Assembly (NCBI GenBank): GCA_950097015.1
Contig: CATNEN010000004.1
Span: 274,918-338,917 of the forward strand
Length of the DNA stretch: 64,000 nt
Direction of reading: 5' to 3'
DNA from: Macrostomum hystrix
Taxonomy: Eukaryota; Animalia; Platyhelminthes
The notes beneath the pieces are model-generated. The model did no database searches. It was not told the origin of the DNA and saw only the letters and a list, made by a program, of their open reading frames with translations. This document shows positions 1 through 64,000 of this stretch, one piece after another. Within the stretch, counting starts at the first letter, position 1, and each line of letters starts with the position of its first letter. The position numbers and the translations under genes are program-made.

Positions 1-584
1 CTAATCAGAGGGATCAGGCCCTGAGAGGCGAGGGTGGCGTCAAGGACCTCCGTCCATCGTCCATTGTCAAAGGTGGGTGTGCCACCCGAGTTGCAGAACT
101 CAATATTTGTGGTGCAGATGTAGGCAAGGAGATCCTCGCCTCTGCAGTTGGAGGTAACACTGCCCCAGTGGGTGTGGTGGGCATTTATGTCGCCTGCCAC
201 CAGCAGCTCAAAGTCGCGGTCTGAGCAGTAGTCCACGAGGGAAGTGAGACTGGGCGGAACCGCAGGACCGTCACCAGGAATGTATATAGAGGCGATGATG
301 ACGGTGCGGTTCGGGAGAATGTGGTTGGTTTGGATGACACAGAGGTCTTTGTCAGAGAGGTCTGGTCTATACCAAGCTTTAAGATCGGTAGTCGCGAACA
401 CAGCAGCCCTGGGGTTTTGGGGCATGAAAAAACAGTCAAAACCAGCAGGAATGTTCGGAATCTTACCTTTCTTCGTCCAGGGCTCTTGGAGGAGGATGAT
501 GCCCGGTTTTTCGAAGTCCACCACACGCGCCAGGTTGGTCGAGGCCGCGATGCAGTGGTGCAGGTTCAGCTGCAGGAAGCTCAC
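1..584 (-). CDS. LINE A ORF2, N-terminal apurinic-like endonuclease domain (partial)
   Basis: Manual translation of a frame not in the ORF track gives VSFLQLNLHHCIAAS...LLQEPW...LLVAGDINAHHTHWGS...[20 protein letters not shown], homologous to element B ORF2. The frame is open from about 743 with no ATG before the domain. Confidence 0.9.
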   Translation of the reverse strand, partial: MSFLQLNLHHCIAASTNLARVVDFEKPGIILLQEPWTKKGKIPNIPAGFDCFFMPQNPRAAVFATTDLKAWYRPDLSDKDLCVIQTNHILPNRTVIIASIYIPGDGPAVPPSLTSLVDYCSDRDFELLVAGDINAHHTHWGSVTSNCRGEDLLAYICTTNIEFCNSGGTPTFDNGRWTEVLDATLASQGLIPLI

Positions 585-619
585 CCCAGGAGGGGCGGTC
601 CGTGCGGCTATCTGCTGGC

Positions 620-2107
620 CTACGGCGAGTTGTTCAGGAGCGATTCCTCGTCCTCGCCGGTGTTTTGCCCGAGCTCCATCGGTTCCTCCTGAATCGGATC
701 CAGAGTTGAGGCCGGGGCTGCCGCAACAGCGGCGTCCGTGTCCTCAACCCGGTTTTCCGCTGGGGGTTCCGATGAAACATTGGGCCGGGTGGTGCTGCGG
801 TGGCGTCCACTGTTGGGGTCCGACAGCTGTCTGGCGCGCTGAGTCAAGCCAGCACGGATGGTGTTGCGGGCGGGTTTCCGGCCCTTACCACGTCCGCCTG
901 TCGTTGCGGCTCGCGCGGCTTTGCCCCTGATAGGGTCCGCATCCTCGGAGTGGTCGTGACGATCAGGAGTCTGTGTTCCAGGGCGCAGGGGCCCGGCAGA
1001 GCTCTGGTTCGTCCGTTTCCGCTTTTCCGGGGGCGGCGGGCGAGTGGCGTCGGACTCGAAGCTGAAAATCTGCATTCGAGTGAGGCCTGCACTGATGTAG
1101 GACATGTCTGGGCAGCGGAGCATCCAGCTGTCCGACAATCCTAGGATGGCCGTGAAACCGTCTCCACCAGGTCTGGTGATGGTTTCATGAACCACGACAC
1201 CGTTTGCTGGCAGATCCGGGTGGATTGCCAACAGCAGGCGGCGCAGTTCTCCGGCGTTGGTGATGGCGCTGCGAGCTGGAATCCAAACACGATGACGGTG
1301 TGTCTGGGGGCGCTCGTCCTCCCTGTAGATAAACAGGTTGCCCATTTCCGTGCCCCAGTCGAAGGATTTCAGCATCTCGAGGAGTTGCTGTCCGGACTGG
1401 TTGTCGGCAGGCTGGACAATGAGGGCTTGGTCCTGGATGTCGGTCTTCAGGACGTGCAGTACAGTGCCGCTCAGTGCCAGTTTGACCAGATGGGAGTCCA
1501 ATCTGCGCCAGATCTGGTCGAGTTGCGCTGTTGTGAGGGGCGTCTCCTGGCCTCGGATAACCAAGGCCGGCTGCCTCTTTGCCATAGCAGCGTAAGTGCG
1601 CTTTGGCCTTGTGGTTTGGCCGGCGCCTCCCGCAACGGGCCCCCCAGCAGTCGTCGGAGTTTCCGGATGACTGTGAGAGGTTCCGCCGCGAGAGGAACCG
1701 GATGCCCCAGAGGCCTGGGCGGCACTTTTCCGCGCTTCCGGATTTCCCGGACGGCGCGAGGAGTCCGCCTCCTTGTTGGGTGCCGGTTCCTCCGCGATGT
1801 TCGCAGAGTTGCCGGCCCCCTCCTCGGGGGCGGTGGTTGGCGCGGATTTCGCAGCCAACCGTACTTCCTGTTTTCGCCGCCGGAATTCCTGGAGGCGGGC
1901 GAGGCTGCGGGCTTGCGTGGAAGGGGAGCGTTTGCTCTTTGATCCAGCCGCTCTGGTGTTTTCCTGAGTGGCGGAGGAGCAGGATGAATTTTGGGCGCCG
2001 GTGGAACCGGTGTCGCCCTGGCGCTGGTCCTGAGGATCTGCGTCGCCGGCCGGGGTCGGCGTTTCAGCAGGGTCCTGGGACGTGCTGGAGCTGTAGTGGG
2101 ACTCCAT
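620..2107 (-). CDS. LINE A ORF1 (gag-like / RNA-binding protein, 495 aa)
   Basis: ORF lies directly upstream of the endonuclease ORF. Its core (TYAAMAKRQPALVI...RHRVWIPARS...GFTAILGLSDSW) is homologous to element B ORF1. No CCHC knuckle seen. Confidence 0.85.
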   Translation of the reverse strand: MESHYSSSTSQDPAETPTPAGDADPQDQRQGDTGSTGAQNSSCSSATQENTRAAGSKSKRSPSTQARSLARLQEFRRRKQEVRLAAKSAPTTAPEEGAGNSANIAEEPAPNKEADSSRRPGNPEARKSAAQASGASGSSRGGTSHSHPETPTTAGGPVAGGAGQTTRPKRTYAAMAKRQPALVIRGQETPLTTAQLDQIWRRLDSHLVKLALSGTVLHVLKTDIQDQALIVQPADNQSGQQLLEMLKSFDWGTEMGNLFIYREDERPQTHRHRVWIPARSAITNAGELRRLLLAIHPDLPANGVVVHETITRPGGDGFTAILGLSDSWMLRCPDMSYISAGLTRMQIFSFESDATRPPPPEKRKRTNQSSAGPLRPGTQTPDRHDHSEDADPIRGKAARAATTGGRGKGRKPARNTIRAGLTQRARQLSDPNSGRHRSTTRPNVSSEPPAENRVEDTDAAVAAAPASTLDPIQEEPMELGQNTGEDEESLLNNSP

Positions 2108-2241
2108 AGGTCGCTGGAAAAAGAGAAAGAAGAGAATAAAAATAAAAACCGCTAATGGCCGGATAGACTCCCCGGACCTTTCAGCCCCTCAGCGCGGTGA
2201 GACCTTAGGCATAAGAGGACACCTAAAGCAGTGCCAGGCCC

Positions 2242-2690
2242 GCAGACTGGCTGCGTACCCTGTTGAGGTCGAAGGGTGACACCTGTCCCTCAGAGCCGTA
2301 GCCAGAGGTACCTGATCACGCACAGGTGCGCGAGACGCTGCGGACTGGCCGCATACCCTGTTAAGGTCAAAGGGTGACACCTTTCCCTCAGAGCCGTAGC
2401 CAGAGGCACCTGATCACGCACAGGTGCACGAAAACTGCGGACTGGCCGCATACCCTGTTAAGGTCAAAGGGTGACACCTTTCCCTCAGAGCCGTAGCCAG
2501 AGGTACCTGATCACGCACAGGTGCGCGAGACGCTGCGGACTGGCCGCATACCCTGTCAAGGTCAAAGGGTAACACCTCTCCCTCAGAGCCGTAGCCAGAG
2601 GTACCTGATCACGCACAGGTGCACGAAAGCTGCGGACTCGCCGCATACCCTGTTAAGGTCAAAGGGTGACACCTTTCCCTCCAGCCAGGG
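2242..2690 (-). repeat. About 4.6 copies of a 97-98-bp monomer in the LINE A 5' UTR
   Basis: Units begin at about 2242, 2340, 2437, 2535 and 2632 (GCGGACTGGCCGCATACCCTGTTAAGGTCAAAGGG...). The same monomer occurs at 29983-30330. Confidence 0.95.
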
Positions 2691-2741
2691 CTAGAGGTAC
2701 CCAGTTTGGCCAGAGGCCCTGGATGGGTCATCCAGCGCTGT

Positions 2742-2969
2742 TGCCCATTCTGTCCGGCTGCCCTAGGGTCAGCCTTGAACACTCGCGGGACGTGTACCCA
2801 TGGGTCAGCTGACGGGACAGCGTGGAGGGATCCCTGCACCCGGAGGTACAGGGCTCCTTCCTGCCAGGCCTGCTCAAAAAACGACTGCAGGTGTGAGGCA
2901 TCGCAGACCTTAGCCCGTAGGCCTGGTCTGACTCATACCACACAGGCATTGTGTCCCGCCGGTGCGAGC
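2742..2969 (-). ncRNA. HDV/CPEB3-like self-cleaving ribozyme at the 5' end of LINE A (predicted)
   Basis: P1 GCUCGC(2969-2964)/GCGAGU(2786-2781); P2 UGACCCAU/AUGGGCA; P3 GGG/CCC; L3 UACACGU; P1.1 AC/GU; P4 GGCUG..CAGCC; J4/2 CAGA with putative catalytic C at 2752; J1/2 about 155 nt. Confidence 0.75.
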
Positions 2970-3790
2970 CTCCCACTCTCCTACTCTCCCACTCTCTCTA
3001 CTCTCCCACTCTCCTACTCTCCTACTCTCTGTACTCTCCCACTCTCTCTACTCTGCCACTCTCCTACTCTCCTACTCTCTCTACTCTCCCACTCTCTCTA
3101 CTCTCCCACTCTCTCTACTCTCCCACTCTCTCTACTCTCCCACTCTCTCTACTCTCCCACTCTCTCTACTCTCCCACTCTCCTACTCCCCTACTCTCTCT
3201 ACTCTCCCACTCTCTCTACTCTCCCACTCTCACTACTCTCCCACTCTTTCTACTCTCCCACTCTCTCTACTCTCCCACTCTCACTACTCTCCCACTCTTT
3301 CTACTCTCCCACTCTCCTACTCCCCTACTCTCTCTACTCTCCCACTCTCTCTACTCTCCCACTCTCTCTACTCTCCCACTCTCTCTACTCTCCCACTCTC
3401 CTACTCCCCTACTCTCTCTACTCTCCCACTCTCTCTACTCTCCCACTCTCCTACTCCCCTACTCTCTCTACTCTCCCACTCTCTCTACTCTCCCACTCTC
3501 TCTACTCTCCCACTCTCTCTACTCTCCCACTCTCTCTACTCTCCCACTCTCTCTACTCTCCCACTCTCTCTACTCTCCCACTCTCTCTACTCTCCCACTC
3601 TCTCTACTCTCCCACTCTCTCTACTCTCCCACTCTCTCTACTCTCCCACTCTCTCTACTCTCCCACTCTCTCTACTCTCCCACTCTCTCTACTCTCCCAC
3701 TCTCCTACTCTCCCCATTCTACCCACACCCACTCTCCCCCTTCCCACTCTCTTACTTCCCCACACTACCAAACTCCCACACTCCCACTCT
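2970..3790. repeat. 17-bp pyrimidine-rich minisatellite (CTCTCTACTCTCCCACT)n
   Basis: Direct reading of the tandem units. The overlapping S/L/P/T-rich ORFs are repeat translations. Confidence 0.95.
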
Positions 3791-4538
3791 CCCAAGATTT
3801 TCTGCCTTGGTCCTGTTTGATGTGGGCCTCCGCAGACTCAACTACCGCGCAGACTCGCACGGCCAATTTCCATTTCCTAGAAAGATCAATATTTCTGTCG
3901 CATTTATTCTTTCTCGCATCCTCAGCCGAGGATCCGGCTTAAAAACGGCCACTTTGGCCGTCTGAGCACACTAAAATGACGGGGAGCTTGGGCTGGGAGC
4001 AAGTGTATTGAGCGACTTAACTGCCGCACTTAACTCCCGTCCACTGCGGCTATGCTCAACTGCTAAATAGCGCCACCGGCTGTAATAATCTCGGACAGAT
4101 ATACGAGTACGGCCGTAAATTATGGTGAGCACCAACTTCCTGCCAATAAAATTTCGGCTGAGCAGAAGTCCCGGTTCCCCCGTCGGCAGAAAATCTATTC
4201 CTGCTACGGCGAAACCACCCGAGGATTATCCCAGCAGAACTGTTGCTTCTCAGGATCTGCCAGAATTTAATTCTCCCACTCTAAAGCTGGATCTTCTAGC
4301 TATTGCTCTAGCTCAGAACGTGATTTTTCCATTTAGCAGCTCATAGGCCACAGGCCTTCTGTCGCATTCTGTCGCATTCTCCTCTACAGGAGTGTCTTAG
4401 CGCCTTCTGCCCTGCGTGCCAACTTGCTCAGCTGGTCTGCTGCCAAACCAGATGAGAGTTCCGATTCGGGTGGAATAGCAGAATTTTTTAAGACTTGCTT
4501 GTATTATTGCTTGAGCTGAATCCAAATTTGAGCAGAGA

Positions 4539-5920
4539 CCCCTGACAGCTCATTTGAGACTCCCCTGACAGCCCATTCGAGACTCCCCTGACAGCTCATT
4601 TGAGACTCCCCTGACAGCTCATTTGAGACTCCCCTGACAGCTCATTTGAGACTCCCCTGACAGCTCATTTGAGACTCCCCTGACAGCTCATTCGAGACTC
4701 CCCTGACAGCTCATTTGAGACTCCCCTGACAGCTCATTCGAGACTCCCCTGACAGCTCATTTGAGAATCCCTGACAGCCCATTCGAGACTCCCCTGACAG
4801 CTCATTTGAGACTCCCCTGACAGCCCATTCGAGACTCCCCTGACAGCTCATTCGAGACTCCCCTGACAGCTCATTTGAGACTCCCCTGACAGCCCATTCG
4901 AGACTCCCCTGACAGCCCATTCGAGACTCCCCTGACAGCTCATTTGAGACTCCCCTGACAGCCCATTCGAGACTCCCCTGACAGCTCATTCGAGACTCCC
5001 CTGACAGCCCATTCGAGACTCCCCTGACAGCCCATTCGAGACTCCCCTGACAGCCCATTCGAGACTCCCCTGACAGCTCATTCGAGACTCCCCTGACAGC
5101 TCATTTGAGACTCCCCTGACAGCCCATTCGAGACTCCCCTGACAGCTCATTCGAGACTCCCCTGACAGCTCATTCGAGACTCCCCTGACAGCCCATTCGA
5201 GACTCCCCTGACAGCCCATTCGAGACTCCCCTGACAGCTCATTCGAGACTCCCCTGACAGCCCATTCGAGACTCCCCTGACAGCTCATTTGAGACTCCCC
5301 TGACAGCTCATTCGAGACTCCCCTGACAGCCCATTCGAGACTCCCCTGACAGCTCATTCGAGACTCCCCTGACAGCTCATTCGAGACTCCCCTGACAGCT
5401 CATTTGAGACTCCCTGACAGCTCATTCGAGACTCCCCTGACAGCTCATTTGAGACTCCCCTGACAGCTCATTTGAGACTCCCCTGACAGCCCATTCGAGA
5501 CTCCCCTGACAGCTCATTCGAGACTCCCCTGACAGCCCATTCGAGACTCCCCTGACAGCTCATTCGAGACTCCCCTGACAGCTCATTCGAGACTCCCCTG
5601 ACAGCTCATTCGAGACTCCCCTGACAGCCCATTCGAGACTCCCCTGACAGCCCATTCGAGACTCCCCTGACAGCTCATTCGAGACTCCCCTGACAGCCCA
5701 TTCGAGACTCCCCTGACAGCTCATTTGAGACTCCCCTGACAGCCCATTCGAGACTCCCCTGACAGCTCATTTGAGACTCCCCTGACAGCCCATTCGAGAC
5801 TCCCCTGACAGCTCATTTGAGACTCCCCTGACAGCCCATTCGAGACTCCCCTGACAGCTCATTTGAGACTCCCTGACAGCTCATTCGAGACTCCCCTGAC
5901 AGCTCATTTGAGACTCCCCT
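4539..5920. repeat. 23-bp minisatellite (GAGACTCCCCTGACAGCTCATTC)n
   Basis: About 60 tandem units with C/T variants. The 23-aa periodicity of the ORF translations (three units) matches. Confidence 0.95.
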
Positions 5921-6066
5921 GACACCTTCTTTGAGACTCTCACACCTTCTTTAAGATTCTCACACCTTCTTTAAGACTCTCACAACTTCATTGAGATTCT
6001 CACACTTGCTTTAAGACTTTCACACATTCTTTAAGATTCTCGCACCTTCTTTAAGACTCTCACACC
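5921..6066. repeat. 20-bp degenerate tandem repeat (CACACCTTCTTTAAGACTCT)n, about 7 copies
   Basis: Directly continues the 23-bp array and shares the TTGAGACTC core. Confidence 0.85.
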
Positions 6067-6179
6067 TCAACTCCTGCAGCACTAGCAGCAGCAACCACCT
6101 GAAAAGGCAAGCCAGGGTGGGAAGGGGTGGAATAGTGGCGTGAGTGGCCATATTCTATTTCCCCTTCTCCATTCTAACC

Positions 6180-6620
6180 GGCGCCAAAAAATGCTGCGCT
6201 TGCTTTATTGACGCCCGAAATCCTTCGACCGCGCTGATGCACGCGGCGAAGCGGGGCAACGAGGAGCTGGCGCAGCTGCTGGTGCACGAAGCCAAATAAA
6301 ATTTGGATCTCGTCACAAAAATAGATCATGAATTTGGGATTTCGATATATTGGGGTCTCGTCAAATATTTTCAAATTGGGACCTCAAAGGCGACACCCGC
6401 CTGCTGTCGAGGAAAAAAAACTCCGGCTTGTCGGCCATTGATATCAGCGACCTACCAGAAGGTGTTCGAGGCTGCTGGAGCGCTTCGGGCTTCTCTGGAC
6501 GTCTATCCCCGCCGATCGCACAAGAACGGCTACTGCCTGGTGCTGAACCAGAAGTACAATTATCCATACTACAAGCACGAAGTGGACATGAAAATGATGC
6601 GAAAAGGACGCGAAATAGCC
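6180..6620 (+). pseudogene. Ankyrin-repeat plus caspase-p20-like gene remnant
   Basis: GAK..FIDARNPSTALMHAAKRGNEELAQLLV is an ankyrin repeat. It is followed by an 88-bp insert with a stop, then GLSAIDIS, a frameshift, and DVYPRRSHKNGYCLVLNQKY, which resembles the start of a caspase large subunit. No catalytic His/Cys is present. Confidence 0.4.
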
Positions 6621-6649
6621 ATATTACTCCGCAGCAATCTCTCTCCGCA

Positions 6650-6800
6650 GCCAGCTCACTCCACAGCCACCTAAATCCGCAGCCACCTCACTCCGCAGCC
6701 ACCTCACTCCGCAGCCACCTCACTCCGCAGCCACCTAAATCCACAGCCACCTCACTCCACAGCCACCTCACTCCACAGCCACCTCACTCCGTAGTCATTT
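6650..6800. repeat. 16-bp tandem repeat (GCAGCCACCTCACTCC)n
   Basis: About 9 units read directly. Confidence 0.9.
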
Positions 6801-7344
6801 GAAGCCGCAGACTCTATAATGGCCACCTCACTCTGTTGCTACTTGACTTCGAAGCCACCTCACACCACAGCTAATCTACTCGTAAAATATTACTAAATTG
6901 ACCAATCTAGTTTCCTAAGCAGGAATCTGGAGTGTCTAACTATCACTGATTCCAATAATCCCCAAATTATGCGCACTAAAATGCAGTACTTCCAGAAGCC
7001 GTTACCCAGATGAAGCTACCACAGCCGTCCTTCTATATACGCGCATGCAATGGCACTCAAAGCAAGTAGGGAATCAAAATCAAAATAAGAGTAAAATAAA
7101 AATCTTCATTTGTGGAAGACAAATGATTGTCTATCCGACATGGTATCAAAGTACGCCGATCCAAATGGTGTCATTTGTCATTTGTCAGTGTCAAACAAAA
7201 TAAGCATAAATTGACAGCATAGTTATAAGCGGAGCGCCGTGAAGCCAGACTGTTGCAATGCAGCCGGATGTAACAGATACCAGGTTGTTTTAGCTCGTTT
7301 ATAATTGGTCCGGTGCCAAACTATGACATCTACGAGAATTATGT

Positions 7345-9550
7345 CAAATAGGGATCTGGTCAAATAGGGATCTGGTCAAATAGGGATCTGGTCAAATAGG
7401 GATCTGGTCAAATAGGGATCTGGTCAAATAGGGATCTCGTCAAATAGGGATCTGGTCAAATAGGGATCTGGTCAAATAGGGACCTCGTCAAATAGGGATC
7501 TGGTCAAATAGGGATCTGGTCAAATAGGGATCTGGTCAAATAGGGATCTTGTCAAATAGGGATCTTGTCAAATAGGGATCTGGTCAAATAGGGATCTGGT
7601 CAAATAGGGATCTGGTCAAATAGGGATCTGGTCAAATAGGGATCTCGTCAAATAGGGATCTCGTCAAATAGGGATCTGGTCAAATAGGGATCTCGTCAAA
7701 TAGGGATCTGGTCAAATAGGGATCTGGTCAAATAGGGACCTCGTCAAATAGGGATCTGGTCAAATAGGGATCTGGTCAAATAGGGATCTGGTCAAATAGG
7801 GATCTTGTCAAATAGGGATCTTGTCAAATAGGGATCTGGTCAAATAGGGATCTGGTCAAATAGGGATCTGGTCAAATAGGGATCTGGTCAAATAGGGATC
7901 TGGTCAAATAGGGATCTCGTCAAATAGGGATCTGGTCAAATAGGGATCTGGTCAAATAGGGATCTGGTCAAATAGGGACCTCGTCAAATAGGGATCTGGT
8001 CAAATAGGGATCTGGTCAAATAGGGATCTGGTCAAATAGGGATCTTGTCAAATAGGGATCTTGTCAAATAGGGATCTGGTCAAATAGGGATCTGGTCAAA
8101 TAGGGATCTGGTCAAATAGGGATCTGGTCAAATAGGGATCTGGTCAAATAGGGATCTCGTCAAATAGGGATCTGGTCAAATAGGGATCTGGTCAAATAGG
8201 GACCTCGTCAAATAGGGATCTGGTCAAATAGGGATCTGGTCAAATAGGGATCTGGTCAAATAGGGATCTGGTCAAATAGGGATCTGGTCAAATAGGGATC
8301 TCGTCAAATAGGGATCTGGTCAAATAGGGATCTGGTCAAATAGGGACCTCGTCAAATAGGGATCTGGTCAAATAGGGATCTGGTCAAATAGGGATCTGGT
8401 CAAATAGGGATCTTGTCAAATAGGGATCTTGTCAAATAGGGATCTGGTCAAATAGGGATCTGGTCAAATAGGGACCTCGTCAAATAGGGATCTGGTCAAA
8501 TAGGGATCTGGTCAAATAGGGATCTGGTCAAATAGGGATCTTGTCAAATAGGGATCTTGTCAAATAGGGATCTGGTCAAATAGGGATCTGGTCAAATAGG
8601 GATCTGGTCAAATAGGGATCTGGTCAAATAGGGATCTGGTCAAATAGGGATCTCGTCAAATAGGGATCTGGTCAAATAGGGATCTGGTCAAATAGGGACC
8701 TCGTCAAATAGGGATCTGGTCAAATAGGGATCTGGTCAAATAGGGATCTGGTCAAATAGGGATCTTGTCAAATAGGGATCTGGTCAAATAGGGATCTGGT
8801 CAAATAGGGATCTGGTCAAATAGGGACCTGGTCAAATAGGGACCTCGTCAAATAGGGATCTGGTCAAATAGGAACCTCGTCGAATAGGGATCTGGTCAAA
8901 TAGGGATCTGGTCAAATAGGGACCTCGTCAAATAGGGATCTGGTCAAATAGGGATCTGGTCAAATAGGGATCTCGTCAAATAGGGATCTGGTCAAATAGG
9001 GACATCGTCAAATAGGGACCTCGTCAAATAGGGATCTCGTCAAATAGGGACCTCGTCAAATAGGGACCTCGTCAAATAGGGACCTCGTCAAATAGGGATC
9101 TGGTCAAATAGGGATCTGGTCAAATAGGGATCTCGTCAAATAGGGATCTGGTCAAATAGGGATCTGGTCAAATAGGGATCTGGTCAAATAGGGACCTCGT
9201 CAAATAGGGATCTGGTCAAATAGGGACCTCGTCAAATAGGGATCTGGTCAAATAGGGATCTCGTCAAATAGGGATCTGGTCAAATAGGGATCTGGTCAAA
9301 TAGGGATCTGGTCAAATAGGGATCTGGTCAAATAGGGATCTGGTCAAATAGGGATCTCGTCAAATAGGGATCTGGTCAAATAGGGATCTGGTCAAATAGG
9401 GATCTCGTCAAATAGGGATCTGGTCAAATAGGGATCTGGTCAAATAGGGATCCGGTCAAATAGGGACCTCGTCAAATAGGGATCTGGTCAAATAGGGACC
9501 TCGTCAAATAGGGATCTGGTCAAATAGGGACCTCATCAATTTGGGATCTC
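7345..9550. repeat. 16-bp minisatellite (GGGATCTGGTCAAATA)n, about 2.2 kb
   Basis: Roughly 135-140 units with CTGG/CTCG/CTTG/GACCTC variants, degenerating at the right edge. Confidence 0.97.
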
Positions 9551-10233
9551 GTAAAATTTGGATCTCGTCACAAAAATAGATCATGAATTTGGGATTTCGA
9601 TATATTGGGGTCTCGTCAAATTGAAATATTTTCAAATTGTGACCTCGTTAAATAGGATTTTGTATAATTAAGACCCAGTCAAATTATAATCGCATCAAAT
9701 AGCAAACTTTTCAAAAAGGGATTTCTTTCTATCTGACGAAATCCCCAGCTAATAACCGTTAGCTCGCAAACAGTCTCATCGATAAAAAATTAGTTTAAAA
9801 AGCAGTCAAGAAAAGCAAAGCAAAGCAAAGGTATGTGCAGGTGCGCACTGGGGCACAGGGTTGCTAACTGCTGTCTCGAGTCAACAAGCCTCGGGTGCTG
9901 TTTCGGAATAACTAATGCTCGAGTCTAATTAAGGCCAGTTTTAAAGCTAACTGTATGCGTAATTTCTTCTTTCTTGTAAGCTAAAAATGCTGGCTCCAGC
10001 TATTGGACTCGCCTGACATTTAAGAAGGCATAGGCAACGCAGGCAGAAAGTGTCGAAATCTGCAGGTAGGCAGGTAGGCCGTGAGTAATTCGCACGGAGA
10101 CAGACAGGTTGGCCGCGGAAGCCGCGCCAGAAACTGCGGACAGCTAAAAAGAGTAGCGATCTGGGCCAGAGAAACTCAGCAAGCAGGGGAGCCGGGCGAA
10201 ATCCGTTTTCAGCTCTCCTAGCGCCCCAACCGC

Positions 10234-10740
10234 ATGGGCAACTGCCTGTTCTCGAGGCGAGGCCGCTTCTACCCGGATCAGAAGCTGGTTGGTGACGGCG
10301 AGAGCTGCGCCACCATAGCCACAGTAGCCGCCGCCCCTGTTGCCGTAGTTGCGAAATCAGAGTCGGGCAGTTCAGCAGACGCCGCAGCCCACGTGCAGAT
10401 GCGGGCTCTGTATTCGTTCGACAAGCAAGCTGACGACGACTTGGCCTTCGTTCAGGACGACATCCTCGACCTGTTGGATAATTCCAGCGGAGAATTCTGG
10501 TGGCTGATGCGAAACCAGAGAACTGGGGAGAGCGGCTATGTACCGTGCAACTACATCCAGCCGTACGATGGCGGGCCAGCCTCTCTAACCGCCTGGTTCG
10601 ACGTCGACCGTCGGGAGGCCGAGCGCTGCCTCCTCATGCCCGGCGTGCCGTTCGGCAGTTTCATCCTGCGGCCCTGCGGACAGCGGAGCGAGGCCGGCGC
10701 CTTCAGCCTCAGCGTCCGGACAGACGAAGACTCCCAGGAG

Positions 10741-10774
<34 letters not shown>

Positions 10775-12054
10775 CGCAGCAACAGCAGGTGCTAGTAAGG
10801 CACTACATTGTGAGGCCAACAGACCAGGGCGGATACTACATCAGTCCCAACCGTCGCTTCGCCAGCTTGGTGGAGCTGCTGGAGCACTACCAGAGCCAGC
10901 AGGACGGCATGTGCTGCCGCCTGACGCTGCCCTGCCCCAGGGAGTACGTGCCGCCGCCGCAGCTGCGCGACTTTGAGCTCAATAGGAAACTGCTCACCTT
11001 TGTTGAGAAGCTAGGCCAGGGCTCGTTTGGAGAGGTGCGACCATGACTTTAGTACATGGCTGACAACATGACACAATCCAGCCACAGTGCAGCATGAAAA
11101 TGACACAATCCTGCCACAGTGCAGCATGAAAATGACACAATCCTGCCACAGTGCAGCATGAAAATGACACAATCCTGCCACAGTGCAGCATGAAAATGAC
11201 ACAATCCTGCCACAGTGCAGCATGAAAATGACACAATCCTGCCAGTGTGACCCCCCAAAATCGCTCGCCCGCAGGTATGGAAGGCAAAGCTCGGCCGCCT
11301 AGTGGAGGTGGCTGTGAAGAGCATGAAGGAGGCCACGATGAACAAGGCGGACTTCATCAGCGAGGCCGAGAAGATGCACAAGCTGCACCATCCGAAGATT
11401 GTGCAGCTAGTCGGTGTTTGCACCAGAGAGGAGCCGTTCTACATCGTGACGGAATTCATGCCCAACGGCGCACTGACCGCCTACCTGAGGCGCGACAACG
11501 AGGAGGGCCGCAGGGTGACATTCTGCCACATGATTGACATGCTGTTCCAGGTGGCAGACGGTATGTCCTACCTGGAGCAGAAGCGTTTCATTCATCGCGA
11601 CCTGCGGGCCGCCAACATCCTGGTCGGCCTGAACAACACCGTCAAGGTGGGCGACTTCGGCCTAAGCCGCTGCATCGAGGAGGAGGCCTACTGCTTCAAG
11701 GAGGGCACCAAGTTTCCGATTCGCTGGACGGCGCCAGAGGCAGCGAAGTCAAAGGCGTTTACGCATAAATCAGACGTCTGGTCGTTCGGCGTGCTGGCCT
11801 ACGAGATTGTGACTCGGGGTGGCCTGCCCTACCCGGAGTACAGCAACAGTGACATACTGCGCCTGGTTAGCGGCGGCTACCGGATGCCGAATCCCGACTG
11901 CCCGGAGGTTGGGGTGTCATGCGAGCGCTTCCTCTACGAAAATGTGATGCTGGCCAGCTGGCAGCTGGACCCTGCCGCCAGGCCCACCTTCGCCGCAGTC
12001 AGAAATGTTCTGGAGAACTACTTTGTGGAGAAGCAGCCGCAGTATGAGCAGTAG
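10234..12054 (+). CDS. Src-family non-receptor tyrosine kinase, join(10234..11034,11275..12054), 526 aa
   Basis: MGNC myristoylation/palmitoylation motif; SH3 (ALYSF..WW..GYVPCNY); SH2 (FILR); GQGSFGEV|WK, VAVK, HRDLRAAN (Src-type), DFG, activation-loop Tyr, C-terminal PQY tail. Phase-0 intron GTGCGA...CCGCAG at 11035-11274. Confidence 0.95.
11069..11245. repeat. 32-bp tandem repeat inside the Src intron
   Basis: (TGACACAATCCTGCCACAGTGCAGCATGAAAA) x about 5.5. Confidence 0.9.
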
Positions 12055-12099
12055 GGGCTGAGAGGGGAGAGCAGGGAGGAAGTAGGTGTTCAATAATAG

Positions 12100-12500
12100 A
12101 AAGAAGGGCCTGAAGAGGAGGATGAAGGGCCTGGAGAGGAGGATGTAGGGCCTGGAGAGGAGGATGTAGGGCCTGGAGAGGATGAAGGGCCTGGAGAGGA
12201 GGATGTAGGGCCTGGAGAGGAGGATGAAGGGCCTAGAGAGGAGGATGAAGGGCCTGGAGAGGAGGATGAAGGGCCTGGATAGGAGGATGTAGGGCCTGAA
12301 GAGGAGGATTTAGGGCCTGAAGAGGAGGATGTAGGGCCTGGAGAGGAGGATGTAGGGCCTGAAGAGGTGGATGTAGGGCCTGGAGAGGAGGATGTAGGGC
12401 CTGGAGAGGAGGATGTAGGGCCTGAAGAGGAGGATGTAGGGCCTGGAGAGGAGGATGTAGGGCCTGGAGAGGAGGATGTAGGGCCTGGAGAGGAGGATGC
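12100..12500. repeat. 21-bp minisatellite (GGGCCTGGAGAGGAGGATGTA)n just 3' of the Src stop
   Basis: About 19 units read directly. Confidence 0.93.
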
Positions 12501-12849
12501 AGCACCTGCAGGGGAAGCAGGGAAAAGTAGAATGACGAAAGCTGGGGAGGCAAATTTATGAATGCTGAACACTGCAAAAATCAAAATAATTCCTGGCCCT
12601 GATACGAGTAAGAACCATAATTATATTGCCTAATTGTTTGCGCTATCTATTATTAATCCGTGATTTTCTCTAATCTTGAAGTAAATCTTCTTAACCGAAA
12701 TCTGAGCACCGGCGTCCCAAGCAGCACTGGTTGTGTACTTAACTCACACATCAGTCGAGTATTGCACATACTGTCCCAGAATGCTTCAGAATAAAATATA
12801 CAAAAAATATAACTGAAGTTCGCGCAAAACTTTTTTACGAGATGTTCTC

Positions 12850-13940
12850 AACCTGAGGATCTGGGAGCAATGCCAACCCAAACCTGAGGATCAGGGAGCA
12901 ATGCCAACCCAAACCTGAGGATCTGGGAGCAATGCCAACCCAAACCTGAGGATCTGGGAGCAAAGCCTACCCAAACCTGAGGATCTGGGAGCAATGCCAA
13001 TCCAAACCTGAGAACCTGGGAGCAATGCCTACCCAAAACCTGAGGATCTGGGAGCAATGCCTACCCAAACCTAAGGATCTGGGAGCAATGCCAACCCAAA
13101 CCTGAGAACCTGGGAGCAATGCCTACCCAAACCTGAGGATCTGGGAGCAATGCCAACCCAAACCTGAGGATCTGGGAGCAATGCCTACCCAAAACCTGAG
13201 GATCTGGGAGCAATGCCTACCCAAACCTGAGGATCTGGGAGCAATGCCTACCCAAAACCTGAGGATCTGGGAGCAATGCCTACCCAAACCTAAGGATCTG
13301 GGAGCAATGCCAACCCAAACCTGAGGATCTGGGAGCAATGCCAATCCAAACCTGAGGATCTGGGAGCAATGCCTACCCAAACCTGAGGATCTGGGAGCAA
13401 TGCCAATCCAAACCTGAGGATCTGGGAGCAATGCCTACCCAAACCTGAGGATCTGGGAGCAATGCCAATCCAAACCTGAGGATCTGGGAGCAATGCCTAC
13501 CCAAACCTGAGGATCTGGGAGCAATGCCGATCCAAACCTGAGGATCTGGGAGCAATGCCTACCCAAACCTGAGGATCTGGGAGCAATGCCTACCCAAACC
13601 TGAGGATCTGGGAGCAATGCCTACCCAAACCTGAGGATCTGGGAGCAATGCCAATCCAAACCTGAGGATCTGGGAGCAATGCCTACCCAAACCTGAGGAT
13701 CTGGGAGCAATGCCTACCCAAACCTGAGGATCTGGGAGCAATGCCTACCCAAACCTGAGGATCTGGGAGCAATGCCAATCCAAACCTGAGGATCTGGGAG
13801 CAATGCCTACCCAAACCTGAGGATCTGGGAGCAATGCCTACCCAAACCTGAGGATCTGGGAGCAATGCCTACCCAAAAACTGAGGATCTGGGAGCAATGC
13901 CTACCCAAACCTGAGGATCTGTGGGAAGTGTTTGCTCAGC
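12850..13940. repeat. 31-bp minisatellite (GAGGATCTGGGAGCAATGCCTACCCAAACCT)n
   Basis: About 35 units read directly. Confidence 0.95.
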
Positions 13941-14769
13941 CTGAGGATCTGGGAGCAATGACGATCAAAAAGTATCTACAAAAAGAGCGAGTAAAAATCG
14001 CAAGCAACATTTCAATTATCGATATCGACTTGTTTCAACTGAAAAGCTTCCCTTGTCAATTCTTATCCTGCTTATCGTCGTTAACAATTAGAGAATGTAA
14101 TTTTAACATCAACACAGACTTTTGGTGAGTAAAAGCTAATCACAAGAGGTTTTGTGTCCATTTGAAAACAAGCGATCGAGACATACTGAGAGGAGAAATA
14201 ATTTTCATTAAAAAAATCAAGTGTCCACGCTATCGCTAGTTGAATAAGTGATTGGATTAACTCGACTTTACTGGATATTCCAATGTGCATTGGGAACAGA
14301 AAACAAGATAGCGGAAACAAAAAACTAATATGCGTACTGTAAACAGGAGACCATCGGTTGGAATAAAAACATGCATTACACTTAGGCGGCTAGTGCAATT
14401 AGGAGAGAATTTCAATTGCACAAATGAGAACAGCAAGCTACCCTACTGAAAGTAGGCAGACAAGAGCAATGCGCCTGGAGATCTGATATTTTAAAACGAC
14501 CGGAATAAGTACATTTAGTGCAGAAAAGCAAATAGAAGATTATTACCGATTGGGAAAACTGGTGTTTTGTAAGATAACAAAATAGTGGACTTCCAATCTG
14601 CACTGCAATATTATAAGCAATCATCTTCGTATCTAGAATCCAAATATAGCCAAAAAAATAATTCAATGATTAAAAATACGATTATATTAAACACATAGAT
14701 ACATTTTGATAATTAAATAGCAGATGCTAACTGGGGAGACCACATGGATTATAAAGTAGAATCGTAGAA

Positions 14770-16060
14770 GGGATTGAAGGGAGAAGATAAAATTATGATT
14801 GAAGGGAGAAGATAAAATTATGATTGAAGGAAGAAAAGGAAGTGATTGAAGGGGGGAGATAAGAAGGGATTGATGGGAGGAGAAGAAGGGATTGAAGGGA
14901 GGAGAAGAAGGAATTGAAGGGAGGAGAAGGGACTGAAGGGAGGAGATAAGAAGGAATTGAAGGGAGGAGATAAGAAGGTATTGAAGGGAGGAGATAAGAA
15001 GGGACTGAAGGGAGGAGATAAAATATGATTAAAGGAAGGAGATAAGAAAGGATTGAAGGGAGGAGAAGGGATTGAAGGGAGGAGAAGAAGGGATTGAAGG
15101 GAGGAGATAAGAAGGAATTGAAGGGAGGAGATAAGAAGGTATTGAAGGGAGGAGATAAGAAGGGACTGAAGGGAGGAGATAAAATATGATTAAAGGAAGG
15201 AGATAAGAAAGGATTGAAGGGAGGAGAAGGGATTGAAGGGAGGAGAAGAAGGGATTGAAGGGAGGAGATAAGAAGGGATTGAAGGGAGGAGCAGGGATTG
15301 AAGGGAGGAGATGAAGGGATTGAAGGGAGGAGAGGAAGGGATTGAAGGGAGGAGAGGAAGGGATTGAAGGGAGGAGAAAAAGGGATTGAAGGGAGGAGAA
15401 GGAATTGAAGGGAGGAGAAGAAGGGATTGAAGGGAGGAGAAGAAGGGATTGAAGACAGGAGAGGAAGGGATTGAAGGGAGGAGCAGGGATTGAAGACAGG
15501 AGAGGAAGGGATTGAAGGGAGGAGAAGAAGGGATTGAAGGGAGGAGCAGGGATTGAAGACAGGAGAGGAAGGGATTGAAGGGAGGAGAAGAAGGGATTGA
15601 AGACAGGAGAGGAAGGGATTGAAGGGAGGAGAAGGGATTGAAGGGAGGAGAAGGGATTGAAGGGAGGAGAAGAAGGGACTGAAGGGAGGAGAGGAAGGGA
15701 TTGAAGGGAGGAGAAGGGATTGAAGGGAGGAGAAGGGATTGAAGGGAGGAGAAGGGATTGAAGGGAGGAGAAGGGATTGAAGGGAGGAGAAGGGATTGAA
15801 GGGAGGAGAAGAAGGGATTGAAGACAGGAGAGGAAGGGATTGAAGGGAGGAGCAGGGATTGAAGACAGGAGAGGAAGGGATTGAAGGGAGGAGAAGAAGG
15901 GATTGAAGGGAGGAGCAGGGATTGAAGACAGGAGAGGAAGGGATTGAAGGGAGGAGAAGAAGGGATTGAAGGGAGGAGCAGGGATTGAAGGGAGGAGAAG
16001 GGATTGAAGGGAGGAGAAGAAGGGACTGAAGGGAGGAGATAAAATATGATTAAACGGAGG
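14770..16060. repeat. Purine-rich 19-22-bp minisatellite (GGGATTGAAGGGAGGAGAA[GAA])n
   Basis: Tandem units read directly; the + strand is almost all purine. Confidence 0.93.
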
Positions 16061-16679
16061 AGAGACAAGGGATTAATAGGGAGAGGCGGATGGTATAAAA
16101 TAGCGAAATGACAATCTGGGATATGGATAAATTTGGCTGCAACGAAGCAATGTCTCACACAAATAACTTATATAAGCATATTGTGTTACACAGTACATAG
16201 CCCGAAATTTGACAACAATAACAATATAAGTAATGCTTTGTTCGCATTAGTCCACTTAAACGATATTATTCCTATATTGAAACACTGCGGCGTCAATTTC
16301 AATTCATGATCTGTAACGGAGGTTCGCATCTAGATAAAACAACAAGCAATCAAAATTTAGCTCACATTGACAAGATGAGAAAGGAAAAGTTTATTTTGAT
16401 TATAATTTGCTTTGTAACTGAACCATAACCATGTTCTAAACAGCAATACATTAATGTGGATAGAAAGTAATAAGAGTAAACGAAAATAAATGGTGAACAA
16501 TCGTAAATGAGTGAATGAATCAATCGGAGTGTTACTGTTCGGTAAATCTGTAAATTTATTCTTGAATCATTTGTCTCCCAACTGTGCCGCACATCTACAA
16601 ATATGAGCCACGTGTAACAAAGTAGATCGACACCGTAAATCCTATAAAGTTCGCACTGAATAAAGGGAAGAGACTAATG

Positions 16680-17040
16680 AGGTGGTGGATGCTGCAGTAG
16701 GGCAGAGAAAAGGAGGTGGTAGGTGCTGCAGTTGGGAAGAGAAAGGGAGGTGGTGGGTGCTGCAGTAGGGCAGAGAAAATGAGGTGGTGGTTGCTGCAGT
16801 AGGGCAGAGAAAAGGAGGTGGTGGGTGCTGCAGTAGGGCAGAGAAAAGGAGGTGGTGGGTGCTGCAGTAGGGCAGAGAAAAGGAGGTGGTGGGTGCTGCA
16901 GTTGGGAAGAGAAAGGGAGGTGGTGGGTGCTGCAGTAGGGCAGAGAAAATGAGGTGGTGGGTGCTGCAGTTGGGCAGAGAAAATGAGGTGGTGGGTGCTG
17001 CAGTTGGGCAGAGAAAATGAGGTGGTGGGTGCTGGGAAAA
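16680..17040. repeat. 34-bp tandem repeat (GAGGTGGTGGGTGCTGCAGTAGGGCAGAGAAAAG)n
   Basis: About 10 units; the 34-aa periodicity of the ORF translations matches three units. Confidence 0.9.
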
Positions 17041-17153
17041 TGGGTGGTGACAATTCTAAATTTTTGTTGAGCGTGCATCTGCGAATACCAATCAAAACCC
17101 AATAAGAAATTTCTCGCAATAGACTGAAAACATGGCATGTAAAATCATTTGAG

Positions 17154-17159
17154 TTTATT
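17154..17159 (-). promoter_or_regulatory. Putative polyadenylation signal of Rab7
   Basis: AATAAA on the minus strand about 43 nt after the Rab7 stop codon. Confidence 0.55.
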
Positions 17160-17201
17160 GGTGATGGATTTCATCAAGGCTCCCTACAATGGGCCGAGCG
17201 A

Positions 17202-18211
17202 TCAGCACGAGCAACCGCCCTGCTGGCCGCCCTGCTGCCCGGAGCCGGCGCCACCCTGCAGCTGGATGGCTGGCGGCAGTTCGGAGGCGCCGGCGTCGTC
17301 AGCGGCGGCCTCCTGGGCCAGGGCGTCTTTGGCCAGCTGCATGAAGGCGGCCTCAACGTTGACGGCCTCCTTGGCGCTGCACTCGAAGTAGGGCATGTTG
17401 GATTTTGTCTGCGCCCACTGGGCGGCCCGCTTCTTGGTGACGCCGCGGTTCTCCAGGTCGATCTTGTTGCCAGCCAGCACGAAGGGGAAATTGTCCGGAT
17501 CCCTGGGGCTGGCCTGGATCAGGAACTCGTCCCGCCAAGAGTCCAGCGTCTTAAACGAGTTCGGCTGCGTCACGTCGTACACTGCGGGAATTGGCGGCGT
17601 GCGGGGATTGGGATTGGGGATTCTCGGAAACTGGGATTGGGGATTCTCGGAAACTGGGATTGGGGATTCTCGGAAACTGGATTGGGGATTCTCGGAAGCT
17701 GGATTGGGGATTCTTGGAAACTGGATTGGGGATTCTTGGAAACTGGGATTGTGATTCTTGGAAACTGTAATTAGGGATTCTTGGAAACTGCGATTGATGA
17801 TTGTAGAAAACTGGGATGGGAGATTATTTGGAAGTTGGAATTGGGGATTCTGTGAACCTGTGACAGAGACTCCTGTTTTTTATTGATAAGTATTGTATTA
17901 AGGAGCGAGAAGAGTTGGAATATCCATAAAAGTTCAGCCGACTCACCCAGCATGCAGGCATCGGCGCCGCGGTAGAAGGCCACGCCAAGGGACTGGAATC
18001 GCTCCTGACCGGCGGTGTCCCACAGCTGCAGGGTGACCACCCGGTCATCAACCATCAGCTCCTTGGTGAGGAAGTCAGCCCCAATGGTGGCCTTGTACTG
18101 GTTGCTGAACTTGCGGTTAACAAACTGGTTCATCAGGGAGGTCTTGCCGACACCGGAGTCGCCAAGGATGATCACCTTGAGCAGGATCTTCTTGCGGCTG
18201 GCACTGGACAT
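17202..18211 (-). CDS. Rab7: Rab7 small GTPase, complement(join(17202..17581,17947..18211)), 214 aa
   Basis: [60 protein letters not shown] and a C-terminal CSC prenylation motif. Phase-1 intron GTGAGT...CCGCAG at 17582-17946. Confidence 0.97.
17605..17830. repeat. About 23-bp tandem repeat inside the Rab7 intron
   Basis: (GGAAACTGGGATTGGGGATTCTC)-like units. Confidence 0.85.
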
Positions 18212-20635
18212 GCTTTCTGATTAATATTGTTGACAATGCAGAACTCACTGATGGGATAATTAGTTAATTATAGAGCTTGCAGGCTGGAAAATAAATACTG
18301 TAATTGCTGGTTTAATATTAATAAACTATTTTTACTAAGCAACAGCAAAAATACTTGTAGGGAAACTTTGATCCTTAGCATGTTAGTTAAAAATATATAA
18401 TTTTATATGACAAAACAACAATTTACACTGAATCATTGATCTGATGATTAACTATCTATCTTCTGATTATTCTGTTATGACTCCACTATTCAGTAGACTC
18501 TATAATATAGCATTGAAAACAAAATACAACACAGATAATTAAACAATTATAAAATTCTATTTAGGGGGCCTACTAATAGAACCATACATAGTGATAAGAT
18601 ATTATTAACTAATGATCTAGTTTCTTTTGTTTCAATGAAAGTGAAAGCTATTTTAGTTTAACTTTACAAAAAATGATTAAAATATAAATTATGAAGTTTT
18701 GATAAAGCCATAGGGGGTTAAACCCTAAACCCATGGAAAGATTGCTAAGAAATCATTAGATTTAATGTGTTACCTCTAGTCTGAACATGGCTATAGCTAG
18801 GCTATGTTAAGTAATTTTGTGAATGTAGTTGTTGCTATGCATATATAGCTTTACAGCATTCTTTTCAAATTATTTGTAAAACTTTTTTTCCAAAGTCTCT
18901 TTTTGAATTGATGCCACAACTTGAAATTTTGATTGTCAATGTTATTTTTTTGCATTAAACAAACTGGGGCTGCTTCTGGGGTACAGAACTTTTCTGTGGC
19001 AAATGTTCAGTGGGGGGATAAAAAGCAAAATGGTTGACATGATTAGGAGTGTCTATGGCCAAAAAGAATGAAATGGTTAGTGAGAAAGGAAGTATTAGCA
19101 CATCTTCAGCATTCTGCTAACACATTCTACTAATTTTCTACCATTAACACTCACTTAAAGTCTATTAAAACCATGTCAATATGCGCCTGGCAGCACCACC
19201 ATTTATTGTGGATCTAAACTCCTTTATTATTGCACCAGCCAAATTTTGACACACAATCTTGAAGAATTTGGACCTGACATTTGACACTCATCATAACATA
19301 GTTTCTGATTGCTTGATTGTTTCGAATTGTTTCAAAATGATTTCTTAATGTCTTTGTATTCTTTAAAAAAAATCTGAAAAAGTTAAATGAAGAATTAAAA
19401 AATAATGCCAGCTATATTATACTTCTATGACTATATCCATGACTTTATAAAACAAAATAAGAGAAGACTTTGGCTTGGAATATGAAAGTGGCAACAAACA
19501 ACAACAAGGGAGATCAGAAAACAAAAAAATACCATGGACCATAACAATAAAGTTACAGAACATTTCTCCTAAATTTTAAGAGGCAATGAAGAATATTAAT
19601 AGGACTAAAAACGGAACACTATTAAAGTTACTAAGTGTTACTGACTTATATTTGCAGTATATTAGATATAAAGTATATTAGATATAGGCCCTATACAAGC
19701 TATAGCAAGGGAGCAGGCAACTGTAGTCTGTACAATGCTGTTGTATTTCAAGAGCAGTGGCTATGGCTAAGTACTAAGCTAGCTAGCTTACTTTTAATAA
19801 CATAAACCTAGTTTCTTAAGCTACTCCAGTAGTACTTGCAGTAATTTTTTGTTATTTCTCGAAATCTGCAACACACATATATATAATTTACACTTCCAAA
19901 TTTTCTATCAATATTTATATCATACTTTATATCAAAACTTTCATACAGGCATAATTAATAATGCCAGATTACGAGAACCTTTTTACTTTTTTAAAGCAGG
20001 CAGCTGACCTATGACGCAAAAGCGTTGTAGAGTCCTAACAAGTGCCTAAATTACCAAAGAAAAAAACTAAATATAATCCCACTTAAATAGATGAAACTGA
20101 TTAATAATTACATATTCGTGCAACTACGTAATTTGTTTTATCTAGTGTGTTTTGAAGAAAGAATATATTATTTAAACTCAAATACTACTTCAGCACGAGC
20201 GGTCCGGGTTCATATGCTTTTATTGGTTTGTTTCAGTAAATTTATAAAGCATTAGAAGCCAGATATTGCTTTAGTATCGTACATGAGTTCAGCAAGAGAG
20301 CTGTGAATTTTACTGAAATTTTCTTTCATCAAGATGTATCGCCAGGATCAGTTCATAAGTGAAAAATTCGCATCCAAAGCTTGCTTTGTTAGCCGCTGAT
20401 CAGTCCATATGCCGCTGTGAAGTGGCTGCCAACTGTAATGCTTGCGTACTGTTTACTTCGCCTCCCTATGTGTCTGATCGCTCCAGCCAATCAGAGCCTT
20501 ACACGCGCGCTCAGCTATCAATTCTCACCTGCCGTACCCCCACCCCAAAATATCGATCCATCAAATATATAGTGTCGCCCGCTGGGCAGCGCTCAGTTGA
20601 GCATTACTTTCGACTACTAACTAAAGCCTCTACAG

Positions 20636-20653
20636 TGGCGTCGCAAGCAGGAT
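20636..20653 (+). promoter_or_regulatory. Primer-binding site, tRNA-Ser-like
   Basis: TGGCGTCGCAAGCAGGAT begins 1 nt after the 5' LTR. Its complement resembles the 3' end of tRNA-Ser (tRNA identity is inference). Confidence 0.75.
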
Positions 20654-22450
20654 GTCTGTGCCCTTACACCTGCCCCCACCTGAGCCTTTCGATACACAGA
20701 AAGAGCCACACAATCTCGCGGCGCGGTGGGCAGAATGGGCCAGCCGGTTCAAGTGCTTTGTGACAGCCAGCGGCATTTCAAACACGTAACAGCAACGCGA
20801 AATTCTGCTATGTCGGCGGTAAACAGCTTTACGAAGCCTACACAGAGCTGACCACACCAGGCGAGTCACTCGACGATCTCCTAAAGGCCTTCAAAGGGCA
20901 CTTCAGCAGCAGGCACAACCCCGTGTTCGTGCGGTACGAGTTCCGGTTCTGCACTCAACAGCAGGGCGAGTCTATCAACGCTTGGGTGCAGCGGCTGTAC
21001 AAGGCAGCAGAGGGCTGCGATTTCCAGACCCAGCGCGACCCCATCATCAGGGACCAGATCGTTGCCGGCTGCCAATCAGACCAGCTGCGACGCAGGCTGC
21101 TGCAGACACCGAACATCGGCCTTCAGGACGCCCTGCAGCAGGCCAGAGCCTTCGAATCGGCGGACCTCCAGTCAGCGGCTATCGAAGCCCGAAAGTCCGA
21201 CTCTGTGAATGCTTTTCGGCGAATCGAGAGGCCAGCGAGATCGGAGCAGCCCAGAAACAGCAAATGCATCCGCTGCGGCGAGCCGGGCCACAGAACTTGC
21301 GAGGTCAGCATCCACCTACGCAAAGAAGCCGTGCCTGTCTGCCACCCACCCAGCCGAGTCCCGGTGCACCTGCCGGAGGCAGCGCAGCGCGAGCTAGACG
21401 AACAGCTCGCGGCCGGCATCATCGAGCGAGTGAAGGGACCGTCCGACTGGGTGGCCCGCATGGTGGTGGTCCCGAAGTCGCGCAGCCAGGCCAAGTGCGC
21501 ATCACCAAGGACCTGCGGGATGTTAACAAGTTCGTGGTGCCCGACATTCGAGGAGGTCACAGACGAAATGGCGGGCGCGCGCTACTTCTCGGAGCTCGAC
21601 ATCAACAAGGCCTTCCATCAGATCCGCGTCCGGGAGGAATCGCGCCACTTGCTGACGTTCTCCACGCCAAAGGGCCTCATGCGACTGACGCGCCTGTGCA
21701 TGGGATTCACGTCAGCGTCGGAGATCCTGCAGAGGGTCATGACCACCGTGCTCGGCGGTCTGTCCGGGGTCCGCTGGGTGCACGATGACATCATCTACAC
21801 CAGAAACATGAAGGACGACAACCAGCAACTGGCGGCAACTCTGCAGCGGCTGGAGTCCTACAACGTCACCCTCAACCCGGCGAAGTGCAGATTCGCGGTC
21901 AGGGAGGCGACTTTTCTCGCCATGCGCCTCTCTGAGAAGGACATCCAGCCAACTGAGGACAAGGTGAGCGCGGTCCAGTCGTTTAGGGCACCGAAGAACG
22001 CGTCCGAGGTGAGATCATTCCTAGGCCTCGTTGCCTTTGTCAGCCGCTTTATCCCAGCACTCGCAGACATTGCCAAGCCTCTCAGAAACCTGACTAGAAG
22101 GGAGGCCGCCTGGACCTGGGGAGCGGCGGAAGACGCTGCCTTCAACGCCGTCAAGAGCTCCATCGCTGCCAGCAACACGTTAGCGTTCTTCGACAAGCGG
22201 AAGCCGACAGAAGTGATCGTGGACGCCAGCCCGACCGGCCTCGGGGCGATCCTCAGCCAGCAACAGCCAGACGGCAGCCTGAGACCAATCGCCTACGCCA
22301 GCCGCGCCCTGACGGCCGTAGAGGCGCGCTACTCGCAGACCGAGTGGGAGGCTCTCGCGGTTAAATTCGGCTGCCTCCGCTTCCGCCACTACCTCAGCGG
22401 CTCACCCGGCTTCCGAGTCGTCACCGATCACAAGCCGCTGGTGCACCTGT
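20652..22450 (+). pseudogene. Degraded gag-RT-RNase H polyprotein lacking protease and integrase
   Basis: Gag starts MSVPLHLPPPEPF with an early stop and frameshift. The half zinc knuckle CIRCGEPGH runs straight into RT (MVVVPK, ELDINKAFHQI, VHDDII), then RNase H (VDASPTGLGAIL, AYASRAL, TDHKPL), then truncation. Confidence 0.9.
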
Positions 22451-22536
22451 TTTACTTTATTCAAATTTCGTCTTTGTGGCCACCCTGCTCGTGTTAATCT
22501 CCCATTTTAATTTCATTTAAAGGATCTAAGGATCTT

Positions 22537-22550
22537 AGGGAAGGGCAGGA
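22537..22550 (+). promoter_or_regulatory. Polypurine tract of the Gypsy element
   Basis: AGGGAAGGGCAGGA abuts the 3' LTR. Confidence 0.75.
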
Positions 22551-23524
22551 TCTAAGGCTTGCGTACTGTTTACTTCGCCTCCCTATGTGTCTGATCGCTC
22601 CAGCCAATCAGAGCCTTACACGCGCGCCCAGCTATCAACTCTCACCTGCCGTACCCCCACCCCAAAATATCGATCCATCAAATATATAGTGTCGCCCGCT
22701 GGGCAGCGCTCAGTTGAGCATTACTTTCGACTACTAACTAAAGCCTCTACACCAACCACACCCAAATGTGTGCCTCATCTAATGCTTATACTCATTTGCA
22801 AAACATGTGAGCTTAAGGATTGAGGAATTGTCTTCTTAAAATACACAGATAGTTTTCCTGGGCTGAGATTCGAACTAGTAGATCTCTGGATCAGAGCTAC
22901 AGTCTACGAGTAACTACTGGGGTCCGGCAAATAAGCCAGTCACCCCAACTCGACCCGAAATGACACTTGTGAAGGTGCGCGAGGCTGTTGACATAGCAGG
23001 CTCCGCTAACACTTCCATGGACATTAACTGGAGAAAACTGGCAGGCTAATGGAGAATGGGATGTATATGTAGTAGACCCTTCAGGGAAAAGAGCGTGGCA
23101 CGTTAGAAATTGTAAGAAGGGATTGAATCCTTGCCATGGAGGATAAAACAAACGATCCCTATGCAAAAGTCCCTATTCTCAGCACTGACTATGCAAGAAC
23201 TAGATGCCCAGTAGATTGTGGGAGTCTAGGCCGCAGCAAACAGTAGCTCAAAACGAAGATATGGGACCTTGGCCAATCGGACCAAAATTACCTACGATCA
23301 ATCCCTCAATCGTAATCGGTGCCTATGGGGACTGAGGTGTGATCCACTTTTATCTTGGGATCAGCACCTTGGGATCTTTATATAGTTGCTCGCATTTAGC
23401 CATCTCAGGGTTACCTTTTAACCCATTTCAGGACCTCTTTTAAACGACACCAAACTTGTGAACATGCGACTCAATGGTAAAAAAGTTCACAAAATAAGTT
23501 AACGTACCTTCTGGTCACCCTAAT

Positions 23525-23825
23525 AATAATAATAATTGATTACACCTGTCCCAATTGGGCCAGATGTGCAGCCGACAGCACAGCCGCAGCTATTGCGCGG
23601 CGCATCTGAAGACTGCGTACAGCTGTTCAGTCCATGGACTGGGGGATGCCACACCCACCTTCAATTATCCCAGCCAATGCTCGTACCCATTTAACAGCTG
23701 CGTGAACTAAAGCAATGCAGAGTTAAGTGCCTTGCTAAAAGACAGAAATTGTTTCAGTGGAATCTGGAATCGAACCCCCGACCTTTAAGTCGTGAGTCCG
23801 ACGCCCTAACCACTAGGCTACAACC
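23525..23825 (-). mobile_element. tRNA-derived SINE, about 300 bp, with (ATT)n tail
   Basis: Head has A box TAGCCTAGTGG and B box GGTTCGATTCC. Central AGCAAGGCACTTAAC...CAGCTGTTAAATGGGTAC resembles conserved SINE core domains. 15-bp TSD TCTGGTCACCCTAAT at 23510-23524 and 23826-23840. Confidence 0.9.
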
Positions 23826-24478
23826 TCTGGTCACCCTAATATTCATATATAATTACATATTAACCGAAAATTACTGTGCCGATTCAGAGGGACAGATATG
23901 CGGACACTCAGAACTATGGACAATCTTGTCTGTCCACGCCCGTCTCGCAGGCCCAGGAACATCCTACCATCACGGGCCGTGGCTACTTTACTAGGCACTG
24001 TTTCCTCCGGGCGCGACCTTGCGAGTGAATTTTGCCTTTTTGCCTGTACGGCAACGAAGATGCTGAACAGTTTGTTTGTCCATGTATGCTCTTTTTTTCA
24101 ACAGAGACTGGCGATCAACGAGATTTGTCAGCCTCACAATCCTACGGTTTGTCCAGTTCCTTGGGGCAACAAAGACGACGAGCCACCGTTCGTCCCCACA
24201 GAAGACATCGGTGGACAAGCGGCCCCGTGCCATCGCCAATACACCTTTTTCCGTTCAATTTCAACAAAACTCGCATACAATTTCGGCAAGCCAAAAATCA
24301 AATTCGTCAGTTTATATTTAGCTTGACAAATCAACATTCAAATTCAGCAAACGCACATTCAGATTTAACTTGACTTAGCGGCAGGGAGCCTCCATGACGG
24401 ACGCAGCGAGGAGGCGGCTGATGCCGCCCATATCGCTAACCCCTGGCAGCCAGACAGCCTCCAGCGAGGCGGTGCCGC

Positions 24479-27400
24479 TCAGGGTGGTCCGTCGGTCGAT
24501 TCCGCCGCGCGATCTTCCTCGCCATAGGCTGGGAAGAAATCAGCTCGGCCGGTATCCCGGAGGAAGTGGGCGAGCTGTGGGATGTTCTCGGGCGAGCAGG
24601 CTTCGGCGAGAGTCGGTGCCGGCCCGAGATGTTTTAGCCTGGCCCGGGTGAAGGCCGGGCAGTGGCAGATGAAATGCTCTGCATTTTCGCGTCCGGAGCA
24701 GCAGAAGGGACACGTTTCCTCAGGCACGTGGCCTTGAAGGTAGCGGTGTCTGGTGAAGCAGCCATGTCCCGAAAGAGCCATAGTGACTGCTCTTAGGTCT
24801 CTGCGGTTAAGCCTGAGTAAGGCCTTACGCAGGTTACTAGAGGGGGTTGGCACCGCAGCCCTGGACTGGCGACAGTTCAGGGTGCTGGACCACCTCCTCC
24901 GGTGCTGGGTCTCCATCCAGCAGTTGATGCTGGAGTTGACAACTGAGATGGGGATCGGGGACTCCGGGCCCGGGCCCATCAGGGAGCTGGCTGCTCCAGC
25001 CTTAGCAAGCTGGTCCGCCATCTCATTCCCTGTGAACCCGGCATGCCCAGGGATCCACAGCAGCTCCACCTTGTTAGACTGCGCCAACCCGTTTAACTGG
25101 GTGTTGCAGTCCAAGGTGGTTCTGGAGCGAGAGGTGCAGCGGCTGAGGGCCTTGAGGGCTGCTTGACTGTCGGAGTGAAAAAAGATCCTCCGACCAGCCA
25201 GCTGCCTCTGGCGCATCTCAGCCGCACAGAAGCTGATGGCGAGCACTTCGTTTTGGAAAACGCTAGAGCTCTTGCCACAGTATTGGGAGTGGGTCCAGAG
25301 GACCTCACCACCCGAGGCGACGCACACTCCGAATCCCGATTTACCGTTCATCAGAGAGCCGTCAGTGTAACAGTGGACTGCCGGGTCATCCCAGCAGTCC
25401 TTAACCTCATTACGAGGGGAGATGCTGACTTTGTACCTGTGGCTCCGGAGTAAAGTGGCCGGGGCCCCGTCCGAAAGGATGGTGAGCCCTCCGCACTCGC
25501 CCAGAGTTTTCAGGCAGAGGTCAGAGTGAGGCAGAAGGGAGCGCTTCGAGAAGGCTCGCGAATTCTGGAAGGAGACACCCGCATCAAGAAGACGACGGGT
25601 GGACTTTGCTGCTTCCCCCTTGACGAAAATGTCAATGGGTGTAGCGTTGAGGAAAGCATTCATGCCTTCGAAGGGAGTGGAGGGTGGGGCGCCCAGCGTC
25701 ATACGACAGGCTCTGCCCTGCACACTATAAAGCGCCTCCAGGTTTTTCTGGATGCCCATGGCGCTGGCCCAGATGAGGCCAGCGTAAGCGACGGACGGTC
25801 TAATGATCGCCGTGTAAATCCACCAAAGGTTCTTGGGGGTTAGCCCCCAGGTGGTGCCCACGGCACGCCTGACTTGCGCCAGTATGGCCAGGGCCCTCTT
25901 GGCCTTTGTGGTGATGTGTGGGGTCCAGTTAAGCCTATGGTCTAGCACGAGACCAAGGCACCGGACCTGCTTTTCCATGGCAATATTCTTGCCATAGAGA
26001 GTCAGAGGCTTAATGGTCCAGAGCAGTTTGCTGGATAAACATAACCGCAACGGTCTTGGACTCAGAGAGTCGGAGCCCGCATTGGTCCTGCCCAGCGCAC
26101 CGCCCTGTTGATAAAGCCCTGGATGAGGTCTCTGGTGGTTTCCGCCGAGGGGCCCGCGCAGATGGCGGTCACATCGTCGGCATATCCCACCTTCAGGACT
26201 GGGTCTGGACGAGTGCTTTTCAGCAGCTCATCCATGACGAGATTCCACAGCAGTGGGGTGAGGACGCCGCCTTGGGGCCCTCCTTTTAGGACAGGTGCCG
26301 AGAGCAGCCTTCCTTCGAGGTGGGCCACCACGTGGCGATGCCGGATCATGTACATGACCCAGCGAACGAGGTGGGGGTGAGTGGCCCTGGAGACCAGGGC
26401 CTCCTCAAAAGCTTCGAAAACAACGTTATCGAAGGCCCCCTCAATGTCTAGGAAGACAGCCAGGGCAAAACCGCTGCCCAGCACTGCCTTCTCGAGAGTC
26501 TCCACGATGCAGTGGAGGGCGCTCTCCGTGGACCGGCCCGCCCGAAAGGCGTGCTGGTTTGGGGAGAGCGGGGCCCGCCCTAGCTCTACAGTAAGAAGGC
26601 GCCAAAGCACCAGTCTTTCCATGAGCTTGAGGCAGGTGGAAGTCAAACTTATCGGGCGATAGGATTTGACCGAGCGATAGTCGCCTTTGGCGGGCTTCGG
26701 GATGAAGACGACCCGGGCTTCGTGCCACAGCGCTGGTACATAGCCCAGCACGATGCAGGCCCGTAGAAGTCTGCAGAGGAGATGGAGGAAGCGGCCATTT
26801 TTGACCGCTTCATGCAAAAAGGCCGGATAAATACCATCTGGCCCAGGTGCTTTGAAAGGGTTGAATGACTTTGCCGCGCGAACGATGCGGTCATTCGTGA
26901 CGAGTGACTGAGCCAGGCCCTGACCTCCACGTGAGTGGTCGTCTGGGCCAAAGTGCGCCGGTACACTCGGGAAGAAATGCCCTAGCATAAGCTCGAGCGT
27001 TTCCTCCGGGCGCTCCGTGATCGAGCCGTCTGGCTTTTTGATCGATGAGAGCTTGGAGAAGCGGTCGTTGGTGAGCGCCTTTACCACGCGGGCCGTGGGC
27101 CGCGAGCCCTCAAGCCCTTCGCAGTATTGTCGCCACTTGTCCGCTTTTGCCCTTTTGACCCGGCCCTTAAACTCATGGATGGCGCGAGTATAGGCCTCTT
27201 TGTCATCAGGGTCGTGCGAGATTTTCAACCTCCTCTGGAGAGCCTTAGCTCGGCGTCTCAGGACTCCGAGCTCGGGGTTCCACCAGGGGGCCGATTTTTT
27301 GCCTTTGTAGGCTTTGAGCGGGCAAGCCATTTCGTAGGCCTCTGTGATGGCGCCGCCCAGCAGGGCAGCCACTCCATCTAGGTCCTGCGTGGTTGCCATG

Positions 27401-28186
27401 GCCATGGAGGGGTCGGAATCCCGAAGGCCCTCATGCAGCTTTTGGCTGAACACGGGCCAGTCGGTGTTTCTGACATTACGCCTCCAGATAGGCTTTTGCT
27501 TCTTATCGGGGGTACCGATGTTGAAGCGAATGAAGCGGTGGTCCGAGAGCGAGCTTTCGGTCTCCCACACCTCCCACCCCAGCACCTTTGGGAGGATGCC
27601 GGGTGAGGCCAGGGTGACGTCAAGCACCTCAGCCCACCGCCCATTGTCGAACGTGGGCGTGTTGCCCACATTGCAGAAGTTAAGAGGCGTGCCGCTAACG
27701 AAGGCCAGGAGCTCTTCGCCGCGGTCATTGATTTTTGAGCTACCCCAGTGGGTGTGATGCGAGTTTGCATCTCCCGCGAGGAGCAGCTCAAAATTTCGTG
27801 CCCTGGCGAAATCACAGAGGGCGACGAGGGTATCGCTGACCACGGGGGCGTCGCCTGCCAGGTAGGCGGATGCCACGAGGGTCAACTTGTTGGGCACAAT
27901 GTGTGCAGATTGGATGACGCAGATGTCCCCGTTAGAGAGATCGGGTCTCATCCACGCATTTAAGGCTTTTGCAGCATAGATCAGTGATCTAGGGCGGACA
28001 GAGTCTGCCATGCAGAAGCAGTCATAGCCAGCAGGAATGTTACTTGGCTTGTTTTTTGATAACCAGGGCTCCTGCACAAGTACAAGGCCCGGCATCGTGC
28101 GCTCTGTCGTGCGCATCAGATTGACTGATGCTGCCACGCAGTGCTGGGTGTTAACTTGCAAGACATGATATTCCGGGGATCATCAT
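24479..28186 (-). CDS. LINE B ORF2: endonuclease, reverse transcriptase, RNase H, C-terminal Cys/His motif (three +1 frameshifts)
   Basis: [86 protein letters not shown]. Single extra bases near 28163, 26085 and 26035. Confidence 0.93.
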
Positions 28187-28198
28187 GCAGGCAGAGGT

Positions 28199-29748
28199 CT
28201 ACTTGGAGGGGGACTCAGCCAGAAGGCGGTCCTCCTCCTCCGGGTCGATGTCGGTAGCCATGGGCTCCTCCGTGCCCCGGCCCCGAGCCAGAGGCGGGAA
28301 CTCGACGGGGTCAGCCGCCCAGTCCCCACCCCCGGCCCTGAGCCCAGGCCCAGAGTCACCCTCAACCGGTGCCGACACCGCACCCTGGGCCGTGGGAGGG
28401 GCGCTCGAAGGGCCCTGCATCGATGGAGCTGGGCACCTTAGAGGCCTCCCCCGTAGCCCTTGGTTGCGGCGCCTGCCCCGGTGGGCCAGCCGCGCATCTC
28501 AGCGCGCAGCTGGGCCATCCTGGCGGTTCGCACCACCTCGGAGGCCCGCTGGAGAAGGCCCCGGCGCTTTGTGATGCGCGCGGGGCGACGCTCAGAGCTG
28601 CCAGCGATGGCACGCTCTGGCCTTTTTTGGCGAGACGACTGGGCCCTGCCCCCAGTCCCAGCCTCGGGGTCCGAGGACCCTTCAGTGGCCGGTACGGTGG
28701 TGGGCCCGGTCTGACCTCGAGATTTATCTGCCTCGAAGGCGAAGATTTTGGTCTTCCACAGACCGATGCAGATGTTGGCGCCATCTGGGTAACGGCGTGT
28801 CCATTGCTCGGACAGGCCCAGAATGGCGGTAAATCCGGTGCCATCGGGGCGCAGGATCGTGCGGTGCACGATCAGGCCCGCTGTCGGCAGCTCCCGGTTC
28901 ATCGCGATGAGGCCCATGCGGAGGTCCTCAGCGCTGGTGACGACACTTTTCGCCGGGACGAAAATGCGGTGTCGCTTGGTCTTTGGTGGCTCGTTCTCCC
29001 GGAGGAAGTCGAGGCCAGCCGCCCAGCTCTGCGTGGGCAGCAACTCAAGGAGCCGCCGCCCTGATTCCGCGTCGCCGGGCCAGACGACGAAGCACGATTC
29101 CCTGGTAGCGCTTGCGCCGACCGCCAGGGGCTCGCCCTTCAGTTGGAGTTGCCACAGCATAGCATCTATGTTGCGGCAAATGTTGCTGAGCTGTTCGCTG
29201 CTCAGCCTTTTTCCGTCTCTGCCGGTGATGACAACGGCAGGTTGCCTACGTGCGATGGCGGCGTAGGTGGCATGTGTTCCCGGGCCCTGTCCGGTGGCGA
29301 CCCCACCCTCGGGATCAGCGTCGGCGGTGGGCACAGGGCCCTCTGCCTCCGCTTCTCCTTCAGGCCGAGCCGCCGTCCGGATGGGCGCCGGGACCTCCTT
29401 GGCCCGCGACCCTGGCCTCGGGGCGTCGAGGGCTCCGCCCCGTGCAGGAGCCTGGGCAGGAGGCGCAAGGCCCCCCGCCCCAGCCCCCGCCCTAGGCAGA
29501 GCCCCTTCGGCCCCTCTGGTCTGGGCCCGGTCCTCGGTCGATGGAGCCGGCTTGCCGTGGGCCATTAAGCGCCTACGACGCTTCGCCGCTCCAGAGGTTG
29601 AGGAGCGCTTAGCGCCCCGGTCGTCGCGCGAGTTGGGCAGCGCGGCATTTGTGGCGGTCGCGGGGCCAGCTAGCCCGGGCGCCGCAGCGTGTATGGCCTC
29701 GGGCACCATGGTGTCCTCGGCCGGAGCAGTTGGTAGGCTGGAAGCCAT
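28199..29748 (-). CDS. LINE B ORF1 (gag-like), frameshifted near 28450-28550
   Basis: First ATG at 29748. The core is homologous to LINE A ORF1. The C-terminus EEPMATDIDPEEEDRLLAESP (ORF 28199-28420) matches the LINE A end EEPMELGQNTGEDEESLLNNSP. Confidence 0.82.
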
Positions 29749-29982
29749 TTGAAAGCTGCAATGAGGAGAGGGGCTTCCTGTAGACACAGGCAGGAATAAC
29801 CCGCTCAGCCGCGATCCCAAAGCTGAGCGGGGGCAGCCAAAAAAGACAAGTTACAACCCGGGGTGGGATGCCAGGACCACCGGGAGGAACCGTAGGAGGC
29901 CAGACTACTCCCTGGTCAAGCGTCCATCAGCACGGTCAACACTGGGACATTAGAGGGCGCTATTTGGCCAGCGCCGAGGCCT

Positions 29983-30330
29983 GCGGACTGGCCGCATACC
30001 CTGTTAAGGTCAAAGGGTGACACCTTTCCCTCAGAGCCGAAGCCAGAGGTACCTGATCACGCACAGGTGCACGAACGCTGCGGACTGGCCGCATACCCTG
30101 TTAAGGTCAAAGGGTGACGCCTTTCCCTCAGAGCCGTAGCCAGAGGTACCTGATCACGCACAGGTGCACGAACGCTGCGGACTGGCCGCATACCCTGTTA
30201 AGGTCAAAGGGTGACACCTTTTCCTCAGAGCCGTAGCCAGAGGTACCTGAACACGCACAGGTGCACGAACGCTGCGGACTGGCCGCATACCCTGTTAAGG
30301 TCAAAGGGTGACACCTTTCCCTCCAACCGG
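29983..30330 (-). repeat. About 3.6 copies of the 97-bp monomer in the LINE B 5' UTR
   Basis: Units begin at 29983, 30080, 30177 and 30274; same monomer as at 2242-2690. Confidence 0.95.
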
Positions 30331-30382
30331 GGCTAGAGGTACCCAGTTAGGCCGGAGGCCCTGGATGGGTCGTCCAGCGCTG

Positions 30383-30612
30383 TTGCCCATTCTGTCCGGC
30401 TGCCCTAGGGTCAGCCTTGAACACTCGCGGGACGTGTACCCATGGGTCAGCTGACGGGACAACGTGGAGAGGATTCCTTCACCCGGAGGCACAGGTCTCC
30501 TTTCTGCCAAACCTGCTCAAAAAACGACTGCAGGTGTGAGGCATCGCAGACCTTAGCCCGTAGGCCTGGTCTGACTCATACCACACAGGCATTGTGTCCC
30601 GCCGGTGCGAGC
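30383..30612 (-). ncRNA. HDV/CPEB3-like self-cleaving ribozyme at the 5' end of LINE B (predicted)
   Basis: The core is identical to the copy at 2742-2807. G1 (30612) lies immediately next to the TSD. Putative catalytic C at 30393. Confidence 0.78.
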
Positions 30613-30879
30613 TTCAGATTTAACAAGCAACATTACAATTTCGGCAACTGGCATTCAATTTCATACCGTCGCACAAGCTATTGTACTGTCTATGGTGAAA
30701 AGGGGGTTGAAGCGTGTAGAAATCTCATTCGATTTCGGCATTTTGCATTCAATTTCAACATGTATATTTTAGGTAGAACACATAGCACATCAAACAGAAC
30801 GGAGCGGAAAGAACACACAACGAAAACGAACACATCTTTTGTTTGACCAAATGTAATTGAAATGTACGCGACAGTCAAA

Positions 30880-31215
30880 CCGCATGTTCTCCGACAGATG
30901 CTTGCTTCTTGTCAGTTAATCGCCATTGATCTCCATCCTGGCCAGACACATGGGTACAAAGCTGAAGCAGTGGTTGTACCGTTCGCGACGACCTGATCGT
31001 ATGATGGAATATGCAGTCGATCTGTTGATATTCATGAGTCTTGCAAGACTGACATATAGTCTTGCCCGCTCTCATGGGCATCAAGAAGGCGGGCTCTATC
31101 CCCGTTGGACACTCTTCCGTATGGCCCTCGGGCTTCCTCTTCTTCTTCCTCTTCTTCATCGCCCTCTTCTTCGAAGATTTCCTCGTCGAAGATTTCCTCG
31201 TCGATCATAGCCGCT
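30880..31215 (-). pseudogene. Transposase remnant (N-terminal helix-turn-helix fused to extreme C-terminus)
   Basis: Acidic leader, then RVSNGDRARLLDAHESGQDYMSV / frameshift / ARLMNINRSTAYSIIRSG (HTH-like), then FVPMCLARMEI. The DDE domain is absent. Confidence 0.7.
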
Positions 31216-33031
31216 GCTCAAGTGTGTCTTTGAGAGTGTGGTCGTGTAGAAAGCATACGTATCAGAAAGTTGGCTTCTGTGGGCATTCTCTTGTATGGTC
31301 TGTACATGTTGTATGGATGTGATTGGGATATCTATGGTTGAAATTGAATTCAAGATGCCGAAATCGAATGAGAGTCCTACACGCTACAACCCCCTCTTAC
31401 CATAGACAGTACAATAGCTTTTGCTACGGTATGAAATTGAATGCCAGTTGCCGAAATTGTAATGTTGCTTGTTGAATCTGAATGTGCGTTTGCTGAATTT
31501 GAATGTTTATTTGTCAAGCTAAATATAAACTGACGAATTTGATTGTCAGCTTGCCGAATTTGAATGCGAGTTTTGTTGAAATTTAACGGAAAAAAGGTGT
31601 ACATGAGTTAGCAGAATGGGCGATCCTCGCCTCCCTGCTGTGTCCAAGGAACTCTGTAGGAACAAAGTCAAGTCAGTTGTGATGACATAATTTTTGTGCA
31701 TAATAAACTCTTGTATTTCGATCGGAAACGAAACGAACGGTGTTAGTACGAGCGTATTGTGGCGTAGGCAGAATATTTTTTGCTTTTTAAAAACTGTAAT
31801 ATAGTTTCGGAAATTCAGACAAATTACTTAGCTATTCGATCCGAGGATTTGCCTTGTCAAACTAAACTAAGCTTCAAAGCACATTATCAATTTCAAACAA
31901 AAATCCAACTTCTAGCTTAGTGAGTCTACGATTAAAGACAGATGAAATGGTTATACAAATAATTAGAAGCAGCGTCAAGGAAATCATATTAACTGATCGA
32001 CATTTAAAATAAGATTAGTTCAAATACCAAGTTTTTCTTTTCTCTGAAAATAAAAAAAACATATTCAAACAATCGCCTTGAAAATCCAGAACATGGGCTA
32101 AAATTTTCCGCTCTATCCGATGAAACAACTTCCAGAATTCCTAAACGTCAGCATCTTCGAGATATTCAACGATTCTCGTCGGACTGTCTGGTGGCTTCAA
32201 CCACCAATTTAGGCATATTTTTTCTGCTCACAAATTTTCATCATGTAATTACATGTCGGCTATTAATTGTTAATTTTTAATTTTTAATTTTTCGAACGCA
32301 TATGGATTTGCCATAGAGGTTACTTCAGAGCAATGTTAGTTATTCTTGTCACCAGGGTTTTCGACAAAAATTGCTGAATAAATCGATGAATGGCGGAAAA
32401 TGTTAATCTTTCACATTTGCAGTGCAGGTATTTGAAATACCCCGTGGTCCATTCACTGGGGGGGAGAATAGCCTGGACTTTCTACTGGGAAAAAATGTAT
32501 GAATATGTAGAGATAAAGACGGAATAAACTTGCAAAAAAACAAAAAATTAAGCACCTTATTAAAGGTTAAAACGGTTAGAAAAAATGTTAAAGAATGGTC
32601 CATATTGAGTAGTCGCTCTGGATTATAAAAAATGGTATCTGTTGGCCCATTCACACTGCCATCAAGCGAGGTCAGAATACACGTTGTACATTGTTTCTAT
32701 GACGCTTCAAAAAAATTTCTATACCAATTGCGAATCATTTGATGGCGGTGTGAACAAGCTTTTACGTTCGTAGAGCGCCGGATGATTTTGAACCTTGGTC
32801 ACTTTGTCACAATGAGGACATTATTGAAAATCGTTTCGATTTTTTCTAGATCTTTATCATAAAAACAGGGATTTGTTTTGTGAGCAAATGTCTATGCAGA
32901 TAGGCGTTTGTACTTAGTCTCAAATCTTTTAAAGGTAGGAAAGCATAGTTGGAGTACACAAGAAGCAAATTAGCAGGAACAAGCCTCCGAAATTTTGTAG
33001 TTTAATCCTTTAAAGCGTTAGAATGAAGCAT

Positions 33032-36000
33032 CTATTCGATAGAGGACCCGTCTGCAGTCACAGATGCATCGCTGTTGGGTTCAATATTTTCTTTTGCGCT
33101 TGTTGACTCGCCATCCGTACTCGTCTCAAGATCATCACTTGATGTCTCATCATCATTTGATTGAGATGACTCGTCAAATATTCGTGCTTGAGGCATGTAC
33201 TGCGCATTAGTAATTGAATGATAAACATTACCAAGAGTTTCTTTGATTTCATCGATTTCTCTTTTAGTATTTTCGCAAGTGCTTGCGACATCTGCCAGTG
33301 CCTTGCTTACATGATTAATCCATTCGTTATTAGTTGTCAGAAACTGTCCAGCTAGTCTGGCATGACCAGCCAGAATTTCTTGGGTCTGGACTTGAAGAAG
33401 TGCCTTAATTGATTCTGTCTGTCTCACGTCGTCCGGATTCTGCAGTATGCTGCTTTCGCGCACCCAGGACTCTCTGACCTGCTCAGGCTGGACTGCGGTC
33501 GGATCACTCCCTGTTCTCCACTTGGGCCGCTCGCCATGGTCACCGTTGGAGGCCACAGTCGACGCCTCTGCCTGCTCCTCCGCTGAGTCCAAGAGGCTGA
33601 GTATGGGCGGACGCCACAGTTGATGGCGATGACGCCGCATGGTCTTCGCATGCAGCCTGGCAAACTCTTCTGGTAGTTCTGCTGGCTTGCTTTCGCTTGT
33701 GTTCCTCTGGCTGAGCTGTGTGAGGAGAAGGAAGAGAAAATTCTTGGACAATACGAGCTTAGTTGTGCAAAACGTCAAGAATTAAAAAACCACTGTTCTG
33801 ACACGACCGCCTTACCTGATAGTGTTTGTATCGCTGAGAATAAACCAAAATGGCATTGAAGGCTCCAAAAATGGTAAACGGTGGCGCAAACCACGTCTTG
33901 TTGGCGAACTCCTGCAGCAGTTGGTACCTGCTGCGCCTCCAAATGGCCAGCGGCCTGGTTGCCATGCGAGTCACCGTCACGTTGAAAAGCGCGATGAGAA
34001 GATTCAGCATTACCACCCCGATTACGAGGAAGAAGATGAATAAAACAACATTCAGGAAGAAGTTCTGCCCACCGGAATTGGCGCAGTCGGTGGCGCTAGC
34101 GGTATGAGAACTGCAGGTCTCATACTCAACCTTCTCAAAAAAACCGGCGGTCAGATGCAATGGAATCGTGAAGATCCTACCGAAATTTCTTACCTCAACG
34201 TACTGCGAGTCGTCACTACGTATGGAAGTGCCCGGAAAAACTATGTTGAATACGAACACGCCAAACATTACATACATTACTAGCATTATAGCAAGGAACG
34301 GCAGAAGGTTGTGCCAGATGAGATCATGAAACATTGAAATCAGCGGGCCTATACTTCTAAAGTATCGTAGAAGACAAAAGGCCCTGAAGCACCACAAAAC
34401 AAAGGAAACTGTCAGTGTTATCTGGCATCCGTAGACGATCTCCTCTTTTTCGCCTATTTCACTGCCTTCCGCAATGATGCGCTTCCAGATCAGCCCAACT
34501 AACATGGCTACAATGGCGAGAATATCGAAGACGTTAAAAACATCACGCAGGTAGTTTATTTTCAGCATCACCATATCAAACACCTCTTGGAGCAAGAGAG
34601 AGATCAAATACCACCAGAAAATGTACTCTGGAACATGCCAATGAAAGTTGCGCCTGATGTCGATTATCCAAGCGGCAAAGGACGTCAGGAAAAAAATGTA
34701 TGCCAACGAATGCACCACAATCTTAGCTTTTACATTCAGTGAAGTGAAGCATCTGTACCTCCGACCAGCTGCCGGGTTATCCGCTCCTGTGCTGGGCTCT
34801 GACTGGTGGCACTCGCAGTTAAACCGCTTTAGTTCCTCATCAACAAAGTCAACCAGTAAGCAGGTCGCGTAGACTTCCTCGCAGTCATACAGCTCAATCA
34901 TTTGCTTGATAGTGGCCTCCGATCTCTCCCACTGAGTTCGCTCCTTGGAACTGCAGCCTCCGATACATCTGAATCTTCCACTGTAGTTTAAACTCGGCTT
35001 GAAATAGCAGAATTTTCTCTCACTAGCCATAAAATCAAATATTATATTTCGCTCCTCGTCTCTTGCATCGGCGTACACGTGCTCAAAAGCGTTAATCAGC
35101 ACACATTTCACCCTGTACTCCAGTGACCTTAGATGCGTGTCTTTTGCCTCGTAGCTGGTCTTCAAAGCTTGGATTTCGATTAGCACTCTAAGGCAAACTG
35201 GGATTAAGTCACTCTGGCGGGTGACTACAAAGTCAAAAAGTACCTGGACTCTGCGTAGATGTAGGACAATTTCAATGAAGTCAGGTTTTTGCTTTCCCCT
35301 GAATGCCTCTTCAAGACTCCCTATATTTGAGAGACCGTCGGCTTGAAGAAGGAGAGCAAATACTTCAGCCTCAACTGTAGGCGTTACTTTGAACCCTAGA
35401 GTCATGAGAGCGCGGAAGTGGTCGATCGAGTCCAGCCTGATGGCCTCCAGCAGCAGTGACACCTCTGGCCGCGTCCATTGATTATAGTCAAGATTGGCGA
35501 GATGGAAGTCTGCATTTTCGCGCTTTTCTAACTGCTGCCTGGGGCTAGAAAAAGAGTCAAGCATTTGAGCAGCCTCTTGCTGAGTTGGCAACTGAACTCC
35601 TCGCCTGCCGGGATCAACGACGCTTTCAAACACATCGGGCTGGAAACTCTCCATAATTCTATCCAATGTCCTCTGGTGCCCAGCCCTACAGGCGAAGTCG
35701 TATGAGTTAAGCCCGTCATTTGTTTCATCTGCCATGGAAAACTTCTCCTCCAGCAAATAGCGTATATTCTGCTCATGGCCTCCCTCACAAGTAAAGTGCA
35801 TAACGGTGCCACCTTGCTTCGGTCCGAAATCAACGGGTGAAAGGAGAAGATCGTACCATGAGCGATCGGAAACTGAGCACATCAACTCTTTAATTTCAAT
35901 GTACGGATACCGACTGAAAAAATAGTTAATTGCATGAACTCTAGATGTGTTATAGAGCAACTTTTGCACCATGCTTTTCTCTCCGAAATGAAGGAAAATG

Positions 36001-39000
36001 TCTATAACCTGCCGCAGATTTATCATCGGCAACTCAGCAGCCTGGAAAAAGTTCTGATCGGCGCTATTTTCAGTGCAAGGATCAACGCCAGTCTTTATGA
36101 GCTGGAGCACCTCTCTAACAATCTCCTTCGCTGTGCAGTACAGCTGTTCGCTATCATTCTTGTCCCACAAAAACAGAGCATGCAGCAGTGTATTTCCAAT
36201 CCGATCGCGTAGAATCCGCCTCTGCTCATCGCTCACCTCCTGCATGAGTCGAACATTCTTGCTGCCGAAAGCGAAGAAGGTCGAGTTTCTGAACTGGAGG
36301 TCTCGCTTTGCTGCTAGATATTTGAAGTTGTTGTCCTGAATCTCTTGCCTGATCACATCTGTCACATCGAAGCCGTATTTAGAGTTCCTGGCACTGAAAT
36401 GAAGGCTTGAACGATGCTGATGATCAGTCTGTGAGAGGCCAGACAGCAGGCGTTCGTTATTGGAGTCCATTTTTAGTAGCTTCAGGAGCGACTGTATGCA
36501 ACGACTGTTTTGATGCTGCAGAGCGAAGTGCAGTGGGGTTAATCCCGTCCAAGTCTCCACTCAGGAGGCTTTGTATCATACTTTTTAAAACATTATTTTC
36601 TGAACCATTCCTTTGCAGCCTCTTAAACAACCACTTAAGGTTGCGGCCGCCTGTGACTTTGTTCATTGCAACGTAGTGCAGGACTGAGCGTTTTCGTTTG
36701 CAGGTCTCAAGCAACGCGTCGAAGTTGGGATTCTCGCCAAGCAGAGTCGCAAGCATGCTGGAGTCTCGCCTGTTCATGGCTCCGTAATGCAAGACAGTGC
36801 GACCCAGCGAGTCCTTGTCTGTGCCGCTGAAATTTAAGCCTCCGCTGCTCTCCATTTTTTGCTTGCCTGATGCCGCCTGGTACTTTGCTGCCACGAGGCT
36901 TATTGACTTTCCCGTATTAGAAGCGCGCATGTCTATCGGAGGACCTTCCTCATTGCGCACCTGTGTTAGGATCTCTACAAAAAACTCACGCTTGGCACAA
37001 CGTTGCATGGCGGACTTTCCTGATTTAGTCTCCTTTAAGAAAAACTTTTTTTTCAGTGTTCTGACGGCTTGCTCGACAACACTCTGCTTCTGAAATGCTG
37101 AGACTTGACTGGCCAGTTGAATGCGGTCTTCTTCGCTCAGGAAGTCCTCTCTGTTATTCTTCAGGAGCTGCAACATGGCACTGGAAGCCTGACCGTTGCC
37201 CGCTAGTTCTAAAGTGAATTCACTTAAAGCGGACCTCTTCGAACCATCGGGTATTTTCTGATACATTAACTCAAAAAATTCATGTACGCCTGAATTCCTA
37301 GCGGCCATTTTGAGCACTGAACTGTTAACATCCATGTTCCGCCTTTCGATCAAATCTGGCATGATTCCCACTGCTCTGCTGTTGGCAGCAACGTAGTGCA
37401 TAGGTGTCATGCCCTCTTGGTCAGCTCCGTTCCAATTCAGTTCACTGTGGCACAAATGCGACAAAGCCACAGAGTTCTGATGCATGGCGGCGATGTGCAA
37501 AGCAGTTCTGCCTTTTTTGTCCCTCTGCAAGAGAATTTCGCTAGGCTGCTCCCCTTGAGGCCAAAGCTTCTTCAGGGACTTCTTAATGAATTGATGGTCC
37601 TGGTGCTGGAAGGCGTAGTGCAGCGGTGTGCAACCAAGTTCGTCCTGTTTACCGAATGCCTCTGTGTGCTCTCGAAGAAGAGTTTCAACAGTTGATTGGC
37701 GAAGCCGATTGCTGCAGAAGAGGTGAACCGGAGTCATGCCTCTGACATCCTTGACGCAGAGATTTTCCTTCAGCATTCGCATAAATTCGTCGGGCATATT
37801 CTGCCGGCAGTACATGTTCTTTGCTAATTCATGTACGGGTGTGGATTCGAAACAATTCTTTTTTCCAAGAATCGAAACCCAATCGCTTTCTTTTCCATTC
37901 TGAGCAGCAGAAGTCTAAGGTTGTCTTTAAAGTCTCCTTCCTGTGGTTTCTTGCCATCAGATGAATCGCAGTAGTACCCTGAGAGTCTCCTGCAAATAAA
38001 AGCTCTGAAGATTTTGGGTCATTTGTATTAAGATGCCTGACAAAATGTTCTGCTGCCAAAAAACCAGTTCTATTGGCGCACAGATGGTGCATAACCGTGC
38101 GGCCAAAATTGTCGGCTTCGGCTGTCAGCTCAGCCATTTTTCCGTTATCGATGTAGTGTCTCACGAATTCAAGCGTGTGCGGTCCGCACGCAGCAAAGTG
38201 CAGCGGTGTTTTTCCCTCCCTGTCCTTCATCAGCGTTTTAATTCCACTAGCGCTCAAGGCTTTCAACGCTTTCTCCAATGTTTGCCATTTCATAGCGAAG
38301 TGCAGTGGAGTTATGCCATCTGCGTCCATTTCACTGAGAATTCGACTCCCACAGCATTCGATCAGGGAGGTAAGAGTGTCCCCAAACTTGTTCTTGGCTG
38401 CCAAATGAGCTGGCGTTCGTCCTTTGACGTCTTTCCTCTCGAGTAGACTCTTGTCTTGAAAGGATCTCAGGAACGACAAGTGACTTTGATGCTTGGCGGC
38501 CAGATGAATGGGAGTTCTATTTTTAGCATCACGAGCAGACCAGACCTCAGGTGTCACCTTGCTCATGCCCATCTCAGGGATCCATGTGTGCTGGAACTGC
38601 GCCGCATAGTGAAATGGTGTTCTGCTCTGAAAATCTTTTGCTGAAAAAGCTTTGGCACAATCTTGGCTATGATGAACAATAAGCCACCAGAAAAGGCTTT
38701 TCGTTTCTATATCACGGCTCGCATTTGCGCTATTGTCAGTTGCCTTATTGGGCAGTGGAAGTGCGGAAGAGGTGAAACTTCGGTTGATCGCTGCGTAATG
38801 TAAAGGCGTTCGGCCATCTGCATCAGGCTGACGGAATTCAGAGAAAAAAAGTTTCTTCTGTGCTGTCTCTGCTGTCTGTTGTCGAATAAATTTAACAATT
38901 TTCTCTGGATGTGAGCTCATAGCAAGGTAGTGTGCGAGAGAGCGGCCTTTAAGATCTTTTATGTTCAGGTGGGTAGATATCAGCCTCATATAGCCTTTGC

Positions 39001-40552
39001 ATGTCTGTCTCTCAGCCATGAGATGAAGCGGCATCACTCCGTGATGGTCTACGTCCAGAAATCTCTCTTCCGGTAGCTTTTCCTTCAGACGCGGTAGTAG
39101 TTTTGTGCAGGCTGGATTGCCTGCTGCATAGTGAACGACAGTTTTGCCATGAGAGTCTGCAATGCTAAAGTGATTAACATCAAGAACATCTATCAACTGT
39201 TTCATAGATCTAAACTGTTCCTCATAGTTTGGAAGCTTGTTTTGCCAGGTGAGTACTGCCAGGTGCAGCGGCGTTAGCTTGTCATTGTCCTCCTGTAACA
39301 TTTTGGACACGAGTTCCGCATTGTTGTTGATCCAACTTAGCATTTCCCAGCGGCTGTTCGGGTTCAAAGCGCAGCAATGAGCCGCAGTCCTGCCGCTCTG
39401 GTCCCTTCTGTTCCACCACTCGTCCACAAGCAGGCGATCGTATTGGTACAGCCACTCCAGCGTTTTGAGACAGCCGAATCGGCAGGCACAGTGCAGCGGT
39501 GTCTCAGCCCGCTTGTTGCTCCTCCATGCTTCTATTTGTTGCCTTAGAAAGTTTCGCAGTGGTTGATTTTCTAAATCTAGCCCGCTAGAGTTGCTGACTG
39601 CAAAGTGAAGCGGTGACCAATAATTATGGTCAATCTGATTAAGGGCTTTATCGTATTGTCTGTCGATTTGCGTCTTCCCAAACATCTTTACGACAGTCTG
39701 GGTGTCGCAGAACTGTAGGATTAACATAAAAGGCGTTTGCCCATGAGAGTCTTGCAACAATGGTTGCAGTGGTTTTTCCAGCAGTTCTTGCACCAGACGG
39801 CTGGGATCGCAGACTCGGCTGTCGGTCGCGTGGTGCAGCCCAGTTCTTCCGTGCCTGTCTTCCGTACCTAGCAGATCGATTGAATGAGTATGCTCAAGGA
39901 GGTATTTAATGATCCAGCTGTCTTGCCGCCTTTTGCTGGGGACAGATTGACCAGCTCTCGCTGACGTCGCCTGAGCCTTACCTGCACTGCTGAGACAGCA
40001 AGAGACGCCACAGCTGAGAGACCCTCTCACTGCGTAGTGAACCGGAGCCATGCCGTGCGCATCCTCTGTTTTCCAGCTTGAAATCTCTTTTCCTTCCAAA
40101 CGTTTCAGCAGTGGCTTTAGGGTGTGCGAATGCTTCAGTGTCACCGCAATGTGCAGCGGGGATCTGCCGCTGGCATCCAACTGAGCAAAATGGCTCACGT
40201 GGGCCAATCTGGAGTGGTTTGTTATCCGATCGATGGCCAACATACCGCCCGTCGTATCATCATTTTTTAGTCCCGAAATCCAGTGAATTAGAGTTCGACC
40301 GATGGAATCAATGGGAAATTTTGTAGTCGGTTCACTAAGGTATTCAAATAGTGTATTCATTTCGGGTCTTTTTATTTGAAAATATTCAACGTCATGCTTC
40401 TCGATTGCTGTGCGCACTTCTTCTGAAAATTCAAAAAGCTGCTTTGCCATATCCAAGTTGGGTGGCTTCTTGCCTCGAGAAGACTTCCTGCTGGCACCAC
40501 CAGCTGTGCCGCCTGCTCTGGTGCCCGCAGCCACGCCACCGCGGCCAGGCAT
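33032..40552 (-). CDS. Giant ankyrin-repeat TRP cation channel (about 2,470 aa if frameshifts are repaired; start uncertain, could extend to 40761/40885)
   Basis: Four ORFs join into one protein: +1 shift near 37900, +1 shift in a G run at 36544-36546, and a phase-0 intron CAG|GTAAGG...CACAG|CTC at 33716-33815. Roughly 30-35 G.TP/LH ankyrin motifs, six TM segments (about 33950-34725), NLLIALFN, a TRP box WRRSRYQLLQEF..APPF and a C-terminal coiled coil. Confidence 0.85.
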
Positions 40553-41022
40553 GACTCTAGACGACAGGGAAACAAAGCAGGAACGGGATTGTTCATGTAG
40601 CTCTAAATCTGGGAGAGACAATTCCGCGGAAACCCCCCATTTTTGTGGACCAAATTTGGCTGACTGGGGTGAAAAAAAATTTAATTGCAGGAGGGCTGCG
40701 GGCAGTGGCACATCATTTATTGACACTTGACCCGCAGCCAGCAAGGAGGCAATTCTGCCCATTTCGCTGAATCCTGAGCACACACGCCCACAGATACTGT
40801 ACACAGGCACACACACTTTTTCATCGTCAGGCAGTGTACTCCTTACTGTGCCTTGGAGGTTGGCCCTCAAGGGCGTAAATTGCACGAAAAGCCCTCAAGC
40901 CTTCTCTTCGCGGCTGCGCCCCAAATAAATGTGGCCTCGTCGTGGAATCGAACTTCGGGAGGGTCGCTTTCACAAACCCTAATTTTCACAACGTTTAAAC
41001 CAGATCCTTTCATAAGCCCTAA

Positions 41023-43489
41023 TCCACTATACTAAAAATGAAATGCTTGCTTGCTTGTAATTGATTTTCTCCCGAACAGCTCAACCAATTTTCACCATTT
41101 CTTCACCAAAAGATGCCAAATATGGGGACAATTTTACACGTATTTTTATTAAGCTTAACTTTATTGCTAAGAGGATTAAATATTCGAAAAACATGATTTT
41201 TTCAAAGGTCAAACCATCTTGGCCTATTGAGAATTTTACTCACTGCCACTGAATTGAAATTGCATCGTCAAATTGCGCAACAACCCCAAGCTGATTGAAT
41301 TTGAAGCCTGCACTCTGGAGACAAATTGGAAATAAATGTACACAACCAACCGCGAGACTGAGTGTACTCTATTTTCTTACTTCATTGTACAAAGCCAGAA
41401 CTTTGAAAATTTATTTTATAAGGCTGATTTTTGCACCCACTAACCAACAGTCGGAATAGCCGATGTGTAGGCACTAGGAATAGGTTATAGGCTAGGCTAG
41501 GGTTCGATTCTGCACTGCGTCAAATCATTTAAACTAATTTTCAGCCAGTAGTGATTGAAGATTATTTTGATTTATTTTTTTCATTTCGTAAATAAAATAT
41601 CATAAATCATAGCAAATCTGAGTTTGAATCATTGCAACAATAGAGTCTAAATCATGGCAAAACCAGAGTCTGAATCATGGCTAAACCAGAGCTTGAATCA
41701 TGGCTAAACTGGAGTCTGAATCATGGATAAACCAGAGTCTGAATCATTGCTAAACCAGAGTTTGAATCATGGCTAAACCAGAGTTTGAATCATTCTAAAC
41801 CAGCGTTTGAATCATGGCTAAACCAGAGTTTGAATCATGGCTAAACCAGATTTTGAATCATGGCTAAACTAGAGTCTGAATCATGGCTAAACCAACGTTT
41901 GAATCCTGGCTAACCTAGAGTCTGAATCATGGCTAAACCAGAGTTTGAATCATGGCAAAACCAGAGTTTGAATCATGGCTAAACCAGAGTTTGAATCATG
42001 GCTAAACCAAAATTTCAATCCTGGCCAACCAGAGTTTGAATCATGGCTAAACCAAAATTTCAATCCTGGCCAACCAGCGTCTGAATCATGGCTAAACCAG
42101 AGTTTGAATCATGGCTACACCAGAGTTTGAATCACGGCTAAACCAGAGTTTGAATCATTGCTAAACCAGAGTTTGAATCATGGCTAAACCAGAGTTTGAA
42201 TCATGGTAAAACGAGAGTTTGAATCATGGCAAAACCAGAGTTTGAATCATAGTCAACCAGAGTCTGAATCATAGCCCACCAGGGTTTAAAACATGGCGAA
42301 ACCTGAGTTTGAATCTTGGCTAACCCAGCGTTTGAAAAATCAACGTCAACTGGGGAGTCATCATCAAAATGGGGATCATGGTAAACTGGGGGATAATTGT
42401 CAACTTAGGGGGTAATGGTCAACTGGGGGATCATCATTAACTGGGGGATCATCATCAACTGGGGGATATTTGTGAACTGGGGGATCATTGTCAACTGGGC
42501 CGGATCATTGTCAACTGGGGGATTATTGTCAACTGGGGGATCGTTGTCAACTGGGGGATCATTGTCAACTGGGGGATCATCATTAACTGGGGGATCATCA
42601 TTAACTGGGGGATCATCATCAACTGGGGGATATTTGTGAACTGGGGGATCATTGTCAACTGGGCCGGATCATTGTCAACTGTGGGATCATTGTCAACTGG
42701 GGGATTATTGTCAACTGGGGGATCGTTGTCAACTGGGGGATCATTGTCAACTGGGGGATCATCATTAACTGGGGGATCATTGTCAACTGGGAGTTCATTG
42801 TCAACTGGGGGATCATTGTCAACTGGGGGAACATGGTCAACTGGAGGGGACATTGTTAACTGGGGATCATCATCAATGGGGAGTCATCATCAACTGGGGG
42901 ATCATTGTAAACTGGGGGATCTTTGTCAACTGGGGGATCATTGTCAACTGGGGGATCATTGTCAACTGGGGGATCATTGTCAACTGGGGGGTTCATTGTC
43001 AACTGTGGGATCATTGTCAACTGGGGGATCATTGTCAACTGGGCGGTCATCATCAACTGGGGGGATCATTGTCAACTGGGGGTTCATTGTCAACTGTGGG
43101 GTCATTGTCAACGGGCGGGATCATTGTCAACTGGGGGATCATTGTCAACTGGGGGATCATTGTCAACTGGGGGATCATTTTCAACTGGGGGATCATTGTG
43201 AACTGGGGGATATTTGTCAACTGGGGATCATTGTCAACTGTGGGATCATTGTCAACTGGGGGATCATTGTCAACTGGGGGATCATTGTCAACTGGGGGAT
43301 CATTGTCAACCGGGGGTTCATTGTCAACTGGGGGATCATCATCAACTGGGGGATCATCATCAACTGGGGGATCATTGTCAACTGGTGGTTCATTGTAGCT
43401 TTAAAAAGCTGTAAATTCAGCTGCTAAAAAGTATATACTAGACGAATTAAAAGTATTTCTGCTCCCCGAAGGGGGGCAAAACTTGCTAG
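41023..43489 (+). mobile_element. Long non-autonomous Helitron, copy 1 (complete TC...CTAG)
   Basis: A|TCCACTATACT start; 23-bp then 18-bp arrays; hairpin+CTAG at 43461-43489; the next copy starts at 43490. Confidence 0.88.
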
Positions 43490-44084
43490 TCCACTATACT
43501 AAAAATGAAATGCTTGCTTGCTTGTAATTGATTTTCTCCCGAACGGCTCAACCGATTTTCACCATTTCTTCACCAAAAGATGCCAAATATGGTGACAATT
43601 ATACACGTATTTTTATTAAGCTTAACTTTATTGCTAAAGGGATTAAATATTCGAAAAACATGATTTTTCAAAGGTCAAACATCTTGGCCTATTGAGAATT
43701 TTACTCACTGCCACTGAATTAGAATTGCATCGTCAAATTGCGCAACAACCCCTAGCTGATTGAATTTGAAGCCTGCACTCTGGAGACAACTTGGAAATAA
43801 ATGTACACAACCAACCGCGAGACTGAGTGTACTCTATTTTCTCACTTTGTTGTACAAAGCCAGAACTTTGAGAATTCATTTTATAAGGCTGATTTCTGCA
43901 CCCACTAACCAACAGTCGGAATAGCCGATGTGTAGGCACGAGGAATAAGTTAGGCTAGGCTAGGGTTCGATTCTGCACTGCGTCAAATCATTTAGACTAA
44001 TTTTCAGCCAGTAGTGATTGAAGACTATTTTAATTTATTTTTTTCATTTCGTAAATAAAATATTATAAACCATAGAAAATCTGA

Positions 44085-46355
44085 GTTTGAATCATTGCAA
44101 AAATAGAGTTTGAATCATGGCTAAACCAGAGTCTGAATCATGGCTAAACCAGAGTCTGAATTATGGCTAAACCATAATATGAATCATTGCTAAACCAGAG
44201 TCTGAATCATGTCTAAACCAGCGTTTGAATCATGGCTAAACCATAGTATGAATCATGGCTAAACCAGAGTCTGAATCATGGCTAAACCAGCGTCTGAATC
44301 ATGGCTAACCCAGCGTTTGAATCATGGCTAAACCAGAGTTTGAATCATGGCTAAACCAGATCTTGAATCATGGCTAAACCAGAGCTTGAATCATGGCTAA
44401 ACAAGAGTTTGAATCATGGCTAAACCAGAGTTTGAATCATGGCTAAACCAGAGTTTGAATCATGGCTAATGCAGAGTTTGAATCATGGCTAAACAAGAGT
44501 TTGAATCATGGCTAAACAAGAGTTTGAATCATGGCTAAACCAGAGCTTGAATCATGGCTAAACCGGAGTTTGAATCATGGCTAAACCAGAGTTTGAATCA
44601 TGGCTAAACCAGAGTTTGAATCATGGCTAAACAAGAGTTTCAATCATGGCTAAACAAGAGTTTGAATCATGGCTAAACAAGAGTTTGAATCATGGCTAAA
44701 CTATGGCTTGAATCATAGCCAGCCAGAGTTCAAGCTAAACCAGAGCTTGAATCATGGCTAAACCGGAGTTTGAATCATGGCTAAACCAGAGTCTGAATCA
44801 TGGCTAAACCAGCGTTTAAATCATGGCTAAACCAGAGCTTGAATCATGGCTAAACCAGAGCTTGAATCATGGCTAAACAAGAGTTAGAATCATGGCTAAA
44901 CCGGAGTTTGAATCATGGCTAAACCAGAGCTTGAATCATGGCTAAACAAGAGTTTGAATCATGGCTAAACCAGAGTTTGAATCATGGCTAATGCAGAGTT
45001 TGAATCATGGCTAAAACAGAGCTTGAATCATGGCTAAACCGGAGTTTGAATCATGGCTAAACCAGAGTTTGAATCATGGCTAATGCAGAGTTTGAATCAT
45101 GGCTAAACAAGAGTTTCAATCATGGCTAAACAAGAGTTTGAATCGTGGCTAAACAAGAGTTTGAATCATGGCTAAACCAGAGTTTGAATCATGGCTAAAC
45201 CGGAGTTTGAATCATGGCTAATGCAGAGTTTGAATCATGGCTAAACAAGAGTTTCAATCATGGCTAAACAAGAGTTTGAATCATGGCTAAACAAGAGTTT
45301 GAATCATGGCTAAACTATGGCTTGAATCATAGCCAGCCAGAGTTCAAGCTAAACCAGAGCTTGAATCATGGCTAAACCGGAGTTTGAATCATGGCTAAAC
45401 CAGAGTTTGAATCATGGCTAAACCAGCGTTTGAATCATGGCTAAACCAGAGCTTGAATCATGGCTAAACCAGAGCTTGAATCATGGCTAAACAAGAGTTA
45501 GAATCATGGCTAAACCGGAGTTTGAATCATGGCTAAACCAGCGTTTGAATCATGGCTAAACCAGAGCTTGAATTATGGCTAAACCAGAGCTTGAATCATG
45601 GCTAAACAAGAGTTAGAATCATGGCTAAACCGGAGTTTGAATCATGGCTAAACCGGAGTTTGAATCATGGCTAAACCAGCGTTTGAATCATGGCTAAACA
45701 AGAGTTTGAATCATGGCTAAACCAGAGCTTGAATCATGGCTAAACAAGAGTTTGAATCATGGCTAAACAAGAGTTTCAATCATGGCTAAAAAAGAGTTTG
45801 AATCATGGCTAAACAAGAGTTTGAATCATGGCTAAACTATGGCTTGAATCATAGCCAGCCAGAGTTCAAGCTAAACCAGAGCTTGAATCATGGCTAAACC
45901 GGAGTTTGAATCATGGCTAAACCGGAGTTTGAATCATTGCTAAACCAGAGTTTGAATCATGGCTGAACCAAAGTCTGAATCATGGCTAAACCAGAGTTTG
46001 AATCATGGCTAAACCAGAGCTTGAATCATGGCTAAACCGGAGTCTGAATCATGGCTAAACCAGAGCTTGAATCATGGCTAAACAAGAGTTTGAATCATGG
46101 CTAAACTAGAGTTTGAATCATGGCTAAACCAGCGTCTGAATGATGGCTAAACCAGAGTTTGAATCATGGCTAAACCAGAGTCTGAACCATAGCTAAACCA
46201 GCGTCTGAATCATGGCTGAACCAGCGTTTGAATCATTGCTAAACCATAGCTTGAATCATAGCCAGCCAGAGTTCAAGCTAAACCAGAGCTTCAATCATGG
46301 CTAAACCAGAGCTTGAATCATGGCTAAACAAGAGTTAGAATCATGGCTAAACCAG
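44085..46355. repeat. 23-bp minisatellite (TGAATCATGGCTAAACCAGAGTT)n; also at about 41620-42335, 48465-49375, 54005-56980, 59090-59420, 61320-61835
   Basis: Tandem units read directly inside each long Helitron. Confidence 0.95.
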
Positions 46356-47395
46356 AACTGGGGGATCATGGTAAACTGGGGGATAATTGTCAACTGGGGG
46401 ATCATTGTCAACTGGAGGATCATTGTCAACTGGTGGATAATTGTCAACTGGGGGATAATTGTTAACTGGGGAATCATCATCAAATGGGGGATTATGGTCA
46501 ACTGGGGATCATCATCTATTGGGAGTCATCATCAAATGGGGGATAATAGTCAACTGAGAGATAATTGTCGACTGGGGGATCATTGTCAACTGGGGGATCA
46601 TTGTCAACTTGGGGATCATTGTCAACTGGGAGATCATTGTCAACTGGGGATCATCATCTATTGGGAGTCATCATCAAATGGGGGATAATAGTCAACTGAG
46701 AGATAATTGTCAACTGGGGGATCATTGTCAACTGGGGGATCATTGTCAACTTGGGGATCATTGTCAACTGGGAGATCATTGTCAACTGGGGATCATTGTC
46801 AACTGGGGGATCATTGTCAACTGGGGGATCATTGTCAACTGGGAGATCATTGTCAACTGGGGGATCATTGTCAACTGGGGGATCATTGTCAACTGGGGGA
46901 TCATTGTCAACTGGGGGATCATTGTCAACTGGGGATCATTGTCAACTGCGTGATCATCATCAACTGGGGCATCATTGTCAACTGTGGGAACATTGTCAAC
47001 TGGGGATCATCATCAATGGGGAGTCATCATTAACTGAGGGATCATCATCGATTGGGGGATTATTGTCAACTGGGGGATCATTGTCAACTTGCGGATCATT
47101 GTCAACTTGGGGATCATTGTCATGGTCAACTGGGGATCATCATCAATTGGGAGTCATCATCAAATGGGGGATCATAGTCAACTGAGAGATAATTGTCGAC
47201 TGGGGGATCATTGTCAACTGGGAGATCATTGTCAACTTTGGGATCATTCTCAACTGGGGGATCATTGTCAACTGGGGGTTCATTGTCAACTGGGGGATCA
47301 TTGTCAACTGGGGGATCATTGTCAACTGGGGGATCATCATCAACTGGGAGAGCATCATCAACGGGGGGATCATTGTCAACTGGGGGTTCATTGTA
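46355..47395. repeat. 18-bp minisatellite (GGGGGATCATTGTCAACT)n; also at about 42345-43395, 49375-50410, 56985-58020, 59570-60630, 61985-63390
   Basis: Tandem units read directly; the GGSLST/GDHCQL/GIIVNW ORF repeats are its three frames. Confidence 0.95.
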
Positions 47396-47846
47396 GCTTT
47401 AAAAAGCTGTAAATTCAGCTGCTAAAAAGTATATACTAGACGAATTAAAAGTATTTCTGCTCCCCGAAGGGGGGCAAAACTTGCTATCTAATATACTAAA
47501 AATGAAAATCTTGCTTGCTTGCTTGTAATTGATTTTCTCCCGAACGGCTCAACCGATTTTCACAATTTCTTCACCAAAAGATGCCAAATATGGGGACACA
47601 TATACACGTATTTTTATTAAGCTTAATTCCATTGCCAAGGGGATTAAATATTCGAAAAACAGTTTTAAATAGGCCTTTCTAATGCATTCTTGTTTTCAGC
47701 TTGTGCACAGTGAGGCCTCCAGTGCCAAATTTAATGATTGCATCAGAGCCAGTTCTGATAACGCACGCGCGTACTGATAAGAACTCACAGAGAGGCTACC
47801 CAGAGGGTAGCGAAGGGCAGCTAGTCCTTTATTATTATTTTTTTTT

Positions 47847-50505
47847 TTTATATACTAAAATTCAAAACTATATTTCTATCTATCTATCTATATATATATA
47901 CGAAAAATTGATTTTCTCCCGAACGGCTCAACCGATTTTCACCATTTCTTCACCAAAAGATGCCAAATATGGGGACAATTATACACGTATTTTTATTAAG
48001 CTTAACTTTATTGCTAAGGGGATTAAATATTCGAAAAACATGATTTTTCAAAGGTCAAACCATCTTGGCCTATTGAGAATTTCACTGACAGCCACTGAGT
48101 TAGAATTGCATCGTCGAATTGCGCAACAACCCCTAGCTGATTGAATTTGAAGCCTGCACTCTGGAGACAAATTAGAAATAAATGTACACAACCAACCGCG
48201 AGACTGAGTGTACTCTATTTTCTCACTTTGTTGTACAAAGCCAGAACTTTGAGAATTCATTTTATAAGGCTGATTTCTGCACCCACTAACCAACAGTCGG
48301 AATAGCCGATGTGTAGGCACGAGGAATAAGTTAGGCTAGGCTAGGGTTCGATTCTGCACTGCGTCAAATCATTTAGACTAATTTTCAGCCAGTAGTGATT
48401 GAAGACTATTTTAATTTATTTTTTTCATTTCGTAAATAAAATATTATAAACCATAGAAAATCTGAGTTTGAATCATTGCAAAAATAGAGTTTGAATCATG
48501 GCTAAACCAGAGTCTGAATCATGGCTAAACCAGAGTCTGAATTATGGCTAAACCATAATATGAATCATTGCTAAACCAGAGTCTGAATCATGTCTAAACC
48601 AGCGTTTGAATCATGGCTAAACCATAGTATGAATCATGGCTAAACCAGAGTCTGAATCATGGCTAAACCAGCGTCTGAATCATGGCTAACCCAGCGTTTG
48701 AATCATGGCTAAACCAGAGTTTGAATCATGGCTAAACCAGATCTTGAATCATGGCTAAACCAGAGCTTGAATCATGGCTAAACAAGAGTTTGAATCATGG
48801 CTAAACCAGAGTTTGAATCATGGCTAAACCAGAGTTTGAATCATGGCTAAACTATGGCTTGAATCATAGCCAGCCAGAGTTCAAGCTAAACCAGAGCTTG
48901 AATCATGGCTAAACCGGAGTTTGAATCATGGCTAAACCGGAGTTTGAATCATTGCTAAACCAGAGTTTGAATCATGGCTGAACCAAAGTCTGAATCATGG
49001 CTAAACCAGAGTTTGAATCATGGCTAAACCAGAGCTTGAATCATGGCTAAACCGGAGTCTGAATCATGGCTAAACCAGAGCTTGAATCATGGCTAAACAA
49101 GAGTTTGAATCATGGCTAAACTAGAGTTTGAATCATGGCTAAACCAGCGTCTGAATGATGGCTAAACCAGAGTTTGAATCATGGCTAAACCAGAGTCTGA
49201 ACCATACATAGCTAAACCAGCGTCTGAATCATGGCTGAACCAGCGTTTGAATCATTGCTAAACCATAGCTTGAATCATAGCCAGCCAGAGTTCAAGCTAA
49301 ACCAGAGCTTCAATCATGGCTAAACCAGAGCTTGAATCATGGCTAAACAAGAGTTAGAATCATGGCTAAACCAGAACTGGGGGATCATGGTAAACTGGGG
49401 GATAATTGTCAACTGGGGGATCATTGTCAACTGGAGGATCATTGTCAACTGGTGGATAATTGTCAACTGGGGGATAATTGTTAACTGGGGAATCATCATC
49501 AAATGGGGGATTATGGTCAACTGGGGATCATCATCTATTGGGAGTCATCATCAAATGGGGGATAATAGTCAACTGAGAGATAATTGTCGACTGGGGGATC
49601 ATTGTCAACTGGGGGATCATTGTCAACTTGGGGATCATTGTCAACTGGGAGATCATTGTCAACTGGGGATCATCATCTATTGGGAGTCATCATCAAATGG
49701 GGGATAATAGTCAACTGAGAGATAATTGTCAACTGGGGGATCATTGTCAACTGGGGGATCATTGTCAACTTGGGGATCATTGTCAACTGGGAGATCATTG
49801 TCAACTGGGGATCATTGTCAACTGGGGGATCATTGTCAACTGGGGGATCATTGTCAACTGGGAGATCATTGTCAACTGGGGGATCATTGTCAACTGGGGG
49901 ATCATTGTCAACTGGGGGATCATTGTCAACTGGGGGATCATTGTCAACTGGGGATCATTGTCAACTGCGTGATCATCATCAACTGGGGCATCATTGTCAA
50001 CTGTGGGAACATTGTCAACTGGGGATCATCATCAATGGGGAGTCATCATTAACTGAGGGATCATCATCGATTGGGGGATTATTGTCAACTGGGGGATCAT
50101 TGTCAACTTGCGGATCATTGTCAACTTGGGGATCATTGTCATGGTCAACTGGGGATCATCATCAATTGGGAGTCATCATCAAATGGGGGATCATAGTCAA
50201 CTGAGAGATAATTGTCGACTGGGGGATCATTGTCAACTGGGAGATCATTGTCAACTTTGGGATCATTCTCAACTGGGGGATCATTGTCAACTGGGGGTTC
50301 ATTGTCAACTGGGGGATCATTGTCAACTGGGGGATCATTGTCAACTGGGGGATCATCATCAACTGGGAGAGCATCATCAACGGGGGGATCATTGTCAACT
50401 GGGGGTTCATTGTAGCTTTAAAAAGCTGTAAATTCAGCTGCTAAAAAGTATATACTAGACGAATTAAAAGTATTTCTGCTCCCCGAAGGGGGGCAAAACT
50501 TGCTA
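47847..50505 (+). mobile_element. Long Helitron, copy 3 (variant head)
   Basis: TTTATATACTAAAATTC head; followed by short Helitrons at 50506-50843 and 50866-51192. Confidence 0.82.
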
Positions 50506-51192
50506 TCTAATATACTAAAAATGAAAATCTTGCTTGCTTGCTTGTAATTGATTTTCTCCCGAACGGCTCAACCGATTTTCACAATTTCTTCACCAAAAGA
50601 TGCCAAATATGGGGACACATATACACGTATTTTTATTAAGCTTAATTCCATTGCCAAGGGGATTAAATATTCGAAAAACAGTTTTAAATAGGCCTTTCTA
50701 ATGCATTCTTGTTTTCAGCTTGTGCACAGTGAGGCCTCCAGTGCCAAATTTAATGATTGCATCAGAGCCAGTTCTGATAACGCACGCGCGTACTGATAAG
50801 AACTCACAGAGAGGCTACCCAGAGGGTAGCGAAGGGCAGCTAGTCCTTTATTATTATTTTTTTTTTCTAATATACTAAAAATGAAAATCTTGCTTGCTTG
50901 TTCGTAATTGATTTTCTCCCGAACGGCTCAACCAATTTTCACCATTTCTTCACCAAAAGATGCCAAATATGGGGACAACTATACACGTATTTTTATTAAG
51001 CTTAATTCCATTGCCAAGGGGATTAAATATTCAAAAAACAGTTTTAAATAGGCTTTTCTAATGCATTCTTGTTTTCAGCTTGTGCACAGTGAGGCTCCAG
51101 TGCCAACTTTAATGATTGCATCAGAGCCAGTTTTGATAACGAACTGATAAGAACTCCAGTGAGGCTACCCAGAGGGTAGCGAAGGCAGCTAG

Positions 51193-53994
51193 TTTATATA
51201 CTAAAATTCAAAACTATATTTCTATCTATCTATCTATATATATATACGAAAAATTGATTTTCTCCCGAACGGCTCAACCGATTTTCACCATTTCTTCACC
51301 AAAAGATGCCAAATATGGGGACAATTATACACGTATTTTTATTAAGCTTAACTTTATTGCTAAGGGGATTAAATATTCGAAAAACATGATTTTTCAAAGG
51401 TCAAACCATCTTGGCCTATTGAGAATTTCACTGACAGCCACTGAGTTAGAATTGCATCGTCGAATTGCGCAACAACCCCTAGCTGATTGAATTTGAAGCC
51501 TGCACTCTGGAGACAAATTAGAAATAAATGTACACAACCAACCGCGAGACTGAGTGTACTCTATTTTCTCACTTTGTTGTACAAAGCCAGAACTTTGAGA
51601 ATTCATTTTATAAGGCTGATTTCTGCACCCACTAACCAACAGTCGGAATAGCCGATGTGTAGGCACGAGGAATAAGTTAGGCTAGGCTAGGGTTCGATTC
51701 TGCACTGCGTCAAATCTAATATACTAAAAATGAAAATCTTGCTTGCTTGTATGTTTGCAATCGACTAGCTCCCAAACGGCTCAACCGATTTTCGCAATTC
51801 CTTCGCCAAAAGATCGCAAATGGGCCGGAATCGGTACACGTAATTTTATTAAGCTTAATTCCATTGGCAAGGGGATTAAATATTCGAAAAACAGTTTTAA
51901 ATAGGCTTTTCTAATGCATTCTTGTTTTCAGCTTGTGCACAGTGAGGCTCCAGTGCCAACTTTAATGATTGCATCAGAGCCAGTTTTGATAACGAACTGA
52001 TAAGAACTCCAGTGAGGCTACCCAGAGGGTAGCGAAGGCAGCTAGTCATTTAGACTAATTTTCAGCCAGTAGTGATTGAAGACTATTTTAATTTATTTTT
52101 TTCATTTCGTAAATAAAATATTATAATTTATATACTAAAATTCAAAACTATATTTCTATCTATCTATCTATATATATATACGAAAAATTGATTTTCTCCC
52201 GAACGGCTCAACCGATTTTCACCATTTCTTCACCAAAAGATGCCAAATATGGGGACAATTATACACGTATTTTTATTAAGCTTAACTTTATTGCTAAGGG
52301 GATTAAATATTCGAAAAACATGATTTTTCAAAGGTCAAACCATCTTGGCCTATTGAGAATTTCACTGACAGCCACTGAGTTAGAATTGCATCGTCGAATT
52401 GCGCAACAACCCCTAGCTGATTGAATTTGAAGCCTGCACTCTGGAGACAAATTAGAAATAAATGTACACAACCAACCGCGAGACTGAGTGTACTCTATTT
52501 TCTCACTTTGTTGTACAAAGCCAGAACTTTGAGAATTCATTTTATAAGGCTGATTTCTGCACCCACTAACCAACAGTCGGAATAGCCGATGTGTAGGCAC
52601 GAGGAATAAGTTAGGCTAGGCTAGGGTTCGATTCTGCACTGCGTCAAATCTAATATACTAAAAATGAAAATCTTGCTTGCTTGTATGTTTGCAATCGACT
52701 AGCTCCCAAACGGCTCAACCGATTTTCGCAATTCCTTCGCCAAAAGATCGCAAATGGGCCGGAATCGGTACACGTAATTTTATTAAGCTTAATTCCATTG
52801 GCAAGGGGATTAAATATTCGAAAAACAGTTTTAAATAGGCTTTTCTAATGCATTCTTGTTTTCAGCTTGTGCACAGTGAGGCTCCAGTGCCAACTTTAAT
52901 GATTGCATCAGAGCCAGTTTTGATAACGAACTGATAAGAACTCCAGTGAGGCTACCCAGAGGGTAGCGAAGGCAGCTAGTCATTTAGACTAATTTTCAGC
53001 CAGTAGTGATTGAAGACTATTTTAATTTATTTTTTTCATTTCGTAAATAAAATATTATAATTTATATACTAAAATTCAAAACTATATTTCTATCTATCTA
53101 TCTATATATATATACGAAAAATTGATTTTCTCCCGAACGGCTCAACCGATTTTCACCATTTCTTCACCAAAAGATGCCAAATATGGGGACAATTATACAC
53201 GTATTTTTATTAAGCTTAACTTTATTGCTAAGGGGATTAAATATTCGAAAAACATGATTTTTCAAAGGTCAAACCATCTTGGCCTATTGAGAATTTCACT
53301 GACAGCCACTGAGTTAGAATTGCATCGTCGAATTGCGCAACAACCCCTAGCTGATTGAATTTGAAGCCTGCACTCTGGAGACAAATTAGAAATAAATGTA
53401 CACAACCAACCGCGAGACTGAGTGTACTCTATTTTCTCACTTTGTTGTACAAAGCCAGAACTTTGAGAATTCATTTTATAAGGCTGATTTCTGCACCCAC
53501 TAACCAACAGTCGGAATAGCCGATGTGTAGGCACGAGGAATAAGTTAGGCTAGGCTAGGGTTCGATTCTGCACTGCGTCAAATCTAATATACTAAAAATG
53601 AAAATCTTGCTTGCTTGTTTGCAATCGACTAGCTCCCGAACGGCTCAACCGATTTTCACAATTCCTTCGCCAAAAGATCACAATTGGGCCGGAATCGGTA
53701 CACGTAATTTTATTAAGCTTAATTCCATTGGCAAGGGGATTAAATATTCGAAAAACAGTTTTAAATAGGCTTTTCTAATGCATTCTTGTTTTCAGCTTGT
53801 GCACAGTGAGGCTCCAGTGCCAACTTTAATGATTGCATCAGAGCCAGTTTTGATAACGAACTGATAAGAACTCCAGTGAGGCTACCCAGAGGGTAGCGAA
53901 GGCAGCTAGTCATTTAGACTAATTTTCAGCCAGTAGTGATTGAAGACTATTTTAATTTATTTTTTTCATTTCGTAAATAAAATATTATAAACCA
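51193..53994 (+). repeat. 934-bp unit x3 (Helitron head with a nested short Helitron)
   Basis: Heads at 51193, 52127 and 53061. Short Helitrons at 51715-52045, 52649-52979 and 53583-53910 are inserted at GCGTCAAA|TCATTTAG. Confidence 0.88.
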
Positions 53995-56900
53995 TAGAAA
54001 ATCTGAGTTTGAATCATTGCAAAAATAGAGTTTGAATCATGGCTAAACCAGAGTCTGAATCATGGCTAAACCAGAGTCTGAATTATGGCTAAACCATAAT
54101 ATGAATCATTGCTAAACCAGAGTCTGAATCATGTCTAAACCAGCGTTTGAATCATGGCTAAACCATAGTATGAATCATGGCTAAACCAGAGTCTGAATCA
54201 TGGCTAAACCAGCGTCTGAATCATGGCTAACCCAGCGTTTGAATCATGGCTAAACCAGAGTTTGAATCATGGCTAAACCAGATCTTGAATCATGGCTAAA
54301 CCAGAGCTTGAATCATGGCTAAACAAGAGTTTGAATCATGGCTAAACCAGAGTTTGAATCATGGCTAAACCAGAGTTTGAATCATGGCTAATGCAGAGTT
54401 TGAATCATGGCTAAACAAGAGTTTGAATCATGGCTAAACAAGAGTTTGAATCATGGCTAAACCAGAGCTTGAACATGGCTAAACCGGAGTTTGAATCATG
54501 GCTAAACCAGAGTTTGAATCATGGCTAATGCAGAGTTTGAATCATGGCTAAACAAGAGTTTCAATCATGGCTAAACAAGAGTTTGAATCATGGCTAAACA
54601 AGAGTTTGAATCATGGCTAAACTATGGCTTGAATCATAGCCAGCCAGAGTTCAAGCTAAACCAGAGCTTGAATCATGGCTAAACCGGAGTTTGAATCATG
54701 GCTAAACCAGAGTCTGAATCATGGCTAAACCAGCGTTTAAATCATGGCTAAACCAGAGCTTGAATCATGGCTAAACCAGAGCTTGAATCATGGCTAAACA
54801 AGAGTTAGAATCATGGCTAAACCGGAGTTTGAATCATGGCTAAACCAGAGCTTGAATCATGGCTAAACAAGAGTTTGAATCATGGCTAAACCAGAGTTTG
54901 AATCATGGCTAATGCAGAGTTTGAATCATGGCTAATGCAGAGTTTGAATCATGGCTAAACAAGAGTTTCAATCATGGCTAAACAAGAGTTTGAATCATGG
55001 CTAAACAAGAGTTTGAATCATGGCTAAACTATGGCTTGAATCATAGCCAGCCAGAGTTCAAGCTAAACCAGAGCTTGAATCATGGCTAAACCGGAGTTTG
55101 AATCATGGCTAAACCATCGTTTGAATCATGGCTAAACCAGCGTTTGAATCATGGCTAAACCAGAGCTTGAATCATGGCTAAACAAGAGCTTGAATCATGG
55201 CTAAACAAGAGTTAGAATCATGGCTAAACCGGAGTTTGAATCATGGCTAAACCAGAGCTTGAATCATGGCTAAACAAGAGTTTGAATCATGGCTAAACCA
55301 GAGCTTGAATCATGGCTAAACCGGAGTTTGAATCATGGCTAAACCAGAGTTTGAATCATGGCTAAACCAGCGTTTAAATCATGGCTAAACCAGAGCTTGA
55401 ATCATGGCTAAACCAGAGCTTGAATCATGGCTAAACAAGAGTTAGAATCATGGCTAAACCGGAGTTTGAATCATGGCTAAACCAGAGCTTGAATCATGGC
55501 TAAACAAGAGTTTGAATCATGGCTAAACCAGAGTTTGAATCATGGCTAATGCAGAGTTTGAATCATGGCTAAAACAGAGCTTGAATCATGGCTAAACCGG
55601 AGTTTGAATCATGGCTAATGCAGAGTTTGAATCATGGCTAAACCAGAGTTTGAATCATGGCTAATGCAGAGTTTGAATCATGGCTAAACAAGAGTTTCAA
55701 TCATGGCTAAACAAGAGTTTGAATCGTGGCTAAACAAGAGTTTGAATCATGGCTAAACCAGAGTTTGAATCATGGCTAAACCGGAGTTTGAATCATGGCT
55801 AAACCAGAGTTTGAATCATGGCTAAACCAGCGTTTGAATCATGGCTAATGCAGAGTTTGAATCATGGCTAAACAAGAGTTTCAATCATGGCTAAACAAGA
55901 GTTTGAATCATGGCTAAACAAGAGTTTGAATCATGGCTAAACTATGGCTTGAATCATAGCCAGCCAGAGTTCAAGCTAAACCAGAGCTTGAATCATGGCT
56001 AAACCGGAGTTTGAATCATGGCTAAACCAGAGTTTGAATCATGGCTAAACCAGCGTTTGAATCATGGCTAAACCAGAGCTTGAATCATGGCTAAACCAGA
56101 GCTTGAATCATGGCTAAACAAGAGTTAGAATCATGGCTAAACCGGAGTTTGAATCATGGCTAAACCAGCGTTTGAATCATGGCTAAACCAGAGCTTGAAT
56201 TATGGCTAAACCAGAGCTTGAATCATGGCTAAACAAGAGTTAGAATCATGGCTAAACCGGAGTTTGAATCATGGCTAAACCGGAGTTTGAATCATGGCTA
56301 AACCAGCGTTTGAATCATGGCTAAACAAGAGTTTGAATCATGGCTAAACCAGAGCTTGAATCATGGCTAAACAAGAGTTTGAATCATGGCTAAACAAGAG
56401 TTTCAATCATGGCTAAAAAAGAGTTTGAATCATGGCTAAACAAGAGTTTGAATCATGGCTAAACTATGGCTTGAATCATAGCCAGCCAGAGTTCAAGCTA
56501 AACCAGAGCTTGAATCATGGCTAAACCGGAGTTTGAATCATGGCTAAACCGGAGTTTGAATCATTGCTAAACCAGAGTTTGAATCATGGCTGAACCAAAG
56601 TCTGAATCATGGCTAAACCAGAGTTTGAATCATGGCTAAACCAGAGCTTGAATCATGGCTAAACCGGAGTCTGAATCATGGCTAAACCAGAGCTTGAATC
56701 ATGGCTAAACAAGAGTTTGAATCATGGCTAAACTAGAGTTTGAATCATGGCTAAACCAGCGTCTGAATGATGGCTAAACCAGAGTTTGAATCATGGCTAA
56801 ACCAGAGTCTGAACCATAGCTAAACCAGCGTCTGAATCATGGCTGAACCAGCGTTTGAATCATTGCTAAACCATAGCTTGAATCATAGCCAGCCAGAGTT

Positions 56901-58113
56901 CAAGCTAAACCAGAGCTTCAATCATGGCTAAACCAGAGCTTGAATCATGGCTAAACAAGAGTTAGAATCATGGCTAAACCAGAACTGGGGGATCATGGTA
57001 AACTGGGGGATAATTGTCAACTGGGGGATCATTGTCAACTGGAGGATCATTGTCAACTGGTGGATAATTGTCAACTGGGGGATAATTGTTAACTGGGGAA
57101 TCATCATCAAATGGGGGATTATGGTCAACTGGGGATCATCATCTATTGGGAGTCATCATCAAATGGGGGATAATAGTCAACTGAGAGATAATTGTCGACT
57201 GGGGGATCATTGTCAACTGGGGGATCATTGTCAACTTGGGGATCATTGTCAACTGGGAGATCATTGTCAACTGGGGATCATCATCTATTGGGAGTCATCA
57301 TCAAATGGGGGATAATAGTCAACTGAGAGATAATTGTCAACTGGGGGATCATTGTCAACTGGGGGATCATTGTCAACTTGGGGATCATTGTCAACTGGGA
57401 GATCATTGTCAACTGGGGATCATTGTCAACTGGGGGATCATTGTCAACTGGGGGATCATTGTCAACTGGGAGATCATTGTCAACTGGGGGATCATTGTCA
57501 ACTGGGGGATCATTGTCAACTGGGGGATCATTGTCAACTGGGGGATCATTGTCAACTGGGGATCATTGTCAACTGCGTGATCATCATCAACTGGGGCATC
57601 ATTGTCAACTGTGGGAACATTGTCAACTGGGGATCATCATCAATGGGGAGTCATCATTAACTGAGGGATCATCATCGATTGGGGGATTATTGTCAACTGG
57701 GGGATCATTGTCAACTTGCGGATCATTGTCAACTTGGGGATCATTGTCATGGTCAACTGGGGATCATCATCAATTGGGAGTCATCATCAAATGGGGGATC
57801 ATAGTCAACTGAGAGATAATTGTCGACTGGGGGATCATTGTCAACTGGGAGATCATTGTCAACTTTGGGATCATTCTCAACTGGGGGATCATTGTCAACT
57901 GGGGGTTCATTGTCAACTGGGGGATCATTGTCAACTGGGGGATCATTGTCAACTGGGGGATCATCATCAACTGGGAGAGCATCATCAACGGGGGGATCAT
58001 TGTCAACTGGGGGTTCATTGTAGCTTTAAAAAGCTGTAAATTCAGCTGCTAAAAAGTATATACTAGACGAATTAAAAGTATTTCTGCTCCCCGAAGGGGG
58101 GCAAAACTTGCTA
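53061..58113 (+). mobile_element. Long Helitron, copy 4 (about 3-kb 23-bp array)
   Basis: Same internal sequence; followed by a short Helitron at 58114-58451. Confidence 0.82.
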
Positions 58114-58473
58114 TCTAATATACTAAAAATGAAAATCTTGCTTGCTTGCTTGTAATTGATTTTCTCCCGAACGGCTCAACCGATTTTCACAATTTCTTCA
58201 CCAAAAGATGCCAAATATGGGGACACATATACACGTATTTTTATTAAGCTTAATTCCATTGCCAAGGGGATTAAATATTCGAAAAACAGTTTTAAATAGG
58301 CCTTTCTAATGCATTCTTGTTTTCAGCTTGTGCACAGTGAGGCCTCCAGTGCCAAATTTAATGATTGCATCAGAGCCAGTTCTGATAACGCACGCGCGTA
58401 CTGATAAGAACTCACAGAGAGGCTACCCAGAGGGTAGCGAAGGGCAGCTAGTCCTTTATTATTATTTTTTTTT

Positions 58474-60681
58474 TTTATATACTAAAATTCAAAACTATAT
58501 TTCTATCTATCTATCTATATATATATACGAAAAATTGATTTTCTCCCGAACGGCTCAACCGATTTTCACCATTTCTTCACCAAAAGATGCCAAATATGGG
58601 GACAATTATACACGTATTTTTATTAAGCTTAACTTTATTGCTAAGGGGATTAAATATTCGAAAAACATGATTTTTCAAAGGTCAAACCATCTTGGCCTAT
58701 TGAGAATTTCACTGACAGCCACTGAGTTAGAATTGCATCGTCGAATTGCGCAACAACCCCTAGCTGATTGAATTTGAAGCCTGCACTCTGGAGACAAATT
58801 AGAAATAAATGTACACAACCAACCGCGAGACTGAGTGTACTCTATTTTCTTACTTCATTGTACAAAGCCAGAACTTTGAAAATTCATTTTATAAGGCTGA
58901 TTTTTGCACCCACTAACCAAAAGTCGGAATAGCCGATGTGTAGGCACCAGGAATAAGTTAGGCTAGGCTAGGGTTCGATTCTGCACTGCGTCAAATCATT
59001 TAGACTAATTTTCAGCCAGTAGTGATTGAAGATTATTTTAATTTATTTTTTTCATTTCGTAAATAAAAAATCATAAATCATAGCAAATCTGAGTTTGAAT
59101 CATGGCTAAACCAGATTTTGAATCATGGCTAAATCAGAGTTTGAATCATGGCAAAGCCAGAGTTTGAATCATAGCTAACTAGAGTTTGAATCAAGGCTAA
59201 ACCAGAGTTTGAATCATGGCTAACCCAGAGTTTGAATCATGGCTAAACCAGAGTTTGAATCATGGTAAAGCCAGAGTTTGAATCATAGCTAACTAGAGTT
59301 TGAATCAAGGCTAAACCAGAGTTTGAATCATGGCTAAACCAGAGTCTGAATCATGGCTAAACCAGGGTTTGAATCATAGCTAAACCAGAGTCTGAATCAT
59401 GGCTAAACCAGGGTTTGAATGAAGGCAAAAAATTTTTTTTGTCATTGTATCGAATTCTCTAACTTTTGATTTTGTTATCTTATAACATCATAATGATATT
59501 CAATTAATTCATTTATTTGTTGTTCTCAATTTTCTACAAAAGCAGCTAATATAAATATTCAACTGGCAAAAATTGTCAACTGAGGATCATTATCAATAGG
59601 GAGTAATCATCAAATGAGGGATCATGGTCAACTGGGGGATCATCATCAATGGGGATTGTCATCAAATCTGGGATCATGGTCAACTGGGGGATCATTATCA
59701 ATGGGGATTGTCATCAAATCTGGGATCATTGTCAACTGGGGGATCATTGTCAACGGGGGGAACATTGTCAACTGGGGATCATCATCAATGGGGATTATCA
59801 TCAAATCGGGGATCATGGTCAAATGGGGGATCATCATCAACTGGGGGATCATTGTCAACGGGGGGAACATTGTCCACTGGGGATCATCATCAATGGGGAT
59901 TGTCATCAAATCTGGGATCATTGTCAACTGGGGGATCATTGTCAACGGGGGGAACATTGTCAACTGGGGGATCATTGTCAACTGGGGATCATCATCAATG
60001 GGGATTATCATCAAATAGGGGATCATGGTCAACTGGGGGATCATGGTCAACTGGGGGATCATGGTCAACTGGGGGATCATTGTCAACTGGGGATCATTGT
60101 CATCTGGGGATCATTTTCAACTGGGGATCATTGTCAACGGGGGGAACATTGTCAACTGGTGATCATCATCAATGGGGATTATCATCAAATAGGGAATCAT
60201 GGTCAACTGGGGGATCATGGTCAACTGGGGGATCATGGTCAACTGGGGGATCATTGTCAACTGGGGATCATTGTCATCTGGGGGATCATTTTCAACTGGG
60301 GGATCATTGTCTACTGGGGATCATGGTCAACTGGGGATCATTGTCAACTGGGGGATCATCATCAACTGGGGGATCATTGTCAACGGGGGGAACATTGTCA
60401 ACTGGGGATCATCATCAATGGGGATTGTCATCAAATCTGGGATCATTGTCAACTGGGGGATCATTGTCAACGGGGGGGAACATTGTCAACTGGGGGATCA
60501 TTGTCAACTGGGGATCATCATCAATGGGGATTATCATCAAATAGGGGATCATGGTCAACTGGGGGATCATGGTCAACTGGGGGATCATGGTCAACTGGGG
60601 GATCATGGTCAACTGGGGGATCATTGTCAACTGATAAGAACTCACAGAGAGGCTACCCAGAGGGTAGCGAAGGGCAGCTAG
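58474..60681 (+). mobile_element. Long Helitron, copy 5, with the short-type 3' end
   Basis: The 18-bp array joins directly to CTGATAAGAACTCACAG...GCTACCCAGAGGGTAGC...CTAG. Confidence 0.8.
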
Positions 60682-60703
60682 TCCTTTATTATTATTATTT
60701 TTT

Positions 60704-63484
60704 TTTATATACTAAAATTCAAAACTATATTTCTATCTATCTATCTATATATATATACGAAAAATTGATTTTCTCCCGAACGGCTCAACCGATTTTCACC
60801 ATTTCTTCACCAAAAGATGCCAAATATGGGGACAATTATACACGTATTTTTATTAAGCTTAACTTTATTGCTAAGGGGATTAAATATTCGAAAAACATGA
60901 TTTTTCAAAGGTCAAACCATCTTGGCCTATTGAGAATTTCACTGACAGCCACTGAGTTAGAATTGCATCGTCGAATTGCGCAACAACCCCTAGCTGATTG
61001 AATTTGAAGCCTGCACTCTGGAGACAAATTAGAAATAAATGTACACAACCAACCGCGAGACTGAGTGTACTCTATTTTCTTACTTCATTGTACAAAGCCA
61101 GAACTTTGAAAATTCATTTTATAAGGCTGATTTTTGCACCCACTAACCAAAAGTCGGAATAGCCGATGTGTAGGCACCAGGAATAAGTTAGGCTAGGCTA
61201 GGGTTCGATTCTGCACTGCGTCAAATCATTTAGACTAATTTTCAGCCAGTAGTGATTGAAGATTATTTTAATTTATTTTTTTCATTTCGTAAATAAAAAA
61301 TCATAAATCATAGCAAATCTGAGTTTGAATCATGGCTAAACCAGATTTTGAATCATGGCTAAATCAGAGTTTGAATCATGGCAAAGCCAGAGTTTGAATC
61401 ATAGCTAACTAGAGTTTGAATCAAGGCTAAACCAGAGTTTGAATCATGGCTAACCCAGAGTTTGAATCATGGCTAAACCAGAGTTTGAATCATGGTAAAG
61501 CCAGAGTTTGAATCATAGCTAACTAGAGTTTGAATCAAGGCTAAACCAGAGTTTGAATCATGGTAAAGCCAGAGTTTGAATCATGGCTAAACCAGGGTTT
61601 GAATCATAGCTAAACCAGAGTCTGAATCATGGCTAACCCAGAGTTTGAATCATGGCTAAACCAGAGTTTGAATCATGGTAAAGCCAGAGTTTGAATCATA
61701 GCTAACTAGAGTTTGAATCAAGGCTAAACCAGAGTTTGAATCATGGCTAAACCAGAGTCTGAATCATGGCTAAACCAGGGTTTGAATCATAGCTAAACCA
61801 GAGTCTGAATCATGGCTAAACCAGGGTTTGAATGAAGGCAAAAAATTTTTTTTGTCATTGTATCGAATTCTCTAACTTTTGATTTTGTTATCTTATAACA
61901 TCATAATGATATTCAATTAATTCATTTATTTGTTGTTCTCAATTTTCTACAAAAGCAGCTAATATAAATATTCAACTGGCAAAAATTGTCAACTGAGGAT
62001 CATTATCAATAGGGAGTAATCATCAAATGAGGGATCATGGTCAACTGGGGGATCATCATCAATGGGGATTGTCATCAAATCTGGGATCATGGTCAACTGG
62101 GGGATCATTATCAATGGGGATTGTCATCAAATCTGGGATCATTGTCAACTGGGGGATCATTGTCAACGGGGGGAACATTGTCAACTGGGGATCATCATCA
62201 ATGGGGATTATCATCAAATCGGGGATCATGGTCAAATGGGGGATCATCATCAACTGGGGGATCATTGTCAACGGGGGGAACATTGTCCACTGGGGATCAT
62301 CATCAATGGGGATTGTCATCAAATCTGGGATCATTGTCAACTGGGGGATCATTGTCAACGGGGGGAACATTGTCAACTGGGGGATCATTGTCAACTGGGG
62401 ATCATCATCAATGGGGATTATCATCAAATAGGGGATCATGGTCAACTGGGGGATCATGGTCAACTGGGGGATCATGGTCAACTGGGGGATCATTGTCAAC
62501 TGGGGATCATTGTCATCTGGGGATCATTTTCAACTGGGGATCATTGTCAACGGGGGGAACATTGTCAACTGGTGATCATCATCAATGGGGATTATCATCA
62601 AATAGGGAATCATGGTCAACTGGGGGATCATGGTCAACTGGGGGATCATGGTCAACTGGGGGATCATTGTCAACTGGGGATCATTGTCATCTGGGGGATC
62701 ATTTTCAACTGGGGGATCATTGTCTACTGGGGATCATGGTCAACTGGGGATCATTGTCAACTGGGGGATCATCATCAACTGGGGGATCATTGTCAACGGG
62801 GGGAACATTGTCAACTGGGGATCATCATCAATGGGGATTGTCATCAAATCTGGGATCATTGTCAACTGGGGGATCATTGTCAACGGGGGGAACATTGTCA
62901 ACTGGGGGATCATTGTCAACTGGGGATCATCATCAATGGGGATTATCATCAAATAGGGGATCATGGTCAACTGGGGGATCATGGTCAACTGGGGGATCAT
63001 GGTCAACTGGGGGATCATGGTCAACTGGGGGATCATTGTCAACTGGGGATCATTTTCAACTGGGGATCATTGTCAACGGGGGGAACATTGTCAACTGGTG
63101 ATCATCATCAATGGGGATTATCATCAAATAGGGAATCATGGTCAACTGGGGGATCATGGTCAACTGGGGGATCATGGTCAACTGGGGGATCATTGTCAAC
63201 TGGGGATCATTGTCATCTGGGGGATCATTTTCAACTGGGGGATCATTGTCTACTGGGGATCATGGTCAACTGGGGATCATTGTCAACTGGGGGATCATTG
63301 TTAACTGGGGGATCATTGTCAACTGGGGTATCATTGCCAACTGGGGGATCAATCTCATCTGGGGGATCAATGTCATCTGGGGGATCATTGTAGCTTTAAA
63401 AAGCTGTAAATTCAGCTGCTTAAAAGTATATACTAGACGAATTAAAATTATTTCTGCTCCCCGAAGGGGGGCAAAACTTGCTAG
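60704..63484 (+). mobile_element. Long Helitron, copy 6
   Basis: Ends hairpin+CTAG at 63484; followed by short Helitrons at 63485-63824 and 63825-edge. Confidence 0.82.
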
Positions 63485-64000
63485 TCTAATATACTAAAAA
63501 TGAAAATCTTGTATGTTTGTATGTTTGTATGTTTGCAATCGACTAGCTCCCGAACGGCTCAACCGATTTTCGCAATTCCTTCGCCAAAAGATCACAAATG
63601 GGCCGGAATCGGTACACGTATTTTTATTAAGCTTAATTCCATTGCCAAGGGGATTAAATATTCGAAAAACTGTTTTAAATAGGCTTTTCTAATGCATTAT
63701 TGTTTTCAGCTTGTGCACAGTGAGGCCTCCAGTGCCAATTTTTATGATTGCATCAGAGCCAGTTTTGATAACGAACTGATAAGAACTCCAGTGAGGCTAC
63801 CCAGAGGGTAGCGAAGGCAGCTAGTCTAATATACTAAAAATGAAAATCTTGCTTGCTTGCAATCGACTGGCTCCCGAACGGCTCAACCGATTTTCACAAT
63901 TCCTTCGCCAAAAGATCACAAATGGGCCCGAATCGGTACACGTATTTTTTTAAGCTTAATTCCATTGCCAAGGGGATGTAATATTCGAAAAACTGTTTAA

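Follow-up and report, generated by a model that had tools for sequence, protein, structure and literature searches.

A single 5' module, composed of a leader of about 290 nt that is predicted to contain a ribozyme and a tandem array of 97/98-nt monomers, is common to at least four LINE families (E1 to E4) in the genome of Macrostomum hystrix. The leader varies independently of the coding bodies downstream of it, and recurrent exchange of the module between families, rather than a single swap, is very likely. As an account of the whole data set, a predicted ribozyme leader and monomer array that have been recurrently exchanged among LINE families provide the best explanation, and one that we consider likely. 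We analysed a stretch of 64,000 nucleotides (hereafter the window; C4:274918-338917) and searched a genome of 220 Mb in 42 contigs. The window holds two of these LINEs, E1 and E2, both on the minus strand. A first-pass annotation, in which they were elements A and B, had proposed that a ribozyme-plus-monomer cassette passed from one family to another. That proposal stands insofar as module and coding bodies have had separate histories; the implied one-off swap between two families does not, because at least four families are involved.

The E1 copy begins with a G (nt 1, hereafter G1) at position 2969. Its unique leader (2682-2969, element nt 1-288), which we aligned to that of E2 and to those of 43 other copies, is followed by the monomer array (2241-2681), for which TRF reported 97/98-nt units in 4.5 copies and for which we also listed the junctions. 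The post-array 5' UTR (2108-2240) diverges along with the body. ORF1 (620-2107) encodes 495 amino acids with no Pfam domain, and the start of ORF2 (1-626), which encodes an APE endonuclease, runs out of the window; in the genome, the open frame of this ORF2 extends over 1287 aa (at C4:274920-275543). ORF2 of E1 is in a different frame from ORF1 and overlaps its end. The 3' end lies beyond the window, and no target site duplication (TSD) is visible for E1. A 17-bp minisatellite at 2970-3714 is the insertion site of this copy.

The E2 copy begins with G1 at 30612. It consists of a unique leader (30324-30612, with the candidate ribozyme at 30387-30612), a monomer array (29982-30323; 97-nt units, 3.5 copies according to TRF, with junctions likewise listed), a post-array stretch between array and ORF1 (29749-29981), ORF1 (28438-29748), ORF2 (24479-28161) and a 3' UTR (24368-24478) with a short (CAAGT)n-like tail, the element ending at 24368; all of these lie on the minus strand. 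ORF1 is shortened in this copy, matching residues 1-432 of the intact protein, which has 515 aa. ORF2 encodes an APE endonuclease, a reverse transcriptase (RT) and an RNase H (Pfam Exo_endo_phos_2, RVT_1 and RNase_H), with a break near 26050-26062 in the window copy; the intact ORF2, found in copy L050, has 1238 aa. The 10-bp TSD that the first-pass annotation had assigned to E2 is present on both sides: TAAATCTGAA, read on the minus strand, occupies 30613-30622 and adjoins G1 directly, and its partner TAAATCTGAA occupies 24358-24367. The elements are APE-type non-LTR retrotransposons with an RNase H and form a related group. A search with ORF1 matched Macrostomum lignano proteins at 47-70% identity.

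Comparison of the two window copies showed a near-identical 5' module on diverged bodies. The 288-nt leaders differ at 14 positions (94.8% identity in a global alignment), with nt 1-102 and approximately 157-245 identical, and the first monomers are about 95% identical. Beyond the array, DNA identity is 52-54%, versus 49-52% for the shuffled baseline; at the protein level, identity is 54% for the endonucleases (193 aa aligned) and 40% for ORF1 (274 aa aligned). These values agree with the first-pass annotation, which had described endonucleases about half identical, similarly diverged ORF1s, some 14 differences within the 5'-terminal ~290 bp, identity over the first ~100 nt and the predicted ribozyme core, common 97-bp monomers (4.6 and 3.6 copies, compared with 4.5 and 3.5 by TRF) and an abrupt loss of similarity after the last monomer.

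Across the genome, the first 32 nt of the module occurred 155 times with three or fewer mismatches, compared with 0 occurrences of a reversed control pattern, so the shared terminus is not due to chance. There were approximately 210 candidate leader sites, and the E1 leader was found in 18 copies at 99-100% identity. Sequence-level analyses covered 45 distinct copies (L001-L050); further copies were included by coordinates and identities only. In 44 of these 45, the element starts with the same G, preceded by unrelated flanking sequence. Of 15 E2 copies checked, nearly all have TSDs of about 8-14 bp that adjoin G1 with no extra base, together with a (CAAGT)n-like tail; a TSD search at L031 found none. 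Because 44 out of 45 copies start at G1 and the TSDs abut it, the unit that retrotransposes truly begins with the module. The first-pass annotation had considered that the module might occur mainly as a free SINE; instead, an ORF1 lies 0.5-3 kb downstream in 79 out of 100 listed 5' ends. The remaining 21 had no ORF1 match, and at least seven of these are internally deleted LINE copies, as judged by inspection or by their coordinates. Four module 5' ends on contig C14 (778852, 795184, 832214 and 875625) lie within 100 kb with no ORF1 match downstream; this cluster may represent a module fragment in a segmental duplication. Assembly artefacts were ruled out, since every type of junction was present at more than one locus, in differing flanking sequence.

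We grouped copies by the sequence that follows the array, that is, by body, but the groups were named after the leaders had been viewed. E1 comprises a young burst of copies that are 99-100% identical as well as older copies at 94-97%, and E2 comprises subfamilies a to d. In the sequence set, E3 is represented by L022, L028 and L031 and E4 by L030. The proteins of these families are deeply diverged. ORF1 identity is 40% between E1 and E2, 34-38% between E1 and E3, 30-33% between E2 and E3, approximately 40% between E4 and either E1 or E2, and approximately 52% between E4 and E3. The endonuclease of E1 is 62-64% identical to that of E4, 60% to that of E3 and 54-56% to that of E2 (54% for the window copies), and the RT of E2 is 68% identical to those of E3 and E4. 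The longest ORF2 open frames reach 1287 aa in E1, 1238 or 1813 aa in E2, 1273 aa in E3 and 1245 aa in E4. Each of the four thus includes intact copies, and the families appear to be simultaneously active.

Among young subfamilies, E2c is the most numerous, with approximately 34 near-identical intact copies; it is 94% identical to E2a in ORF1 and 98% in RT. Judged on the first 32 nt only, the 5' variant of E2c (G21, A30) resembles the E4/E1-old type more than it resembles E2a. ORF1 and ORF2 lie in the same frame with a single stop between them in the E2a copy L050:988-6426. In about 30 E2c copies this stop is absent, giving one fused ORF with an open frame of 1813 aa (574+1+1238). Subfamily E2d (for example, C7:7330469-7334668 and C39:20924989-20929188) is only 87% identical to E2a in ORF1 but 98-99% identical in RT, so the coding bodies look mosaic too. 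We also observed a fifth related family, E5, with copies near C7:12483511-12487667 and C38:33393630-33395740; its RT and ORF1 are 81% and 50% identical, respectively, to those of E2, and its endonuclease is 58% identical to that of E1. No module 5' end with two or fewer mismatches was listed upstream of two E5 copies (C7:12486786 and C1:11981446), and E5 may carry a different 5' end, without the module.

Module divergence does not track body divergence, as the first-pass annotation had expected of an exchanged cassette. Leaders from different families are 92.8-100% identical (median, 95.2%), whereas body identity between families (51.6-57.8%) equals the random baseline. Within families, leaders diverge at a median of 0.35 times the body rate; on this ratio, vertical descent predicts at least 16% leader divergence between families, which is more than was seen. 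At 23 informative leader sites, L021, which has an E1 body, matches L022, which has an E3 body, at every position, and L028 (E3) likewise matches L030 (E4) throughout; L031, a third copy with an E3 body, bears an E2-like leader, so that three leader variants occur in E3. In the leader tree, E3 required three changes and never formed one clade in any of the 200 bootstrap trees (200/200). An AU test that left out two identical partner rows rejected E3 as a single clade (p-AU 0.0096); a single clade was not rejected for E1 (p 0.18) or E2 (p 0.31), and it is therefore E3, together with the identical variants, that carries the statistical argument for conflict.

These combinations are not confined to single copies. 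Taking the copies placed by coordinates, a leader 100% identical to that of L030 heads three E4 and three E3 copies, and E1 copies have leaders that match it at 99% identity. Because the combinations recur at several loci, the chimeras are amplified lineages rather than single rearranged loci, and the presence of the same leader variants in several families points to repeated exchange. The young E1 leader itself has a mosaic-like appearance, resembling E2 over its first 100 nt and old E1 copies thereafter, a contrast that over 23 informative sites is too weak to claim.

We then considered where the exchanged part ends. The array holds between 0.9 and 7.5 monomers of 97/98 nt, depending on the copy, and is thus unstable, and arrays are approximately 95-98% identical between families. 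The last (3'-most) monomer is family-specific in E1 and in E3, in each case under different leader variants, which places most breakpoints inside the array. In E3 copies of the L022 type, by contrast, the array joins the body at a different monomer phase, through the 4-nt microhomology TGCG, and a second locus seems to have the same junction. This junction reflects an independent, non-homologous event, such as would result from a template jump.

Downstream of the array, the first ~100 nt retain 52-66% identity with conserved blocks in all four families; the post-array 5' UTR of E1 is 52% identical to that of E2 and 63-66% identical to that of E3. The families thus descend from an ancestor with this 5' UTR layout, of which only the portion up to the array end has been kept uniform. 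This weak homology does not fit the likeness to mammalian L1 5' UTR replacement drawn in the first-pass annotation, since the sequence recruited in mammals is unrelated. The conserved post-array blocks (2108-2240 in E1 and 29749-29981 in E2) include a CCGGGGAGTAGTCCGG-like hairpin, which may be a functional 5' UTR element. By analogy with other monomer-bearing LINEs, the array itself is probably an internal promoter or enhancer.

The leader fits the nested double pseudoknot of HDV-like ribozymes, with predicted P1, P1.1, P2, P3 and P4 in canonical order. In E1, the candidate ribozyme spans 2744-2969 on the minus strand (element nt 1-226). P1 would pair nt 1-6 with nt 184-189 (2964-2969 with 2781-2786), including a G1-U189 wobble, and P2 would pair nt 166-170 with nt 222-226 (2800-2804 with 2744-2748). 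P3 would pair nt 171-173 with nt 181-183 around a 7-nt L3 (P3/L3, 2787-2799), and P1.1 would consist of A175-U191 and C176-G190. P4 would occupy nt 192-217 (approximately 2753-2778), and J4/2 would begin with the putative catalytic C218 (2752), four nucleotides ahead of P2. A strongly structured insert of about 160 nt lies between P1 and P2. The predicted cleavage falls 5' of G1, the base with which 44 of the 45 copies begin. A descriptor of this fold, composed after the sequence had been viewed and thus post hoc, was scanned over both strands of the window (128 kb) and returned only the module copies, with G1 at 2969 and 30612, whereas 30 shuffles returned 0 matches. The fold z-score of the leader was -3.9, and only one of the 23 informative sites lies inside the core (nt 160-232).

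Searches against Rfam gave no match at the gathering score for the whole window, no HDV-type match at permissive thresholds for the E1 leader and no HDV-type match at E<=10 for the E2 core alone; the Rfam models may fail on account of the ~160 nt inserted between P1 and P2. RNAalifold, run on 27 distinct leader variants, found no pair changed on both sides, in a set of copies that are at least 93% identical and so offer too little variation. The old copy L029 has an uncompensated U3-to-C change in P1. The ribozyme of the first-pass annotation hence remains plausible through its fit to an HDV-like descriptor but, with no Rfam match, is a structural prediction. On this modelling, we consider a real self-cleaving HDV-like ribozyme that cuts before G1 to be fairly likely.

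These observations suggest a mechanism. Transcripts starting at or upstream of the element would be trimmed to G1 by the ribozyme, which would explain both the exact G1 start of full-length copies and the abutting TSDs. The module would act in cis, independently of the proteins encoded downstream, and would for that reason be interchangeable. It would have moved repeatedly among at least four coexisting families whose proteins are 30-68% identical. In most exchanges, the breakpoint would lie within the array, upstream of the family-specific last monomer, and the array would supply the homology by which RNAs or copies from different families could recombine or the reverse transcriptase could jump between templates; in at least one case, the 4-nt microhomology would have served instead. 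We give template switching in the array roughly an even chance of being the main exchange route. The fuller proposal is that one module circulates among at least four simultaneously active families by homology-guided template switching in the array, so that 5' ends evolve in concert and a "public" promoter/processing cassette sweeps through them; we advance it tentatively, at slightly less than even chances.

Several other histories could in principle place near-identical modules on such diverged bodies. In the first, descent is strictly vertical and purifying selection extreme: neither ribozyme nor promoter would tolerate change, and all families would have retained the original leader and monomers nearly intact during the divergence of their proteins. 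In its favour are the almost invariant ribozyme core and nt 1-100, the common ancestral layout of the post-array UTR and the vertical conservation attributed to trypanosomatid Pr77 (PMC4035085). Selection alone, however, cannot give variants that are common to several families yet differ inside one, and the identical leaders found in E3 and E4, and again in E1 and E3, contradict it. Leaders of the same family do differ from one another, at 0.35 times the body rate, and the arrays, which change fast in number, are nonetheless approximately 95-98% identical between families; we therefore regard strictly vertical inheritance as extremely improbable. It is also highly improbable that the module is an independent unit, whether a ribozyme-bearing SINE or a host promoter, that each family captured separately by read-through (5' transduction). 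Although the 21 of 100 listed 5' ends with no ORF1 downstream, including the cluster of four on C14, are what such a unit would produce, the other 79 do precede an ORF1 and at least seven of the 21 are deleted LINE copies. Moreover, the junctions share the same monomer phase with no foreign DNA between, TSDs enclose module and body together, and homology of the post-array region across families shows the layout to be older than the exchanges. No short module-plus-tail copy with its own TSD and no LINE body was present among the 45 copies.

Exchange could also have occurred at the DNA level, through ectopic gene conversion or unequal crossing-over seeded by the arrays, with new master copies spreading afterwards. 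Breakpoints within a long homologous repeat and wide variation in monomer number, as from unequal exchange, suit this route, and no RNA step is required by the data. Against it, the L022 junction, whose 4-nt microhomology lies at a non-homologous phase, resembles the product of end joining or of a template jump more than that of homologous conversion, and conversion would be expected to touch old dead copies, yet those keep old variants. The data are compatible with both routes; we tentatively favour exchange at the RNA level and consider the DNA-level route somewhat unlikely but a serious contender. A different alternative replaces the ribozyme: a fixed-start internal promoter would set the 5' end, and the HDV-like fold would be coincidental. 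I-type LINEs of insects do have internal initiator promoters, and the leader yielded neither an Rfam match nor covariation. The element start, GCTCGC, is however unlike an initiator, the junctions are free of the extra nucleotide often left by capped RNAs, and all HDV elements are in register with G1, with 0 matches in shuffles; we judge this promoter unlikely. Exchange of a module with a predicted ribozyme at its head thus remains our preferred reading.

The 5' UTRs of LINEs are usually viewed as lineage-specific and, in mammals, as serially replaced in an arms race with host repressors. In mouse and rat L1, promoters have been swapped among subfamilies whose proteins are very similar and which belong to a single lineage. 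In M. hystrix, by contrast, the partners share 30-52% identity in ORF1, 54-64% in the endonuclease and 68% in RT, and one module is present in at least four families. Mouse and rat L1 copies may also begin within monomers; in our set, 44 of 45 copies instead begin at G1 of a unique ribozyme-like leader upstream of the array. Monomer promoter swapping among mouse L1 subtypes is already established (PMC6454616); that paper, citing Saxton and Martin 1998, refers to mosaic mouse and rat lineages with swapped monomer promoters and to L1 elements that can bear a 'mismatching type of promoter'. The two systems are alike in having a tandem-monomer 5' UTR of variable copy number and a promoter type recombined onto another body, and in that the resulting chimeras amplify.

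The Pr77 hallmark of trypanosomatid L1Tc/ingi elements is a 77-nt internal promoter with an HDV-like ribozyme; it occurs across species and has been interpreted as conserved by vertical descent (PMC3383444, PMC4035085). Like our module, Pr77 is a 5'-terminal sequence common to diverged LINEs; it is also present on short derivatives and sets the RNA 5' end. The M. hystrix module differs in comprising approximately 290 nt plus monomers, in being near-identical within one genome and in having variants that cut across families, which argues for exchange. R2 and further non-LTR elements carry HDV-like ribozymes at their 5' ends (PMC3774820), and in R2/R1 hybrid SIDEs a ribozyme-bearing 5' end is joined to the 3' end of another LINE (PMC3414825). 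As in R2, the candidate cleavage site here is the first base of the element and the fold, in our case predicted, is a double pseudoknot. Unlike R2, which is site-specific in rDNA and co-transcribed with it, the M. hystrix elements are dispersed and have an APE endonuclease, monomers and a ~160-nt insert between P1 and P2; unlike the R2/R1 hybrids, which are non-autonomous deletion products, they are autonomous families. For primate L1, Khan, Smit and Boissinot reportedly described in 2006 a serial replacement of 5' UTRs in a single lineage, each new one unrelated to the last. There, as here, the 5' UTR evolves apart from the ORFs, whereas here one homologous module is present in several active families simultaneously. 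A literature search of incomplete coverage found neither a precedent for inter-family exchange of a 5' module in non-LTR elements nor a direct precedent for HDV-like ribozymes in flatworms. What appears to be new, in that we found no report of it, is repeated exchange among deeply diverged, co-active autonomous families, combined with features already known from L1, Pr77 and R2.

If this reading is true, LINE promoter and processing signals can act as a shared mobile cassette, and host silencing of this one sequence would strike several families at once. The array would then be both a promoter and the docking site that makes the cassette portable, and the exchangeability that tandem monomers confer on the 5' end may be part of the reason why they persist. 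These elements also lend themselves to a natural test of whether templates are switched in target-primed reverse transcription, and a transgenesis method exists in the genus, for M. lignano (PMC5730564).

The window contains several further features. Minisatellites are unusually dense in it, with units of 16, 18, 23 and 31 bp in up to 139 copies. Repeat statistics are identical for the intervals 46356-47394, 49375-50413 and 56983-58021, suggesting that a segment was recently triplicated locally. On the minus strand at 33032-40885, the products of long open frames have dozens of ankyrin repeats ahead of an ion-transport domain, suggesting a TRP-like giant channel gene. On the plus strand, an open frame at 20923-22497 encodes an RT of the LTR-retrotransposon type and an RNase H, and is unrelated to the LINEs described here.

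Follow-up and report, generated by a model that had tools for sequence, protein, structure and literature searches.

The first 230 nt of an APE-RT-RNase H LINE in Macrostomum hystrix most probably form an HDV-like self-cleaving ribozyme, for which we infer catalysis with a probability of about 80%. The candidate lies on the minus strand at 30383..30612 of the window (the whole 64,000-nt stretch of DNA that was analyzed), and its predicted cut is 5' of G30612, hereafter G1. A second copy of the candidate is present in the same window. The first-pass annotation had proposed that these elements are freed from read-through RNA by self-cleavage, and its proposal is supported by the fold, by the way G1 falls on the element boundary, and by conservation among replicating sublineages, with cleavage itself predicted from these features.

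The LINE and Its 5' Boundary

Copy 1 of the LINE occupies 24370..30612 on the minus strand (6243 bp) and is headed by the candidate ribozyme. Its ORF1, an open frame at about 28441-29850 with a first ATG at 29748 (minus strand), has no Pfam match. Its ORF2, on the same strand, encodes LINE machinery downstream of the ribozyme, with the domains Exo_endo_phos/Exo_endo_phos_2 and RVT_1 (APE and RT, in 26065-28179) and RNase_H (in 24482-26227); look-up of ORF2 in the ESM Atlas returned generic APE-RT clusters only. The reading frame of ORF2 shifts within the RT domain, where the frame carrying APE and RT stops at 26065 and that of RNase H opens at 26227. Copy 1 is therefore probably inactive, or else the assembly has an indel at 26065-26227.

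The boundary of the insertion is exact. The 12-bp target-site duplication TTCAGATTTAAC adjoins G1 directly on the 5' side (30613..30624) and is repeated on the 3' side (24358..24369). In addition, a paralogous unfilled site is present in inverted orientation at 31337..31601 (minus strand), only 0.7 kb away, where the sequences flanking the LINE join without interruption and have the 12 bp of the duplication as their overlap. The unfilled paralogue is 93% identical to the flanks (24240-24369 plus 30613-30759). Therefore, G1 is the first base of the insertion, without added nucleotides, as the first-pass annotation had placed it. The target of this LINE is a repeated sequence, and the nearby inverted paralogue is a natural empty-site control.

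The same terminus recurs across the genome. Searches of 220 Mb in 42 contigs, using BLAST and a core covariance model (P2, P3, and P4), identified at least 150 copies of the core, of which 93 have an identical 70-nt core. The covariance model uncovered no diverged relatives in this genome, with all 150 scored matches belonging to one near-identical family. Mapping of 5' junctions, a check that had been suggested along with the original proposal, gave a uniform result: all 53 distinct insertions that were read across the whole ribozyme start with GCTCGC at G1, and the sequences upstream are unrelated, showing that the LINE has inserted at many sites. Two other loci, L053 and L056, have a perfect core but are truncated at the 5' end inside J1/2, as is usual for LINEs; without the P1 5' strand, they could not cleave at G1.

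Taken alone, a precise 5' end fits a transcription start as well as a cleavage site. Many insect LINEs have internal promoters in their 5' UTR that initiate precisely, and the uniform end described here could likewise reflect initiation from such a promoter, with the HDV-like fold being fortuitous. We consider this explanation very improbable. Among the 53 insertions, the base at position -1 is T in 14, A in 13, G in 13, and C in 13; hence there is no conserved upstream base and none of the G excess expected from cap copying. The structure and its pattern of conservation, described below, also argue against a fortuitous fold and for the ribozyme.

Contigs assembled from public runs (Logan; kind of run unknown) confirm that different flanks lie past 30612, list no variants in the core, and are silent on RNA ends. 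One contig crosses the junction and fits DNA as well as uncleaved RNA. This is X1, a 168-nt contig from the run of a different organism (guessed to be RNA) that covers window positions 30532-30616, carries the 5' end of the ribozyme, and enters an unrelated flank a few bases past G1. The family, with the same terminus, therefore exists outside this assembly. X1 would be an uncleaved read-through transcript if its run is RNA.

Anatomy of the Candidate Ribozyme

The strands that follow are on the minus strand and their nucleotides are numbered from G1 (window position 30612). P1 pairs GCUCGC (30607..30612; nt 1-6) with GCGAGU (30423..30428; nt 185-190) to form 6 bp (GU, CG, UA, CG, GC, and CG), consisting of a wobble between G1 and U190 (U30423) and five Watson-Crick pairs. 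J1/2 is 157 nt in length (30450..30606; nt 7-163) and is organized as a 3-nt ACC linker, a 9-bp closing stem with one G.U pair (30595-30603 with 30453-30461; nt 10-18 with 152-160), a branched interior of 133 nt, and a 3-nt AGC linker. P2 has 7 bp and joins UGACCCAU (30442..30449; nt 164-171), in which A166 is bulged, to AUGGGCA (30384..30390; nt 223-229). P3 (30429..30441; nt 172-174 with 182-184) is a 3-bp GGG/CCC helix around the 7-nt L3, UACACGU (30432-30438; nt 175-181). P1.1 has 2 bp, C177-G191 and A176-U192, formed between A-C of L3 (30437-30436) and the G-U that follows P1 (30422-30421). The strand J1.1/4, UCAA (30417-30420; nt 193-196), precedes the P4 hairpin (30398..30416; nt 197-215), which has 5 bp, a bulged A, 2 bp, and a CUAG loop. 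Lastly, the 7-nt J4/2, GGACAGA (30391..30397; nt 216-222), contains C219-A-G-A, which fits C-N-R-A, and leads into AUGGGCA of P2.

Most of this anatomy had been described in the first-pass annotation. Each of its pairings for P1, P2, P3, L3, P1.1, and the UCAA strand is found where it was placed, and the 9-bp stem that closes J1/2 is verified, with the length of J1/2, given as roughly 155 nt, being exactly 157 nt. The P4 hairpin is present, but the 2-nt UA loop ascribed to it is impossible and the loop is CUAG. The CAGA assigned to J4/2 does fit C-N-R-A but is only the end of a longer J4/2, and its C is at 30394 instead of 30393. The cytosine at 30394 is the candidate catalytic one, the equivalent of C75.

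The order of strands is that of a nested double pseudoknot, and complementarity was verified for P1-5', P2-5', P3-5', L3, P3-3', P1-3', P1.1, P4, J4/2, and P2-3', in that order. Features of the HDV-like class are present: a 6-bp P1 opened by G.U, a 3-bp P3, a 7-nt L3 with U first and G sixth, and C-N-R-A in J4/2. In HDV, the U and G at these positions of L3 are U20 and G25. The candidate deviates from HDV in having A-U as the second pair of P1.1, where HDV has C-G, and in having a P1 of 6 rather than 7 bp. In large HDV-like ribozymes, P1 is normally 6 or 7 bp and P2 about 7 bp (PMC4908430). Self-scission in the HDV-like class depends on Mg2+ and yields 5'-OH and 2',3'-cyclic phosphate ends.

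From this anatomy, a mechanism can be proposed. The LINE would be transcribed within a longer, read-through RNA, and the nascent 5' region of the element would fold into the nested double pseudoknot, with P1, P1.1, and P4 stacked and P2 and P3 stacked. The folded J1/2 domain, its 9-bp stem connected by a 3-nt linker on each side, would keep P1 next to P2. Cleavage 5' of G30612 would be co-transcriptional, catalyzed by C30394 of J4/2 together with Mg2+ near the U...G pair of L3, and would leave an element RNA with a 5'-OH that starts at G1 regardless of the upstream sequence. Reverse transcription to the end of this RNA would regenerate the full ribozyme in each full-length new copy.

The Fold Exceeds Chance

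A descriptor of the core alone was used to estimate how often such a fold arises by chance. Following generic rules for HDV-like ribozymes, it requires three Watson-Crick pairs in P3; 7-8 nt in L3, with U first and G sixth; a terminal U on the P1 3' strand, which may be 6-7 nt long; two pairs in P1.1; at least 4 bp in the P4 stem; the C-N-R-A motif in J4/2; and, directly next to P3, at least 5 bp in P2. Across both strands of the window (128 kb), the only matches are the two copies of the candidate. Sixty dinucleotide-preserving shuffles of the window yielded five matches, corresponding to 0.083 per 128 kb or ~1 per 1.5 Mb of strand. No matches beyond this ribozyme family were found on either strand of 382 kb of other loci.

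Based on the shuffle rate, the chance that a core lies 300 nt or less from any one element terminus is ~2e-4. The extra demand, for a terminal hexamer that begins with G and forms pairs with the 6 nt following P3, contributes a factor of ~2e-3 or less. The joint chance of a full core with P1 on the terminal hexamer is thus ~4e-7 or less, which stays small even over many LINE families. The match exceeds chance, which counts against an internal promoter with a fortuitous fold.

The pseudoknotted fold is also energetically competitive. With P1, the closing stem, P3, and P4 enforced and the P2 strands left free, the nested fold has a predicted energy of -92.4 kcal/mol, versus -98.3 kcal/mol for the unconstrained minimum, in which the P1 5' strand is paired elsewhere. 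The deficit of ~6 kcal/mol precedes the contribution of the P2 duplex, which is about -6.4 kcal/mol.

Curated RNA families do not capture the candidate. A covariance-model search for HDV-like ribozymes had been put forward as a check; Rfam cmscan of the whole window at the gathering score returned no HDV-type family (HDV_ribozyme, CPEB3_ribozyme, drz-Agam, and others), and scans of 30200-30800 and of the core alone matched no ribozyme family at E up to 10. The sole match is to SECIS_4 on the other strand, which we attribute to chance. At the level of sequence, the candidate therefore falls outside every curated HDV-type family. The HDV-type families curated in Rfam are narrow. The missing match, along with a lack of covariation, is a point in favor of an internal promoter with a fortuitous fold. 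The HDV-like class has been found using structure descriptors (PMC6765202).

Replicating Lineages Preserve the Ribozyme Parts

Variation among the 53 insertions separates selection from decay. Variants shared by at least three copies were treated as fixed in replicating sublineages and rare variants as decay following insertion. P1, the closing stem, and the core (97 positions) have no shared variants and 7 rare variants. The J1/2 interior (133 positions) has 22 shared and 19 rare variants, and the next 100 nt downstream have 9 shared and 27 rare variants. In shared variants, the ribozyme parts are set apart both from the J1/2 interior (Fisher 3.5e-6) and from the 100 nt downstream (p = 0.003), in a sample that partly favors intact cores because half of the loci (L031-L060) were chosen for a perfect core; in the set picked by BLAST alone (L001-L030 plus copy 2), the counts of shared variants are 0 versus 11 (p about 0.002). 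In rare variants, no such difference separates the ribozyme parts from the J1/2 interior (p = 0.14). Lineages that were still copying thus never altered the ribozyme parts. Variants at the level of lineages avoid exactly the parts needed for a ribozyme, a point against an internal promoter with a fortuitous fold.

P1, P2, P3, P4, and P1.1 are invariant across copies, apart from single dead copies, and no compensatory changes were seen in the core among genomic copies. Covariation therefore neither supports nor contradicts the fold. In the J1/2 interior there is no double compensatory change, and shared variants are mostly at positions predicted to be unpaired.

This test reveals constraint, and constraint is not a demonstration of catalysis. 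The HDV-like fold could have been selected mainly for another role, with cleavage weak or absent. Such a role could be binding of an element protein, ribosome entry on uncapped RNA, or a promoter combined with a ribozyme as in L1Tc Pr77. Some features of the candidate are compatible with this, namely a P1.1 weakened by its A-U pair, a P1 of 6 bp, and a very large J1/2. There is also precedent, as the J1/2 region of R2 binds the R2 protein and the R2 ribozyme is thought to be IRES-like (PMC6765202). Nonetheless, the predicted catalytic features are all intact (the C of C-N-R-A, the U...G of L3, and G1.U), and the 5' ends of all 53 insertions fall at the predicted scissile bond. Additional functions, including any role in translation, would be expected to supplement cleavage and not replace it. 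We thus judge a fold maintained mainly for purposes other than cleavage to be unlikely, and self-cleavage remains the favored reading.

A 5' Module Shared by Divergent LINEs

The ribozyme of copy 2 is at 2741..2969 on the minus strand, with G1 at 2969. The first-pass annotation had reported it at 2742-2969 with an identical core; the 70-nt core (2741-2810) is indeed identical to that of copy 1, and the copy itself extends one base farther. A GAGAGT-like simple repeat is directly upstream of copy 2 at 2970-3060. Elsewhere in the window are two long satellite arrays, one from 7199 onward with a 16-bp unit (about 140 overlapping registers, 96-99%) and one from 41473 onward with a 23-bp unit in hundreds of copies, interrupted.

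Copy 2 belongs to a second LINE lineage, with an ORF1 at about 620-2107. The two lineages share a 640-bp 5' module, composed of ribozyme and monomers, that is 95% identical between copies (29971-30612 versus 2229-2969). Downstream of the module, copies 1 and 2 have no similarity in DNA, and the ORF1 proteins of their lineages are only 40% identical. That one module heads both lineages also speaks for the ribozyme. Of the 53 insertions, about 14 have the downstream sequence of copy 2 and most have that of copy 1; loci L018, L038, and L055 may represent a third lineage.

The monomers of the shared module are 3.5 tandem units of 97 nt with 97% matches (29981..30323, minus strand), which lie within the 5' UTR, roughly 60 nt downstream of the ribozyme. 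Monomers of the 97-nt type also occur at L061:1-190. Only one ORF1 homologue was found outside, P0001, with 59% identity, and similar monomers head its 5' UTR. A ribozyme is absent from the 1984-nt contig of P0001, which ends inside the 97-nt monomers. The monomers might be promoter or enhancer repeats, like the monomers of mouse L1. The possible promoter activity of these repeats in the 5' UTR is also a point for an internal start of transcription.

The difference between a module that is 95% identical and ORF1 proteins that are 40% identical points, from sequence comparison, to exchange of a 5' cassette between elements or to very strong constraint. A more far-reaching possibility is that ribozyme and 97-nt array together are a portable 5' cassette that has been swapped between distant LINE lineages, in which the branched J1/2 has a second job. 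That job would be, for example, binding of an element protein or serving as a platform for promoter activity or translation. We regard this extended scenario as doubtful, though worth stating. If it is true, the module would be comparable to Pr77 in having a dual function and would be built on a ribozyme with a large J1/2.

Comparison with Known Ribozymes

The core resembles that of a ribozyme found outside retrotransposons. The CPEB3 ribozyme of mammals is compact and intronic, has no J1/2 insert, and has a G-U dinucleotide after P1 with a weak P1.1. Its 7-nt L3 (UUCACGU) and that of the candidate (UACACGU) presumably share the form U-N-C-A-C-G-U. This resemblance, which the CPEB3 model of Rfam does not detect as a match, is one of core motif and not of family membership.

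Several non-LTR elements are established as having HDV-like ribozymes at their 5' ends: R2 (of insects, a planarian, and others), L1Tc, Baggins, and RTE (PMC3774820, PMC6765202, PMC3185411). No paper was found on ribozymes of this kind in Macrostomum, nor on flatworm LINEs of the present type. With cleavage predicted, the family described here would join, as a high-copy and apparently recent LINE, the elements whose RNA 5' end is set by HDV-like self-cleavage. Because the mechanism is already well established, the finding extends the known picture rather than changing it. Because one 5' module is shared by two divergent LINE lineages, it seems that elements can exchange ribozyme cassettes.

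Like R2, the LINE begins with an HDV-like ribozyme that has an enlarged J1/2; in R2, the ribozyme lies in the first ~184 nt and frees the RNA from its co-transcript (PMC6765202, PMC3774820). The two differ in that R2 inserts site-specifically in 28S rDNA, encodes a restriction-like endonuclease, and often cuts upstream in 28S, whereas the present LINE is of the APE-RT-RNase H type, inserts at many sites, and is predicted to cut at its own first base. In the latter respect it is like Baggins, RTE, and L1Tc, which are likewise dispersed non-LTR elements and are cut exactly at their 5' end (PMC3774820, PMC6765202, PMC3185411), but their ribozymes are compact (77 nt for L1TcRz) and the candidate is 230 nt with a large J1/2. 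The shared module is also like Pr77 in being a 5' hallmark common to related elements (PMC4035085).

In overall architecture, the candidate is like drz-Agam-2 of Anopheles gambiae, which combines an HDV-like core with a stably folded insert in J1/2 (its P1.2) and short linkers that keep P1 and P2 together (PMC4908430). Structured J1/2 domains activate large HDV-like ribozymes by a 'pinch' of P1 and P2, as described for drz-Agam-2-1 (PMC4908430). The likeness is structural, with no similarity detected by Rfam models. P2 has 7 bp with a bulge in the candidate and 12 bp in drz-Agam-2, and the J1/2 structure is branched and 133 nt in size as opposed to one long helix. The LINE of M. hystrix therefore offers a natural case of a very large, branched J1/2 with short linkers and a useful test of the 'pinch' model of activation.

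Follow-up and report, generated by a model that had tools for sequence, protein, structure and literature searches.

A long-armed, frameshifted ankyrin-bearing TRPM-like channel gene in the flatworm Macrostomum hystrix

Introduction

Under the textbook rule, TRPM and TRPS channels are without ankyrin repeats, these having been lost before TRPM and TRPS split (PMC7306681). A locus in Macrostomum hystrix raises the question of whether this rule holds throughout the animals that carry such channels. Within the window (the whole 64,000-nt stretch of genomic DNA that was analyzed), a first-pass annotation described an ankyrin array followed by a TRPM-like pore and C-terminus, and proposed a lineage-specific chimera, possibly a mechano- or chemosensor, outside the named TRP subfamilies. 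The combination of ankyrin repeats with a TRPM-like pore has already been published (2023–2026), in a shorter form: the schistosome channel TRPM_MCLZ carries ankyrin repeats at its N-terminus and lacks a SLOG domain, and the group to which it belongs has been named “TRPM-like” (PMC10788528; PMC11731825; PMC12861061), its definition being that ankyrin repeats replace the SLOG domain (PMC11731825; PMC12861061). The premise of the annotation, that TRPM channels lack ankyrin repeats, is thus contradicted by TRPM_MCLZ. The question for this locus is therefore whether the layout is real, and to which of these channel groups the gene belongs.

Results

Gene Structure

Four open pieces on the minus strand (40885–33032) together read as one gene, the junctions between them consisting of two +1 frameshifts and one 100-nt GT-AG intron. 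In gene order, these pieces encode approximately 30 ankyrin repeats, which have diverged, then a linker of helices, a TRP channel with six helices, a TRP box of TRPM type (WRRSRYQLLQEF), and finally a tail with heptad periodicity. The features are as follows (positions in the window):

37859–40885 (−): reading-frame piece 1 (open frame 40885–37832, 1018 aa); Pfam Ank_2, E 3.7e-53
37864–37859 (−): frameshift 1, in an A6 run; one A fewer gives ..DSWKKNCFESTPVHELAKN.. into the next ankyrin unit
36544–37864 (−): reading-frame piece 2, holding 8 ankyrin units in about 438 codons; Pfam Ank_2, E 1.1e-22
36546–36544 (−): frameshift 2, in GGG; one G fewer gives DLDGLTPLHFAL, a textbook ankyrin start
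35571–36546 (−): start of piece 3 (aa 1–330 of the 915-aa exon part), final ankyrin-type helical repeats, modeled as helix pairs (pLDDT 75–93)
34761–35570 (−): helical linker domain and pre-S1 (aa 331–600), by fold superposition, with sequence homology from aa 475
33963–34733 (−): channel domain, S1–S6 and pore loop (aa 610–866), six helices, by Pfam Ion_trans, sequence, profile, and model
33903–33956 (−): TRP helix; TRP box WRRSRYQLLQEF at 33941–33906, with E884 invariant across the family
33815–33716 (−): intron of 100 nt, phase 0, predicted from sequence alone by canonical motifs (GTAAGG, pyrimidine tract, CACAG)
33715–33032 (−): last exon (coding to 33035), 227 aa and TAG; a heptad-periodic stretch, then an acidic Ser-rich tail
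33001–33006 (−): ATTAAA, a possible polyadenylation signal by its motif, 26 nt past the stop codon

The motifs on which the first-pass annotation relied (YLRDVFNVFDILAI, IGPLISMF, VFPG, LNLLIALFN, and WRRSRYQLLQEF..WFAPPF) are all present, within a single 933-aa open frame (36560–33762, minus strand), and both Pfam ankyrin families and Pfam Ion_trans (aa 634–866 of piece 3) are matched; the description of an ankyrin array with a TRPM-like pore and C-terminus therefore stands. Its report of frameshifts is borne out for two +1 shifts (A6 and GGG), and the third frame change is the canonical 100-nt intron. The 5′ limit of the gene is uncertain: the open frame reaches 40885, and candidate start ATGs lie at 40762, 40552 (the end given by the annotation), and 40450. 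The tail exon, called from splice motifs and its open frame, includes a heptad-periodic stretch of 66 aa (33418–33221) that is equaled by 1 of 500 shuffles on a crude score. This exon matches no Pfam family, and its pairwise comparison with tails of Macrostomum lignano relatives gave nothing significant.

It is very improbable that the locus comprises two or more separate genes, with one or more ankyrin-repeat proteins encoded upstream of an independent shorter channel gene. Such an arrangement would accommodate the two breaks in frame between the ankyrin pieces, and the joining of the pieces is itself drawn solely from the sequence; however, the pieces overlap or abut within 15–100 nt, with no gap, stop-start arrangement, or promoter-sized spacer, the repeat register is unbroken, and the channel-bearing piece starts inside an ankyrin repeat. 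Furthermore, in paralogues from the M. hystrix genome and in relatives from M. lignano, a single open frame or a single protein comprises both the ankyrin repeats and the channel. The four pieces of what we treat as a single gene were handled separately in every search, alignment, tree, and fold; a read-through subunit would have about 2,440–2,540 residues.

Ankyrin Array

Pfam ankyrin families are matched in all three upstream pieces (E 4e-53, 1e-22, and 1.5e-10). Piece 1 has a repeat-free N-terminal stretch of ~190 aa followed by 19 ankyrin units, and a hidden Markov model trained on the gene's own repeats recovers 29 units in total at a domain threshold of E<0.05, with 19 in piece 1, 8 in piece 2, and 2 in piece 3; a Pfam Ank_2 match at aa 238–303 of piece 3 raises this to about 30–31. 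Spacing between units is irregular, mostly 31–45 aa, with gaps of 64–163 aa, and piece 2 includes a 163-aa stretch without a recognizable repeat. The count of approximately 30 and the irregular spacing agree with the roughly 30–35 irregularly spaced repeats of the first-pass annotation.

Tandem DNA repeats are absent from 33000–41000, from which we infer that the ankyrin repeats are old and diverged. The paralogues (loci L013–L022 and 12 further loci) share a common module of ~800 aa at 29–40% identity. Those of the C1 cluster have homogenized arrays (30 copies of a 219-nt unit, 92% matches) and intact open frames of up to 3,199 aa, whereas the gene under study lacks DNA-level repeats, has no paralogue beside it on contig C4, where it is a singleton, and carries frameshifts. 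Compared with the array of its nearest relative (P0002), that of the gene shows repeat-level similarity only (23%, in several registers), from which a one-to-one correspondence of the two arrays is not establishable.

Channel Domain

The channel part is closest to TRPM by single-sequence, profile, profile–profile, and fold comparison. In a single-sequence search of the PDB, TRPM3 and TRPM2 score 46 bits in one stretch over S1 to the TRP helix, and the membrane stretch of NompC scores 12 bits. When a family profile of the membrane part only was used, TRPM accounted for every one of the 60 best distinct PDB sequences (115–75 bits), NompC and TRPA1 being absent from these 60. Alignment of the family profile with that of SLOG-bearing TRPMs (hhalign) gives a probability of 100 (E 6e-40) over aa 475–908. 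In this alignment, the family's cation-site residues fall on the E/Q/N/D/E positions of TRPM: E659, D662, N676, and D679 occupy TRPM cation-site positions, of which E659 and N676, together with E884, are invariant in the family, and D679 is at least 90% conserved.

The predicted model of the 915-aa exon part has a pLDDT of 75.9, and its residues 331–915 superpose on TRPM2 (Z 21.6), TRPM4 (Z 20.3, 19% identity), and TRPC4 (Z 19.7, 13% identity). In this fold alignment, TRPM and TRPC make up the first 50 entries, and Atlas look-alikes are TRPM (0.95) and TRPC (0.94). The predicted fold thus leaves TRPM and TRPC unseparated, with TRPC nearly tying. The linker (model residues 331–600) superposes on the MHR3/4 region of TRPM (TRPM2 from approximately residue 418, jointly with the channel, Z 21.6), and the TRPC linker domain fits almost as well.

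At the N-terminus, the gene departs from canonical TRPMs: ankyrin repeats take the place of the SLOG or MHR1-2 region. Pfam SLOG (PF18139), TRPM2-like (PF25508), and TRPM_tetra (PF16519) gave no match in the four pieces (E 0.01) or in 23 family members (E 0.1). S1–S6 together with the TRP helix are of TRPM type by profile, hhalign, and TRP box (WRRSRYQLLQEF). TRPS channels (soromelastatins) have SLOG and Nudix domains and no ankyrin repeats (PMC7306681); this gene carries ankyrin repeats and has neither SLOG nor Nudix.

A diverged TRPN (NompC-type) or TRPA channel, in which the likeness to TRPM would be general group-1 TRP similarity, was weighed as an alternative, and is highly unlikely. Both families carry long ankyrin arrays, and the repeat number (about 30, irregularly spaced) fits the 29 of NompC, which also leads the PDB sequence matches of the ankyrin pieces and the Foldseek matches of the 915-aa model. 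However, the NompC score derives from ankyrin stretches, its membrane stretch scoring 12 bits against 46 for TRPM3; a NompC-type membrane and TRP domain was not found, the membrane-only profile places 60 TRPM sequences first, and the leading 50 entries of the fold alignment are confined to TRPM and TRPC. Likewise, TRPA1 chains match the ankyrin pieces alone, with no TRPA-type membrane domain behind 14–18 repeats, and are missing from the 60 leading hits of the channel piece as well as from those of the profile. Among the best 150 matches in a search of 1.84 billion representatives, the 27 hit clusters for which source names were retrieved are Macrostomum kin, TRPM_MCLZ orthologues, or SLOG-bearing TRPMs; none is TRPN or TRPA. 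No grouping with TRPA or TRPN, which the first-pass annotation had named as grounds for giving up its proposal, thus emerged by sequence, profile, or fold.

Family Placement

The trees use TRPC (eight sequences from public proteins) as the sole outgroup, with TRPS, TRPN, TRPA, and TRPV references absent. The M. hystrix genome's own TRPC genes, spread over many exons with open frames of 128–515 aa, supplied no outgroup sequence. The gene falls inside a group (A) that is almost exclusively from Macrostomum (support 100/100), as expected from the claim of lineage specificity. Intact members of group A include M. lignano PAA89802.1. In the careful TRPC-rooted tree, three ankyrin-bearing flatworm groups (A, B, and C) come together as a single clade (99/93). 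Its sister group is the sampled SLOG-bearing TRPMs (94/91), among which it is not nested. Group B, with proteins of Schistosoma, Fasciola, Echinococcus, and Opisthorchis, comprises TRPM_MCLZ orthologues, as judged from their names, lengths, and species (PMC10788528), and group C is a third ankyrin-bearing group, from M. lignano. In a tree without the outgroup, relations among B, C, and D are not resolved. A long branch leads to the Macrostomum clade, and the end branch of the gene itself is 1.4–1.5.

The gene therefore lies in group A and not in B, and is not an orthologue of TRPM_MCLZ. It has both hallmarks of the TRPM-like group: ankyrin repeats replace SLOG, and the membrane domain clusters with TRPM_MCLZ near TRPM. 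The best relative in a search of 1.84 billion representatives is 31–34% identical. A word-based protein search with the linker-plus-channel query yielded no match at E 0.001, and no identical or near-identical protein of 503–1,601 aa is on record; this search was empty because the family is too diverged to share 5-mers.

We conclude, with a probability of roughly 0.8, that the gene is a member of a Macrostomum-expanded family within the flatworm ankyrin-bearing TRPM-like channels (TRPM_MCLZ group). It is a long-armed, very diverged new member of a published layout, and not a new chimera. Thus, of the proposal of an ankyrin–TRPM-like chimera outside the named subfamilies, the layout is real, but the gene joins the TRPM_MCLZ “TRPM-like” clade (99/93), for which this layout has been described.

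State of This Copy

Ankyrin periodicity runs on across both frame changes, and no in-frame stop occurs over about 2,450 codons in the expected frames. Tiny introns at the two frame changes were considered and rejected: both frames are open together for ~83 and ~20 nt, and the register of the repeats passes through these stretches unbroken. Frameshift 2 is confined to ~20 nt, so an intron there is impossible. The first-pass annotation passed over the possibility that the two frameshifts mark a dead copy.

An intact functional gene, in which the extra A (37864–37859) and the extra G (36546–36544) are consensus errors of the assembly, is a sizeable possibility, if short of an even chance; it concerns the state of the copy and not its family placement. 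Both changes are single-base insertions in homopolymers, the ankyrin consensus restarts right after each shift, the expected frames stay free of stops over the length given above, and the C-terminal module retains each of its twelve residues that are invariant in the family. Against this, the homopolymer runs are short (6 and 3 bases), and the same assembly carries uninterrupted paralogue frames of 9.3 and 9.6 kb, which implies an assembly indel rate far below 2 per 7.5 kb. Moreover, the gene is the most diverged member of its family, retaining 67% of family-conserved positions compared with 79–100% in other members, and a matching predicted or transcript-derived protein was not found in protein searches. 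On balance, we somewhat favor the two single-base insertions being real, and the gene being a recently disabled copy or a null allele.

Discussion

In a working member of this family, four subunits would form a non-selective cation channel, with the intracellular ankyrin arms and the linker relaying a signal, of whatever stimulus, to the gate via the TRP helix. A cation site in the S1–S4 bundle, probably for Ca2+, may modulate opening; this role is proposed because the residues of the site are the best-conserved positions of the family. A spring- or tether-like role for the ankyrin arm is conceivable by analogy with NompC.

A further reading, which we regard as unlikely, is that group A is a subfamily-level branch of its own, in which ankyrin arms of NompC length or (in the paralogues) far longer, homogenized ones were convergently built on a TRPM-type pore. 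The arms would then be tethers or gating springs, or variable binding surfaces, of an undescribed class of sensory channel, of which this gene would be the oldest, non-homogenized lineage.

The rule that TRPM and TRPS lack ankyrin repeats fails in flatworms. As a member of the TRPM_MCLZ group, the gene brings to the “TRPM-like” channels, hitherto known from one parasite drug target, a lineage that is free-living, branches deep, and has very long arms. It also bears on the evolutionary origin of the ankyrin head, which may be ancestral or may have taken the place of the SLOG domain. The gene copy alone is of modest value, being probably broken. Macrostomum, a transgenic model, has some twenty relatives of the gene that are usable for studying what TRPM_MCLZ-type channels sense.

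Comparison With Known Systems

NompC (TRPN; PDB 5vkq) resembles the gene in having a very long series of ankyrin repeats, 29 as against about 30 in the gene, before a group-1 TRP channel. It differs in its membrane domain, which is weakly similar (12 bits); additionally, the repeats here are irregularly spaced (gaps of 64–163 aa), and the tail has heptad periodicity, as do those of TRPM and TRPC.

Canonical TRPMs (TRPM2, TRPM3, TRPM4, and others) are the best matches over pre-S1, S1–S6, and the TRP helix, with cation-site residues retained, the TRP box pattern W-x-x-x-R-Y-x-L-x-x-E-F/Y in common, and a shared predicted linker-plus-channel fold (Z 20–21.6). However, the gene has a long ankyrin array in place of detectable SLOG, TRPM2-like, and TRPM_tetra domains, and its pore loop has the motif AGF-FE in place of FGQ or YGE.

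TRPM_MCLZ (Schistosoma mansoni Smp_333650) and its fluke and tapeworm orthologues share several features with the gene: ankyrin repeats stand at the N-terminus instead of SLOG/MHR1-2, S1–S6 and TRP helix are of TRPM type, the exons are few, and C-terminal parts are helical. However, the membrane parts are only 24–26% identical, the gene belongs to a separate group behind a long branch, and this copy is frameshifted; with about 30 repeats and 2,450 residues, where the schistosome orthologues have about 1,380 residues, it represents a longer version of the same layout.

Gene organization and frame junctions

The gene occupies four successive open frames (pieces 1–4) on the minus strand of contig C4 in a Macrostomum flatworm genome (G000). 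Every search, alignment and tree, as well as the structure prediction, used these pieces separately rather than a joined protein. The motifs quoted in the first-pass annotation all lie in the third frame (36560-33762), and the ankyrin-plus-channel layout described there was confirmed.

Features of the ankyrin–channel gene (window coordinates)
40885-37832, minus strand: open frame 1, 1018 aa; ankyrin families (Pfam, E 4e-53)
37864-37859, minus strand: frameshift 1 (piece 1 to piece 2), A6 run, +1 shift
37815-36460, minus strand: open frame 2, 452 aa; ankyrin families (Pfam, E 1e-22)
36546-36544, minus strand: frameshift 2 (piece 2 to piece 3), GGG, +1 shift
36560-33762, minus strand: open frame 3, 933 aa; ankyrin families (Pfam, E 1.5e-10) and Ion_trans at aa 634-866
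33815-33716, minus strand: intron (piece 3 to piece 4), canonical, 100 nt, CAG|GTAAGG, pyrimidine tract, CACAG|, phase 0
33778-33035, minus strand: open frame 4, 248 aa; no family in a Pfam search
33715-33035, minus strand: last exon left by the 100-nt intron, 227 aa

Introns at the piece 1/2 and 2/3 junctions were ruled out, because the stretches open in both frames are too short to hold one. Removal of one A from the A6 run gives the reading ..DSWKKNCFESTPVHELAKN.., which leads directly into the next ankyrin unit, and removal of one G from GGG gives DLDGLTPLHFAL, a textbook repeat start. The predicted gene size is ~2,440-2,540 codons, with pieces counted separately and the start ATG at 40762, 40552 or 40450.

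Just upstream of the gene (window 42400-43430) is a coding-looking simple repeat, open on both strands, with units of the GIIVNW, GSLSTG and DHCQLG type. Across the window (1-64000), G+C swings between 33% (18-20 kb) and 66% (28-30 kb) in 2-kb steps.

Ankyrin array

With an HMM built from the repeats of this gene, 29 ankyrin units were identified at domain E<0.05 (19, 8, and 2 in pieces 1, 2, and 3, respectively); a Pfam Ank_2 match at aa 238-303 of piece 3 brings the total to ~30-31. Roughly 30-35 irregularly spaced repeats had been estimated at first pass. Most spacings are 31-45 aa, but there are also gaps of 64-163 aa, in which degenerate units may be concealed. Window 33000-41000 has no tandem repeat at the DNA level; thus, the array is old and diverged.

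Affinity of the channel part

In a single-sequence search of solved structures, TRPM3 and TRPM2 match the S1-to-TRP stretch (aa 612-906) in one piece at ~46 bits; the membrane stretch of NompC scores 12 bits, its overall score being made by ankyrin stretches. With a membrane-only family profile (A3, 11 members), TRPM accounts for all of the best 60 distinct PDB sequences (115 to 75 bits). Profile–profile comparison of the family with SLOG-bearing TRPMs gives a probability of 100 (E 6e-40) over aa 475-908 of piece 3, a span that takes in pre-S1, S1-S6, and the TRP helix. Five residues (E659, D662, N676, and D679, together with TRP-helix E884, numbered along the 915-aa exon part of piece 3) align there with the cation-site positions that bind Ca2+ in TRPM2/4/5/8. 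Across the 23 members of alignment A1, E659 and N676 do not vary and D679 shows at least 90% conservation; E884 is invariant in A3.

The 915-aa exon part was modelled with AlphaFold2 at a mean pLDDT of 75.9. Residues 331-915 superpose on the TRPM2 chanzyme (Z 21.6, 452-483 residues aligned), TRPM4 (Z 20.3, 19% identity), and TRPC4 (Z 19.7, 13% identity); the model thus shows the linker-plus-channel core that TRPM and TRPC have in common. Between these two, sequence comparison favours TRPM. Language-model look-alikes agree, at 0.95 (TRPM) and 0.94 (TRPC). None of the TRPM cytosolic Pfam domains (SLOG, TRPM2-like, TRPM_tetra) was detected in the gene or 22 relatives, even at E 0.1. The tail exon has a 66-aa heptad-periodic stretch, matched by 1/500 shuffles on a crude score, and no detectable similarity to the relatives' tails.

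Phylogeny and relatives

A careful tree was built from 66 membrane domains without an outgroup, and a second was rooted with eight TRPC proteins.

Groups in the 66-domain tree
Group A: Macrostomum family, with the window gene inside; support 100/100
Group B: orthologues of TRPM_MCLZ, the Schistosoma mansoni drug-target channel; support 91/73
Group C: ankyrin-bearing M. lignano proteins with a weak TRPM2-like domain; support 96/77
Group D: SLOG TRPMs; support 100/99

In the 66-domain tree, the branching order among B, C, and D is an unresolved three-way split, with A across a long branch. In the TRPC-rooted tree, groups A–C make up a single clade (99/93), sister to D (94/91). The end branch of the window gene is long (1.4-1.5). 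The trees cover the three ankyrin-bearing flatworm groups, SLOG TRPMs, and TRPC; placement relative to TRPS, TRPN, TRPA, and TRPV rests on the ranking tests above.

When 1.84 billion representatives were scanned in full with HMMER, only 383 matches reached E<0.001 (20 at E<1e-30), with a best identity of 31-34%. The top matches are M. lignano proteins, uncharacterised, that combine ankyrin repeats with Ion_trans, plus one protein from a 5-kb contig filed under a bacterial MAG; second are ankyrin-bearing fluke and tapeworm proteins (~1,380 aa in Schistosoma), often auto-named 'TRPM7', whose names, lengths, and species agree with those of the published TRPM_MCLZ orthologues (PMC10788528, PMC12861061); SLOG-bearing TRPMs rank third. 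The 220-Mb assembly of the same genome (G000) holds ~20 paralogues of the channel part (37-40% identity) that share a C-terminal module of ~800 aa, many of them in tandem clusters at C1:37-160 kb and C5:5.96-6.07 Mb.

The clusters consist of near-identical group-A channel genes with open frames of 1,242-3,199 aa, and these wide length differences suggest fast repeat-number change. At L021 1-6639 (G000:C1:129200-135838), a paralogue with a single 3,105-aa open frame has an N-terminal 2,200 aa in which a 219-nt (73-aa) unit is repeated in tandem 30.3 times with 92% matches; in this repeat region Pfam finds almost no ankyrin, and otherwise spurious low-complexity families only. In the public collections, a group-A ankyrin-TRP protein (P0005/P0154; MEE4247282.1, 5,106-bp contig) is deposited as 'MAG: Kangiellaceae bacterium'; the contig is almost certainly eukaryotic (flatworm-like) and mis-binned into a bacterial genome. 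The public model of M. lignano A0A1I8IKQ9 (P0007, 1,988 aa) includes EF-hand and SOAR domains of the STIM1 type as well, and probably fuses two neighbouring genes.

Integrity of the window copy

We consider the two frameshifts to be real, with a probability of about 0.6, such that the gene would be a disabled copy or a null allele. Open frames in paralogues of the same assembly run for 9.3 and 9.6 kb without a break, and at two errors per 7.5 kb the chance of both being clean would be well under 1%. Furthermore, the window copy keeps 67% of family-conserved positions vs. 79-100% in other members, and public collections contain no predicted protein matching it. An intact gene with frameshifts introduced by assembly is the somewhat less favoured explanation: both are one-base insertions in homopolymers, ~2,450 codons are free of stops, and the family-invariant residues are all kept. 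A pair of neutral indels, as yet unaccompanied by any nonsense change, would fit a very recent inactivation.

Comparison with known TRPM-like channels

TRPM and TRPS have been described as lacking ankyrin repeats (Himmel et al., 2020; PMC7306681). Sm.TRPM_MCLZ is described as having multiple N-terminal ankyrin-like repeats and a gene of three exons (PMC10788528), and as lacking MHR1/2-SLOG (PMC11731825); 'TRPM-like' was proposed as the name of its group in a 2026 paper (PMC12861061). From these descriptions and our own trees, the combination of ankyrin repeats with a TRPM-like channel is already known. Thus, of the ankyrin–TRPM-like chimera proposed at first pass, the ankyrin and TRPM-like reading stands, and its status as a new chimera outside the named groups does not, given the published TRPM_MCLZ layout and the single clade of groups A–C. 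To this known layout the window copy adds a new member, long-armed and very diverged.
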